This document shows positions 1 through 64,000 of a DNA stretch of 64,000 nucleotides, one piece after another. Location: the IMG/VR virus record IMGVR_UViG_3300027374_000001. One strand, given 5' to 3'. The DNA comes from a virus (Duplodnaviria; Caudoviricetes). Position numbers and translations under genes: made by a program. The notes below the pieces were generated by a model. It worked only from the letters and a program-made list of their open reading frames with translations, did no database searches and was not told the DNA's origin. Position 1 is the stretch's first letter. Each line of letters begins with the position of its first letter.

Positions 1-345
1 TTAGATAGTGGGATAAATCCTACTCCACCGGCTAATAATAGTGCACCTAAAGTTGACTTGGATAAGCTAAAAGGATCCTATAATGCATCTTTGATTAAAA
101 CAATGGATCCATCTGAAATAAGATTCGGTAGTAGTAGAATTTTACTTTTTGAAGCATTTATTTATTTTGATAATGGTAATATAGAAAAATATGATGAGGT
201 TACATCTTATACGTGCAAGAGTAACTGTACTATTATCGTTAATAAGAATGGAGATTCTATGATCATTCCACACGATAAAATAAAATATATAAAAGTAAAT
301 TTCAAAAAAGTAGAAGGAGGAGATTCTCAATCATGTCTTTTGTAA
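1..345 (+). CDS. hypothetical protein (5'-partial)
   Basis: Frame is open from base 1; overlaps the start of the next gene. Confidence 0.6.
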   Translation, partial: LDSGINPTPPANNSAPKVDLDKLKGSYNASLIKTMDPSEIRFGSSRILLFEAFIYFDNGNIEKYDEVTSYTCKSNCTIIVNKNGDSMIIPHDKIKYIKVNFKKVEGGDSQSCLL

Positions 346-1118
346 GTAACAACACTGAATATGGCATTTTATCTGATAATGAAATTAGTTCCATAATAGG
401 AAACTTTTCTACAGATATGATATACGATATTGTAGAAACCAGATATAATAATAGATTTAGACCATACCAATTATACGTTGGAAATTTGGTTAATGCAATT
501 GATCAAAATTTCAAATTTCAATTGTCTGCTATTCCAATGCACGCAGAGGAATTAACACAGTCTCATAATATGATACTCAGAACAATAATGGAAAAGGTTT
601 GTTCATTGAACAATCTTTCTATTAGTCTTGATCGTAATAATCCCGAGAATGTAGATTTATATTCTTTAGTTTATTTTTTGTATGATTTCTTCATTTCAAG
701 ATATACTCTGAATATAATAAATTTCTTCTCGAATTTTATTATCAGAGAGCAGAATGCTATTGTTGAGTCCATCAATATAGCAGAATCTAAAAAAACTAGT
801 AATAAAGATCTCGGATCTAATTATAGTAGAAAAATGTTTAAGAATAATACTAACTTAGCATTGATACATGCTAATTTAGAAAAGGTAATAGCTAATATAT
901 GTGGAATGGATATAGATATGGAAACATTTATATATGTATCAACTTTTGATTCAAATATAACTAAGCTATTATGCAGCTATACCAAAGAGGTAATAAGCGT
1001 ATTTCAATCTCAATTTGTTCCATGTGTTAAGGACCCGATATGCGGTCCGGTTATCTTAACCATGATAAGGTTAAGATTGCAAGAATTATCAGCAGATTTA
1101 ATTCCAGCTACAATTTAA
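333..1118 (+). CDS. hypothetical protein, possibly virion-associated
   Basis: 261-aa ORF with AGGAGG RBS, co-oriented with structural genes. Confidence 0.7.
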   Translation: MSFVSNNTEYGILSDNEISSIIGNFSTDMIYDIVETRYNNRFRPYQLYVGNLVNAIDQNFKFQLSAIPMHAEELTQSHNMILRTIMEKVCSLNNLSISLDRNNPENVDLYSLVYFLYDFFISRYTLNIINFFSNFIIREQNAIVESINIAESKKTSNKDLGSNYSRKMFKNNTNLALIHANLEKVIANICGMDIDMETFIYVSTFDSNITKLLCSYTKEVISVFQSQFVPCVKDPICGPVILTMIRLRLQELSADLIPATI

Positions 1119-1140
1119 TATTTATAGGAGGACACTAAAA

Positions 1141-2415
1141 ATGAATGTAAACAAAAATTATGATGAGTTATTAGAACGTGCAGATGAATTAGGAAAATTA
1201 ATAGGAGAAAACGAAGATCTAACAGATGCTGAAGTTGATAGGCTTGCCGAGATACTGGATCAAGATAGAGATCCTACACAGGATTTACCTTCAAATAATG
1301 GAGTATTAGAAAATACTTCTAGTAAAAATGAAATTAAATCTGAAAAAGTGGTAGGAACAATAACCGGTTCTGGTGGGGTACATACTATTCCATTGGCACA
1401 AGCCCCAAATGTTGTAACAGAAGAAAGTGTTGATAATCTTATAAATATGAAAGAAGAGGACATCAGTAAATTAGACATACAGAGGGAATTCTTAGATGAA
1501 TATGTTTCTACTAGTTTTCCCGATCTGAAATTGTCCGAATCTGATGTAAACACACTGCAACTCGCGGTAAATAGATATAAGAGCGGAGAAAAATTCCAAT
1601 ATTTTAAGTCATTGCCCCAGGCAATTCAGACGCAGATATCCAGAGTAGCCAATGAAGGCGGAATGCAACGTCAGGCTTCGCTGTCTATCATGAATGCCAT
1701 GAAGAATAATCTTGCTAAAGACCTATTCGATGTAATTATATCAAATAACTATCAAAAGACGGTATTTAGAGATCTCTCTACTTTTACAAACCAAGAGTTG
1801 GATAAGATTTCTAAAGATCATGAAGAAAGTCTTAAAGAATTTGAAAATATGCATCAGCATAAATACGAAGTAGAAATGATTGAAATGGCAGACAAGTTAG
1901 AACAAGAGCATCCAGATGATGAAGAGGCATTGGAAAAAGCTATGATGCTTAGACTGTGCTCTCATGCTTTTATCCAAGCTTATACTTATGAAGAAATGTA
2001 CCAAGCATATGCTGCCGGAAAAATCAAGATCAAACCTATAATGATAGATAAATTTAAAAAGACTTGCTCCGACTTTAACCAGAAATACTACAAGTCTAAT
2101 TTTACTATCAGAGATATAGGTACTACTATCCCAGTATTAGATAAGATCCTTCCAGAGAAATATAATATAGTTTCTATTCAGAAATTTATAGCTGCTTTCA
2201 TTTCTTATACAAGACTTTATACACCATCTAATATTGCGCAACATGTGTTTATGTATTTCTTCATACAAAACATTCTGTTACTGCAAACGACCATTGGAAA
2301 TCAGGATTTTAACGATAAAGTAAAGGAAAATATTTGTAAATTCCTTGATCTTATTATCCAAAAGGATGAAGAGAAATTAAAAGAAAGGAACGGCAAAAAG
2401 AATGGGAAAAAATAG
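1141..2415 (+). CDS. hypothetical protein
   Basis: 424-aa ORF, AGGAGG RBS, acidic N-terminus. Confidence 0.7.
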   Translation: MNVNKNYDELLERADELGKLIGENEDLTDAEVDRLAEILDQDRDPTQDLPSNNGVLENTSSKNEIKSEKVVGTITGSGGVHTIPLAQAPNVVTEESVDNLINMKEEDISKLDIQREFLDEYVSTSFPDLKLSESDVNTLQLAVNRYKSGEKFQYFKSLPQAIQTQISRVANEGGMQRQASLSIMNAMKNNLAKDLFDVIISNNYQKTVFRDLSTFTNQELDKISKDHEESLKEFENMHQHKYEVEMIEMADKLEQEHPDDEEALEKAMMLRLCSHAFIQAYTYEEMYQAYAAGKIKIKPIMIDKFKKTCSDFNQKYYKSNFTIRDIGTTIPVLDKILPEKYNIVSIQKFIAAFISYTRLYTPSNIAQHVFMYFFIQNILLLQTTIGNQDFNDKVKENICKFLDLIIQKDEEKLKERNGKKNGKK

Positions 2416-3025
2416 TCATTGGCATCCTGAAATAGGAACAATAGAACCACTACCAAAAGCAAAGAGCTATAAGCTATTGCCATGTGTAGAAATATGTATG
2501 GATGATGGAAGCACTTATATAACTAGAGTTGGAGAAATGGTTTCTATACAATTCATAGAGAATGATCAACGGGTAGTGGTACGTAGAGGACGAGTGATGG
2601 ACATCAAAGTTGCTAATATCAAGAAATTAAGCAGCGCAGAAGACAATGTGTCCAATATTGTCCTTGACTGTTCTGAAAAGTTTTCTGAAGATATCATTGA
2701 TATAAAAATGATAGACATTCTTCAAATAAGACATTTTAACCATAATTTTGAGGATTTGCCAGAAGTAGGAGAGTTAACTCCAGGATGCATAGAAGGCCCA
2801 CATTATCCAGTAAGAGAAAGAGGTCTTATATATGAAGACCAACTCACAGAAGAGCAGAATGCATTTAACAATCATATCACTAAGCCAAGAAAAGACACGG
2901 TTAATAAGCCAAATCCCATAACCGGTGAGTTTAATGATTTAGCTACTATGAATGCTGGGCGTCCACCATTGGGCGAACTTACTAAGAAGACGCCTTTAAA
3001 ATCAAGAGGAATACCGATAAGATAA
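2402..3025 (+). CDS. hypothetical protein (beta-rich N-domain; paralogue of 32847-33269)
   Basis: 207-aa ORF coupled to the previous gene; N-domain aligns by eye with 32847-33269. Confidence 0.7.
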   Translation: MGKNSHWHPEIGTIEPLPKAKSYKLLPCVEICMDDGSTYITRVGEMVSIQFIENDQRVVVRRGRVMDIKVANIKKLSSAEDNVSNIVLDCSEKFSEDIIDIKMIDILQIRHFNHNFEDLPEVGELTPGCIEGPHYPVRERGLIYEDQLTEEQNAFNNHITKPRKDTVNKPNPITGEFNDLATMNAGRPPLGELTKKTPLKSRGIPIR

Positions 3026-3030
3026 TCTTT

Positions 3031-3056
3031 CCGGATAGGGCTTGGGTCCTATCCGG
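3031..3056 (+). terminator. intrinsic terminator
   Basis: ccggatagg...cctatccgg stem followed by a T-rich tract. Confidence 0.75.
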
Positions 3057-3072
3057 GTGTTTTTATCGCCAA

Positions 3073-3085
3073 AACATTCATGTAA
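3073..3085 (+). promoter_or_regulatory. late-type promoter AACAT-N5-TAA
   Basis: AACATTCATGTAA; same motif at 10 intergenic sites; resembles the AR9 late consensus AACA-N6-TA. Confidence 0.7.
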
Positions 3086-3106
3086 TTTTACTATGAAGGG
3101 AGTTAC

Positions 3107-3862
3107 ATGAACATGCTACCATCCTATTTTAAGAAAAAAGACAATTCATTAGTATATAGCGGAAACGGAGAAGTGCTATTATACATACCAGAAAAATGGT
3201 TTGATATGAGATTTGCTATTGTAAACGGTGAATATATAGATACTATGGGTATATTATTATACTCACAAATATCATCAAGCAAATCAGACCCAACAAAAAA
3301 TATTAGGCAATTAAAATTACCTACAAAGTTTACTACTAGACCTGGCAAAATAGAAAAAGTAAAGGGATTATTGCTGGAAGGCCAAGAAAAAATGGATTAT
3401 AGAATTCTTCACTATTCTGATAATAATGAAGATAAATTTATGAGTTCTTTGCTATTGGCTAAAGATATAGAAAATGTAGAAGAGTTCTATAGAATGTTTG
3501 TCAAAACTGGAAATATACCTACCTTTATACCATATAACGAAATACAAGAATATTTTTATGAATCTATGAGATTAAATGGTGGAAACTATAAAACCAATTG
3601 GCAATTATTTGGATTATTGATATCAGAATTATGTAGAGATAAAGATGATATCTCTACCCCATATTATGCATCATCCAAATTTAAAAAAGGAGATATGAAT
3701 GGATATGTTTCAATACCAATAAGAGATGTCCCTAAATACATATCCCCATTCAGTGCAATTTTAAGTGAGAATTGGAATGAAGCCATTGTAGCAGCAATAA
3801 ATATGGGGGATTCCAAAGAAGATGTTTATAATCCAATGGAAAAAATAATGATGGGCCATTAA
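3107..3862 (+). CDS. putative RNA polymerase beta' C-terminal fragment (virion RNAP subunit)
   Basis: C-terminal SPFSAILSENWNEAIVAAINMG...NPMEKIMMG resembles beta' SFISAASFQETTRVLTEAA...LKENVIVG; behind a late-type promoter. Confidence 0.55.
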   Translation: MNMLPSYFKKKDNSLVYSGNGEVLLYIPEKWFDMRFAIVNGEYIDTMGILLYSQISSSKSDPTKNIRQLKLPTKFTTRPGKIEKVKGLLLEGQEKMDYRILHYSDNNEDKFMSSLLLAKDIENVEEFYRMFVKTGNIPTFIPYNEIQEYFYESMRLNGGNYKTNWQLFGLLISELCRDKDDISTPYYASSKFKKGDMNGYVSIPIRDVPKYISPFSAILSENWNEAIVAAINMGDSKEDVYNPMEKIMMGH

Positions 3863-3893
3863 TTCATAGAGTCCCCCGATACGAGGTTCAGGT

Positions 3894-3906
3894 AACATAT
3901 TGGTAA
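3894..3906 (+). promoter_or_regulatory. late-type promoter AACAT-N5-TAA
   Basis: AACATATTGGTAA upstream of the tail sheath gene. Confidence 0.7.
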
Positions 3907-3976
3907 ATTACATTTATTAACTTTGAATGTAAATTTTGAATTATTATTTGAAATAAATAAAGGAGGATATAATAAG

Positions 3977-5962
3977 ATGGCAGTTTTGAATAGTAAAAAC
4001 CGTCCGGGTACTTTTATTCACTTATATGATCGTACCTTCATCGACACAACAGTAGAAGACAGACTGCAAAGTCCGTTGTTTTTCCAGCTGTTTAGTTCGG
4101 ATAAAGGCCCAGAAAATCTTAGAAGAGTTCGCGGCACAGATTTCTTTAAACTGTATGGGAATGCACCATCATATAAGAAACATGGTCAGCCATTGATTCA
4201 GGCAGCAAGCATTATTAAAGCCGGTGGTGAGCTTCTCTGTAAAAGAGTAGTGGCAGACGATGCGTATCTTGCTAACCTGGTTATACTCGCAAAGGTATCC
4301 AGTGAACAAGTCCAGAAGGTAGATTCCGCTGGAAAACCGTTGTTTATCGACAAGGTAACTGGTCAGGAAACTACGGATTCTAATAATGCTACAAACGAGA
4401 GAGCAATGATGAATACAGCTAAGATTCTCTATGACGCTGTTTCTATCAAAGGTATTAAGACTCTCGAAGAGGCTCGTACCTATGCAGAACGTCTTGTAAA
4501 AGATGAGCTTGAGTACGGTGATGAAATTGATTATGAGCATGTAACTAAGGTAGGAGACCCGCTTACCGATGAGAACCCGGTTGGGCAGGTTCCGGATACT
4601 GAAGATCCTGACATTCACCGTTACATATATCCATTATGGATTGTAACCGATATTGGTAGAGGCGTATCTTCTAAGAGATTTAGCATCAAACCGGATTATA
4701 TAATTAGTAAGAACATGAATATGCAGATGTATAAATTCAATTACATCGGCGAGGTAAAAGAAGAAGATGAATACGTATGGTTCAACTTCAATGAGGACTC
4801 CATGTATCTCGGAGAAAGTAGATCCATTACAGAGAGTGCTAAAAAGTTCCTTCAAATAAAGGCTGCAGCATTTGATGATTCTACTAACCTGTTTATATCA
4901 CGTCTTGCTGATATTACCGGTATAGCAGAGGAAGAACTTCGTACAATCGACCCGATTTTCGGTAAGAATCGTAAAGGCGAATCTTTGCAGCAAATTAGCA
5001 TAGACGAAAACGGGTACGACCTCAGTTCTGAACTCGGAATGATGATTCAGGAAGGAGATAATGGTTCGTTTGGCGACATGCCTATCAAGCATCCGGACCT
5101 CTTGGCTGAGCAGATGTGCGCTGTGGTAGACGGAGACTTCGACAACAGTATTACTGATGTGGACAGATATCAAATCGACGCAATTACTGACGCAAACTAT
5201 CCGTTTGCTGTTAAAGAAGCATTAACTAAGCTTGTCGATTGGCGTCAAGATACCTTATACCTGAGAGATTATGGTCTTGGGCTTTCAAGCTATGATGCTA
5301 TTATGTTTGCTAGATCAGATCATGAACGAAGTGTATTCTGTGCAGATTATCCACAGAGCTGCGATATCATTGACTACTGGACAAAGAAGCAGATTACTGT
5401 TACTTTGCCATATCTACTCTGCAGCAAATTAGTAGATCATTTGATAAATCGCAGAAATGCTCCTCTTAGTGGTATAAGGTATAATTTCACCTTCCCGGAG
5501 ATTATAGATGGAACAATATCTTATCTTCCTAAGGTTGGGCCGAATGTGGACCAGAAGGAATTGTTAAGTGATAATTCTCTGAATTACTTAAGCATCATTG
5601 GAGACGAGATCGTGCTGGAGACCCAGTATACTTCTCAAGACCTTGCAAGAACGCAGCTTGGTTATGTCAACAATATCTTTGCAATCACGCAGGTTATGCA
5701 TGACATCCGTACTGAGTGCCCGAGATACCGTTATGCATTTATTACTGATAAGGATCTTATCCAGTATAGAAATGACGTTAACAACATCATCAATCGTAGA
5801 AGCTCTAACTTTACATCCATCGTTATGGATTATGTACAGGATGATGTTATGATAGCAAATAAGATATTTGAAGCTGATGTATTTGTTGTATTTAAAGATT
5901 ATGAGCAGCAAGAGATCTTTAACTTGTATACTTTAATGGCGTCAACACTGTCTCAAAATTAA
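3977..5962 (+). CDS. tail sheath protein
   Basis: N-terminal RPGTFIHLYD, F..LYG and ELLCKRVV; sheath-like C-terminal domain; followed by a tube-like gene; start moved to the ATG after AAGGAGG. Confidence 0.8.
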   Translation: MAVLNSKNRPGTFIHLYDRTFIDTTVEDRLQSPLFFQLFSSDKGPENLRRVRGTDFFKLYGNAPSYKKHGQPLIQAASIIKAGGELLCKRVVADDAYLANLVILAKVSSEQVQKVDSAGKPLFIDKVTGQETTDSNNATNERAMMNTAKILYDAVSIKGIKTLEEARTYAERLVKDELEYGDEIDYEHVTKVGDPLTDENPVGQVPDTEDPDIHRYIYPLWIVTDIGRGVSSKRFSIKPDYIISKNMNMQMYKFNYIGEVKEEDEYVWFNFNEDSMYLGESRSITESAKKFLQIKAAAFDDSTNLFISRLADITGIAEEELRTIDPIFGKNRKGESLQQISIDENGYDLSSELGMMIQEGDNGSFGDMPIKHPDLLAEQMCAVVDGDFDNSITDVDRYQIDAITDANYPFAVKEALTKLVDWRQDTLYLRDYGLGLSSYDAIMFARSDHERSVFCADYPQSCDIIDYWTKKQITVTLPYLLCSKLVDHLINRRNAPLSGIRYNFTFPEIIDGTISYLPKVGPNVDQKELLSDNSLNYLSIIGDEIVLETQYTSQDLARTQLGYVNNIFAITQVMHDIRTECPRYRYAFITDKDLIQYRNDVNNIINRRSSNFTSIVMDYVQDDVMIANKIFEADVFVVFKDYEQQEIFNLYTLMASTLSQN

Positions 5963-5982
5963 TAAGAAAGGAGGAGTAATTA

Positions 5983-6882
5983 ATGGCTAAACAGGCGGTA
6001 TACACAGATTATTATGATACTTATACGTTGAATCCTCGTGCTGGTTCAGAGTTTAGTAAGATGCGTGGAGTTACTGATTTCACCAATGCTAAGCAGTTGA
6101 ACATGTATGAGTCTGGTCACTCTCTCCTGGTTATTGTAGATAAACCGGTATTTATTGAGAAATGTGCCGATAATGACGAAGAGTTTAGAAAGGTGGCAGA
6201 TGCGTTCTATAATATTCTCGAATGGGAATTTAAAGGACTTACTGGTATTGAAGATATCAGTGTAGATACACTTGAATACACTGACGGTGTTTCTACTATC
6301 AATGCTGCGGGTAAAGCTAATAAGCAATCTGCTACTGAAGTAACCATGTCGTTTACTGAGAAATCTGGATCTACTATTACTAGATTTATTAAATACTATA
6401 TTGAAGGTGTAAGAGACCCGAGAACTCAGATGAAGACGTACCACGGTCTTATTGCAAATGGTGAGTTAGCTGCTGGTTTCGAGAATGAAGTATTTAACTT
6501 GCTTTATCTCGTAACAGATAATACTGGACTCGGTCTTGAAGCTGCTTACTACCTTGCTAATGCATGGCCAAACAATGCTCGTACGTCTATCTACGAATCT
6601 GATAAGGCAACCATCGAATCTAAACAGATTGATGTCACTTTCCAGTGTTTCCCGATAGACGGTCCAGAGATTGAAAAGAGAGCACTGAAGATGCTTGCAT
6701 ACATCAACAAGACTGGTGCTGTTCAAAATGCAGCTTCTGCTAGACTTGATAATAGAACGGCTTCTCTTGTACAGGGTGTTAATACTGACCCAGAGCCGGT
6801 TGAATGGAATTCTGATTATCATCAATGGGCAGCTCTGAAAAATATCGAGTCAAGATATGGTCAGTCTTCTGAAACTAGATAA
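5983..6882 (+). CDS. tail tube protein
   Basis: Directly after the sheath; beta-rich with EVTMSFTEKSG, YYLANAWP, IDVTFQC motifs. Confidence 0.7.
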   Translation: MAKQAVYTDYYDTYTLNPRAGSEFSKMRGVTDFTNAKQLNMYESGHSLLVIVDKPVFIEKCADNDEEFRKVADAFYNILEWEFKGLTGIEDISVDTLEYTDGVSTINAAGKANKQSATEVTMSFTEKSGSTITRFIKYYIEGVRDPRTQMKTYHGLIANGELAAGFENEVFNLLYLVTDNTGLGLEAAYYLANAWPNNARTSIYESDKATIESKQIDVTFQCFPIDGPEIEKRALKMLAYINKTGAVQNAASARLDNRTASLVQGVNTDPEPVEWNSDYHQWAALKNIESRYGQSSETR

Positions 6883-6896
6883 TGATAAAAAGATTG

Positions 6897-6923
6897 GAGG
6901 TACGGGCAAAGGTCCGTACCTCT
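6897..6923. terminator. bidirectional intrinsic terminator
   Basis: gaggtacgg...ccgtacctc hairpin between convergent genes. Confidence 0.7.
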
Positions 6924-6928
6924 ATATT

Positions 6929-9241
6929 TTATTCCTCATTCTTTTTAGTCTTAGCAAACTCTAACTCAGCAGCATCTATAGAATTCTTAATATCATCTTC
7001 TTGTACATATGCTGCTAATCTTTTACGCATTTCGATTTTAATAAATATAGCCTTTTTAGCTTCAGCATCAGGATCAGTAGAACCATCGTATTCATATGAT
7101 GCTATTGCTTCGACACTCTGTCTGACATTATTTATTATATCATTCATGCTCACTGCACTAGCTACTATCGGAGGAGGCAACATACATCTCATATCCAAAT
7201 CATCTCCATACTGATATTTGTATAGTCTTCTTTGAATACGAGTCATGAATTTGCCAAATATCCTTTGTCTAGTGTATGACGATCTAAGCACCTTAAGATT
7301 TACAGTAGTAGCTTGAACTGCAAAGTCTATAGAATTCATTCTATTTTGAATATACTCTATGGGCATACCAGTACTATTAATTGACATTTCCTCAAGCCTA
7401 TCCATGAGTTCATTATCAGATTGAAAATCTTGCCCGGGCATCACTTCAAATTGTATAGGAGAATCACCAGAAGGTCCTACAGGTATTACGAAATCGTTAA
7501 ATCTTCCAGTAATATTAAGAATACTATTCATATTCTCTATTTCCCTTAAACCAAAATTTCCTTTTTTAATTTGGTTTATCACATTAACCATGGTCTGAGC
7601 TATATTCGTCTCTACATTTTGCTTAACGTAATATACCCTCTTATCATGTCCACGAGTTAGATGTCCTAAAGTATTTGTTATATATAAACAAGAGTAAAGT
7701 TTAGCCGGAATTAATGCATATGCCAAATCAGAAATACCTCTATGGGTTTTTTCATCCTGCTCAAAGAATAAATGTTCTACATCATCCGGCGGTATAAAGG
7801 TTATTCTTATAGATGATAGCGCTTGAGCATTTGCTAAATCATTGTATTTAAGAATCTCATAAATATCCTTAACAAGATCTTGATTTTTATTTATAAACTT
7901 AGAATCTATTCTGCTTGATATGTTCCATGCTATACGAGATAGTAATTGATCTCTAGAGTTCTCTATAGCAGCATTAGCAAAGTTTCTACCTTGCGGTTGA
8001 ATTCCAGTGAACCCTATCATATCTCTACCTAGAACATGGTCATTACTCGTTAATAAATCATAAGAACTTCCATTATTAAATTCCAAATAATAATATCCTA
8101 AACAAGTATCATTTAGGTACAATGGAATAATATTTTCTTTATCAAGAATTTTTAATACTGCTCCTTGGACCCTAACATCCCCATCGTCTTTTAATATTAA
8201 CCCATCATGTGATGTTTTATAATTAAAGTCTTTTGGAACTTCTAATTGATCTGGCACTGTTTGAGTGTCAATAGGAATTTTAGACTCTGAATAGGTACCA
8301 TAACTTTCTAACACTGTGGATGGAGAATTAGATATAAAAGTTTCAGCGTCTCCTCTCTCGTTAAAAGCAGATTCAAGAAACCCCCTATTATCTATAATAA
8401 CTTTAAAGTTGTTTGGAAGTATATCAGATACTTCACAGATGTGATGTTTTTCTTTATCTGATATTATCTTTTCTACCATCTCATACGTAGCTATGTCACT
8501 ACTAATGACTCCGTTTTCTATTATAGTTATCTCCTGTACTGATGATTCTCTTGATACCCCATGCAAATTATTTCCAAATACTCTTCCGGGGGTGGTTTTT
8601 GATTTATTCATAAGAAGAGTTTTAATAGCCTTAGAATATGGAACACAGTAAACAAAACACTCTCCCATTGCTGCTTTGTCATATGATTTCTCGTAAAATC
8701 TTTGTAAATCATATAGCTCTTCTAATTCTGAATTTCTTGCAGCAAACATAGATAAATCCGTCTTATCTGTTACACCAACTGGGGATACATTAATAAAATC
8801 ATTTGAAAAGTTATCTGAAGATAATACGTTTTCTTTCTTGGCTTTCATAGCCTCCTTTAATCTCGGCATGTATCTAAGGATTGTTTCATACTCAAGATCA
8901 AGATCCTTTATCCATCTATTTTCCATATACATGGACAAGATACCATTTATCGAAGACGTATCAGTGAGCACATCAGATACTTTTTTTGTCAAATCTCCAT
9001 TACCATCTATCTGTCCTATTTTCAATCTAGTATATAATTTTGCAACTCCAGAAACACTATCCATATTGTTTCTAGAAACAATAGCAGATATATTATCTTC
9101 TATTTCTTGAGAAATATTATCTACTGAATCAGATAGTTCTGGTGTTGAACCATATGTGGATTTATAAATGCTTCCCATTAAGTCTTTAATAGTAGAAAGC
9201 CGTTTATTAATTATATTAAAATTACTTTTTCGCTTAGCCAC
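6929..9241 (-). CDS. portal protein (T4 gp20-like)
   Basis: DKRVYYV and NDFVIPVGPSGDSPIQFEVMPG match the gp20-family RRVFYID and EDYWLPRR...ITTLPG segments. Confidence 0.75.
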   Translation of the reverse strand: MAKRKSNFNIINKRLSTIKDLMGSIYKSTYGSTPELSDSVDNISQEIEDNISAIVSRNNMDSVSGVAKLYTRLKIGQIDGNGDLTKKVSDVLTDTSSINGILSMYMENRWIKDLDLEYETILRYMPRLKEAMKAKKENVLSSDNFSNDFINVSPVGVTDKTDLSMFAARNSELEELYDLQRFYEKSYDKAAMGECFVYCVPYSKAIKTLLMNKSKTTPGRVFGNNLHGVSRESSVQEITIIENGVISSDIATYEMVEKIISDKEKHHICEVSDILPNNFKVIIDNRGFLESAFNERGDAETFISNSPSTVLESYGTYSESKIPIDTQTVPDQLEVPKDFNYKTSHDGLILKDDGDVRVQGAVLKILDKENIIPLYLNDTCLGYYYLEFNNGSSYDLLTSNDHVLGRDMIGFTGIQPQGRNFANAAIENSRDQLLSRIAWNISSRIDSKFINKNQDLVKDIYEILKYNDLANAQALSSIRITFIPPDDVEHLFFEQDEKTHRGISDLAYALIPAKLYSCLYITNTLGHLTRGHDKRVYYVKQNVETNIAQTMVNVINQIKKGNFGLREIENMNSILNITGRFNDFVIPVGPSGDSPIQFEVMPGQDFQSDNELMDRLEEMSINSTGMPIEYIQNRMNSIDFAVQATTVNLKVLRSSYTRQRIFGKFMTRIQRRLYKYQYGDDLDMRCMLPPPIVASAVSMNDIINNVRQSVEAIASYEYDGSTDPDAEAKKAIFIKIEMRKRLAAYVQEDDIKNSIDAAELEFAKTKKNEE

Positions 9242-9263
9242 GGTAAAACCTCCTTTAACGTAA

Positions 9264-9276
9264 TTAAATATATGTT
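9264..9276 (-). promoter_or_regulatory. late-type promoter AACAT-N5-TAA
   Basis: AACATATATTTAA on the minus strand upstream of the portal gene. Confidence 0.7.
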
Positions 9277-9299
9277 TCAGGAGGCAAAAAATAAAAGCA

Positions 9300-9324
9300 C
9301 GGTAGGAGCATAGAACTCCTACCG
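9300..9324 (-). terminator. intrinsic terminator
   Basis: cggtaggag...ctcctaccg stem with a minus-strand U tract. Confidence 0.7.
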
Positions 9325-9333
9325 CAAATCTGT

Positions 9334-9810
9334 TTATTCTTTTTCTTTAAGATTTTTGAGAACGTATAACGTACATAGACCTATATCGTCTTTTACAATA
9401 TATGGTATATAACTCATCGCTCCATCAAGGATATTGCAGATACTCAACATCGCTTTGCAAACACTGGTATAATCATGAACGTCAATTGTATCGGTCCGTA
9501 TATACCCCTCTTCATTTGTAAAGTTTATTAGAGTATTTAATGCACTCCCTATTTGTCTAATCTTAAGACTCCCAGAGTTTGTGCTACACCAATCTTCAAG
9601 CAAAATAAGTTTACAAATCTGATAAATCAGACTGAATAAATTAGTGTTGTCTGTAGATGAATTTTGTACACATGCTGACATTATACGATTTACTGATTGT
9701 TTAATGTCATTTTCATCCATCCACTTATTGTAATAGCTTGCAAATACTCTTATGTCTAACGATAGCTGTTTAAAATCGGTATTGTTCATTTCTCTTCTGT
9801 TCCCTCTCAC
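9334..9810 (-). CDS. hypothetical protein
   Basis: ORF in the DNA polymerase operon. Confidence 0.6.
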   Translation of the reverse strand: MRGNRREMNNTDFKQLSLDIRVFASYYNKWMDENDIKQSVNRIMSACVQNSSTDNTNLFSLIYQICKLILLEDWCSTNSGSLKIRQIGSALNTLINFTNEEGYIRTDTIDVHDYTSVCKAMLSICNILDGAMSYIPYIVKDDIGLCTLYVLKNLKEKE

Positions 9811-9813
9811 TAT

Positions 9814-10434
9814 TTATATTTTTCTATGTCTAAATAACTCGTGCAACTCACAATCCTTTTTAATTATAACAAATTCTGCAGTAAATGAAATTTCGTCATG
9901 ATCTCTTATTAAAATATCTGCAGTGTCTGATTTATTTACTGGATGTATAGAATTAAATGAAGTCATTAACTTTTCTCCAATATTATAAATTTTTGCCCCA
10001 TCGGATACTTTCAATTTAAACATATCCTCTAATATACTATCCTTATTTGCGGATTGTATACGCTGTATTACAGGACGTAGTTTAACGGATGCGTAAGTTT
10101 GATATAATCTTCCCATGTCATTTACACTAAAATACATGGGCAACGACTCCTTATAGCCATTGCCCATAACTAATTGTATCTCAAATGGTGTATAGTTTAC
10201 AAACCCGTCTTTACATGTAGATAAAGTTTTCATAAATGAAGAGAACTCTTTTATATCCACTTCATACGGATATGATAACGGAGTAAATGCATTATAAGAA
10301 ATGACTTCGGTAATACTAGCAAAATTAATGTCTGTGCCAAATATTAATCCGTTGGGATAAAATGCCACTATTTCTTTCTTAGGTATTTTAGCCAACTTAA
10401 AAATCGTTTCTAGTTGTTCTGCGCGTCTTACCAT
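9814..10434 (-). CDS. hypothetical protein
   Basis: 206-aa ORF overlapping the polymerase stop. Confidence 0.7.
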   Translation of the reverse strand: MVRRAEQLETIFKLAKIPKKEIVAFYPNGLIFGTDINFASITEVISYNAFTPLSYPYEVDIKEFSSFMKTLSTCKDGFVNYTPFEIQLVMGNGYKESLPMYFSVNDMGRLYQTYASVKLRPVIQRIQSANKDSILEDMFKLKVSDGAKIYNIGEKLMTSFNSIHPVNKSDTADILIRDHDEISFTAEFVIIKKDCELHELFRHRKI

Positions 10435-12341
10435 TTTATATTTTCAAGTACCTCCTTTTTATTCATTGTACCGGGGTAATATAGCATTCCTTTCATATAT
10501 TCACCTTCATCTAGATATTGCATACCCGGCATCAATGCATTAGTTTGATAGGACATTCCATTTTGCATACCGTTTCTAATATGCTGTGCATTTGGAATTA
10601 CTACTGTAAAGAATTCAGTGACGTCGTCCAATATTTCAGTATAGGTTCCAAGATGTAACCATCTATTACCAAAGCTAAGAGCGTCTCCAGAAGTATAATC
10701 CTCAATAAACTGTCCGCCGCGGTCATAGAATTTATTATTAAATGGATTCTCTTTCTCAAATACTTTCTGTTCAATCTTAATCTTTCCAATTTGAGTGTTT
10801 GGACCCATATTATTCTGACATGCTGTTGTTGGATACAGTGCTTTATAATCGAAGTCACACATATTATCTACTATATCAACAGTTTGTCTGTCAAACTTCA
10901 TCTTGGAGTAATCAGAATTATTAAGCGGCTGACTTACTAATGCTCCTGGGAATGGGACCTTTTCTTGTATTCCCTTTCCGTTTCCAATTACTAATCCGTC
11001 TTTTAGCCATTCAGAATATGCACGGTTGGTCAAGTATACGGTTTGTCGATGCACTTTACTATAATCAGTATTCTGTGCCAATGATTTACCAAATACATAG
11101 TCTAAGTCTTTAACCTTAGATTCTATACATTTTTGCACTATAGTATCCATTATGTTGTAGAATACAAATGTCTTATAATCTAAATATGGTAATTTAGATA
11201 TATTTGTAGTAATGTGACTATAATCAAGTTTTCGTACCTTTGCTATTACATCGCCTACATCATCGAGTTTATATGAGTCTAACTCTTTCTGACCTTTTCT
11301 TCTGGAAGCAAATTGTATCAACTGATCAAGATATACAGTATGAGAGGATATATCATAATAATCTCCTCTTTCAGCAAACGTTTCTGCTCTTGTGTCTATA
11401 TAATACTTAGCGTGTCTAAATTCTGGCTTTATATCTCTATGGCACATTATTTCTCTTGGGTCATATCCAAGAATATTAATACGCTCAACAATGTATGGAA
11501 TATCGAATGCCATATTCCATGCTACTAAGAAGTCCGGTTCATTTAAATTAACCAATAAGAAGAAGTCCTGAATTAATCTTATTTCATCGTCTTCATCATA
11601 AAAATGAAACTTTACTTCAAAATCTTCTAATCCGTATTTGCGAGCCAATTTAGGAGTTACGGCATTTGTTATAAATTCTTTAACTTCATTAAATATCTTG
11701 CCACTTTTAACTTCATTTTCAAACTCTTTTATTAAAGGATTTCCCTTAGTTCTTAATAGGAATGAATGAATTATGTTAGTGGATTCATCTATATAAGATA
11801 TCGCATTAATTGGACACTCACCCATTCTTGGAAAGTCTTCGTCCATATTAATAGTATCAGCCTCAATATCGAAGTAGGCCTTCTTTATCTTAAACGGATT
11901 GTTTACATACTGCTCATTGAACAAGTATCTATAATGATTTTCCACACTCATAGTAGAACCGAAGATATTCGGCAAATAATGTAGTTCTCTGTTGTTTCTT
12001 CTATTTCCATTTCTTATATTCTCGTAATAAAAATCTTCATTGCCAGTTAATTCGGCTATCTTTTTATCTAGATTTTTATACGGGACCGTAACCGGATGAA
12101 CCTTATCGCGTTCTATATATAAAACTGGATGCTCTACTAATACATCATCGTTAGCAGCATAAAAAGTATAATCCGGATTATTAATAACCTGAAAGTGCTT
12201 TTTACCAGTACGATTGTCCTTATATACTATAGTAATATCACCATCAGTATATTTTCCATCTTCTTTTTTATGAGGATAATGGTAATCAGTATTTAAAACG
12301 GTAATGTCGCTTCCTTCTGGATAACCCTTAATTATTCCCAT
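10428..12341 (-). CDS. family B DNA polymerase, N-terminal part (3'-5' exonuclease plus motif A)
   Basis: YFDIEAD, AWNMAFDIPY, YKLD, YNIMD exonuclease motifs; DFDYKALYPT motif A; no motif B or YGDTDS. Confidence 0.85.
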   Translation of the reverse strand: MGIIKGYPEGSDITVLNTDYHYPHKKEDGKYTDGDITIVYKDNRTGKKHFQVINNPDYTFYAANDDVLVEHPVLYIERDKVHPVTVPYKNLDKKIAELTGNEDFYYENIRNGNRRNNRELHYLPNIFGSTMSVENHYRYLFNEQYVNNPFKIKKAYFDIEADTINMDEDFPRMGECPINAISYIDESTNIIHSFLLRTKGNPLIKEFENEVKSGKIFNEVKEFITNAVTPKLARKYGLEDFEVKFHFYDEDDEIRLIQDFFLLVNLNEPDFLVAWNMAFDIPYIVERINILGYDPREIMCHRDIKPEFRHAKYYIDTRAETFAERGDYYDISSHTVYLDQLIQFASRRKGQKELDSYKLDDVGDVIAKVRKLDYSHITTNISKLPYLDYKTFVFYNIMDTIVQKCIESKVKDLDYVFGKSLAQNTDYSKVHRQTVYLTNRAYSEWLKDGLVIGNGKGIQEKVPFPGALVSQPLNNSDYSKMKFDRQTVDIVDNMCDFDYKALYPTTACQNNMGPNTQIGKIKIEQKVFEKENPFNNKFYDRGGQFIEDYTSGDALSFGNRWLHLGTYTEILDDVTEFFTVVIPNAQHIRNGMQNGMSYQTNALMPGMQYLDEGEYMKGMLYYPGTMNKKEVLENIKW

Positions 12342-12871
12342 GAAGCATCACTTCCTTTATAAAAACTAACACCATCTAATGGTTCTGGGTTATGAGTGCA
12401 CTCCTTTTTAGTCTCCTTATATAATGGAATGGAATCTAAAATTAAATCATTATATTCCTCATATGAGTAATTTTCATCTGTTGGGATATAGGTATACAAA
12501 ATGGTTTTATTAGTAAGCCTAGAAAATCTTATTTCTAAATTAGTACCTTCCCCATTATAACTTTCATCTCCCCAGAAATTAACAAATACCACAATATCGC
12601 TCATTGCTATTTTTTTCAAATGAGCGACTCTATATAAATCTTTCTTCTCCAAAAAATCACCATTACATGTTATAATAGGAATAAAAGGAAGGCAATTTAA
12701 TTTAGTTAACTCACTTTGAACGTCTAGTATAAACTTCGCATTAAACCCATCAATGTCTTTACCTAACGGCCCACATACGGTTACAATTTTAGAAGATGGG
12801 TCTTTAACAATCTTTTCGAGTTTTGTAGTTTTGATTACTTCACTTAAGTACTTTTGTAAATCGTCATTCAT
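12332..12871 (-). CDS. putative nucleoside 2-deoxyribosyltransferase-like fold protein
   Basis: HLKKIAMSDIVVFVN...GEGTNLEI pattern typical of NDT/DUF4406-like proteins. Confidence 0.45.
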   Translation of the reverse strand: MNDDLQKYLSEVIKTTKLEKIVKDPSSKIVTVCGPLGKDIDGFNAKFILDVQSELTKLNCLPFIPIITCNGDFLEKKDLYRVAHLKKIAMSDIVVFVNFWGDESYNGEGTNLEIRFSRLTNKTILYTYIPTDENYSYEEYNDLILDSIPLYKETKKECTHNPEPLDGVSFYKGSDASWE

Positions 12872-12953
12872 AGTAATTTATAATCCTTTCTCTTATTTTA
12901 TATATAATATATTAACAAATCTCTAATTGCACCTAAACAGGCACAATTATGCA

Positions 12954-12966
12954 TTATAATAATGTT
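12954..12966 (-). promoter_or_regulatory. late-type promoter AACAT-N5-TAA
   Basis: AACATTATTATAA on the minus strand upstream of the polB operon. Confidence 0.6.
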
Positions 12967-13035
12967 TTAGAAAATGTATAATTGCAACTTGAGCCTTTTT
13001 ACATACAAATAAATCATATTAAGGAGGTTATCAAA

Positions 13036-14070
13036 ATGGAACTTATAAGAGCGATGACATACGAACCAATTCCAGATATAGGAAAAAGATTTGCATCAAA
13101 AAAGCAATCTAAACAAAAACAGTCCGTTCAAGCAGTTACAGAGTCTAAACAAGAAGATATTTCTTTAGAGGGATTCAATATGGATTTCAGTAATTTAATA
13201 GGAAATGACCTATCTGTACCATTATCCATAACAGAAGAAGAACCATCAAAAAAGAAAAGAAAGTCTTCTAATCAAATAAATACTACCGGTATTGTTCCTA
13301 AAGATGCAGATGCAAATGCCCCGTATAAAGAACAATATACTGAAACTGATGCAATTCTCAAAACTGCAATAGCACAATTAGATATAGGACTTGCTGAATT
13401 GAAAAGCGATTTAGATGATCTTAGAAAAGCTAAGCAAATAAGAAATAAATATCAATTAATATCATTCTTACAGGGTAATATCAGCAGTTTTATAAATCAA
13501 AAAATAACAGCAGCCAGGGAATTGAATAGTACCATCACTAAATGTAATGAAATGGAATTCAAGAGATCTAAAGAAATGAAGATGCTTGACAATCAAGACG
13601 ACGATAAGACGATCATGGATATGTATAATGCACTCATTTCAACTCCGGTCGGAGGACAAACTGGCATAAGCACGGCTGGATTAGTTGGTCCGTCTACACT
13701 AGAGATGACATATGCTGGTTCACCAAATCAAACCATCCCAAATATAGTCACAGGAACTAGCGATACGGATAGTACAGGTTATCAAAACTATATATCCAAT
13801 AGAACTCCTGCTCAAAACTTAATGATGGCTGATGCTAACCCAAATATACAACAGGTATACGTATATAATAAGGCAACGGGACAGGCATATTTTGATGTAA
13901 TAGACGTCACTACAGGACAATCGCACCCAGAGATAGACAGATTAGATGCATCTTTCTTAGAAGATACCCATCCTGATTTCTCTGCAGGAATTGCAACCAA
14001 TACTAATATTGGAGAATCTTATCCAATCATCACAGTTGGTAATGACACTTCTATATTAAATGAATATTAA
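13036..14070 (+). CDS. hypothetical coiled-coil protein
   Basis: ATG after AAGGAGG; central coiled coil; N-terminal RAMTY variant of the GMxY motif. Confidence 0.7.
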   Translation: MELIRAMTYEPIPDIGKRFASKKQSKQKQSVQAVTESKQEDISLEGFNMDFSNLIGNDLSVPLSITEEEPSKKKRKSSNQINTTGIVPKDADANAPYKEQYTETDAILKTAIAQLDIGLAELKSDLDDLRKAKQIRNKYQLISFLQGNISSFINQKITAARELNSTITKCNEMEFKRSKEMKMLDNQDDDKTIMDMYNALISTPVGGQTGISTAGLVGPSTLEMTYAGSPNQTIPNIVTGTSDTDSTGYQNYISNRTPAQNLMMADANPNIQQVYVYNKATGQAYFDVIDVTTGQSHPEIDRLDASFLEDTHPDFSAGIATNTNIGESYPIITVGNDTSILNEY

Positions 14071-14140
14071 ATTATACAACTTATTAATAAGCCTTGTACA
14101 ATATGGCAGCGTCAAATCTAAAACCACAACAAAAAAGAAA

Positions 14141-14167
14141 TGGACTAGGCTTGCTTAGCCTAGTCCA
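14141..14167. terminator. bidirectional intrinsic terminator
   Basis: tggactaggc...gcctagtcca stem flanked by A and T tracts. Confidence 0.75.
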
Positions 14168-14178
14168 AACTTTTTGTT

Positions 14179-16899
14179 TTATTCATACGTAAATATGATA
14201 TTACCGCTATTCTGAGCACCAGCTACTGGAATTAATTGAATAACGTCTGCTTCCCCCATATTAATTTCTGAAGAATGAGAAATCATTATGCATTGTTCAA
14301 TACCGAATTTATTCATAAAAGAATTTAGTAATCCGATGAAGCTGCTTCGATTATCCTGGTCTAACGCCCCGTCTATTTCATCCATCCTAAGGATATTGTA
14401 CATAGTTGAACTATGGTACAACAATGAGAACCCTATCATCATGGATATCATAGCCCTCTCAGCAGATGAACATGAACTTATATCATCATGATATACATTA
14501 GATTCTTTATTTATACAAGGAATTCTAAACTCCGTATCATTAATAATATAAGGTTCTAACTCCATTCTCCCATCAAACAATGTAGCTAATAATTCATTGG
14601 TCATAGAAATAGTCTTGCCCATATATAGCTGCATGAATAAAGTCTGAATGCCACCTTTTGTTGGAGATGAGTATTTCTTGATTATCTCTACGGTATTGTA
14701 TTTTTCAGTATACAAAGATAATTCACTCTTATATTCTTCAAGCTGCTTTAAAGAAAATCTCAATTGTTCTTTTTCAGCACTTATGGGTTTCATATCAGAT
14801 TCAATAGCAGACAATCGAGAATTTATTTCATTTATCCCATTAACATATTCTTCTATAGCCTTGATATTGTTTGCAATCTGAGATACACCTGCATCTAATA
14901 CATTAAGATTCCTGCACTCTTCGCTGTATGTTGTAGTTATCGAAATAGCATTCTCTAAATCTTTTTTCTCCGATACATATCTGTCTAGCAGGTTTTTATG
15001 AGTTAATAATTGAGTATTGACTCTATCTATAGCCAGCACTATCTCGTCCGACTCTTTGTCTAATTCCCTTATATCATTTTCTATTAGCGCAATTGTTTTT
15101 TCTTTGTCTGCATAGATTTTTTCATCTCTCTCTAGATCTGCCAATCTAGAAGAAAGAGATTTATAATTCTCAAAAACATTAGCCCGATTCATGCTATTAA
15201 CCAGTTCAGATATCTTATCTATAAATAAAGAATTACAAAATTCCTCTAAAAAGATTTCTAAATCCAGCAGAGAATCACACGTAGGAAATTTAGATAAGAT
15301 AGAAGAATTGCTTTGAATATATTCTATAATGCCATTTATTTTATGCTCAAGTTTCAGTTGTTCTACTAAAAACTCTAAATCCTTAGTGTATTCGTCTTTC
15401 TCGGCTTTATATACCCCTAAAAGCCTTTCTGATTCTAATAAATCAGATTTAGAAATCTTAGTAGACGCCTCTACCGCATCTTCTATAAAGAAGCATTTAT
15501 CTATTGTGCATTTAGACGGCCTATGGACCAACTTATCCGCTATGGCTTTATATTTTTTATAATCCTCTATTTTTTGAGTGGTGACTAATATCAAATTACT
15601 TACAGTTTCTAATGAAACTCTTAAATCATTTATCTCTGCTTCAGTCGTCGATACTCTATTACAAGAATCTAATGCAAACCGTAACACCTTTTCATTTGAT
15701 GCATCGCTTTTAACAAGGTTTATCTTATCTTTAACAACCGATAAGACATTCACTCCTGTAACGAATTCATCCTTAGTAATAATAGATGAAGTATCGGAAA
15801 ACCCCATCATTCTCATCAGATTTTTGCATTCTCGTATCGCTGTAAAAGTATGTTGAATTTCCTCTTTGAGCTGCTCATAATTATATTCAGAACGCATAGC
15901 TCTTACCTTTTCTGATTTTTCAACAGCCCTTACTCTTAAAGAATTCTTCTGTTCATGCATTTTACGCATCTGATCTTCAAATTCTTTAATTTTAACCTCG
16001 GTTACAATTAACTTTTCTCCAAGTTTTGAAACTTTTTCTCTTAACTCCTCGGGATTATCAGTACCATGTCTATTTCTTATAGAGCTAATGAAAACTTCCT
16101 TATCATCTATTTTCTTTTTAACTTCTAATATCTGAGCAGTTAATTGTTGAAATTGTTCTTGGATTTTTTTATCTGGATCTATAGTAGCTATATCCTTTTC
16201 AAGCTCAATCTTTCTTCTTGTTAAGAATTCTCTCTCAGTAACTAACCTGTCTAACAATACTTCCTTTGCAGTTAAATTAGTCACAAGGTTTTCTTGGTTC
16301 CCTATAGTATCCATCTTGGCCGTTATAGAGTTAATCATTGATCTGAAAATACTAGATCTCTTTACTAAAGATTTATATATATCATTGTATACTTCAATAT
16401 TATCAGTTATACTAGATACATATTTTTTTCTTTCCGATGGTTTCTTATTCACTATTCCCATGTCCTCTTGAGAAATCTGCGATAACGAAACGAATGACGG
16501 GTCCAAATTGAATTCGGAATATAGAATAGATTTATAGGAATTGATATTTCCATTTGGGTTTAGTTCTACTGAATCATTATCAGAAATTCTAGATATAAAT
16601 GCTTTTGTTTGAGCTCTATCTCTAGAATTGGTGATTGGATATTCTATCCTTATCTTATATATTAAGTCCTCATAGAAATACTCCAAATGAACAAATCCAG
16701 GCTCTTTGTCTATAAACTTAGATGATGGCAATGGTATCGGTTGCAGGGCTTCCCATATAGTAGTCTTACCGGAACCATTCTTTCCTACTATTAAAATGAT
16801 ATTATGCATACATTTTGTGAAGTCTATATGAATCTCCTTTTTTCCAGATGCACTATAAACCCCCCATAAACCATGTAGTGTTGCACTCTTTAGTCTCAT
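14179..16899 (-). CDS. sbcC: SbcC/Rad50-like (gp46-type) SMC ATPase
   Basis: Walker A GKNGSGKT, long coiled coil with central CTIDKC, signature CSSAE, Walker B LRMDEIDGALD, ISH. Confidence 0.9.
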   Translation of the reverse strand: MRLKSATLHGLWGVYSASGKKEIHIDFTKCMHNIILIVGKNGSGKTTIWEALQPIPLPSSKFIDKEPGFVHLEYFYEDLIYKIRIEYPITNSRDRAQTKAFISRISDNDSVELNPNGNINSYKSILYSEFNLDPSFVSLSQISQEDMGIVNKKPSERKKYVSSITDNIEVYNDIYKSLVKRSSIFRSMINSITAKMDTIGNQENLVTNLTAKEVLLDRLVTEREFLTRRKIELEKDIATIDPDKKIQEQFQQLTAQILEVKKKIDDKEVFISSIRNRHGTDNPEELREKVSKLGEKLIVTEVKIKEFEDQMRKMHEQKNSLRVRAVEKSEKVRAMRSEYNYEQLKEEIQHTFTAIRECKNLMRMMGFSDTSSIITKDEFVTGVNVLSVVKDKINLVKSDASNEKVLRFALDSCNRVSTTEAEINDLRVSLETVSNLILVTTQKIEDYKKYKAIADKLVHRPSKCTIDKCFFIEDAVEASTKISKSDLLESERLLGVYKAEKDEYTKDLEFLVEQLKLEHKINGIIEYIQSNSSILSKFPTCDSLLDLEIFLEEFCNSLFIDKISELVNSMNRANVFENYKSLSSRLADLERDEKIYADKEKTIALIENDIRELDKESDEIVLAIDRVNTQLLTHKNLLDRYVSEKKDLENAISITTTYSEECRNLNVLDAGVSQIANNIKAIEEYVNGINEINSRLSAIESDMKPISAEKEQLRFSLKQLEEYKSELSLYTEKYNTVEIIKKYSSPTKGGIQTLFMQLYMGKTISMTNELLATLFDGRMELEPYIINDTEFRIPCINKESNVYHDDISSCSSAERAMISMMIGFSLLYHSSTMYNILRMDEIDGALDQDNRSSFIGLLNSFMNKFGIEQCIMISHSSEINMGEADVIQLIPVAGAQNSGNIIFTYE

Positions 16900-16911
16900 A
16901 TTATTATCTCC

Positions 16912-17355
16912 TTACCATATTAGTTTAGTAGCACTCAATAATACCCTATCTCCATAACTCTCTATAATTGTAAATCCATATTCTTCAAATGCTTCTATTA
17001 CTTTGCTATCTTTGGATTTTTGTATTGCATACGCACAGTCTAAATTTATCACTGCGGTATGAATAAGTCCGAGTTCAAGGTCTTTGTCTTTATAACCTTC
17101 AAATACTCGAATCTTATGTACACTTCTCATATTATATCTTTTTGTTTTTGCTAATAAAATAGCAACTACATCATCCCCTTTAGTATAAACAAACCCGACT
17201 GTATCTCTTCCAAATTTTATTCCTTTAAGCTGCGGATATTTATTGACAAAGTCCTTATCTGACAATATTTTCACAACAGGGATTCTTTCGTAATCTAAAA
17301 GAGCCTGTACTGATTTGTTAATTTTAGTTGTCATTTTGAATTTTTTTAATTTCAT
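16912..17355 (-). CDS. putative GNAT-fold protein
   Basis: IRVFEGYKDKDLELGLI...IEAFEEYGF resembles degenerate GNAT motifs A and B. Confidence 0.4.
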   Translation of the reverse strand: MKLKKFKMTTKINKSVQALLDYERIPVVKILSDKDFVNKYPQLKGIKFGRDTVGFVYTKGDDVVAILLAKTKRYNMRSVHKIRVFEGYKDKDLELGLIHTAVINLDCAYAIQKSKDSKVIEAFEEYGFTIIESYGDRVLLSATKLIW

Positions 17356-17373
17356 TTTATCTTCTCCTTATTT

Positions 17374-17907
17374 TTAATAAATATTAGTTTCGTTTCTGTA
17401 TTTAAAATAGTCATTATTTTCATATGGTATGACTAGTTTTACTCCCGATATCACATCTTGATCTTCTTCCCTCCCAAGTAAAATATTACCTAATTCTGGG
17501 TATTCTATTTTAAAGCCTTCAATAGTAATATACGGTTCACAATTATTATCATGAGTTATACTTACATTTTCTGCGGGTATCGTTATTTCTCTTTCCTCGT
17601 CCCCATTTAGTGCGTATACTGTGTAATTACCTTTATCGTGCTTATAATAAATCGGTTCCTCTGCTTCTTTATCGTTCATATTCTTAAGATAGTATGATTC
17701 ACGATAATTATAGTAAGACACCTCTATTTTATCATTACAGATAGTCAAAAACAATATTAAAATAATAATGGTAATCATAATGCTAACTAAAAGACGATTT
17801 AGCGTACTCAAACGCCGTGCTATATTATTACATTTATACCCGTATATATTATTAACTATACATTGTACAATCGCATAAACTATAAATATCCCCAAAATCA
17901 AAACCAT
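17374..17907 (-). CDS. hypothetical membrane protein
   Basis: Two N-terminal hydrophobic segments. Confidence 0.65.
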   Translation of the reverse strand: MVLILGIFIVYAIVQCIVNNIYGYKCNNIARRLSTLNRLLVSIMITIIILILFLTICNDKIEVSYYNYRESYYLKNMNDKEAEEPIYYKHDKGNYTVYALNGDEEREITIPAENVSITHDNNCEPYITIEGFKIEYPELGNILLGREEDQDVISGVKLVIPYENNDYFKYRNETNIY

Positions 17908-17967
17908 TTTTAATTCCTCCTATACGTCATTTTATATGAATGTCTTCTTAATTATAAAAAATAACAG

Positions 17968-18258
17968 CTACAGGAGATTTCCCGTAGCTGCATATTCTCG
18001 TAAAAATGCTTTCTTCTTTTTATCGTTAAGTGGTATGGGGATTCTAGAAGAACCAGACCAATCTATGTCAAAGGTTTTTCCACAATTACTGCATTTAAAA
18101 TAATAAAACCTTCTAGAAAGTAATTTGTCAGTCTTGCTTTGATCCAGCATTACTTGAAAATACGCTCTTTTATCATGTTCATCATATATATCTAAAGCTC
18201 TTTCCATCATACAAGACGGGCATGTATCTTCTCTAAGATAAGTCATTCCTCTAATCAT
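17968..18258 (-). CDS. zinc-ribbon protein
   Basis: CPSC...CSNC; start at MIRGMTY behind AGGAGGAGG. Confidence 0.65.
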   Translation of the reverse strand: MIRGMTYLREDTCPSCMMERALDIYDEHDKRAYFQVMLDQSKTDKLLSRRFYYFKCSNCGKTFDIDWSGSSRIPIPLNDKKKKAFLREYAATGNLL

Positions 18259-18958
18259 TTGAAGTTTCTTCCTCCTCCTCTTTGGAAGCAATTTCAAACG
18301 TTGGCCATAGACCGGGATATGTTTTAGAATTTGGAGGGATAGCACAGATAAATCCATTATCTAACAAATCCTCTACAGAATTATCGTCTTCGAGTATAGA
18401 TATAATAGTTTCAATCCATTGCTCTGTTATTATACTATACTTATTAGTATCTAATCTTAAGGTTGAAGCTATTACAGATGGGAGAGTTGGACCCACGTAT
18501 AATTTACGCATAATTTCAGTAACTAACACCGGGACCGCTTGATACAGGATCAATGCGGCTTTCCCCCCGTCGAATTGCTCCAGCAAAACTCTCTTACTAT
18601 AAGAGATAATTTCTACATATGAAGTCACAATAGCTGAAATTAATCTTGCTGCATTGATCGCATTACCGTCAGTAGTCTCAATGCGGTTATACGGTATAAC
18701 AAAAGCTACAGCAAATACCCCATTAGAAATGATAACATCGTTCATAATCTTTTCTATACTTGAATTATTATGAACCGCTATAATCATTTTTATCTCAGGT
18801 GTTGGGTATAAAACCAAACCCCTCACCAATGATTTGGGGTCAATGCCAAAATACGCCTTAGCTATCATTCCGACTTCCATACTAGGCATCTGACTAGCCA
18901 CAGCAGCTGGCTCAGCGCTAAATAAATTCAATATATCTAAAACTACTTTATTAAACAT
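18251..18958 (-). CDS. hypothetical protein
   Basis: ORF with GGAGG RBS before MFNKVV. Confidence 0.65.
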   Translation of the reverse strand: MFNKVVLDILNLFSAEPAAVASQMPSMEVGMIAKAYFGIDPKSLVRGLVLYPTPEIKMIIAVHNNSSIEKIMNDVIISNGVFAVAFVIPYNRIETTDGNAINAARLISAIVTSYVEIISYSKRVLLEQFDGGKAALILYQAVPVLVTEIMRKLYVGPTLPSVIASTLRLDTNKYSIITEQWIETIISILEDDNSVEDLLDNGFICAIPPNSKTYPGLWPTFEIASKEEEEETSND

Positions 18959-19769
18959 CTTTCTCCTCCGCATAATAAAATATACCAAAATTATTATTTG
19001 TAATTTTCCTACAAGTGTTTTTAGCCAATTCGCAATAGTCTTTAAACGTATATAATATATCTTCTTTATACGTCACGACTTCTGGTTCTCTCATAAATGG
19101 ACACCCTTCTAAGTCTGGTCTATACATTGAAAATCCCATGTATGCAGTTGGAAACATTATTACTTTGTCTACGCATATCATGATGTGAGACGGGACTCCA
19201 ATATAATCATTTTTACATACGAATTGAACCAAAAATATCCTTTCGTATTCATCATTCATAAAAGAATGAAATCTGTGCATTAGATCCTTAAACTTAAAAA
19301 TCTGTATGGCATTATCTGGATTTTTTATACTCTCATATCTATCCATGTATTTTTGCTTTTCTGTTATGATGCTCGTATTGGATTTTTGATGCTGTTCGTC
19401 TCCATTCTCCATGTCTTCATCAAACAACGAGTTCCAATATGGATTTTTTTCAGCAGCAGTAGATATGAAAATCGTAATATCCTCTCCCAATGATAAATTA
19501 TAAGATTTCGCAAATTCATCAATTAGAAGAGGAATTTTATCTACAAACTTTCCGATTTCCCCTGGGTACTCGAACAAGTCAGGTGAATTATCTCCAAATG
19601 CTATAGATATCAGTTTTGGATCCATTGTTTTTCGGCTTTCTATAAGCTTAATCTTTTCATTGGCGCACCCAACTGCAATCAAACATGAAGAGTACGCCAT
19701 TAGTACATTGAAAGCCGTATTTTGGATTTGTCCCACCGTAAATTTACTATTGATTTCGTAAGTTTCCAC
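18951..19769 (-). CDS. hypothetical protein
   Basis: 272-aa ORF in operon. Confidence 0.65.
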   Translation of the reverse strand: METYEINSKFTVGQIQNTAFNVLMAYSSCLIAVGCANEKIKLIESRKTMDPKLISIAFGDNSPDLFEYPGEIGKFVDKIPLLIDEFAKSYNLSLGEDITIFISTAAEKNPYWNSLFDEDMENGDEQHQKSNTSIITEKQKYMDRYESIKNPDNAIQIFKFKDLMHRFHSFMNDEYERIFLVQFVCKNDYIGVPSHIMICVDKVIMFPTAYMGFSMYRPDLEGCPFMREPEVVTYKEDILYTFKDYCELAKNTCRKITNNNFGIFYYAEEKDV

Positions 19770-19778
19770 AATACACCT

Positions 19779-20060
19779 CTAATTTATTAAAAACGGATTA
19801 AAATCATCAATATCCTTTTCAATAACCGGCAGGTCTCTTTTAATTCCAAAGTAAAGACCATTTTTTTCCACATCATACAAAGTTTTACATTTTTTACATG
19901 ACAGCCATATCTCTATTTCATCATCGATATTTCTATCTATAACGGGTATACCATCCTTGCTAAGATTTGAAATGCTTTTTTCTACACTTACCAAGTGTAG
20001 CTTTCCTCCACAGTTTGGACACTGATTAGCGTCTAAATAAATCATTCCTCTTTTGAGCAT
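19779..20060 (-). CDS. zinc-ribbon protein
   Basis: CPNC...CKKC; N-terminal RGMIY. Confidence 0.65.
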   Translation of the reverse strand: MLKRGMIYLDANQCPNCGGKLHLVSVEKSISNLSKDGIPVIDRNIDDEIEIWLSCKKCKTLYDVEKNGLYFGIKRDLPVIEKDIDDFNPFLIN

Positions 20061-20061
20061 A

Positions 20062-20316
20062 TTAGATTACCTCCCACTGACTATTATGGTTGGTATATTT
20101 CATGTCCTCTATATACCCTTCAGCAACAATTTTTGAATCTGCAAAGGAATTACTTGGTAACGAAGATATATCAGTAAAGGGTTTCCATGACCCATTGGAT
20201 AATACTTTACCCGGGTTGAAAACCCTTCCAATAGTCTTCTCTATCTCTAATCGTTGTTGATATTGTTCTCTAGAATACAAAAAGTATCTGTAAGTCTTCT
20301 TTGACTCGTTTGCCAT
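20062..20316 (-). CDS. hypothetical protein
   Basis: 84-aa ORF with GGAGG RBS. Confidence 0.65.
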   Translation of the reverse strand: MANESKKTYRYFLYSREQYQQRLEIEKTIGRVFNPGKVLSNGSWKPFTDISSLPSNSFADSKIVAEGYIEDMKYTNHNSQWEVI

Positions 20317-20358
20317 TTCAGTACTCCTCCATCCGATTTTAGTGGTTAATAGAATGTA

Positions 20359-30637: not shown

Positions 30638-31876
30638 CTAATATTCTTTTGCGATGTCTGCTTTCTCTACTCTTACATTAGAGAATTTCCCACTGGACTC
30701 ACTCCCTTCAGCAGATGGCCGCACGACTTTTGTTGAAGCAGACGGAGAATCAACTGGTTTATCGAGATTCGCAAAGAACTCATCGTCGCTCATAGTCTTT
30801 TTCTTTTTGCCATGGATCGACAGATCATCATCATCATCGAACGACAATGCACTTACAGATGCAAAGAAGTCGTCTCCTGAACGGTCAACCTGCCCCATGC
30901 GGTCTTTATATTCGGTATATACTCTTTGGATTTCTTCTACCGGCATTTTCATACCAGCAATGATAATCGCAAAGAACTCTGGCATATCAGCTTCGTGCTG
31001 AATATGCTCGTAATTCTCATATCTCTCCCCATACCTCTCGGTAATGATTTCTTCATAAGAGATAAAATCAGTAGAAGCCGGACTAATATTCAGGAACACC
31101 GCAGATTTCTTAGCATTAACATTGCTCACATCAACTGATTTGCTATCGTCAATCATACGGACAACCATCGCCTCGAACTGTTCTTTGTTTTTGATCTTCT
31201 CAAAATTCGCAGATTCAATTACCATAAATCCAGTCTGCTTTGCAGACACTTTAAGAAGATCAGTCGGGTCGATATTGTGCTCTGAATATCTGATTGTATT
31301 TCCGATCAGAATGCCAATCTTGTTAGCAAAGTCTTCGTTCGCCATCTTCTCTGCTTTGATCTTGTTTCCACGGCATTCTGGTAAGTACTTGCTGTTCTCA
31401 ACAGCTTCCACCGCAAAATCTTCCTGCAGCTCCGAAAACCACTCTACTGTATTCTTCAGACCCCTTGGGTCGGTCTTGAACCCAACAAATCCGAACATAT
31501 GCACATCGATGTCGTAATGGCTCTTAATATACTTACCAATAATAATTGATGAACCAGAACCTGTACCGCCTTCAGTTGAAGTTACAATGATTACCAGCTC
31601 CGCCTCATTGCTTTTTCCAATATTGAGAAAATCATCCAGCGGGATCTTTCCAGCCTTAATGGAGTTTACTGCAAGATCATACGCATTTTTTCTTTCTTTC
31701 CCGCAGCCGCCATAAGAATTAACATATTCCACAGCCAGCCCCTTGTAATCTGCAGGGATATCCTTTAATGTAGAATTGATTAATAATACATTATCCTGTG
31801 CCAGTACTTTCTTTTCCACCAGAGTAATTGCCGCCTTATTTCCTGCGGCTCCAATACCAATACATTTTACATTCAT
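30638..31876 (-). CDS. tubulin/FtsZ-family GTPase (PhuZ/TubZ-like)
   Basis: IGIGAAGNK, INS, GGCGK, signature EGGTGSG, T7-like NIDPTD; acidic disordered tail. Confidence 0.9.
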   Translation of the reverse strand: MNVKCIGIGAAGNKAAITLVEKKVLAQDNVLLINSTLKDIPADYKGLAVEYVNSYGGCGKERKNAYDLAVNSIKAGKIPLDDFLNIGKSNEAELVIIVTSTEGGTGSGSSIIIGKYIKSHYDIDVHMFGFVGFKTDPRGLKNTVEWFSELQEDFAVEAVENSKYLPECRGNKIKAEKMANEDFANKIGILIGNTIRYSEHNIDPTDLLKVSAKQTGFMVIESANFEKIKNKEQFEAMVVRMIDDSKSVDVSNVNAKKSAVFLNISPASTDFISYEEIITERYGERYENYEHIQHEADMPEFFAIIIAGMKMPVEEIQRVYTEYKDRMGQVDRSGDDFFASVSALSFDDDDDLSIHGKKKKTMSDDEFFANLDKPVDSPSASTKVVRPSAEGSESSGKFSNVRVEKADIAKEY

Positions 31877-31950
31877 TCTTTTATACCTCCATTTTATTGT
31901 GTTATTGATTTATAGTTACACATTTCTTAATGTGTTACTATCAGAAAATT

Positions 31951-31981
31951 TTATGGGTATGGAATCCCTCCCATACCCATA
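31951..31981 (-). terminator. putative intrinsic terminator
   Basis: tatgggtatgg...ccatacccata stem. Confidence 0.65.
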
Positions 31982-31986
31982 TGTAC

Positions 31987-32103
31987 TTACTTTTTATCCT
32001 CTTTATCTTCTTTTTGCTGCTCGTCCTGGGATTCATTGATGGGATATAAGCCTAACCCCAAATCCCCTTGTTCCTGAATAACCGTTCCGTACTGCTGTTC
32101 CAT
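31987..32103 (-). CDS. 38-aa peptide MEQQYGTVIQEQGDLGLGLYPINESQDEQQKEDKEDKK
   Basis: GGAGGTG RBS, upstream early-type promoter (32120-32135), downstream hairpin; below the ORF-track cutoff. Confidence 0.6.
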   Translation of the reverse strand: MEQQYGTVIQEQGDLGLGLYPINESQDEQQKEDKEDKK

Positions 32104-32146
32104 TTATACTCACCTCCTTCAAAAATATAATATATAAATGAAAATA

Positions 32147-32854
32147 TTAAGATTTCGATCTTAATGTAGTCGGAGTATAATTACCCTCATTTACGATATT
32201 CGTATTCAAATGGGCTCCAATCATATAAGCACTCATTAGGTTCTTAGATAGGAAATCATCTTTATCTACCTTTACATCATCTAAATGTAATACACCGGTA
32301 GTCCCAATTATTGCATTAGCCATATTCTTAGACTTCATAGAGTCCGCCCTAAACGTAGAGAACTCGTCAACGGTATTATTCATAGACTGAACTTCCATAG
32401 ATTCAAATTCTCTATCTGATGTTACAGCACCTTTATCTGCTCCAATTAAGCGCCCACCCTTCATATCTCTGTTAGATACAGAAATAGCCCATTTATTTTT
32501 CTTTGTTATGAATTGCTGGACCTTTTTATGATGTAAATATACAACTGTACATTCTTTAGACTGCACTGGATTTCCATCCTTATCCTCATAAACCCAAGGC
32601 ATATTAATCTTCTCGCTTAAGGGAACACCAATAAAGTTCAATGCTTCTTCTATGTCATCCATCGTAGGTTCAGTAACTGATGGGCGATAATAAAATTTAC
32701 CAGGATATTTCTTTGCAATAAATGAATGAAATTGAGAATCACTCATTTTACTAAACAAATCTTTGTAATACTCTGAATTAGTACCAGATTTGTCCAAGAT
32801 ATTAAAAGAACTTATTATAAGTTCTTCTATTTCTTCTCTTTGCTTTTTATTCAC
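32147..32854 (-). CDS. putative RNA polymerase beta C-terminal fragment (virion RNAP subunit)
   Basis: VVYLHHKKVQQFITKK...GADKGAVTSDREFESM...EFSTFRADS aligns with the beta tail VGYMYMLKLHH...GGQRFGEMEVWAL...EMLTVKSDD. Confidence 0.6.
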   Translation of the reverse strand: MNKKQREEIEELIISSFNILDKSGTNSEYYKDLFSKMSDSQFHSFIAKKYPGKFYYRPSVTEPTMDDIEEALNFIGVPLSEKINMPWVYEDKDGNPVQSKECTVVYLHHKKVQQFITKKNKWAISVSNRDMKGGRLIGADKGAVTSDREFESMEVQSMNNTVDEFSTFRADSMKSKNMANAIIGTTGVLHLDDVKVDKDDFLSKNLMSAYMIGAHLNTNIVNEGNYTPTTLRSKS

Positions 32855-33269
32855 CTATTACACCCCCTGGAGATATTGGCATCCCGACCACTCCAATCGT
32901 ATCTTTATCTTTAGGCTTAACTATAAAGCTAGGATCTACTTTATCGCATTTATGACAATGCTTTGGAACTAATTTTCTAATGTCTATTATATCTCGTATA
33001 TCAACACTTTCAGTTTGTGAATTGCAATCACCAGACATATCTATTTCTAAGATGGCAGTTTCCTTCATTCCAAAACCGTTACATCTTGCTCTATGCTGCA
33101 CCTTTATTTCTGTAATCTTTCCTTCTCCCATAGCTATCCTTCCATTTTTTCTAAAACTGATAGCTACGTTATCTCCTTCATTAACTATTAGATTATTACT
33201 TTCCTTATCATCATATGTCAAATTAATTTCCACAAAATGCCTAACTCGACTTTCATTTCTTAAAAGCAT
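32847..33269 (-). CDS. hypothetical protein (paralogue of 2402-3025 N-domain)
   Basis: 140-aa ORF with AGGAGG RBS and late-type promoter. Confidence 0.7.
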   Translation of the reverse strand: MLLRNESRVRHFVEINLTYDDKESNNLIVNEGDNVAISFRKNGRIAMGEGKITEIKVQHRARCNGFGMKETAILEIDMSGDCNSQTESVDIRDIIDIRKLVPKHCHKCDKVDPSFIVKPKDKDTIGVVGMPISPGGVIGE

Positions 33270-33299
33270 ACTATAATTCCTCCTTATGTAATGCGTATA

Positions 33300-33312
33300 T
33301 TAATGTAATGTT
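33300..33312 (-). promoter_or_regulatory. late-type promoter AACAT-N5-TAA
   Basis: AACATTACATTAA. Confidence 0.7.
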
Positions 33313-33387
33313 TAAGGAGAAAAAATAATCCGGGTGCCGGATTACCGACACCCAGAAATAATAAGGAAACCAAAAACCCGATTTCGA

Positions 33388-33462
33388 TGGGCCATATAGG
33401 ACTCGAACCTATGACCGACCGGTTATGAGCCGGTTGCTCTAACCAAGCTGAGCTAATGGCCC
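33388..33462 (-). tRNA. tRNA with CAT anticodon (Ile2-like or elongator Met)
   Basis: GGGCCATTAGCTCAG...ACCGGCTCATAACCGGT...GGTTCGAGTCC...TGGCCCA cloverleaf; CCA not encoded. Confidence 0.92.
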
Positions 33463-33464
33463 GG

Positions 33465-33833
33465 GTTAAGATCGCCAACGTATGCTAACTGCATCTGCTG
33501 TTGCCTCTCTCGGCGAGCTATATCTCAGACTCTTTTCTTTTGATTCAGTGCTGAGTCTTACACATTACCATTCAATTACCGCCACTTGCGGAGCAGGTGT
33601 TAACACTTACACTGCGATTCTCTTTCGGAGCGAGCTCTAACCCCAATCGCTACACGATTAACACTCATTACATTTTGGTATAGCACTGCTGTACTCTAAC
33701 CGCCATAGCCGCACCCTGCATTCTACGCAGATACTGCCGGCTTTTCTTAGCGGCCGTGCACCATAGGCCGGTATCGTTACTGCCCCCCAGCAATTACCGA
33801 CAACGATTCGGCAGAGATTAACCCACTCAGCCG
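33465..33833 (-). ncRNA. putative structured non-coding RNA between tRNAs
   Basis: ~370 nt, markedly GC-richer than its flanks, several nested stems, no credible ORF; strand assumed from the flanking tRNAs. Confidence 0.55.
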
Positions 33834-33835
33834 AA

Positions 33836-33907
33836 CTGGGCATATTGGATTCGAACCAACGAATTCAGGAGTCAAAGTCCCGTGCCTTACCTCTTGGCGA
33901 ATGCCCA
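33836..33907 (-). tRNA. tRNA-Gln(TTG)
   Basis: TGGGCATTCGCCAAGAGGTAAGGCACGGGACTTTGACTCC...GGTTCGAATCC...ATGCCCAG. Confidence 0.92.
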
Positions 33908-34016
33908 TTATTAGCACTATGCTTTATTTTCTATCAATTATATGTATAACTATTTTTATTTTACTACAATTATAAATAAAAGAGGGACAGCATATTTCTG
34001 TCCCTCTTCCTTTTTG

Positions 34017-34463
34017 TTAACCTTCGATTATCAGATCTTCTAATTTTCCTGCACAATTTTTATTATTAAGCATTAACCGGAATAAGAATCCTTCGCTGTC
34101 TTTGACAGGTTTGCGGTCTTCAAAATCCAAAACCGTAATATCGTTTAGCCCAAGTAAATTAATTTTCTTACATGGATTTATGCGCAGAACTCCAAAAGGT
34201 TTTCCATAAAAAGTGTCTACAACGTTAATTGTAACCGACCCAAGGATGCTAATGCTGTCTCCTTTAGCCGAAGGATTGTTTTCACTAACCCGACTGCTGA
34301 TACTATCGATTGATCTCTTTGATGCCAATGAGTAGAAAATAATATCGGTCTTTAAGCCCGTAAGGATATGCCTACATTCGAGTTTCACCTTGATCTTTCC
34401 AAAAAATCTACCTCTCTTAATGCTAAGCTTAGTTCTTGTTGTGTTATACATACCATGAATCAT
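34017..34463 (-). CDS. hypothetical protein
   Basis: 148-aa ORF with RBS, hairpin terminator at ~33981-34007. Confidence 0.6.
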   Translation of the reverse strand: MIHGMYNTTRTKLSIKRGRFFGKIKVKLECRHILTGLKTDIIFYSLASKRSIDSISSRVSENNPSAKGDSISILGSVTINVVDTFYGKPFGVLRINPCKKINLLGLNDITVLDFEDRKPVKDSEGFLFRLMLNNKNCAGKLEDLIIEG

Positions 34464-34485
34464 AATTGTTCTCCTTTTCTTTTTA

Positions 34486-34920
34486 TTATTTTAATATGGT
34501 TACTAATTCTCCGTTTTCCTCCTTTAAAGAAATACTAAGAGTTGGATCTATTATCTCTCCATAGAATTCACTATGCATAAGAATTTCATTAGTAGAAATC
34601 CTTATTTTTGTAGATGCATACATAAACTTAAAATCTTCCATGGAAACGGACTTTGGGACAGGCCCATCGTTTAGCCTTACTTCGATTTTATTTATACCCA
34701 TAGTAGCACAAATAGTCATACATTTATTTTCTCTCAATGCCAAAACACTCTTAATTGTACTTGGATTTCCAGAAACAGCTATAACAATATCAAAAAATCC
34801 GGTAGATATAAATAATAAATTTTTACCATCATATTTTATTTCTTTAATCTTGCTTGCTGGTACCTTTATCATCTGTAATCTTACACTCCTTCGCATTAGT
34901 ATTATTCTATCCATTCCCAA
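34486..34920 (-). CDS. hypothetical protein
   Basis: ORF in operon. Confidence 0.55.
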   Translation of the reverse strand: MGMDRIILMRRSVRLQMIKVPASKIKEIKYDGKNLLFISTGFFDIVIAVSGNPSTIKSVLALRENKCMTICATMGINKIEVRLNDGPVPKSVSMEDFKFMYASTKIRISTNEILMHSEFYGEIIDPTLSISLKEENGELVTILK

Positions 34921-35315
34921 TCATATCTATGAATATGAAATACCCCTCTATAGTTCTTATGTTTTTCATACCCTAATGATTTTGTGATTTTGATTTTTCC
35001 AATACATTTTACACGTACTCGTTTCAATGACCAAACTTCTCCAGTTTCTTTACAATCTCTTACCTGATAAATTTTGGGTTTATATATTTGAAAATTTTTC
35101 AGGTCTTCTGGAACGTACACATAAAAGATAGTTCTAACCGCCGGAATCAATGCGGATATACATTGATCTATAGAAGGAGCAAAACTAACTCTTGGTATAC
35201 TCGTATCTTCGAATGATGGTACCGCCATAGACGATACCTTAGGAACAGCAATTTTAATCCTACCAGATTGTGATAAATGGTAGTAATTAGTACTTGTATC
35301 TCTTTGTTTTGTCAT
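34902..35315 (-). CDS. hypothetical protein, possible ADP-ribosyltransferase-like fold
   Basis: YYHLS...PRVSFAPSI...GEVW gives an H-S-E spacing reminiscent of ART folds. Confidence 0.35.
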   Translation of the reverse strand: MTKQRDTSTNYYHLSQSGRIKIAVPKVSSMAVPSFEDTSIPRVSFAPSIDQCISALIPAVRTIFYVYVPEDLKNFQIYKPKIYQVRDCKETGEVWSLKRVRVKCIGKIKITKSLGYEKHKNYRGVFHIHRYDWEWIE

Positions 35316-35949
35316 ATATCCTGATATTTACACCTCTTTCTTCTAACAGGTTTAGTTCCCTCATATAATGATATTCTCTACTCATAAGAACATCAGATAC
35401 ATCTTTCAATGATAAGTTATCCACGTAATCAGTTACCCCAAATACTCCTTCCAGCTCATCAATTATATAAATCCATCTAGAAAATTCTTCGTTAGAGGAC
35501 ACAAGCCTTTTCTCTCCAGAATTGTACTGAATCAGCGCAAAATCGGTCAACTCGATTCCTCTACTCCTCAAATACTTAAGAAAATCTAAGAAGAATTTAT
35601 TTTCTGTGACTTTAAGATTTTGGTATCGAACCTTACGGTTTCTAATGATTTTCACATGACTGTTAAAATTAACCATTAAAAACTCATCATATGGGATATT
35701 GAATACTAGTCTATTTACATTTATTTGGTATTTAGACTGGTCGCTTAATGGGCTATTAGTATCTACAAACTTCTTATACATGTAAGAAGCAATCTGGTAT
35801 TCCTTTACTCTATTCTCTTTATCCTTCGTGGCTTCCATCACTGATATAATTTCGTCCTTTATCTCGGCTCCAGTGTAGAATATCTTATCATTGTTGAACA
35901 AAAATGTTTCAATCGGAATATAGGATTTAAAATTCTTCTTCGTGTTCAT
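35287..35949 (-). CDS. hypothetical protein
   Basis: 220-aa ORF in operon. Confidence 0.65.
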   Translation of the reverse strand: MNTKKNFKSYIPIETFLFNNDKIFYTGAEIKDEIISVMEATKDKENRVKEYQIASYMYKKFVDTNSPLSDQSKYQINVNRLVFNIPYDEFLMVNFNSHVKIIRNRKVRYQNLKVTENKFFLDFLKYLRSRGIELTDFALIQYNSGEKRLVSSNEEFSRWIYIIDELEGVFGVTDYVDNLSLKDVSDVLMSREYHYMRELNLLEERGVNIRIYDKTKRYKY

Positions 35950-36448
35950 CAGACAATTCCTCCTTTTTGATTTCCTTTAACTCTGCCTTTAAATCATGGA
36001 TAATTGCATTGAATAATCTGTTATCACAGCTCTTATCTATGAATTCATCGCAGGTTACTACAAGATATGGCAATTGAAGAAGGTCAAGATATTCCTCCGC
36101 TAAATCCATCCATTCTATTTCTGAAATCGATGTAACATGTGCTCTTTCTGGAAGAATGCAGCTAATAGGACTAATGTTGCTGTTGCTTGGAGTTTTATAT
36201 CCGTCTATTCCTATTTTTAACCATCCACGACAAGCATTGGCCGAATCGTAATATTCTGTATCATACTTGTTCCCCAGCATAGTATTCCAATTTACCATAA
36301 ATTGATATGCATCACGCGAAAGATTATTAGGATCTTCATTTTTTGTGTCTTCTACATGCACTACAGATTCACCCAATATGATAAAACAATCAATCCGATG
36401 CTTTGCCGCTATGTCTCCTAATTCTTTTAATAACATCATTTCTCTCAT
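35927..36448 (-). CDS. hypothetical protein
   Basis: 173-aa ORF after an early-type promoter (36488-36503). Confidence 0.65.
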   Translation of the reverse strand: MREMMLLKELGDIAAKHRIDCFIILGESVVHVEDTKNEDPNNLSRDAYQFMVNWNTMLGNKYDTEYYDSANACRGWLKIGIDGYKTPSNSNISPISCILPERAHVTSISEIEWMDLAEEYLDLLQLPYLVVTCDEFIDKSCDNRLFNAIIHDLKAELKEIKKEELSDEHEEEF

Positions 36449-36539
36449 TTGTCTTTCCTCCTATGGAATTATAATATTTTTGTATTTCACTATAATATTA
36501 TATAATTACCTTCCAGCAATTTCACAAAAAATAAATATA

Positions 36540-36563
36540 GGCTACACTCGTGTGAGTGTAGCC
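36540..36563 (-). terminator. intrinsic terminator
   Basis: ggctacactc...gagtgtagcc stem with U tract. Confidence 0.75.
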
Positions 36564-36568
36564 CCTTT

Positions 36569-37756
36569 TTATCTATTAGCTTTGTTGATAACCAATACAT
36601 AATATTTTAGTATAGATTTGTAATAAGACGATTTCGTTTCTGGACGGCTTCTTCTCTTCCTATATTGTGGAGATTTTTCATCTAGCCACCCTTCGATTAT
36701 TTCCTTTTGTCTAAGGATATTTTTATTCTTGGTATTAGGTTTTGAAGTTATAGATTTAGAAACAAAATCTGTACTTGCAAGGTTTTTATTCGTAGAAACT
36801 TGAAAATACTCGGCGATTATAATGCGAAACAACTCCTTAATCTCTCCCAGACATACTTTATCATCTTGAATTCCTTCTATGATAGATTTGACTTCGTTCA
36901 CTTTCACATTAGTATCAGATGCATATGTACATAGTCTAAAGTCTACGTTATTATTATTTATGAAATTCATTGCATTTTCCACTGCTCTTTCGATTCGGAG
37001 AGAATCATTATCTGCAAGTCTAAACGAATCCTCATTATCCATATCAGAATCGTATGTCAGATAGTTTTTATTCTCATGAGCTTCATAGTATAATGATGCT
37101 ATATTAATTATGAATGATTTAATTCTACCGTGAAGCTGTTTAATAATTTCAGCATTCTCTTCATCGTCCATATCTCCCTTTATAGTAGGACCGTATTTTG
37201 TTAGCCAAGTTCTACATATAGATCGTATAGCTCCAAATAAACTTCCTTCCCTTTTGAGATCAAATTTCATAGTAAGCATATTGTTTACTACATATTCCAT
37301 TATATGTCTATACTCACTTGGTTGAGCTTTTGGAAACTGCCCGTAGTGAATCGACGGATAAAATCTACCACTAAATGCTAAATATATCGCAGATATCTCC
37401 GCATTAACTTTGTCTCCTTTTTTAAGAAAATATCTTATGATCATCATCATGGTCATAGTCAATTCATCTTTAGCTGCTGCCGGAGAAAAGTTCATTTTCC
37501 AATAATAGGTTTCAGTTAATAACTCACGAATCTGCTCCTTAGTAATATTAATTGATTTAAAAAAATCCTGGGTTTCATCTTCTCCAAACATCAATCTCGA
37601 ATAAGGAGCAGTATCGTAAATATCTTTCGACCGAGCATTAAAGAATTCTTGAAGATTCCTTTTATATTTAGCAGTATTAGATGATAATGACTTACTTACT
37701 AATGGATATATTTTCTTAACAGCCACGCTTGTTATTGGGACTCTTATAGTTGCCAT
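36569..37756 (-). CDS. hypothetical protein, probably virion structural
   Basis: 395-aa ORF behind a late-type promoter at 37778-37790. Confidence 0.65.
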   Translation of the reverse strand: MATIRVPITSVAVKKIYPLVSKSLSSNTAKYKRNLQEFFNARSKDIYDTAPYSRLMFGEDETQDFFKSINITKEQIRELLTETYYWKMNFSPAAAKDELTMTMMMIIRYFLKKGDKVNAEISAIYLAFSGRFYPSIHYGQFPKAQPSEYRHIMEYVVNNMLTMKFDLKREGSLFGAIRSICRTWLTKYGPTIKGDMDDEENAEIIKQLHGRIKSFIINIASLYYEAHENKNYLTYDSDMDNEDSFRLADNDSLRIERAVENAMNFINNNNVDFRLCTYASDTNVKVNEVKSIIEGIQDDKVCLGEIKELFRIIIAEYFQVSTNKNLASTDFVSKSITSKPNTKNKNILRQKEIIEGWLDEKSPQYRKRRSRPETKSSYYKSILKYYVLVINKANR

Positions 37757-37797
37757 ACCAAACCTCCTGATAATGTATTATCAGGATGTTTTTCCTC

Positions 37798-38787
37798 TTA
37801 CGTATTCGGAGCATTTATAATTTTAGTAAAGGTATCCACCGCATAATTACAATTCTCAAATATGCATTTATCTGTTTGGAATCCCGCAGCTTGCCTGTGC
37901 CCTCCTCCTCCAAATTTAACAGCTAACTCCTCTACATCTAAATTATCTCTATTAGTGAACAATGAATAATTCCATTGACCATTAAGACCATTATAATAAA
38001 ATGGGATAACTATGTCGTATTTATCCACTAAGTTTCCAAACATCAAGCTGTTTCCTTTACGATTTAACGCAAATGCATTATATCCGCAAAAGTTAACTTT
38101 AAACCCATACATATTTACATGATAATTATTATTTTCAAACTCTAAATATTTTTTCACACCAGCTCCAATAAGTTTATATTGTTCTATTAATTCTAATGCT
38201 TTTTCCTTATTACTACTCCATAATAAAATACGGAATACTGGATCTTGAGGATCTATAACGTTAAATCCGTAATGAATATCATTAGTCTCCGGAAACTGTT
38301 TTTTCCAGCAATCATAGTCATCAATATATTTCAAAAATACTGGAAATTCTGGAACTTTTGATAATTTCACACTATGTTCAATAACTTCTTGGAAATTTAC
38401 ATTACTAGTATTAAGAAATAGCCAAGTTAATACAGCACCACAATACCTATTACTTCTGTATCCGCTTATTTCTGGAATGTCTTTATCTATTGATGACTTA
38501 TGATGGTCAATCCAATATATATTTGATCCTTTACCTTCCATCTTAAATCTTTCATGCAATCTTATAAGATTCTCATAATTTTTTGCACCACTAAACGAAT
38601 AATCAAGAAAGAATACTTCTTGTACTTCATCAGCATCTATGTCTTCTAATTCGAGATCGCATGAGTAATCTACCATACGAAAATCCAGCGGTATAGATGA
38701 TTCAACTCTCTTATAATAATCTGCAAGTACTGCTGCTGCTACTATTCCATCGTGATCATTATGGTGATAACAAATTATTTTCTTCAT
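37798..38787 (-). CDS. DHH/DHHA1 family phosphoesterase
   Basis: HNDHDG, LDYS, IDHHKS, GGGGHRQAAGF. Confidence 0.88.
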   Translation of the reverse strand: MKKIICYHHNDHDGIVAAAVLADYYKRVESSIPLDFRMVDYSCDLELEDIDADEVQEVFFLDYSFSGAKNYENLIRLHERFKMEGKGSNIYWIDHHKSSIDKDIPEISGYRSNRYCGAVLTWLFLNTSNVNFQEVIEHSVKLSKVPEFPVFLKYIDDYDCWKKQFPETNDIHYGFNVIDPQDPVFRILLWSSNKEKALELIEQYKLIGAGVKKYLEFENNNYHVNMYGFKVNFCGYNAFALNRKGNSLMFGNLVDKYDIVIPFYYNGLNGQWNYSLFTNRDNLDVEELAVKFGGGGHRQAAGFQTDKCIFENCNYAVDTFTKIINAPNT

Positions 38788-38790
38788 TTT

Positions 38791-45728: not shown

Positions 45729-48095
45729 TTATCCTATTACATCAAATCTAGATACTGTTATACCCTCAAGAAGCTTATCTTTATTATTCTCGTAGTACCT
45801 GATGCTCTCAATGGTATCTTTAATATTTTCTGTGGTAAACTGAATGAGCGTACGCGTATTCTTATTAACTGTAGATTCGTATAATGATGGACCATCCATC
45901 TCTCCAAGTCCTTTAAACCTTCTTAAATTTTTAGGACTAGATTCATCAAATCCTTTCATTAATCCATACAACAATACTTTGTTATTGTTAACCATAAAGG
46001 ACACATTAGCATTGCTTACAAGAATATTTATAATCCTTGAGCAATCCTTTATTAACACATCAGTCACGAATAATGTCTGAATAGCTAAATCTAAGGAACC
46101 GGTAATCATTGGCACGCCGTTCTGATTAGTTATTTTAAGAAATCTATATTTTTTCTCTATATCTCTCTTCATCTTGTTGTAATCGGCCTTAGCTAAATGC
46201 AACATCAGAACTGTTTCAAGTAACTCTGGGGAAACTGCATATCGATTTGATATCCTTTCTATCTCGTATACATAATCTATATTCGAGTATAATAACTTTG
46301 TAAGGTCAGTTTGGGATATAGTTTTTCCATCTCCGTACTTAATATCGTTATCCTTTATGAATAGCTTTTGTACATATTTAATGTAGTCTATCTTTCGAGT
46401 GAAGTATATATTCTTAGACTTTATTGTAATTCCGTATAATGGTGGAACAGCACGATATACCCTTCCAGACTCTACCAAACCAGGCATATACAATATAAAG
46501 AATGACAATAATAAACAACAGATATGATCTCCATCTGCATCTGCATCACTGTTTATAACAATCTTTAAAAATTTTACTTTTGTTATATCAAATGAACGCC
46601 CATATCCTCCACCGATAATATTGATAATTCCAGCAACCTCAGCATTACTAAGAAACTTATCTTTTTGAGTAAAGAATGCATTAGGCAATTTACCACGTAT
46701 TGGGAAATATCCTTGAGTGTGATTATCTCGATTGTTTTCTAAAGTCCCTCCAGCGGAATCCCCTTCAGTAATCCATAATTCTAAATCCCCCTTCTTATCT
46801 AATGGGGCAACATACTTACTAGGAAGCCCAGTAAGGGCATTAGAATTATATTTTTTATTAAGATTAACCTTTTCCTTATCTTGCTTCATTCTTAGTTCAG
46901 CAATATCTTTAAGATATTTACAAATTTTACTGAAATCTTTGGGGTTAGACTTTGCCCACTCTTCTAACTGAGTTTGGATTTCTGCTTTCATAAATGGATA
47001 CATATCTTCGGATGCAAAAATCTTTTTAGCTTGACCGTTAAAAATTGGTTCAATATGGGCTACGTTTACCACAGCCTTTAACCCTACTTTTACATCAGTA
47101 GGAGTTACTCTTATCTCTTTTTTCTTTTTCTTCTTTTTATCTGGCCCATTAGAAAGGTAAATCTTATTCATATAGTCACAAAAGAACTTAGATATTCCAT
47201 CTAAAAATCCATCTATATGGTATCCAGATATGGTAGGACACATATTGGCAAAAGAAACCACATTAGCATCCGACTCCTCTTCAATGCTATAAGTGAATAC
47301 TATATCCATTTTCATTTCACCTGTGTCTTTAAACAATTTCACAGGATAAACGAGAGGAGTACTGGTCATATTGATAAGTAACTCCAATATACCATCTTCG
47401 TTAACAATGACTTCTCTATGAGATTTACCATTTATGTCTATAGCATTTACAACAGCTTTAGAGCCTATTTTAGATAATGGCATATGGTCTCGAATCATAT
47501 TTAATATGTCAACCCATGATACAGTAATTTCTCCAAGTAAATCAACGTTTGGAGTGAAGGTAACCTTAGTCCCCTGCTTCCCTTCTTTATTAGGAATTTT
47601 TACCTCTCCCTTATCCCATGGGATTCCGTTGTTAAATTCTACTAAACGGCCTTCTCCTAATATCACATTATATGATTCTACAATAAACTTTGTAGACATA
47701 GCATTTGTTACCTTTGCTCCTACTCCATGTAGACCAGAAGAATAATCTCCGCTATTTCTTTCTTTCTCGAAATTTGATGAGGTATGCTGCTCGGTAAATA
47801 CTCTTATCATCTCACCGAATGGTATACCTCTTCCGTTATCTTCAACTATAATAGTATAATTTCTTTCATCTATAGAAACAATCACACAATCGCATGGAGA
47901 TTTAATTCTATTAAGTTCATCATATCCGTTATCAAAAACCTCTCTCACCATATCCATAAATCCACTATTACCAATAGACCCAAGATACATACCAGGACGT
48001 TTTTGCACTACTTTAACGAAGTTTTCAATAGTTATTAATTCATCTCCATAGTTTTGTATGGCTTGAATTTGTTCTTCAGTTAATTCTTTAGGCAT
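45729..48095 (-). CDS. gyrB: type IIA topoisomerase subunit B (GyrB/ParE family)
   Basis: KRPGMYLG, EVFDNGYDE, DNGRGIP, GLHGVG, TEGDSAGG, PIRGK, DADADG, RFKGLGEM. Confidence 0.92.
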   Translation of the reverse strand: MPKELTEEQIQAIQNYGDELITIENFVKVVQKRPGMYLGSIGNSGFMDMVREVFDNGYDELNRIKSPCDCVIVSIDERNYTIIVEDNGRGIPFGEMIRVFTEQHTSSNFEKERNSGDYSSGLHGVGAKVTNAMSTKFIVESYNVILGEGRLVEFNNGIPWDKGEVKIPNKEGKQGTKVTFTPNVDLLGEITVSWVDILNMIRDHMPLSKIGSKAVVNAIDINGKSHREVIVNEDGILELLINMTSTPLVYPVKLFKDTGEMKMDIVFTYSIEEESDANVVSFANMCPTISGYHIDGFLDGISKFFCDYMNKIYLSNGPDKKKKKKKEIRVTPTDVKVGLKAVVNVAHIEPIFNGQAKKIFASEDMYPFMKAEIQTQLEEWAKSNPKDFSKICKYLKDIAELRMKQDKEKVNLNKKYNSNALTGLPSKYVAPLDKKGDLELWITEGDSAGGTLENNRDNHTQGYFPIRGKLPNAFFTQKDKFLSNAEVAGIINIIGGGYGRSFDITKVKFLKIVINSDADADGDHICCLLLSFFILYMPGLVESGRVYRAVPPLYGITIKSKNIYFTRKIDYIKYVQKLFIKDNDIKYGDGKTISQTDLTKLLYSNIDYVYEIERISNRYAVSPELLETVLMLHLAKADYNKMKRDIEKKYRFLKITNQNGVPMITGSLDLAIQTLFVTDVLIKDCSRIINILVSNANVSFMVNNNKVLLYGLMKGFDESSPKNLRRFKGLGEMDGPSLYESTVNKNTRTLIQFTTENIKDTIESIRYYENNKDKLLEGITVSRFDVIG

Positions 48096-48140
48096 TTTTG
48101 GTGCTCCTCGACTTTCAATATTATTATATATAAAAGTTAG

Positions 48141-48797
48141 TTACACAATCATACCGCACTCTTTACAAAACAGTCCAGGTAATTTATTCTTATTTGGTGC
48201 ATTGTGTCTAACTTCTACAGCTAACGGCATTTCATTTACATAGTCCTCCATAGATCTTAACCACAGTGGTTTGATTCTTTCATATTGTTCTACGGTGAAC
48301 TTATCCACTGAACAATGATTAGCCGGCATTATGGTAGAACCATTATAGCAACCAACTGCGATGACATCCTTATTCTTATTCGGATAATCTGGATGTAATA
48401 ACAAATTTTCCATGATATGGATAACAGGATGAGTTTTGCATAATACTTCAGTACCTTTTTGATATACATGGCCTTCGCATATTTTATCAAATCTAACGTG
48501 ATATCCCTTTTCAAGAAGAGTTTTTACAATTGTTCCCATAAGATTATCCACCCTAGATGTAATTGTTCCACTTTCCGAACAATCGCACACTTTAACAATC
48601 TCAGGATTCTCCTTCAGACGATATCCCTCTTGGAACTCTTCCATTTCACAAGTCATATCCAGCTGCAAATCGACAGTATAAAGATTTTTACACTTTGGAC
48701 ATATGGACGTTAATCTCCCTTTTCTATTTATATAATTATTATTGTCTGTTATATAAGACCACATATCTGATATAATCATATCTATTCTCCTTTGCAT
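48141..48797 (-). CDS. hypothetical Cys-rich protein
   Basis: 218-aa ORF with CPKC, CDC, CKEC. Confidence 0.6.
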   Translation of the reverse strand: MQRRIDMIISDMWSYITDNNNYINRKGRLTSICPKCKNLYTVDLQLDMTCEMEEFQEGYRLKENPEIVKVCDCSESGTITSRVDNLMGTIVKTLLEKGYHVRFDKICEGHVYQKGTEVLCKTHPVIHIMENLLLHPDYPNKNKDVIAVGCYNGSTIMPANHCSVDKFTVEQYERIKPLWLRSMEDYVNEMPLAVEVRHNAPNKNKLPGLFCKECGMIV

Positions 48798-48829
48798 ATT
48801 ATATTATCAAACCATGACGCATCATTATT

Positions 48830-49093
48830 TTATTTTGGTTCGTAGCTAATCTTAAATTCTTTCCTTCCCATAGCAGTAAATGTACCATCAGAATGCCTGA
48901 TAATGAAATCCCCAACCTTTACATGAGCAATTGTATTGTTATTAGGATTCCTTAGATGCCCACCGATATATTTTTTTGATGAGCCAATTGGAGAAAATAA
49001 TCCGCCTGTAAATTGTACTAAATCATTTACTACTTTAGGAGTAGGAAGAAATTCAAGAGCCTCTACTATTTTAGGAACAGTTTTATATTGCAT
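48830..49093 (-). CDS. small conserved-type phage protein
   Basis: KIVEALEF...VGDFIIR...F...YE pattern (PGDYG-like family). Confidence 0.55.
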   Translation of the reverse strand: MQYKTVPKIVEALEFLPTPKVVNDLVQFTGGLFSPIGSSKKYIGGHLRNPNNNTIAHVKVGDFIIRHSDGTFTAMGRKEFKISYEPK

Positions 49094-49151
49094 AACCTTT
49101 CTCCTTAAAAAATAAAATGGGTTAGAGTGAAACCACCCTAACCCAATAATT

Positions 49152-49922
49152 TTACAGAGTATACTGCTTATTGTCTACAACATCAGAAGCGGATGCATTA
49201 GGCGCTGCTGACCCTGCAATTGGTGACTCTGCGTCAAAGAAGTTTACATTGTTTGCATTCGGCTGTGCTGCCTGTCCTTGCGCTGCCTGGGCCTGAGCCT
49301 GCTGCGCTGGGTCCATTGTTTGACCCATATTCATGGCACCTGGCCATCCTCCATAACTAGCTGCACCGGGCTGTGTGTATCCTCCAAATCCACCGCCCAT
49401 AAGACCGGCCAATAATACTGCCGCATTTCCTCCTCCGAACTGGTTGCTATTGATAGCCGCACCATACTGTCCGAAGTGGTCATTCGCGATCTTATACATC
49501 TGCTTTGTTTTCTTAAGGAATGGTATCATCTGGAAGAATGCTTTACAAACTGCATCAGGAATGTCTCTATACATTACCTTTGTTGTCTCAAGAAGGTCGA
49601 CTACCCCATCGACAGTAGTATTGACAGCATCCTGGCTCAGATCAGCCATACGGAATGTAGCTCCGCAAATCATACAGGTATAAGACCCGTCCTGGTTCTG
49701 GCGGAGCCTATCTTCTCCACCAACCCGGTGTGTGCAGATTGCCTGCAAAGATTCTTCCCTCGAAACTGATAATGAAAATGAAGGCGCTTTCTGCGCCAAG
49801 AATTTTACATCCTCATCAGTCAAAGGGTTCGTACCTACTGGCTTCTTCATTGCGGGATTCGTGAATTGATACGCATACCCTGAGTTCGGAAAACCAGTTT
49901 GTCCAAAGAAATTGTTCATCAT
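49152..49922 (-). CDS. Zn-binding protein with Gly/Gln/Ala-rich low-complexity tail
   Basis: CTH...CMIC; C-terminal GGGFGGY...QQAQAQAAQGQAAQ; own early-type promoter (49966-49981) and terminator (~49119-49144). Confidence 0.7.
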   Translation of the reverse strand: MMNNFFGQTGFPNSGYAYQFTNPAMKKPVGTNPLTDEDVKFLAQKAPSFSLSVSREESLQAICTHRVGGEDRLRQNQDGSYTCMICGATFRMADLSQDAVNTTVDGVVDLLETTKVMYRDIPDAVCKAFFQMIPFLKKTKQMYKIANDHFGQYGAAINSNQFGGGNAAVLLAGLMGGGFGGYTQPGAASYGGWPGAMNMGQTMDPAQQAQAQAAQGQAAQPNANNVNFFDAESPIAGSAAPNASASDVVDNKQYTL

Positions 49923-50016
49923 GATGATTTTACCTCCTGTGTAGAAATATATTTCTTTAATGCATCACACTTATAATATGCAATTACTCGTGTGTTTGCT
50001 TTTTGATTTTTTATGA

Positions 50017-50493
50017 TTATTTTTTACTGTCGTCTTCCATAGAATCATATGAAAGATGATGTTCAGTTCTAATATTTCCTTTATTACCGATATTATTGGA
50101 CGGAATTGAACTTCTTTCTTTACCAAGCCATGCCGTAGAATATCCAGCTCTTTGCATGAACTCAGTTACTGCCTTTTTCTCTTTTTCATCAGTATATTTT
50201 TCTTGTATGAATTCCATAACTTCTGGTATAGGAACATACGCTTGCATATCCTGAATCTGATGAAAATCTACTAACGTGATACTAAACGGAGTGCTTACTT
50301 GACTACCCATAAGCTCCTGATTGTGTCTTAGTGCATAAAAGCATTCTTTATTCCAATCCCATACTATAGGGGCATTATGTTTGGGATCAGCATTGTCATA
50401 GAATATATGCTCATTATCGCATCTTATCTTAACCACATGTCCTTTACTCCTATGAGTTGTGATAAACTCCTTTATTAATGAAGTATCATCCAT
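50017..50493 (-). CDS. hypothetical protein
   Basis: 158-aa ORF with RBS. Confidence 0.65.
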   Translation of the reverse strand: MDDTSLIKEFITTHRSKGHVVKIRCDNEHIFYDNADPKHNAPIVWDWNKECFYALRHNQELMGSQVSTPFSITLVDFHQIQDMQAYVPIPEVMEFIQEKYTDEKEKKAVTEFMQRAGYSTAWLGKERSSIPSNNIGNKGNIRTEHHLSYDSMEDDSKK

Positions 50494-50513
50494 ATAAATT
50501 TAGTCTCCTTTCT

Positions 50514-51020
50514 TTAGAGTGCATCTCTATACCCGTTAAGCATAGGCATGAGTGTTGGCAATATTGCCATATAGTCATGGTTTAACTGAATGTTTAACAA
50601 AGCCGTATACAGCATATTATATGCCTCTGTAGATCTTTTATGGTCAGAATGCACTTGATACATGTAATTATCGAGTTGAATATTATTAGCTTGCGCACTA
50701 CATATATAAGTTTCTAATCCTATACGCGTTGCATCGTGATAGATTAACTTCTTATACGCGATATTCACTAATACCCCAACAAATTCTGGATCTTCAAAAG
50801 CCTTTCCGTGCTTTTCTAAATCTATAAGACCTCCAGCTAAATCTCTGAATATTTTTCCTGACTCGTATTCTAAATCTCTAGAGGTCTTAAAGTTAGTAAA
50901 GTTTTCTCCGTATGCATTATATTGCTTTGTAAAATAGCTGTTTTTCATTCTGTTTTCAGCTTGTTTTTGATACTTATTTTTAGCAGGCTTGTGTTTCTTC
51001 CATTCGCTATTGTTTCCCAT
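50514..51020 (-). CDS. hypothetical protein
   Basis: Likely start at MGNNSEW, overlapping the upstream gene. Confidence 0.65.
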   Translation of the reverse strand: MGNNSEWKKHKPAKNKYQKQAENRMKNSYFTKQYNAYGENFTNFKTSRDLEYESGKIFRDLAGGLIDLEKHGKAFEDPEFVGVLVNIAYKKLIYHDATRIGLETYICSAQANNIQLDNYMYQVHSDHKRSTEAYNMLYTALLNIQLNHDYMAILPTLMPMLNGYRDAL

Positions 51021-51450
51021 CCTCGTTCTCCTCTTCATCCTCATAAGCGTACTCATGGATATCAAAAGAAGTATCGTCTTTTACAGCATCGTTTTCTTTC
51101 ATCGTTACCATAAATTTAAATATAGATATCTTCTTATCTATAGTAACAGTAGAAGAGTTAGAGATAATATACGACTTATGGACGTCTATAAAGACATATT
51201 CATTCTCTATAAAACTCTTAATATAGTCATACACTTCCTGTCTTCCAACTACGAAGTTCCAATCCTTAAATTCCGTAGAACCGTCGTCTCTGTTCTCTCC
51301 TACTAAAAGTACCAAATAAGTTTTCTCATCCTTATTCTCTTCTTCGTACACCATGCCGGGAGTATATAAATCTTTTTCAGAAATATCTTCCCCTTCTGGT
51401 ATATACTCCATCCCCTTTATTAATTTCTTTTCTGTTTCTTGATTACTCAT
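51007..51450 (-). CDS. hypothetical acidic protein with two GMxY motifs
   Basis: KGMEY and PGMVY near the N-terminus; early-type promoter 51484-51499. Confidence 0.7.
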   Translation of the reverse strand: MSNQETEKKLIKGMEYIPEGEDISEKDLYTPGMVYEEENKDEKTYLVLLVGENRDDGSTEFKDWNFVVGRQEVYDYIKSFIENEYVFIDVHKSYIISNSSTVTIDKKISIFKFMVTMKENDAVKDDTSFDIHEYAYEDEEENEDGKQ

Positions 51451-51535
51451 AAAATAATCCTCCTTAGTAGTTTATCTTTCATTCATATAAATAATATATT
51501 CTTATTATGAAAGTTACGGTATATATAAAAGTATA

Positions 51536-52741
51536 TCAGAAAAAGAAACGATTAACCATATTAGGAATCACATATATGAGAAAATTTTTAAATCTAGAAG
51601 CCCCAACATAATTTAAATTATCTTGAATACTAGGATTTAAATACTCTTGTACATAAATCCCATTATTGTATTGAGCCCCTTGTGATAAATGCGTGGTTAT
51701 AGCATAAGCATATTCCATCTTTTCACCGGTAGAATATTTACTATTTTTTAACCATTGCCTTTCCTCATGATTAGCTATAAAATACTTATAATCGCATACA
51801 ATATTTAGAAATTTTATATCTAACAAATCTGTGGTAAAATCTATAGTAAAGGTTCTCCCATCATATCTGGTTATATCAGTAGGTGTAGATACCCTTCCAA
51901 TAAGTCCATTAGCTAGACTAATACCATTCTTTTCTATAGACCAGTTATTTTTTCGGCATATAAGCTTCTCATTAATCCCAGGAAGTCTAGTTTTAGCATG
52001 TAATATTTCTTCACGTATTTTATTATTATATAAGTCCCTGGTCTTATTTTTTCCACATATTAATATTTGAGAACCTTTAATCATATCCAGAGTAAGATCT
52101 TTTTCTTCAATAACAAGTACGTTTCCATAATATCCTGGGCTCAACGGGATTCCATTTCTAACTAAATAAGACACATAGGCTATTCCTCCATTAGCATCTT
52201 GTCTAACCAATTCATCTAAACAATCTATATTTCTATCGGTTAAATATGCCGGTGTAGATTTTACTGGAGGGAGCTGCCCCCAGTCCCCACATGCTATAAT
52301 AGGCTTTCCCAATCTCTCTATATATTGTTTCATCTCTATAGGAACAGTATATGCTTCATCTATTATGATATAGTCAATATCTCTAAAATACTCTATTGGA
52401 CGAGGTCTAAACACTAATTCTTTTTTAGGTTTATTATATACCTTATCTATAATAGGATTGCCATGCTCATCTACAACTATCTCATCTACCAACTCCATAG
52501 TCCAAGAATGAATAGTTCTAGCATTCCATAATCCATTAACTCTCATAACTATAGCGGCTTGCCCAATATATGCCATAGCAGCTATTCTTGATAATGGAAT
52601 TCCGACACCTTCTATTATTTTATGAAGAACATACGTTTTACCAGTTCCAGCATAACCAGTATATTCATATACTTGAACTTTGTTATGCCTTATATGATCA
52701 ATACCATTCTTTACTACCAATTCTTGTTTTTTGTTAAGCAT
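51536..52741 (-). CDS. SF1B helicase (RecD/Dda-like)
   Basis: GYAGTGKT, TIHS, IIIDEA, GDWGQLPPV, VRQ, YAITTHLSQG. Confidence 0.88.
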   Translation of the reverse strand: MLNKKQELVVKNGIDHIRHNKVQVYEYTGYAGTGKTYVLHKIIEGVGIPLSRIAAMAYIGQAAIVMRVNGLWNARTIHSWTMELVDEIVVDEHGNPIIDKVYNKPKKELVFRPRPIEYFRDIDYIIIDEAYTVPIEMKQYIERLGKPIIACGDWGQLPPVKSTPAYLTDRNIDCLDELVRQDANGGIAYVSYLVRNGIPLSPGYYGNVLVIEEKDLTLDMIKGSQILICGKNKTRDLYNNKIREEILHAKTRLPGINEKLICRKNNWSIEKNGISLANGLIGRVSTPTDITRYDGRTFTIDFTTDLLDIKFLNIVCDYKYFIANHEERQWLKNSKYSTGEKMEYAYAITTHLSQGAQYNNGIYVQEYLNPSIQDNLNYVGASRFKNFLIYVIPNMVNRFFF

Positions 52742-52778
52742 AAAATTAAAATACTCCCTTTAATAAAAAATAAAACAT

Positions 52779-52802
52779 CGCCGCTCCGAATTGGAGCGGC
52801 GT
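52779..52802 (-). terminator. intrinsic terminator
   Basis: cgccgctcc...ggagcggcg stem with U tract. Confidence 0.75.
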
Positions 52803-52811
52803 TCCATATAA

Positions 52812-53327
52812 TTAATCTATCAATTTATGCATACTATCAATGACATCCATCAAATATTCTAATTTATCTCTTGGCACCGTATCTACGAATTCGGATATCT
52901 GCATCTTACATTCTTTTCTGAAGCTATTATTGTAACACATCATTTCCCCATTTTTGTTATCTCTGAGTCTATGATAATAATCACAACCAGATTTATAGTT
53001 ACATGTTTTACATATATTTTGTATGTCGTCAGGAGAAGAAGTATGAATCTCCTCATATTTATCATTTAAATAATGAGACTTTCTAAGATTAGACAATTGA
53101 TTTAATCTTTGCTCTATTATAATTTCTATAGCCTGTTTCTGTTCTTCACTTATTAATTTATATACTTGCATAAAAATTTTTTCCATTTGACTATCTCCTC
53201 CTATAACATCCATTCTAATCAAACTTCTATCTAATACACTTGATTTAAAAATATCAAAATCGATATCCAATAGTTTTTCAATATTTCCATAAATTGGTAT
53301 TATTTTTACTCGAATTTTATTATCCAT
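52812..53327 (-). CDS. hypothetical protein
   Basis: 171-aa ORF with a Cys cluster. Confidence 0.6.
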   Translation of the reverse strand: MDNKIRVKIIPIYGNIEKLLDIDFDIFKSSVLDRSLIRMDVIGGDSQMEKIFMQVYKLISEEQKQAIEIIIEQRLNQLSNLRKSHYLNDKYEEIHTSSPDDIQNICKTCNYKSGCDYYHRLRDNKNGEMMCYNNSFRKECKMQISEFVDTVPRDKLEYLMDVIDSMHKLID

Positions 53328-53341
53328 TTAGTTTACGCCTC

Positions 53342-53845
53342 CTATAATAAATCTTTTAACGGAAATCTTGGTATTCTTTTCTTTTTAGGTTCTTCCCCTT
53401 CCGGCAATGGCTCGGTGTCAAATTGATCTAAGTTATCAATAAGCATACCAGAAAGAGTGAAAATTAAATCAATATAGCATAAATTTACATTATAAAAAGG
53501 TCTAGATTTAATAAGACCAGTATTTGTCTTCATCTCTACAAAAGAATGTAAATTATCTTCGCATTTTCTATCATAAAATATTTGCACATATAAACCGTCA
53601 TCTTCTGCCGCATGTTGTAAAGCGATAGAAAACAACTGATGAGCTTGCTTAAAATTAAGTAATGGTTTAAACTCCATTTCTCCTCTGTGGACTAGAGTAT
53701 GACCATCATTATTTATCTTTAATCTTTTATCGTTAAACTCTATAGGAAGGCTAGACTCTTGGTCACAAACTGTTATATTTATTATCTTCATATCGAGACA
53801 ATTTATTAATACATTATACATATGATTTACACTTTTAAGTTTCAT
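53342..53845 (-). CDS. hypothetical protein
   Basis: 167-aa ORF with RBS. Confidence 0.6.
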   Translation of the reverse strand: MKLKSVNHMYNVLINCLDMKIINITVCDQESSLPIEFNDKRLKINNDGHTLVHRGEMEFKPLLNFKQAHQLFSIALQHAAEDDGLYVQIFYDRKCEDNLHSFVEMKTNTGLIKSRPFYNVNLCYIDLIFTLSGMLIDNLDQFDTEPLPEGEEPKKKRIPRFPLKDLL

Positions 53846-53905
53846 TTCATCACTCCTTTATTTCGGCAACATTCGGTTAATATAAAGTTGCCGGAGGTGT
53901 TATTA

Positions 53906-54259
53906 TTGAAAGATTTTGAATTCTATCAAAACCTAGAATTAAAGTTTCCAGAATTTGCTATTTGTTTAGAAGATTCTAAAGATGGAATAGCAAAATTTTT
54001 TATACCAGTACTTACACCGCTATTAGATTCGGATGAGCCTTATGACGTAACCGATTTAACTATAGATACTAAAAATATAATAAATGATACTTCGAGTATG
54101 AATATAGGTAAATGCACAGAATCGAACTACCTATCCCTTAAGCTACCACATTCAGATAATGAGTGTAAGAAGGGAGATATCTTTGTAATTACATTCATAA
54201 GCGGAGATCCCAACAAACCATATATATTGGGGAGGTATTACGATGCTATCGACTCATAA
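53906..54259 (+). CDS. putative baseplate spike OB-fold protein (gp5/VgrG N-domain-like)
   Basis: KGDIFVITFISGDPNKPYILG motif; TTG start after GGAGG; late-type promoter 53868-53880. Confidence 0.55.
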   Translation: MKDFEFYQNLELKFPEFAICLEDSKDGIAKFFIPVLTPLLDSDEPYDVTDLTIDTKNIINDTSSMNIGKCTESNYLSLKLPHSDNECKKGDIFVITFISGDPNKPYILGRYYDAIDS

Positions 54260-54707
54260 AGTAGAACACACTTATACTATATCTGATTTCATAGAATTAG
54301 GAAGATCCACTCAGGATATTGATTACAACCAATATACAATATTGGCTAATCCCATACCGTCCATAAACCCAGACTTTATAATCTATATTGCACAGAATAA
54401 TGTGCTGTATGAATACGAGGACGAATTAAAGACCCTATCATTCTCAGTAGAAATGTCATTATCTGAATGGCATAAGTACAAATACAAGCCTAAGTTATTA
54501 TCATTTGACTTATATGGCTCTACAGAATTATATTTTGTTTTGCTATTTTTAAATGGTACTTGCGATATAAAGGATTTTGATAAGCAGACTATCAAGATTT
54601 TGACTAAAGAAAAACTATTAGAATTTCTTGAAGCAGTATATAATGCAGAATCTAAATATATAAATCTTAATAGAACGAATGTAGGATACGTAGAAAATAA
54701 AGGGTAG
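54243..54707 (+). CDS. putative baseplate wedge protein (T4 gp53/LysM-like)
   Basis: YKPKLLSFDLYGSTELYFVLLFLNG. Confidence 0.6.
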   Translation: MLSTHKVEHTYTISDFIELGRSTQDIDYNQYTILANPIPSINPDFIIYIAQNNVLYEYEDELKTLSFSVEMSLSEWHKYKYKPKLLSFDLYGSTELYFVLLFLNGTCDIKDFDKQTIKILTKEKLLEFLEAVYNAESKYINLNRTNVGYVENKG

Positions 54708-54730
54708 ACTCTCTTGAGTCTACCCTAAAT

Positions 54731-55285
54731 TTAATTCTGTAAGTCTTCATATAGCTCCTCTAATGCAGTAGTGGTATATTTTTCAAGAACACTTTTTGCT
54801 ATCTTGTTTTCTGTGGTATTCTTCCATATATACTCACCTAATTCGTTTTCCATAAAGAGCCTCTTATATTTTAGATACCTATTAGTGCCCCGTGTAGCCT
54901 CTAACACATTGCATTTATTCACAAATTCTTTACTAATAGGTTGGCCAAGAATCATATTAATAAGAATATCATTGTGGCTGATACTATCGAGAATTTTGCT
55001 TGGCTTGATCAGCCTACGTCCTATAAATCCCGGTTTGATTAGCAGCATAATATGCATGCTATTATTATCATTATCTGATAACTCTAATATATAATTACCC
55101 GGACTTTCCTCAAGATTAATCCCCGATAAGTCTCTTATCATGATGCCCACACCATCGAGAATTTGTCTTTCGGTAGTAACATCTTCCGTTTCAAAATAAT
55201 TGTAATCAATTGTTCCTTTTGCCAATTCCGTATAGGACCCATTATGCGAAACATATTTGAGAATCCTATAATTATCTATTAGCAT
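54731..55285 (-). CDS. hypothetical protein
   Basis: 184-aa ORF; bidirectional hairpin at ~54701-54726. Confidence 0.6.
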   Translation of the reverse strand: MLIDNYRILKYVSHNGSYTELAKGTIDYNYFETEDVTTERQILDGVGIMIRDLSGINLEESPGNYILELSDNDNNSMHIMLLIKPGFIGRRLIKPSKILDSISHNDILINMILGQPISKEFVNKCNVLEATRGTNRYLKYKRLFMENELGEYIWKNTTENKIAKSVLEKYTTTALEELYEDLQN

Positions 55286-55462
55286 TTGTCATCCTCCTTT
55301 TCTCATTAGATTTTCTCAGATTTAATAATATTTTTATTCCCATTACCAAATCCATTGTTTTACTATCCAGCTCAATGATATTGGTTTTATTTAATGGAGC
55401 TGAATCTATTACAAAAGCTTTATTATCCATTTAGCACTCCTCCTCTAATATATAATATATAA

Positions 55463-55708
55463 TTAGGTATAAAATTCTCTTGTGAAATATAATTTATCAG
55501 CACCTCCAAAATGAGTTATAACTAAAATATCATTTTTCATTTTAATTCTAAAAATGCTCATATTACCATTTTCAGCGAAACAATACTTTAATTTTATATA
55601 TTCATCATCATTAAAAATTCCTTCAAGTATTTCATTAACAATTTTCATCTCATCGTCTGAATACCCAAAAGTCTCTTTTAATGATGATAATTCAATTGGC
55701 TTATTCAT
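55463..55708 (-). CDS. hypothetical protein
   Basis: 81-aa ORF coupled to the helicase stop. Confidence 0.55.
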   Translation of the reverse strand: MNKPIELSSLKETFGYSDDEMKIVNEILEGIFNDDEYIKLKYCFAENGNMSIFRIKMKNDILVITHFGGADKLYFTREFYT

Positions 55709-57542
55709 ATATCATACCTCTTATCAATTCGACCTCATCTAACTGCGGATTATACATAATCTGCATAGGTTGCAGCGGCATTTGGATATTTTGTTGCATG
55801 TAAGGATTGGTATAATCAATTAAGTTAGAACTTTGATTAGTTTCTGGTATTGTAAGTTGCTCTTGCATCTTCTTTACGTCTTCTGATGAATATACAGTGG
55901 AGAATTCAAATATATTATCCTCGCCGTCATCAATGGATTTAATATTCGTAGAATACCCATTTGTCTTGACTTTATCATTATGATAAGATGTATTTAATGT
56001 GGATTCTACAGTATATAAACTTTCCTTAAATACTGGAACTGGGCTATAGAAATCTTCTATTAATTTAATAGAATTATCTTTATGGAACGGTTGGCAGATA
56101 TAATCTCTATAAGTCCTTACTCTTTGCTTAATATTCTTAAATGCCATATACTCATTGCCTTCGGCATCAAATTCCTTATTGAGAATTATACCTAAATCTA
56201 CATTATCAAGCATCAATAAAGATTCTCCTACATTAGACTTTCCAAGCATTCTAGTCAAATCCATTGTAGCTCTTGTAGATTTTTCATCTATAATTTTGGC
56301 CCCTTCCCTGTTCAAATGTGAGTCAGTTATTACAGGAATATCCTTAAGAATAGCAAACGTTTTCATCTCATTCACTACATCACCGAGCTCAAGTCTTAAA
56401 TCGGTATTCCCTGCTACTGATCTAATTCTTTTTACATGATCTTGGAATAAGCATATAGTTTCATAACCCTCATCCTCTAAATCTTCTACTAATGTATAAA
56501 GATATCCGGTATCAACAGACCTATTTGGTTTATACTTAATTATCAAATCTATTGGTGAATCATCACTAAGGTAAAGTTCTCCTTGCGTTCTGAGAAGCAT
56601 TTCTACTTCTTCGAGAGTGTGATTTCTAATATCTTCTCCAGTTGCTATAGTAAATAATCTTTGGATTGTTTCGGTAACATCGTTTTCCATAGTAAGAAAC
56701 ACTATACATGGGCGTTTTGTTGGGTCCTTGGGTTTGAATCCTTTATTATACTTCTTCATCTGATATGCTATATTCAGCATAGATAAAGATTTACCAACTC
56801 CAGTAAGACCGAATAATAAATAGCATCTTGTATTTTCAAATCCTCCTCCGATAAGTTGATTAAATCCTTGCATACCAGTTACAAGATATCTAAACTTACT
56901 ATTCAATGTGTCATAAACATCAGCTAATACGCTCTTAAAACTCTCCTCTCCGAGGTTAAAGGTTTTCTCAGTTGAATTAACACTATCATTTTTCCTAAAT
57001 CTATTATTAATATCCCTAAAATATTCCTTCGCCTCTATGAATACGGAATTTATATTTGATGCTTCTGCTGCCAATAGCCTCGTTAAGATATCAATTCCCT
57101 CTTCTGCCCTCTCATATAAAAACGAGCAAGATAATGTGTTACTTACAGTTTCGTTTATCCATTCTATTTCTCCAGTAGACATTTCTATGAAATTATTAAT
57201 GTCTACAATATCACTCTCCATGAATCCACCATTAATATATTTAATGATAGCTACAGGGTCAGTAAGTTGTCTTTCTAATCTAGCCTCTATGCCCTTTTTG
57301 ATAAATAATATTCTCTTATATCTTTCTTGGTCGTGAATATATCTATCTAAATCAAGAAGCTCAATTAGATTTCTCATATTTATATATGCACCACGCTTAA
57401 TACTCCTATTATTAGTAAGAACGTAAGTACACATAAGATTTAAACTTTCTATATCAAAATTTATAGGAAGTTTTCTAATGGTTTTATTTTTTATAAAAGT
57501 TTTACCATGCCCAGGTTTTTTAACTCTATCTTTAATAACCAT
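55701..57542 (-). CDS. dnaB: replicative SF4 helicase (DnaB/gp41-like)
   Basis: VTGMQGFNQLIGGG, GLTGVGKS, LTMEND, QDHV, SHLNRE; promoter AACATTTTTATAA at 57578-57590. Confidence 0.85.
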   Translation of the reverse strand: MVIKDRVKKPGHGKTFIKNKTIRKLPINFDIESLNLMCTYVLTNNRSIKRGAYINMRNLIELLDLDRYIHDQERYKRILFIKKGIEARLERQLTDPVAIIKYINGGFMESDIVDINNFIEMSTGEIEWINETVSNTLSCSFLYERAEEGIDILTRLLAAEASNINSVFIEAKEYFRDINNRFRKNDSVNSTEKTFNLGEESFKSVLADVYDTLNSKFRYLVTGMQGFNQLIGGGFENTRCYLLFGLTGVGKSLSMLNIAYQMKKYNKGFKPKDPTKRPCIVFLTMENDVTETIQRLFTIATGEDIRNHTLEEVEMLLRTQGELYLSDDSPIDLIIKYKPNRSVDTGYLYTLVEDLEDEGYETICLFQDHVKRIRSVAGNTDLRLELGDVVNEMKTFAILKDIPVITDSHLNREGAKIIDEKSTRATMDLTRMLGKSNVGESLLMLDNVDLGIILNKEFDAEGNEYMAFKNIKQRVRTYRDYICQPFHKDNSIKLIEDFYSPVPVFKESLYTVESTLNTSYHNDKVKTNGYSTNIKSIDDGEDNIFEFSTVYSSEDVKKMQEQLTIPETNQSSNLIDYTNPYMQQNIQMPLQPMQIMYNPQLDEVELIRGMIYE

Positions 57543-57678
57543 ATATCTAGTCTCCTTAATAACTTATCTTTCATTTTTTATAAAAATGTTGTGGGCATAT
57601 TTACTATTCATATCTATATAGTTATCGTATACTTACCTATATAGGCACAATTGCGACAATAATAAAGAGCAAGGCCGG

Positions 57679-58485
57679 TTAGCCTTGCTCGACGTTTCCT
57701 ATGATAGCAGTTACTAAAATATTGAATGCATAAGAATGAACTGACATTAGTATATTTATAATACTTGTTAAAATCCTTTCGTCCTCTCCATCTTCGGTTT
57801 CAATAGACATAATAGCATCCATTTCTAAAGTTAGTAATATTCTTAATTGTTCAGCAAATACCGGTAGTGATATACTAGTATTATCATCTTCAAACAATTT
57901 TACATTACTTTCATTAATAATGATTTCGTTATGCTCCAGCATAGCAGTATACATATCTAACACACTACTCATAGTACTTATAACTGATTTATTCACTGAA
58001 AATTGAAGATCGGAATTCAGTAGTTTCTTGATGTTTCCAACTTGAGAAACTATAGCCCTATTATTAATAGCCGATGTATAATTCTTATCAATAATATCTA
58101 TTAAAATATTATAGCTTGCTGGGTCTTCAACCTTTATTTTAAATTGGGTTTTCAAATCCTCTAATACATATTCTTCAACTTTCCCATTAGCATCTGTTAT
58201 TATATGATGCTCGATGAATCTAGTGTAAGCTATCTGATAAAGTTCTTCCCACATCAAACCGGATAAATTAATCACACCATTTATGGTATCATCTCTATAA
58301 TCGTTTAATTCAGTACGTTTTAATACCTTTTGTTCTGGCAATTCGATATCTAATCTGAATCCGCTTGCGACTGTAAACGTTTTCAAATTATATACTAAAA
58401 TAAAATCAGAACTTTCTTCTTTATTAAACTCATACATGAGTATATATTTATCTTTTACATCTATTAAAATTTTTGGAATTTTCAT
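57679..58485 (-). CDS. hypothetical protein
   Basis: 268-aa ORF with AGGAGG RBS. Confidence 0.65.
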   Translation of the reverse strand: MKIPKILIDVKDKYILMYEFNKEESSDFILVYNLKTFTVASGFRLDIELPEQKVLKRTELNDYRDDTINGVINLSGLMWEELYQIAYTRFIEHHIITDANGKVEEYVLEDLKTQFKIKVEDPASYNILIDIIDKNYTSAINNRAIVSQVGNIKKLLNSDLQFSVNKSVISTMSSVLDMYTAMLEHNEIIINESNVKLFEDDNTSISLPVFAEQLRILLTLEMDAIMSIETEDGEDERILTSIINILMSVHSYAFNILVTAIIGNVEQG

Positions 58486-58498
58486 CTTTATTCCTCCT

Positions 58499-58978
58499 TT
58501 AATCTTCGAAAACTGTATTTAAAAGGGAAATAGCATTTTCACAATATTCGCATATTCTTTTCTTAGCCATTATCACATCATCGTATGATAATCCAAGAAA
58601 CTCGGCATTCACTAAATAAATTATTTTATTATCGCTTGTAAATGTAATAGGCTTATCGCCATTAATAATTACATCAATAATTTTAGAAAGTATTTGCTCA
58701 GCAGTATAACTTGTACAATTAGAATATACTCCCTTGTGTATTCCAGTTATCATTTCTTTTTTATTTATTTCTACTCTAGCACCAAAAAACAAACTTCTGG
58801 CATCTACGATATACTTTATGATATCAGAATTAGGAGTATCCTCATCCTGGTCTTTCATATAATCTATCAGTATTACTCCTATTAATTTATAATAATAACC
58901 ATCATCGTCTTTTGTTAACTGATATAAATATATCTCATCTAACTCTTTACTTACTATATTAAATTCTGGTGCTTTCAT
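58499..58978 (-). CDS. hypothetical protein
   Basis: 159-aa ORF with GAGGAGG RBS. Confidence 0.65.
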   Translation of the reverse strand: MKAPEFNIVSKELDEIYLYQLTKDDDGYYYKLIGVILIDYMKDQDEDTPNSDIIKYIVDARSLFFGARVEINKKEMITGIHKGVYSNCTSYTAEQILSKIIDVIINGDKPITFTSDNKIIYLVNAEFLGLSYDDVIMAKKRICEYCENAISLLNTVFED

Positions 58979-59098
58979 TCATATACCTCCTCATAAGCAT
59001 TATAAATAATATCTTTAAATAGATTTATAATATCGACTTTGGTTAACTTATTGACATTTGCATCTTCTAATTCTGGAGTTATAAATACGGTATATTGG

Positions 59099-59353
59099 TT
59101 AAACATATTTTTTAGCTTCTATAAGACGAGTCCTATAGAATAACACATTCCCGTATTTAGATCCAACTGATTTATAAAAACATACAGCGCGTGAAATCAA
59201 CGGATTATCTTTCACGCTAGAGGTATTCCTACTAGCAATTGCTATTTTTATCATAACAGAATAGTTATTACTCTCTTCTGTTATTTTATATAGGTCTAAA
59301 CTACTATTATAGGTACCGCCATTATTTAATCTAATCATATATTTAACTTCCAC
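59099..59353 (-). CDS. hypothetical protein
   Basis: 84-aa GTG-start ORF following the sbcD-like gene. Confidence 0.45.
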   Translation of the reverse strand: MEVKYMIRLNNGGTYNSSLDLYKITEESNNYSVMIKIAIASRNTSSVKDNPLISRAVCFYKSVGSKYGNVLFYRTRLIEAKKYV

Positions 59354-59354
59354 A

Positions 59355-60506
59355 TCAGATATCCTCCAATATTATTTTCTTTAGTGTTTCTCCATCTATA
59401 AATTCATATCCCTCCTGATCATTTATATATCTAGCAAGAATTTCATATTCAGTCAGTGTTTTGTCGAATACATAATCATATTTATTTTGTATTTCTGATT
59501 CTTGTATTTTCATTGCCCTATCGTGAACTTTATCTCTTTCTACTTTGAGCTTTATATCCTGCTTATTTCTAAAATATTGGTTTAGAAGTTCCATTTTTTC
59601 AGAAGGATAATCACTACCTATACAAATACGAAGATAATCAATTCCATTATTTTTCTTAAGGTTATTGATATACTCTATAACCTCCTGAGGATCTGACAAT
59701 AGTATATCATCAATATTGATAGTGTCATATCTAAATGACTGTATAGTCTCAAGATGCATATAATACTTTCTGGTATCAAGATTATATAGAGTTATAAGAA
59801 ACCCCTTTGCATTTTCTTCCCCAAATGAAGTTCTAATAGGAGACCCAGTATAATAAAAATCACTATCAAAACATCCTCCCGTATGCACATGACCAGATAC
59901 AATCGGACCACAACAATATTGAAAATCATTTATAGTGAACAATCTTGACTCTTTTACATTGTCTCCATATACAGCGCCTTTTATAGTACCATGCATTATA
60001 GCCATGTCATAATAGTCTCGATACAAATAGGATTCATATATTTTTTCATCTACACCATATAATTCCGGTATGCATAATATAGACATTCCTTCTATATGAA
60101 GTATATTCAAAGTTTCTATTACATAGGCCTTATAAAACGGATTATTTTGATAATGATAAAACACATTTAACTGGTCTGCATCATGACTTTTTGTACCTGC
60201 CAATAATATTACTGACGCATTTTTTGTTCTAGAAATCTCCATAAGTCTTCCCACAAATAAAGTAGCATAAGTTATGGGATTACTATCTGCCATGAATTTC
60301 CTATCATATAAATCTCCAGCAACTACTATCAAATCTACTAACGGTAACTGTTCTATCCTTTGAAGAAATTGTTCTTCTAATATTTCATACTGAACCTTTG
60401 GGTCTATCTTTCCGAAATGTATATCAGCAATACTTATAATAACTTTATTGCCGCGTACTACTTTACGTGTAATATCATAATTCTCATATACCATTCCAGG
60501 TATCAT
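59355..60506 (-). CDS. sbcD: SbcD/Mre11-like (gp47-type) nuclease
   Basis: ADIHFG, AGDLYD, GTKSHD, MHG, SGHVH metallophosphoesterase motifs. Confidence 0.85.
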   Translation of the reverse strand: MIPGMVYENYDITRKVVRGNKVIISIADIHFGKIDPKVQYEILEEQFLQRIEQLPLVDLIVVAGDLYDRKFMADSNPITYATLFVGRLMEISRTKNASVILLAGTKSHDADQLNVFYHYQNNPFYKAYVIETLNILHIEGMSILCIPELYGVDEKIYESYLYRDYYDMAIMHGTIKGAVYGDNVKESRLFTINDFQYCCGPIVSGHVHTGGCFDSDFYYTGSPIRTSFGEENAKGFLITLYNLDTRKYYMHLETIQSFRYDTINIDDILLSDPQEVIEYINNLKKNNGIDYLRICIGSDYPSEKMELLNQYFRNKQDIKLKVERDKVHDRAMKIQESEIQNKYDYVFDKTLTEYEILARYINDQEGYEFIDGETLKKIILEDI

Positions 60507-61093
60507 AATATATATCCTGCCTCTCTAAATATATCTCTTATTTTAAGAAGATATATTTTATCTTTCATCAATAATTTATTGTATTTGTCCAAGCATTCTT
60601 CTCCATACACATAGACTACACAATAATTATATATAGACATTAAGATTATTGGTCTTAATGTATTATCTAAATTTAATCTTTTTAGCGTAGGATGCAATGA
60701 AATTGTTATATAATTTTCATCACTATCATGTGTACTAATGTGAATGTGCCAACGTTCTCCCTCTTTACCGGATGCACAGACTGTTAAATCATAATTATAA
60801 TACTTAAAGGCAAATTCAATTGACCCATAATAAGATATAAGCGGCAATACTCTCTTTACCATTGGTATTTCATTCATCATGCCAGATATATATTGTTTAT
60901 TATGATCAAAATCTGAATCAAGCACTAACAATTCTTGTATCATGCTATACATTATATGGATTCCCAGATGAAACTTATCAAAGAAATCCTTTTTAAGCCT
61001 ATGCTGAACATATTTCTTTGCCACATAATATCTTATCTTGTTATCTTTTAGATATTTTATTTCTTTCATAACCCCAACTAATTCAATCAACAT
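60503..61093 (-). CDS. hypothetical protein
   Basis: 196-aa ORF in operon. Confidence 0.6.
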   Translation of the reverse strand: MLIELVGVMKEIKYLKDNKIRYYVAKKYVQHRLKKDFFDKFHLGIHIMYSMIQELLVLDSDFDHNKQYISGMMNEIPMVKRVLPLISYYGSIEFAFKYYNYDLTVCASGKEGERWHIHISTHDSDENYITISLHPTLKRLNLDNTLRPIILMSIYNYCVVYVYGEECLDKYNKLLMKDKIYLLKIRDIFREAGYIL

Positions 61094-61110
61094 TCTTTCC
61101 TCCTGTGTAT

Positions 61111-61860
61111 TTAATAAAATATATTTCTATATTGATTTTCCACTTGTATTCTGTTAATGTATGAGTACGTTAACGATAAAAATGTTTCTTCACACAAACC
61201 GATAAATCCGGGATACTCAGGCATAGATTGATCTAGTATATATTCCTCAAAACTTATTTCTTTTTTACTAAGTTTTATGATTCCACAACCATATATATCT
61301 ATGCCATATAATTCTCTAAGCATATATTTATATGCTGATAGCTGCAAGAAATATTTAAAAGATGCATGATTACTTGTTTTGAAATCCAAAAGATATAATC
61401 TTCCAAATATTTCTATCAAAATGTCTAGTGTGCCCCCAAACCAAGGGCACACTAATGCTTGTTCTTGCATAACTATATTATAGTTTTTAAGAGATACTAT
61501 TTCCCACCATTTTTTAAATGAACCATAAGCATAAGAAACTTCATTACGATAACCAGTAGGTATAGAACTAATATCCAAATCACAGGAGTTTTGAAGAAAA
61601 TTTTCTATTCCGTTATGAACGTATGTTCCTTTGGTTGCTGCTTGCTCTAAAACATCTTCATATCTTTGATGCTTGACTCTTCCTATGAAGTTAGACCACT
61701 TCATTAAATGATCTTCATGAATCATAGCAGATAAAATCTCTGTCACTCTAGGAACCGGATATCTATTGTTATACATATAATGAGAATTATCTATTCCGGC
61801 TTCATCCATATTGATCTTTCTTAACAAACTTTCTATACTCAAAATATTCAATCCTTTCAA
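61111..61860 (-). CDS. PD-(D/E)XK exonuclease (RecB-like)
   Basis: PRVTEIL, KGTYVH, GGTLD, LDFKT, QLSAY. Confidence 0.82.
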   Translation of the reverse strand: MKGLNILSIESLLRKINMDEAGIDNSHYMYNNRYPVPRVTEILSAMIHEDHLMKWSNFIGRVKHQRYEDVLEQAATKGTYVHNGIENFLQNSCDLDISSIPTGYRNEVSYAYGSFKKWWEIVSLKNYNIVMQEQALVCPWFGGTLDILIEIFGRLYLLDFKTSNHASFKYFLQLSAYKYMLRELYGIDIYGCGIIKLSKKEISFEEYILDQSMPEYPGFIGLCEETFLSLTYSYINRIQVENQYRNIFY

Positions 61861-62585
61861 ATTTTCAATTCTGAAATTCTAGCCTTTTCATATTCGCAAC
61901 AGTATTTGTCTGGAAGAATAATATCAAAAGTAATCAGCGACATACGAGAAAAGATATTCATCTTCTGACCAGGCAATTTATTTCTAATAATCGTATATCT
62001 AGCATTAGCAAATAATTCACCATCTCCTGCCGCTTTCATGACTAAATCGAAAAACTTATCATGTCTGCTTATTCTTATATAGACAAATTCGCTGTTATTT
62101 ATATTTGCGTTATCACGTATAACCGATACTATAGAACCGCAATTGTGCAAAATATCGGTTTGAACAAACGATAATTTGTTAAGAGTGCCATCGGAGTTGT
62201 ATAACCGTGAAATCAGCTCATCGACACTTCCAAATAATTGAGCATATGTAGATGACTTTTTAATAAGCATGTCATCTATAGCTCTATCATATGCTTCTCT
62301 TGTAACATAATTCCTATTACAGCTGTAATGATACGTTTCTGGAAGTCTTTTTGATAAACTCTTTGAGTCTATATTATTAATCACTACATAGGTTATCTGG
62401 TTAAGATGACCGGTAATGGGGGGTTTGCGATTTCCTTTTGAAATTAATTTATCTTTTTCTTCTTTGCTTAGATGGTATTTACAAAATGAATTCCTAGTAG
62501 GAATTTTTAAAACCACTGTATCGTCATATTTGCAGCAACGTCTATTCATTTTCTCTACCTCCATCTTACCGTACAAATACATCAA
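61857..62585 (-). CDS. hypothetical protein
   Basis: ORF in operon. Confidence 0.6.
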   Translation of the reverse strand: MMYLYGKMEVEKMNRRCCKYDDTVVLKIPTRNSFCKYHLSKEEKDKLISKGNRKPPITGHLNQITYVVINNIDSKSLSKRLPETYHYSCNRNYVTREAYDRAIDDMLIKKSSTYAQLFGSVDELISRLYNSDGTLNKLSFVQTDILHNCGSIVSVIRDNANINNSEFVYIRISRHDKFFDLVMKAAGDGELFANARYTIIRNKLPGQKMNIFSRMSLITFDIILPDKYCCEYEKARISELKI

Positions 62586-62985
62586 AAGTTATTATTTCAT
62601 CTACCGAATATGCATTGCCTTGTGTACAATTTCCCATATATCTCATACCTGCAGTTAATCTATTAAGTAAATTGTTTTCCTTAAGAAGTTGGTATATCCC
62701 ATTGTCTTCTTTTATTTCAAGAGTAATATATTCATCAGTGACTTCAGTAATTCTTCCTAACGAATTTTCCAATTTTATAGTTTGCATTCTTTCACTACTG
62801 GTAAATGACGTATAATTATCTGAAATATATTCTGAATAAATAGGTATACGTTGATTATTTATCTTTTGCATAAATTTATCAATAGCAATTTTATACGATT
62901 GCATATCATATGTTTTGCCATTTTTATTTTCTTCTCCAGGTTTACACACACGCGCAATTGTCATTTCTAAAATATTGTTTTCCAT
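62566..62985 (-). CDS. hypothetical protein
   Basis: 139-aa ORF; NKNGKTYD faintly recalls prohead-protease N-termini; early-type promoter 63009-63024. Confidence 0.55.
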   Translation of the reverse strand: MENNILEMTIARVCKPGEENKNGKTYDMQSYKIAIDKFMQKINNQRIPIYSEYISDNYTSFTSSERMQTIKLENSLGRITEVTDEYITLEIKEDNGIYQLLKENNLLNRLTAGMRYMGNCTQGNAYSVDEIITFDVFVR

Positions 62986-63106
62986 CTCTATTTCTCCTTT
63001 ATGCTATTCATATTTATTATATATTATTAATAAAAAGTTCTAGCGATATTTATTTTGAAGAGGAACATCAGGGTAAAATTATACGTCATAAGGAGGATTT
63101 TATCTC

Positions 63107-64000
63107 ATGGAACAACAAACGAAAAACTATAGCGCTTCTTATTTATATAATAAAGGAAACTTTGAAAAGTCAATTGTAAAGTTTATAATGTCTGCAGATA
63201 TTGTAGACAAAAATGACAAGTCATTTGAAGATATAAGGTATGATGTGAAGAGAAGACAAGTAACCTCGTCTCTTATGAAAGTTCTCAATAGTGATAATAT
63301 TATACTGCTTAAAGCAAAAACTAATGAGCAAGCATTATCCAGATCATTTAAAGTATTTGCTGCATCAGATATAAGGAGTGGAGATAGACGCACTAAAGTG
63401 TTCATTGACTGTACTGCTGTAATAACAGATAAAGATGGAGCATATAATATAGCAGATAAAAATATGGATATTTTCATATCTTATCTTTTAAATGCTATGG
63501 TTACTTTGATATATTGGGTACAACCGCAAAAATTGTTAAATAACACTGCTATCATAGAAAACGGGTCACAAGCATTCTCTGACCTTACATCACATGTAGT
63601 AGACTACATGAGAATAGGTTCTGTTGATAAGATAAGAGAGAGAACTAAATATCTGGCAGCTCTTTATTTCCAATGCGGAATCATGTGTAAAGAAATGACA
63701 GATAGTATTTATCAACGAGCAAGAAAAATATCTGGATTCAGCAATAGAGAAGCAGATGTTGTTAATTACCTTATGGGTGATGAAGAGAAGATATTTAAAG
63801 ATGTAAATACTTTTGTCGAGTCATTAGGAAGAGTTCTTAAAATAGAAGACAAGCTCAACTTAGATAACTTTATCGAGAGATGGGCTTGGCTATTCGGGTC
63901 TGGAACTGAGTATGGAACAGAGATATTTACTGCATTTTCTTCTCTATTGACAAATGCATACGTTGGAGCATATATCAATAATCAGAAGACTATAGAGAAG
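63107..64000 (+). CDS. hypothetical protein, probably virion structural (3'-partial)
   Basis: AAGGAGG RBS, MEQQTKNYSASYLY..., runs off the window end; late-type promoter AACATCAGGGTAA at 63064-63076; absent from the ORF track. Confidence 0.7.
   Translation, partial: MEQQTKNYSASYLYNKGNFEKSIVKFIMSADIVDKNDKSFEDIRYDVKRRQVTSSLMKVLNSDNIILLKAKTNEQALSRSFKVFAASDIRSGDRRTKVFIDCTAVITDKDGAYNIADKNMDIFISYLLNAMVTLIYWVQPQKLLNNTAIIENGSQAFSDLTSHVVDYMRIGSVDKIRERTKYLAALYFQCGIMCKEMTDSIYQRARKISGFSNREADVVNYLMGDEEKIFKDVNTFVESLGRVLKIEDKLNLDNFIERWAWLFGSGTEYGTEIFTAFSSLLTNAYVGAYINNQKTIEK

Follow-up and report, generated by a model that had tools for sequence, protein, structure and literature searches.

What fills the gap between two tRNA genes of this virus: a spacer, a remnant, or a gene for an RNA in its own right? 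The preliminary description of the DNA (the window, a stretch of 64,000 nucleotides analysed as a whole) had pointed to a GC-rich, structured, non-coding region there, and had read it as a large ncRNA released by tRNA processing and possibly of a new class. The answer favoured here, with slightly better than even confidence and on the strength of the sequence, is that the region is a lineage-specific phage ncRNA gene, whose product would be matured by RNase Z and RNase P.

The locus and its phage

Using ARAGORN and Rfam, two tRNA genes were identified on the minus strand, and the candidate RNA, which fills the gap between them, has the exact bounds 33463-33835 (minus strand), a length of 373 nt. 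Ahead of it lies tRNA-Gln (anticodon UUG; 33836-33907, minus strand; 60.5 bits), followed by UU, and behind it a tRNA with anticodon CAU (33388-33462, minus strand; 70.4 bits); both lack an encoded CCA. ARAGORN calls the latter tRNA-Met, and it could alternatively be Ile2; a lysidine-modified Ile2 identity, reading AUA, would suit the 33% GC genome. With tRNAs of Enterococcus phages this tRNA shares about 90% identity.

The gene directly upstream (148 aa; 34017-34463, minus strand) ends in an intrinsic terminator at 33978-34010 (minus strand; a 13-pair stem, then a T run), which marks the boundary where a separate transcription unit starts. Between this terminator and tRNA-Gln are 70 AT-rich nucleotides, and within them, about 30 nt upstream of the tRNA, a -10-like hexamer, TATAAT (33937-33942, minus strand), can be read that is the putative promoter of the tRNA-Gln unit. 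A consensus promoter scan did not pick it up and no -35 element was recognised, nor is the motif common to other intergenic regions; the 115 nt flanking it are almost invariant across variants. On the far side, 32 nt beyond the second tRNA, the unit is closed by another intrinsic terminator (33329-33356, minus strand; a 12-pair stem, 8 of the pairs being G-C, then a T run). The order of terminator, promoter, tRNA, 373 nt, tRNA and terminator thus argues for a self-contained transcription unit. The upstream 148-aa protein could be assigned to no family from Pfam, PHROGs or the ESM Atlas, and in a set of 5.8 billion proteins just two clusters at 90% identity represent it; since its spread is as narrow as that of the RNA, the two may have been acquired together.

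Nearby genes encode split RNA polymerase beta pieces, a PhuZ-kind tubulin, a UvsX-like recombinase and gyrase A. Protein identity is about 31% to the closest phages in culture, namely AR9, PBS1 and the jumbo phages of staphylococci, and metagenomic relatives have genomes of 225-270 kb; the source genome is that of an uncultured AR9/PBS1-like jumbo phage. One 256-aa ORF at 49152-49922 of the window (minus strand) forms an island of 48% GC against the genome's 33%.

Composition and coding potential

The stretch 33463-33835 is 49.6% GC, against 33.4% for the whole window and 25-34% in six other intergenic gaps, so the GC content had rightly been described as above background. It had also been called non-coding and free of any ORF led by a ribosome-binding site, and both statements hold: no ORF within it has such a site, and the variants differ by indels of 4, 6 and 2 nt, which break frames. 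The possibility that a small protein is encoded is hardly credible. A 61-aa ORF on the RNA strand is shifted out of frame by the 4-nt insertion in the L015 lineage and is lost in L016. A 52-aa antisense ORF (33482-33640, plus strand) does stay open in all variants, but it has no ribosome-binding site, overlaps the tRNA operon and runs against every neighbouring gene, and its pN of 0.052 and pS of 0.048 give a ratio near 1; silent and replacement sites in it are equally constrained, and it is therefore not a protein that is under constraint. The 373-nt stretch is not coding.

Searches, spread and selection

At the Rfam gathering score, and at E values up to 10 on an 801-nt slice, only the two tRNAs were matched, and related loci likewise gave tRNA matches only. 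Infernal placed no Rfam family inside 33463-33835: the GOLLD and ROOL covariance models had no match there under either setting, the bacterial RNase P models none at E up to 10, and tmRNA none in Rfam or by ARAGORN -m at 80% thresholds, in agreement with the earlier remark that no tmRNA or RNase P hallmark could be recognised. With RF00005 and with ARAGORN (80% thresholds, introns allowed, the thresholds being relaxed down to the level where spurious calls begin), no tRNA cloverleaf was detected inside the stretch, only the two flanking tRNAs. A BLAST search of 50,697 phage records matched the tRNAs alone, the top record being Phass-1, whose spacer differs, and internal repeats of the candidate RNA were not above those of shuffled sequences.

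By way of neighbouring genes, with one extra contig (L041) reached by an exact-word scan of metagenome contigs, the RNA was found in 14 metagenome contigs from ENA, Logan and JGI assemblies. All belong to one species-level clade, in which it is 91-100% identical, is kept in length and sequence, and occurs in eight distinct versions; the RNA polymerase piece of the phages that bear it is at least 97% identical to that of the window. None was found elsewhere in phage records, IMG/VR, JGI metagenomes or GTDB genomes. The homologues on which the ncRNA proposal depended thus exist, though confined to a single species-level clade at identities of at least 91%. Of the suggestion of a new class, the part that stands is that no Rfam family covers the RNA; what is new amounts to an orphan sequence, for which any conserved fold would be putative. 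The family of the 373-nt sequence is new and very narrow, while its kind, a phage RNA tied to a tRNA cluster, is known. Eleven short-read contigs of this phage (L010-L013, L037, L038, L045, L046, L051, L052 and L057) begin inside tRNA(CAU), so that assemblies tend to lose the RNA.

So narrow a distribution might be expected of a small mobile or selfish insertion between the tRNAs, MITE-like or a remnant of an intron, in that one lineage has the RNA and its sisters lack it; the GC content is also foreign to the genome, and the ends of the stretch form a 7-nt inverted repeat, GGGUUAA...UUAACCC. This origin is nevertheless very improbable. There is no second copy or long antisense match within the 64-kb window and no further copy in any fetched locus; exact-word scans of viral contigs, metagenome contigs and GTDB genomes gave one match, L041, which is the same phage; no intron or ribozyme family of Rfam matches the 373 nt; and the terminal inverted repeat is broken in L015 with no compensating change.

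Between the window and the carriers of the L015/L054 lineage there are 27-28 substitutions in 371 aligned RNA positions (7.3-7.5%) and three indels, while four-fold sites in the genes on both flanks are 20-28% divergent (46/178 upstream and, in L054, 61/264 downstream; Fisher P = 1.5e-8 for the RNA against the upstream four-fold sites). The RNA has evolved about three times more slowly than the adjoining silent sites and, with flanking coding DNA at 5-14% over all sites, is as conserved as the coding DNA around it. Judged by these rates, the 373-nt RNA is under purifying selection. Within it a block of 55 nt (33521-33575, minus strand) is unchanged in every version and contains an AGACUC/GAGUCU hairpin with a 20-nt A-rich loop. 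Contig L053 (938-1475) is recombinant inside the RNA, being mostly of the L015 type and of the window type in the 3' terminal hairpin, and recent exchange, not selection, could account for some of the low divergence.

Predicted folding and covariation

The complementary segments listed in the preliminary description (gcc/ggc, agactc/gagtct, gtgttaa/ttaacac, gcgatt/aatcgc and atcgtt/aacgat) all lie where it had put them, and GAAA, GCAA and GAGA loops are present on the minus strand as it had said. Folding of the minus-strand RNA gives a minimum free energy no better than that of shuffled sequences (z -0.9; plus strand, z -2.0). The G-U pairs and the U-G to C-G changes among variants are compatible with the minus strand only.

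Four helices recur in all the predictions and accommodate each change seen among the variants. The 5' hairpin (33807-33835, minus strand; helix 5), directly after tRNA-Gln, pairs UUCGGC with GCCGAA and GAG with CUC; among its 9 pairs there is 1 one-sided change and none is broken. The second hairpin (33762-33805, minus strand; helices 6 and 7) is capped by a run-of-G loop, and in the L015 lineage shows U-G to C-G and A-U to G-U changes. The A-rich-loop hairpin, at 33527-33558 (minus strand), lies inside the invariant block. The 3' terminal hairpin (33468-33520, minus strand; helix 19), with 10-11 pairs, ends 5 nt before tRNA(CAU); its changes are G-C to G-U, G-U to G-C and C.U to C-G, together with a U.U to C-G replacement in L015/L054 that took two changes.

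Between the outer elements a central multi-helix region is predicted (33553-33760, minus strand), in which three GUUA-containing segments pair alternatively; the gtgttaa/ttaacac pairing has two competitors, a local hairpin and a pairing with a third partner. The 4-, 6- and 2-nt indels all fall within this region, as does one G-C to A-U double change (A9 columns 284/329). With such competing pairings the modelled fold of the central 200 nt is uncertain. Among the other segments first listed, the atcgtt/aacgat helix is disfavoured by the variant L015, which has AU changed to GG on its 5' strand; a competing helix, GUCGGUA/UACCGGC, has two pair-keeping changes.

When the fold is computed from the window's sequence singly, the substitutions seen in the other versions disrupt pairs at the rate expected of random placement. 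In the RNAalifold consensus, which was built from the same rows used to score it, 99% of cells pair and most variable pairs changed one-sidedly. Since homologues are found only within one clade, at identities of at least 91%, the alignment for covariation is shallow, and for the RNA alone (8 distinct rows, one double change) the covariation signal was matched by 121 of 500 shuffles. A nine-row alignment that included the tRNAs as a control made two double changes in tRNA-Gln stand out, the compensatory changes among variants lying in its acceptor and T stems. In that alignment the RNA has about 30 variable predicted pairs: in 22 a one-sided change preserves pairing, in one the G-C to A-U double change does, and one goes from U.U to a new C-G pair. 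RNAalifold mis-folds the flanking tRNAs when they are included, so its global fold is not trusted. A more stable fold results from the L015 substitutions where they stand than from random placements of them (P about 0.04), and the fold of the L015 3' domain has a z of -4.2. On these models, a structure for the 373-nt RNA is plausible.

The same site in sister and distant lineages

Beyond the species-level clade, the gap between tRNA-Gln and tRNA(CAU) holds other sequence. In L036 (RNA polymerase piece 83% identical) this is another sequence, at least 212 nt long and 52% GC, which has a perfect 57-nt tandem repeat where the contig ends; in L002 (75%) it is a 161-nt spacer (3222-3382), 51% GC, with a z of -2.56; in L005 (69%), 112 nt at 18% GC with a terminator-like hairpin; in L020 and L025 (about 54%), 106 nt at 37% GC; and in L027 and L029 (about 45%) a tRNA-Tyr occupies the Gln-Met gap. 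Three close lineages are thus each about 50% GC at this site, in genomes of about 32% GC. The L036 repeat, at 1-112 upstream of tRNA(CAU), has 2.0 copies and is cut off by the end of the contig; assembly probably fails at this repeat, and the array may be longer than the 2.0 copies seen. For L002 (3222-3382) a 5' hairpin and a closed multi-branch domain are predicted.

Smith-Waterman comparison of the window RNA with the L002, L036, L020 and Phass-1 spacers gave z values below 1.4 throughout, against dinucleotide shuffles, and a covariance model of the RNA's 3' domain (R1) matched nothing in L036 or L002, in 20 further loci or in five complete relatives. Resemblances between L036 and the window noted by eye (an A-rich-loop hairpin, an AGCU..CGCCGA stem and "GUGUA plus hairpin" modules) are unsupported at those scores. 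From the unrelated spacers it follows that the Gln-CAU site turns over fast.

Long inter-tRNA spacers are common in this phage family. Phass-1 (L001:3700-8144; OQ749652) has eight tRNAs with spacers of 207-280 nt, most with ATAT before the next tRNA; its Gln-Met spacer contains a T-arm-like GGTTCAAATCC, then an acceptor-like strand and CCA, which the tRNA finders do not call. In the relative G004 (L060:260-1722) a Leu-Asn-Asn-Asp-Pro tRNA cluster has spacers of 413, 85, 348 and 225 nt with no Rfam match.

A site so variable between lineages, and one that in the more distant L027 and L029 holds a further tRNA, might contain nothing more than decayed tRNA genes or recombination debris between conserved tRNAs, GC-rich from its origin. 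The octamer GGUUAGAG (RNA strand), part of the D-loop of tRNA(CAU), does occur twice in the RNA (33635-33642 and 33694-33701). This is a decidedly unlikely account, for debris is expected to drift at the silent rate, about threefold faster than the RNA does, and would not be maintained in length and sequence through 14 contigs; nor does the stretch yield a tRNA-like fold or an intron-bearing tRNA with ARAGORN at 80% thresholds, or an Rfam tRNA match.

More weight, though still well short of an even chance, is given to a cis-acting spacer, which would matter for the precursor only, through the independent folding of the tRNAs, the order or rate of processing, or the RNase sites, and would be degraded after cleavage. 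Hairpins stand immediately 3' of tRNA-Gln in every relative examined, the best-supported helix of the window RNA is the one abutting tRNA(CAU), and relatives manage with unrelated spacers of 106-161 nt. Against this, the constraint extends across 373 nt and includes the 55-nt invariant block, distant from both tRNAs, which exceeds what a spacer needs, and the relatives with spacers of 18-37% GC indicate that GC-rich sequence is not required for the tRNAs.

Proposed maturation and role

In Gram-positive bacteria, RNase Z cuts CCA-less tRNA precursors after the discriminator, and RNase P takes off 5' leaders. For the ncRNA gene favoured here, a single precursor would run from its own promoter through a leader, tRNA-Gln, the 373-nt RNA and tRNA(CAU) to the terminator, and the host's tRNA-maturation enzymes would release the RNA from it. 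RNase Z, cutting after the CCA-less tRNA-Gln, would create the 5' end (UUCGGC...), and RNase P, cutting at the 5' end of tRNA(CAU), the 3' end (...UUAACCC). Because both tRNAs lack CCA and abut the RNA, these two cuts would free exactly 373 nt. The hairpins at both termini could then shield the product from exonucleases, and a stable, trans-acting RNA may result. The invariant block with its 20-nt A-rich loop, as the most constrained part, would be the likeliest working surface.

The original idea of an ncRNA released by tRNA processing keeps its footing in the non-coding sequence, the self-contained tRNA operon, the CCA-less tRNAs and the constraint; its weak side is that homologues occur in one clade only. 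Evidence against an RNA gene is the folding energy (z -0.9), the pairs that substitutions break in the fold of the window, the shuffles that equal the covariation of the consensus fold, the recombination seen in L053, and the narrowness of the clade, whose sisters are without the RNA.

One speculation is that unrelated GC-rich RNAs at the same site in sisters point to a role with fast turnover, such as binding a host factor. Carried further, the Gln-Met operon would be a cassette site in which closely related lineages each place their own GC-rich structured RNA (of 373 nt in the window, of 161 nt in L002, and of at least 212 nt, with its 57-nt tandem repeats, in L036), released by host enzymes and serving to decoy or inhibit a defence factor of the host that binds RNA, with turnover driven by an arms race; in this full form the proposal is unlikely. 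Phage tRNA clusters are usually viewed only as a supply of tRNAs for codon usage or anti-defence. Were the ncRNA gene reading true, tRNA operons would also deliver other RNAs, host RNase P and RNase Z serving as a free maturation system; the narrow spread and the uncultured host limit immediate use of the 373-nt RNA.

Comparison with known systems

The degenerate tRNA genes of phage clusters resemble the candidate in position between tRNAs, in tRNA-like GC content and in the D-loop-like octamer; they differ in that the 373-nt RNA has no detectable cloverleaf and evolves under constraint. Type III antitoxin RNAs (ToxI-like) and phage pseudo-antitoxins are short structured RNAs of phages or hosts that counter a defence protein; the antitoxin RNAs consist of tandem direct repeats beside the gene of a toxin endoribonuclease. 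The perfect 57-nt tandem repeat of the sister L036 at the same site recalls them, whereas the window RNA is without a tandem repeat and no ToxN-like gene was recognised adjacent to it; the proteins encoded next to it fall in no Pfam or PHROG family, and no internal repeat of the RNA is significant.

In phage T4, RNAC and RNAD, of roughly 120-140 nt, are located in the tRNA gene cluster and matured together with the tRNAs. Similarly, the 373-nt candidate is encoded within a phage tRNA transcription unit; the T4 RNAs are much shorter and belong to another host and another phage family. RNAC and RNAD ("species 1 and 2") are produced as stable RNAs whose function is unknown (PMC9697503). GOLLD and ROOL are large structured RNAs that often occur near tRNAs and in phages or prophages, are perhaps co-transcribed with the tRNAs, and also have an unknown biochemical function (PMC5737381). 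The candidate adjoins tRNAs too, two of them, in a jumbo phage. ROOL averages 581 nt and GOLLD is longer, and both span several phyla with strong covariation, unlike the window RNA, which is shorter, belongs to one phage clade and has no match to an Rfam model at E up to 10. If the ncRNA gene reading is true, the 373-nt RNA would be one more case to set beside the unsolved stable RNAs of phages, T4 RNAC and RNAD, GOLLD and ROOL.
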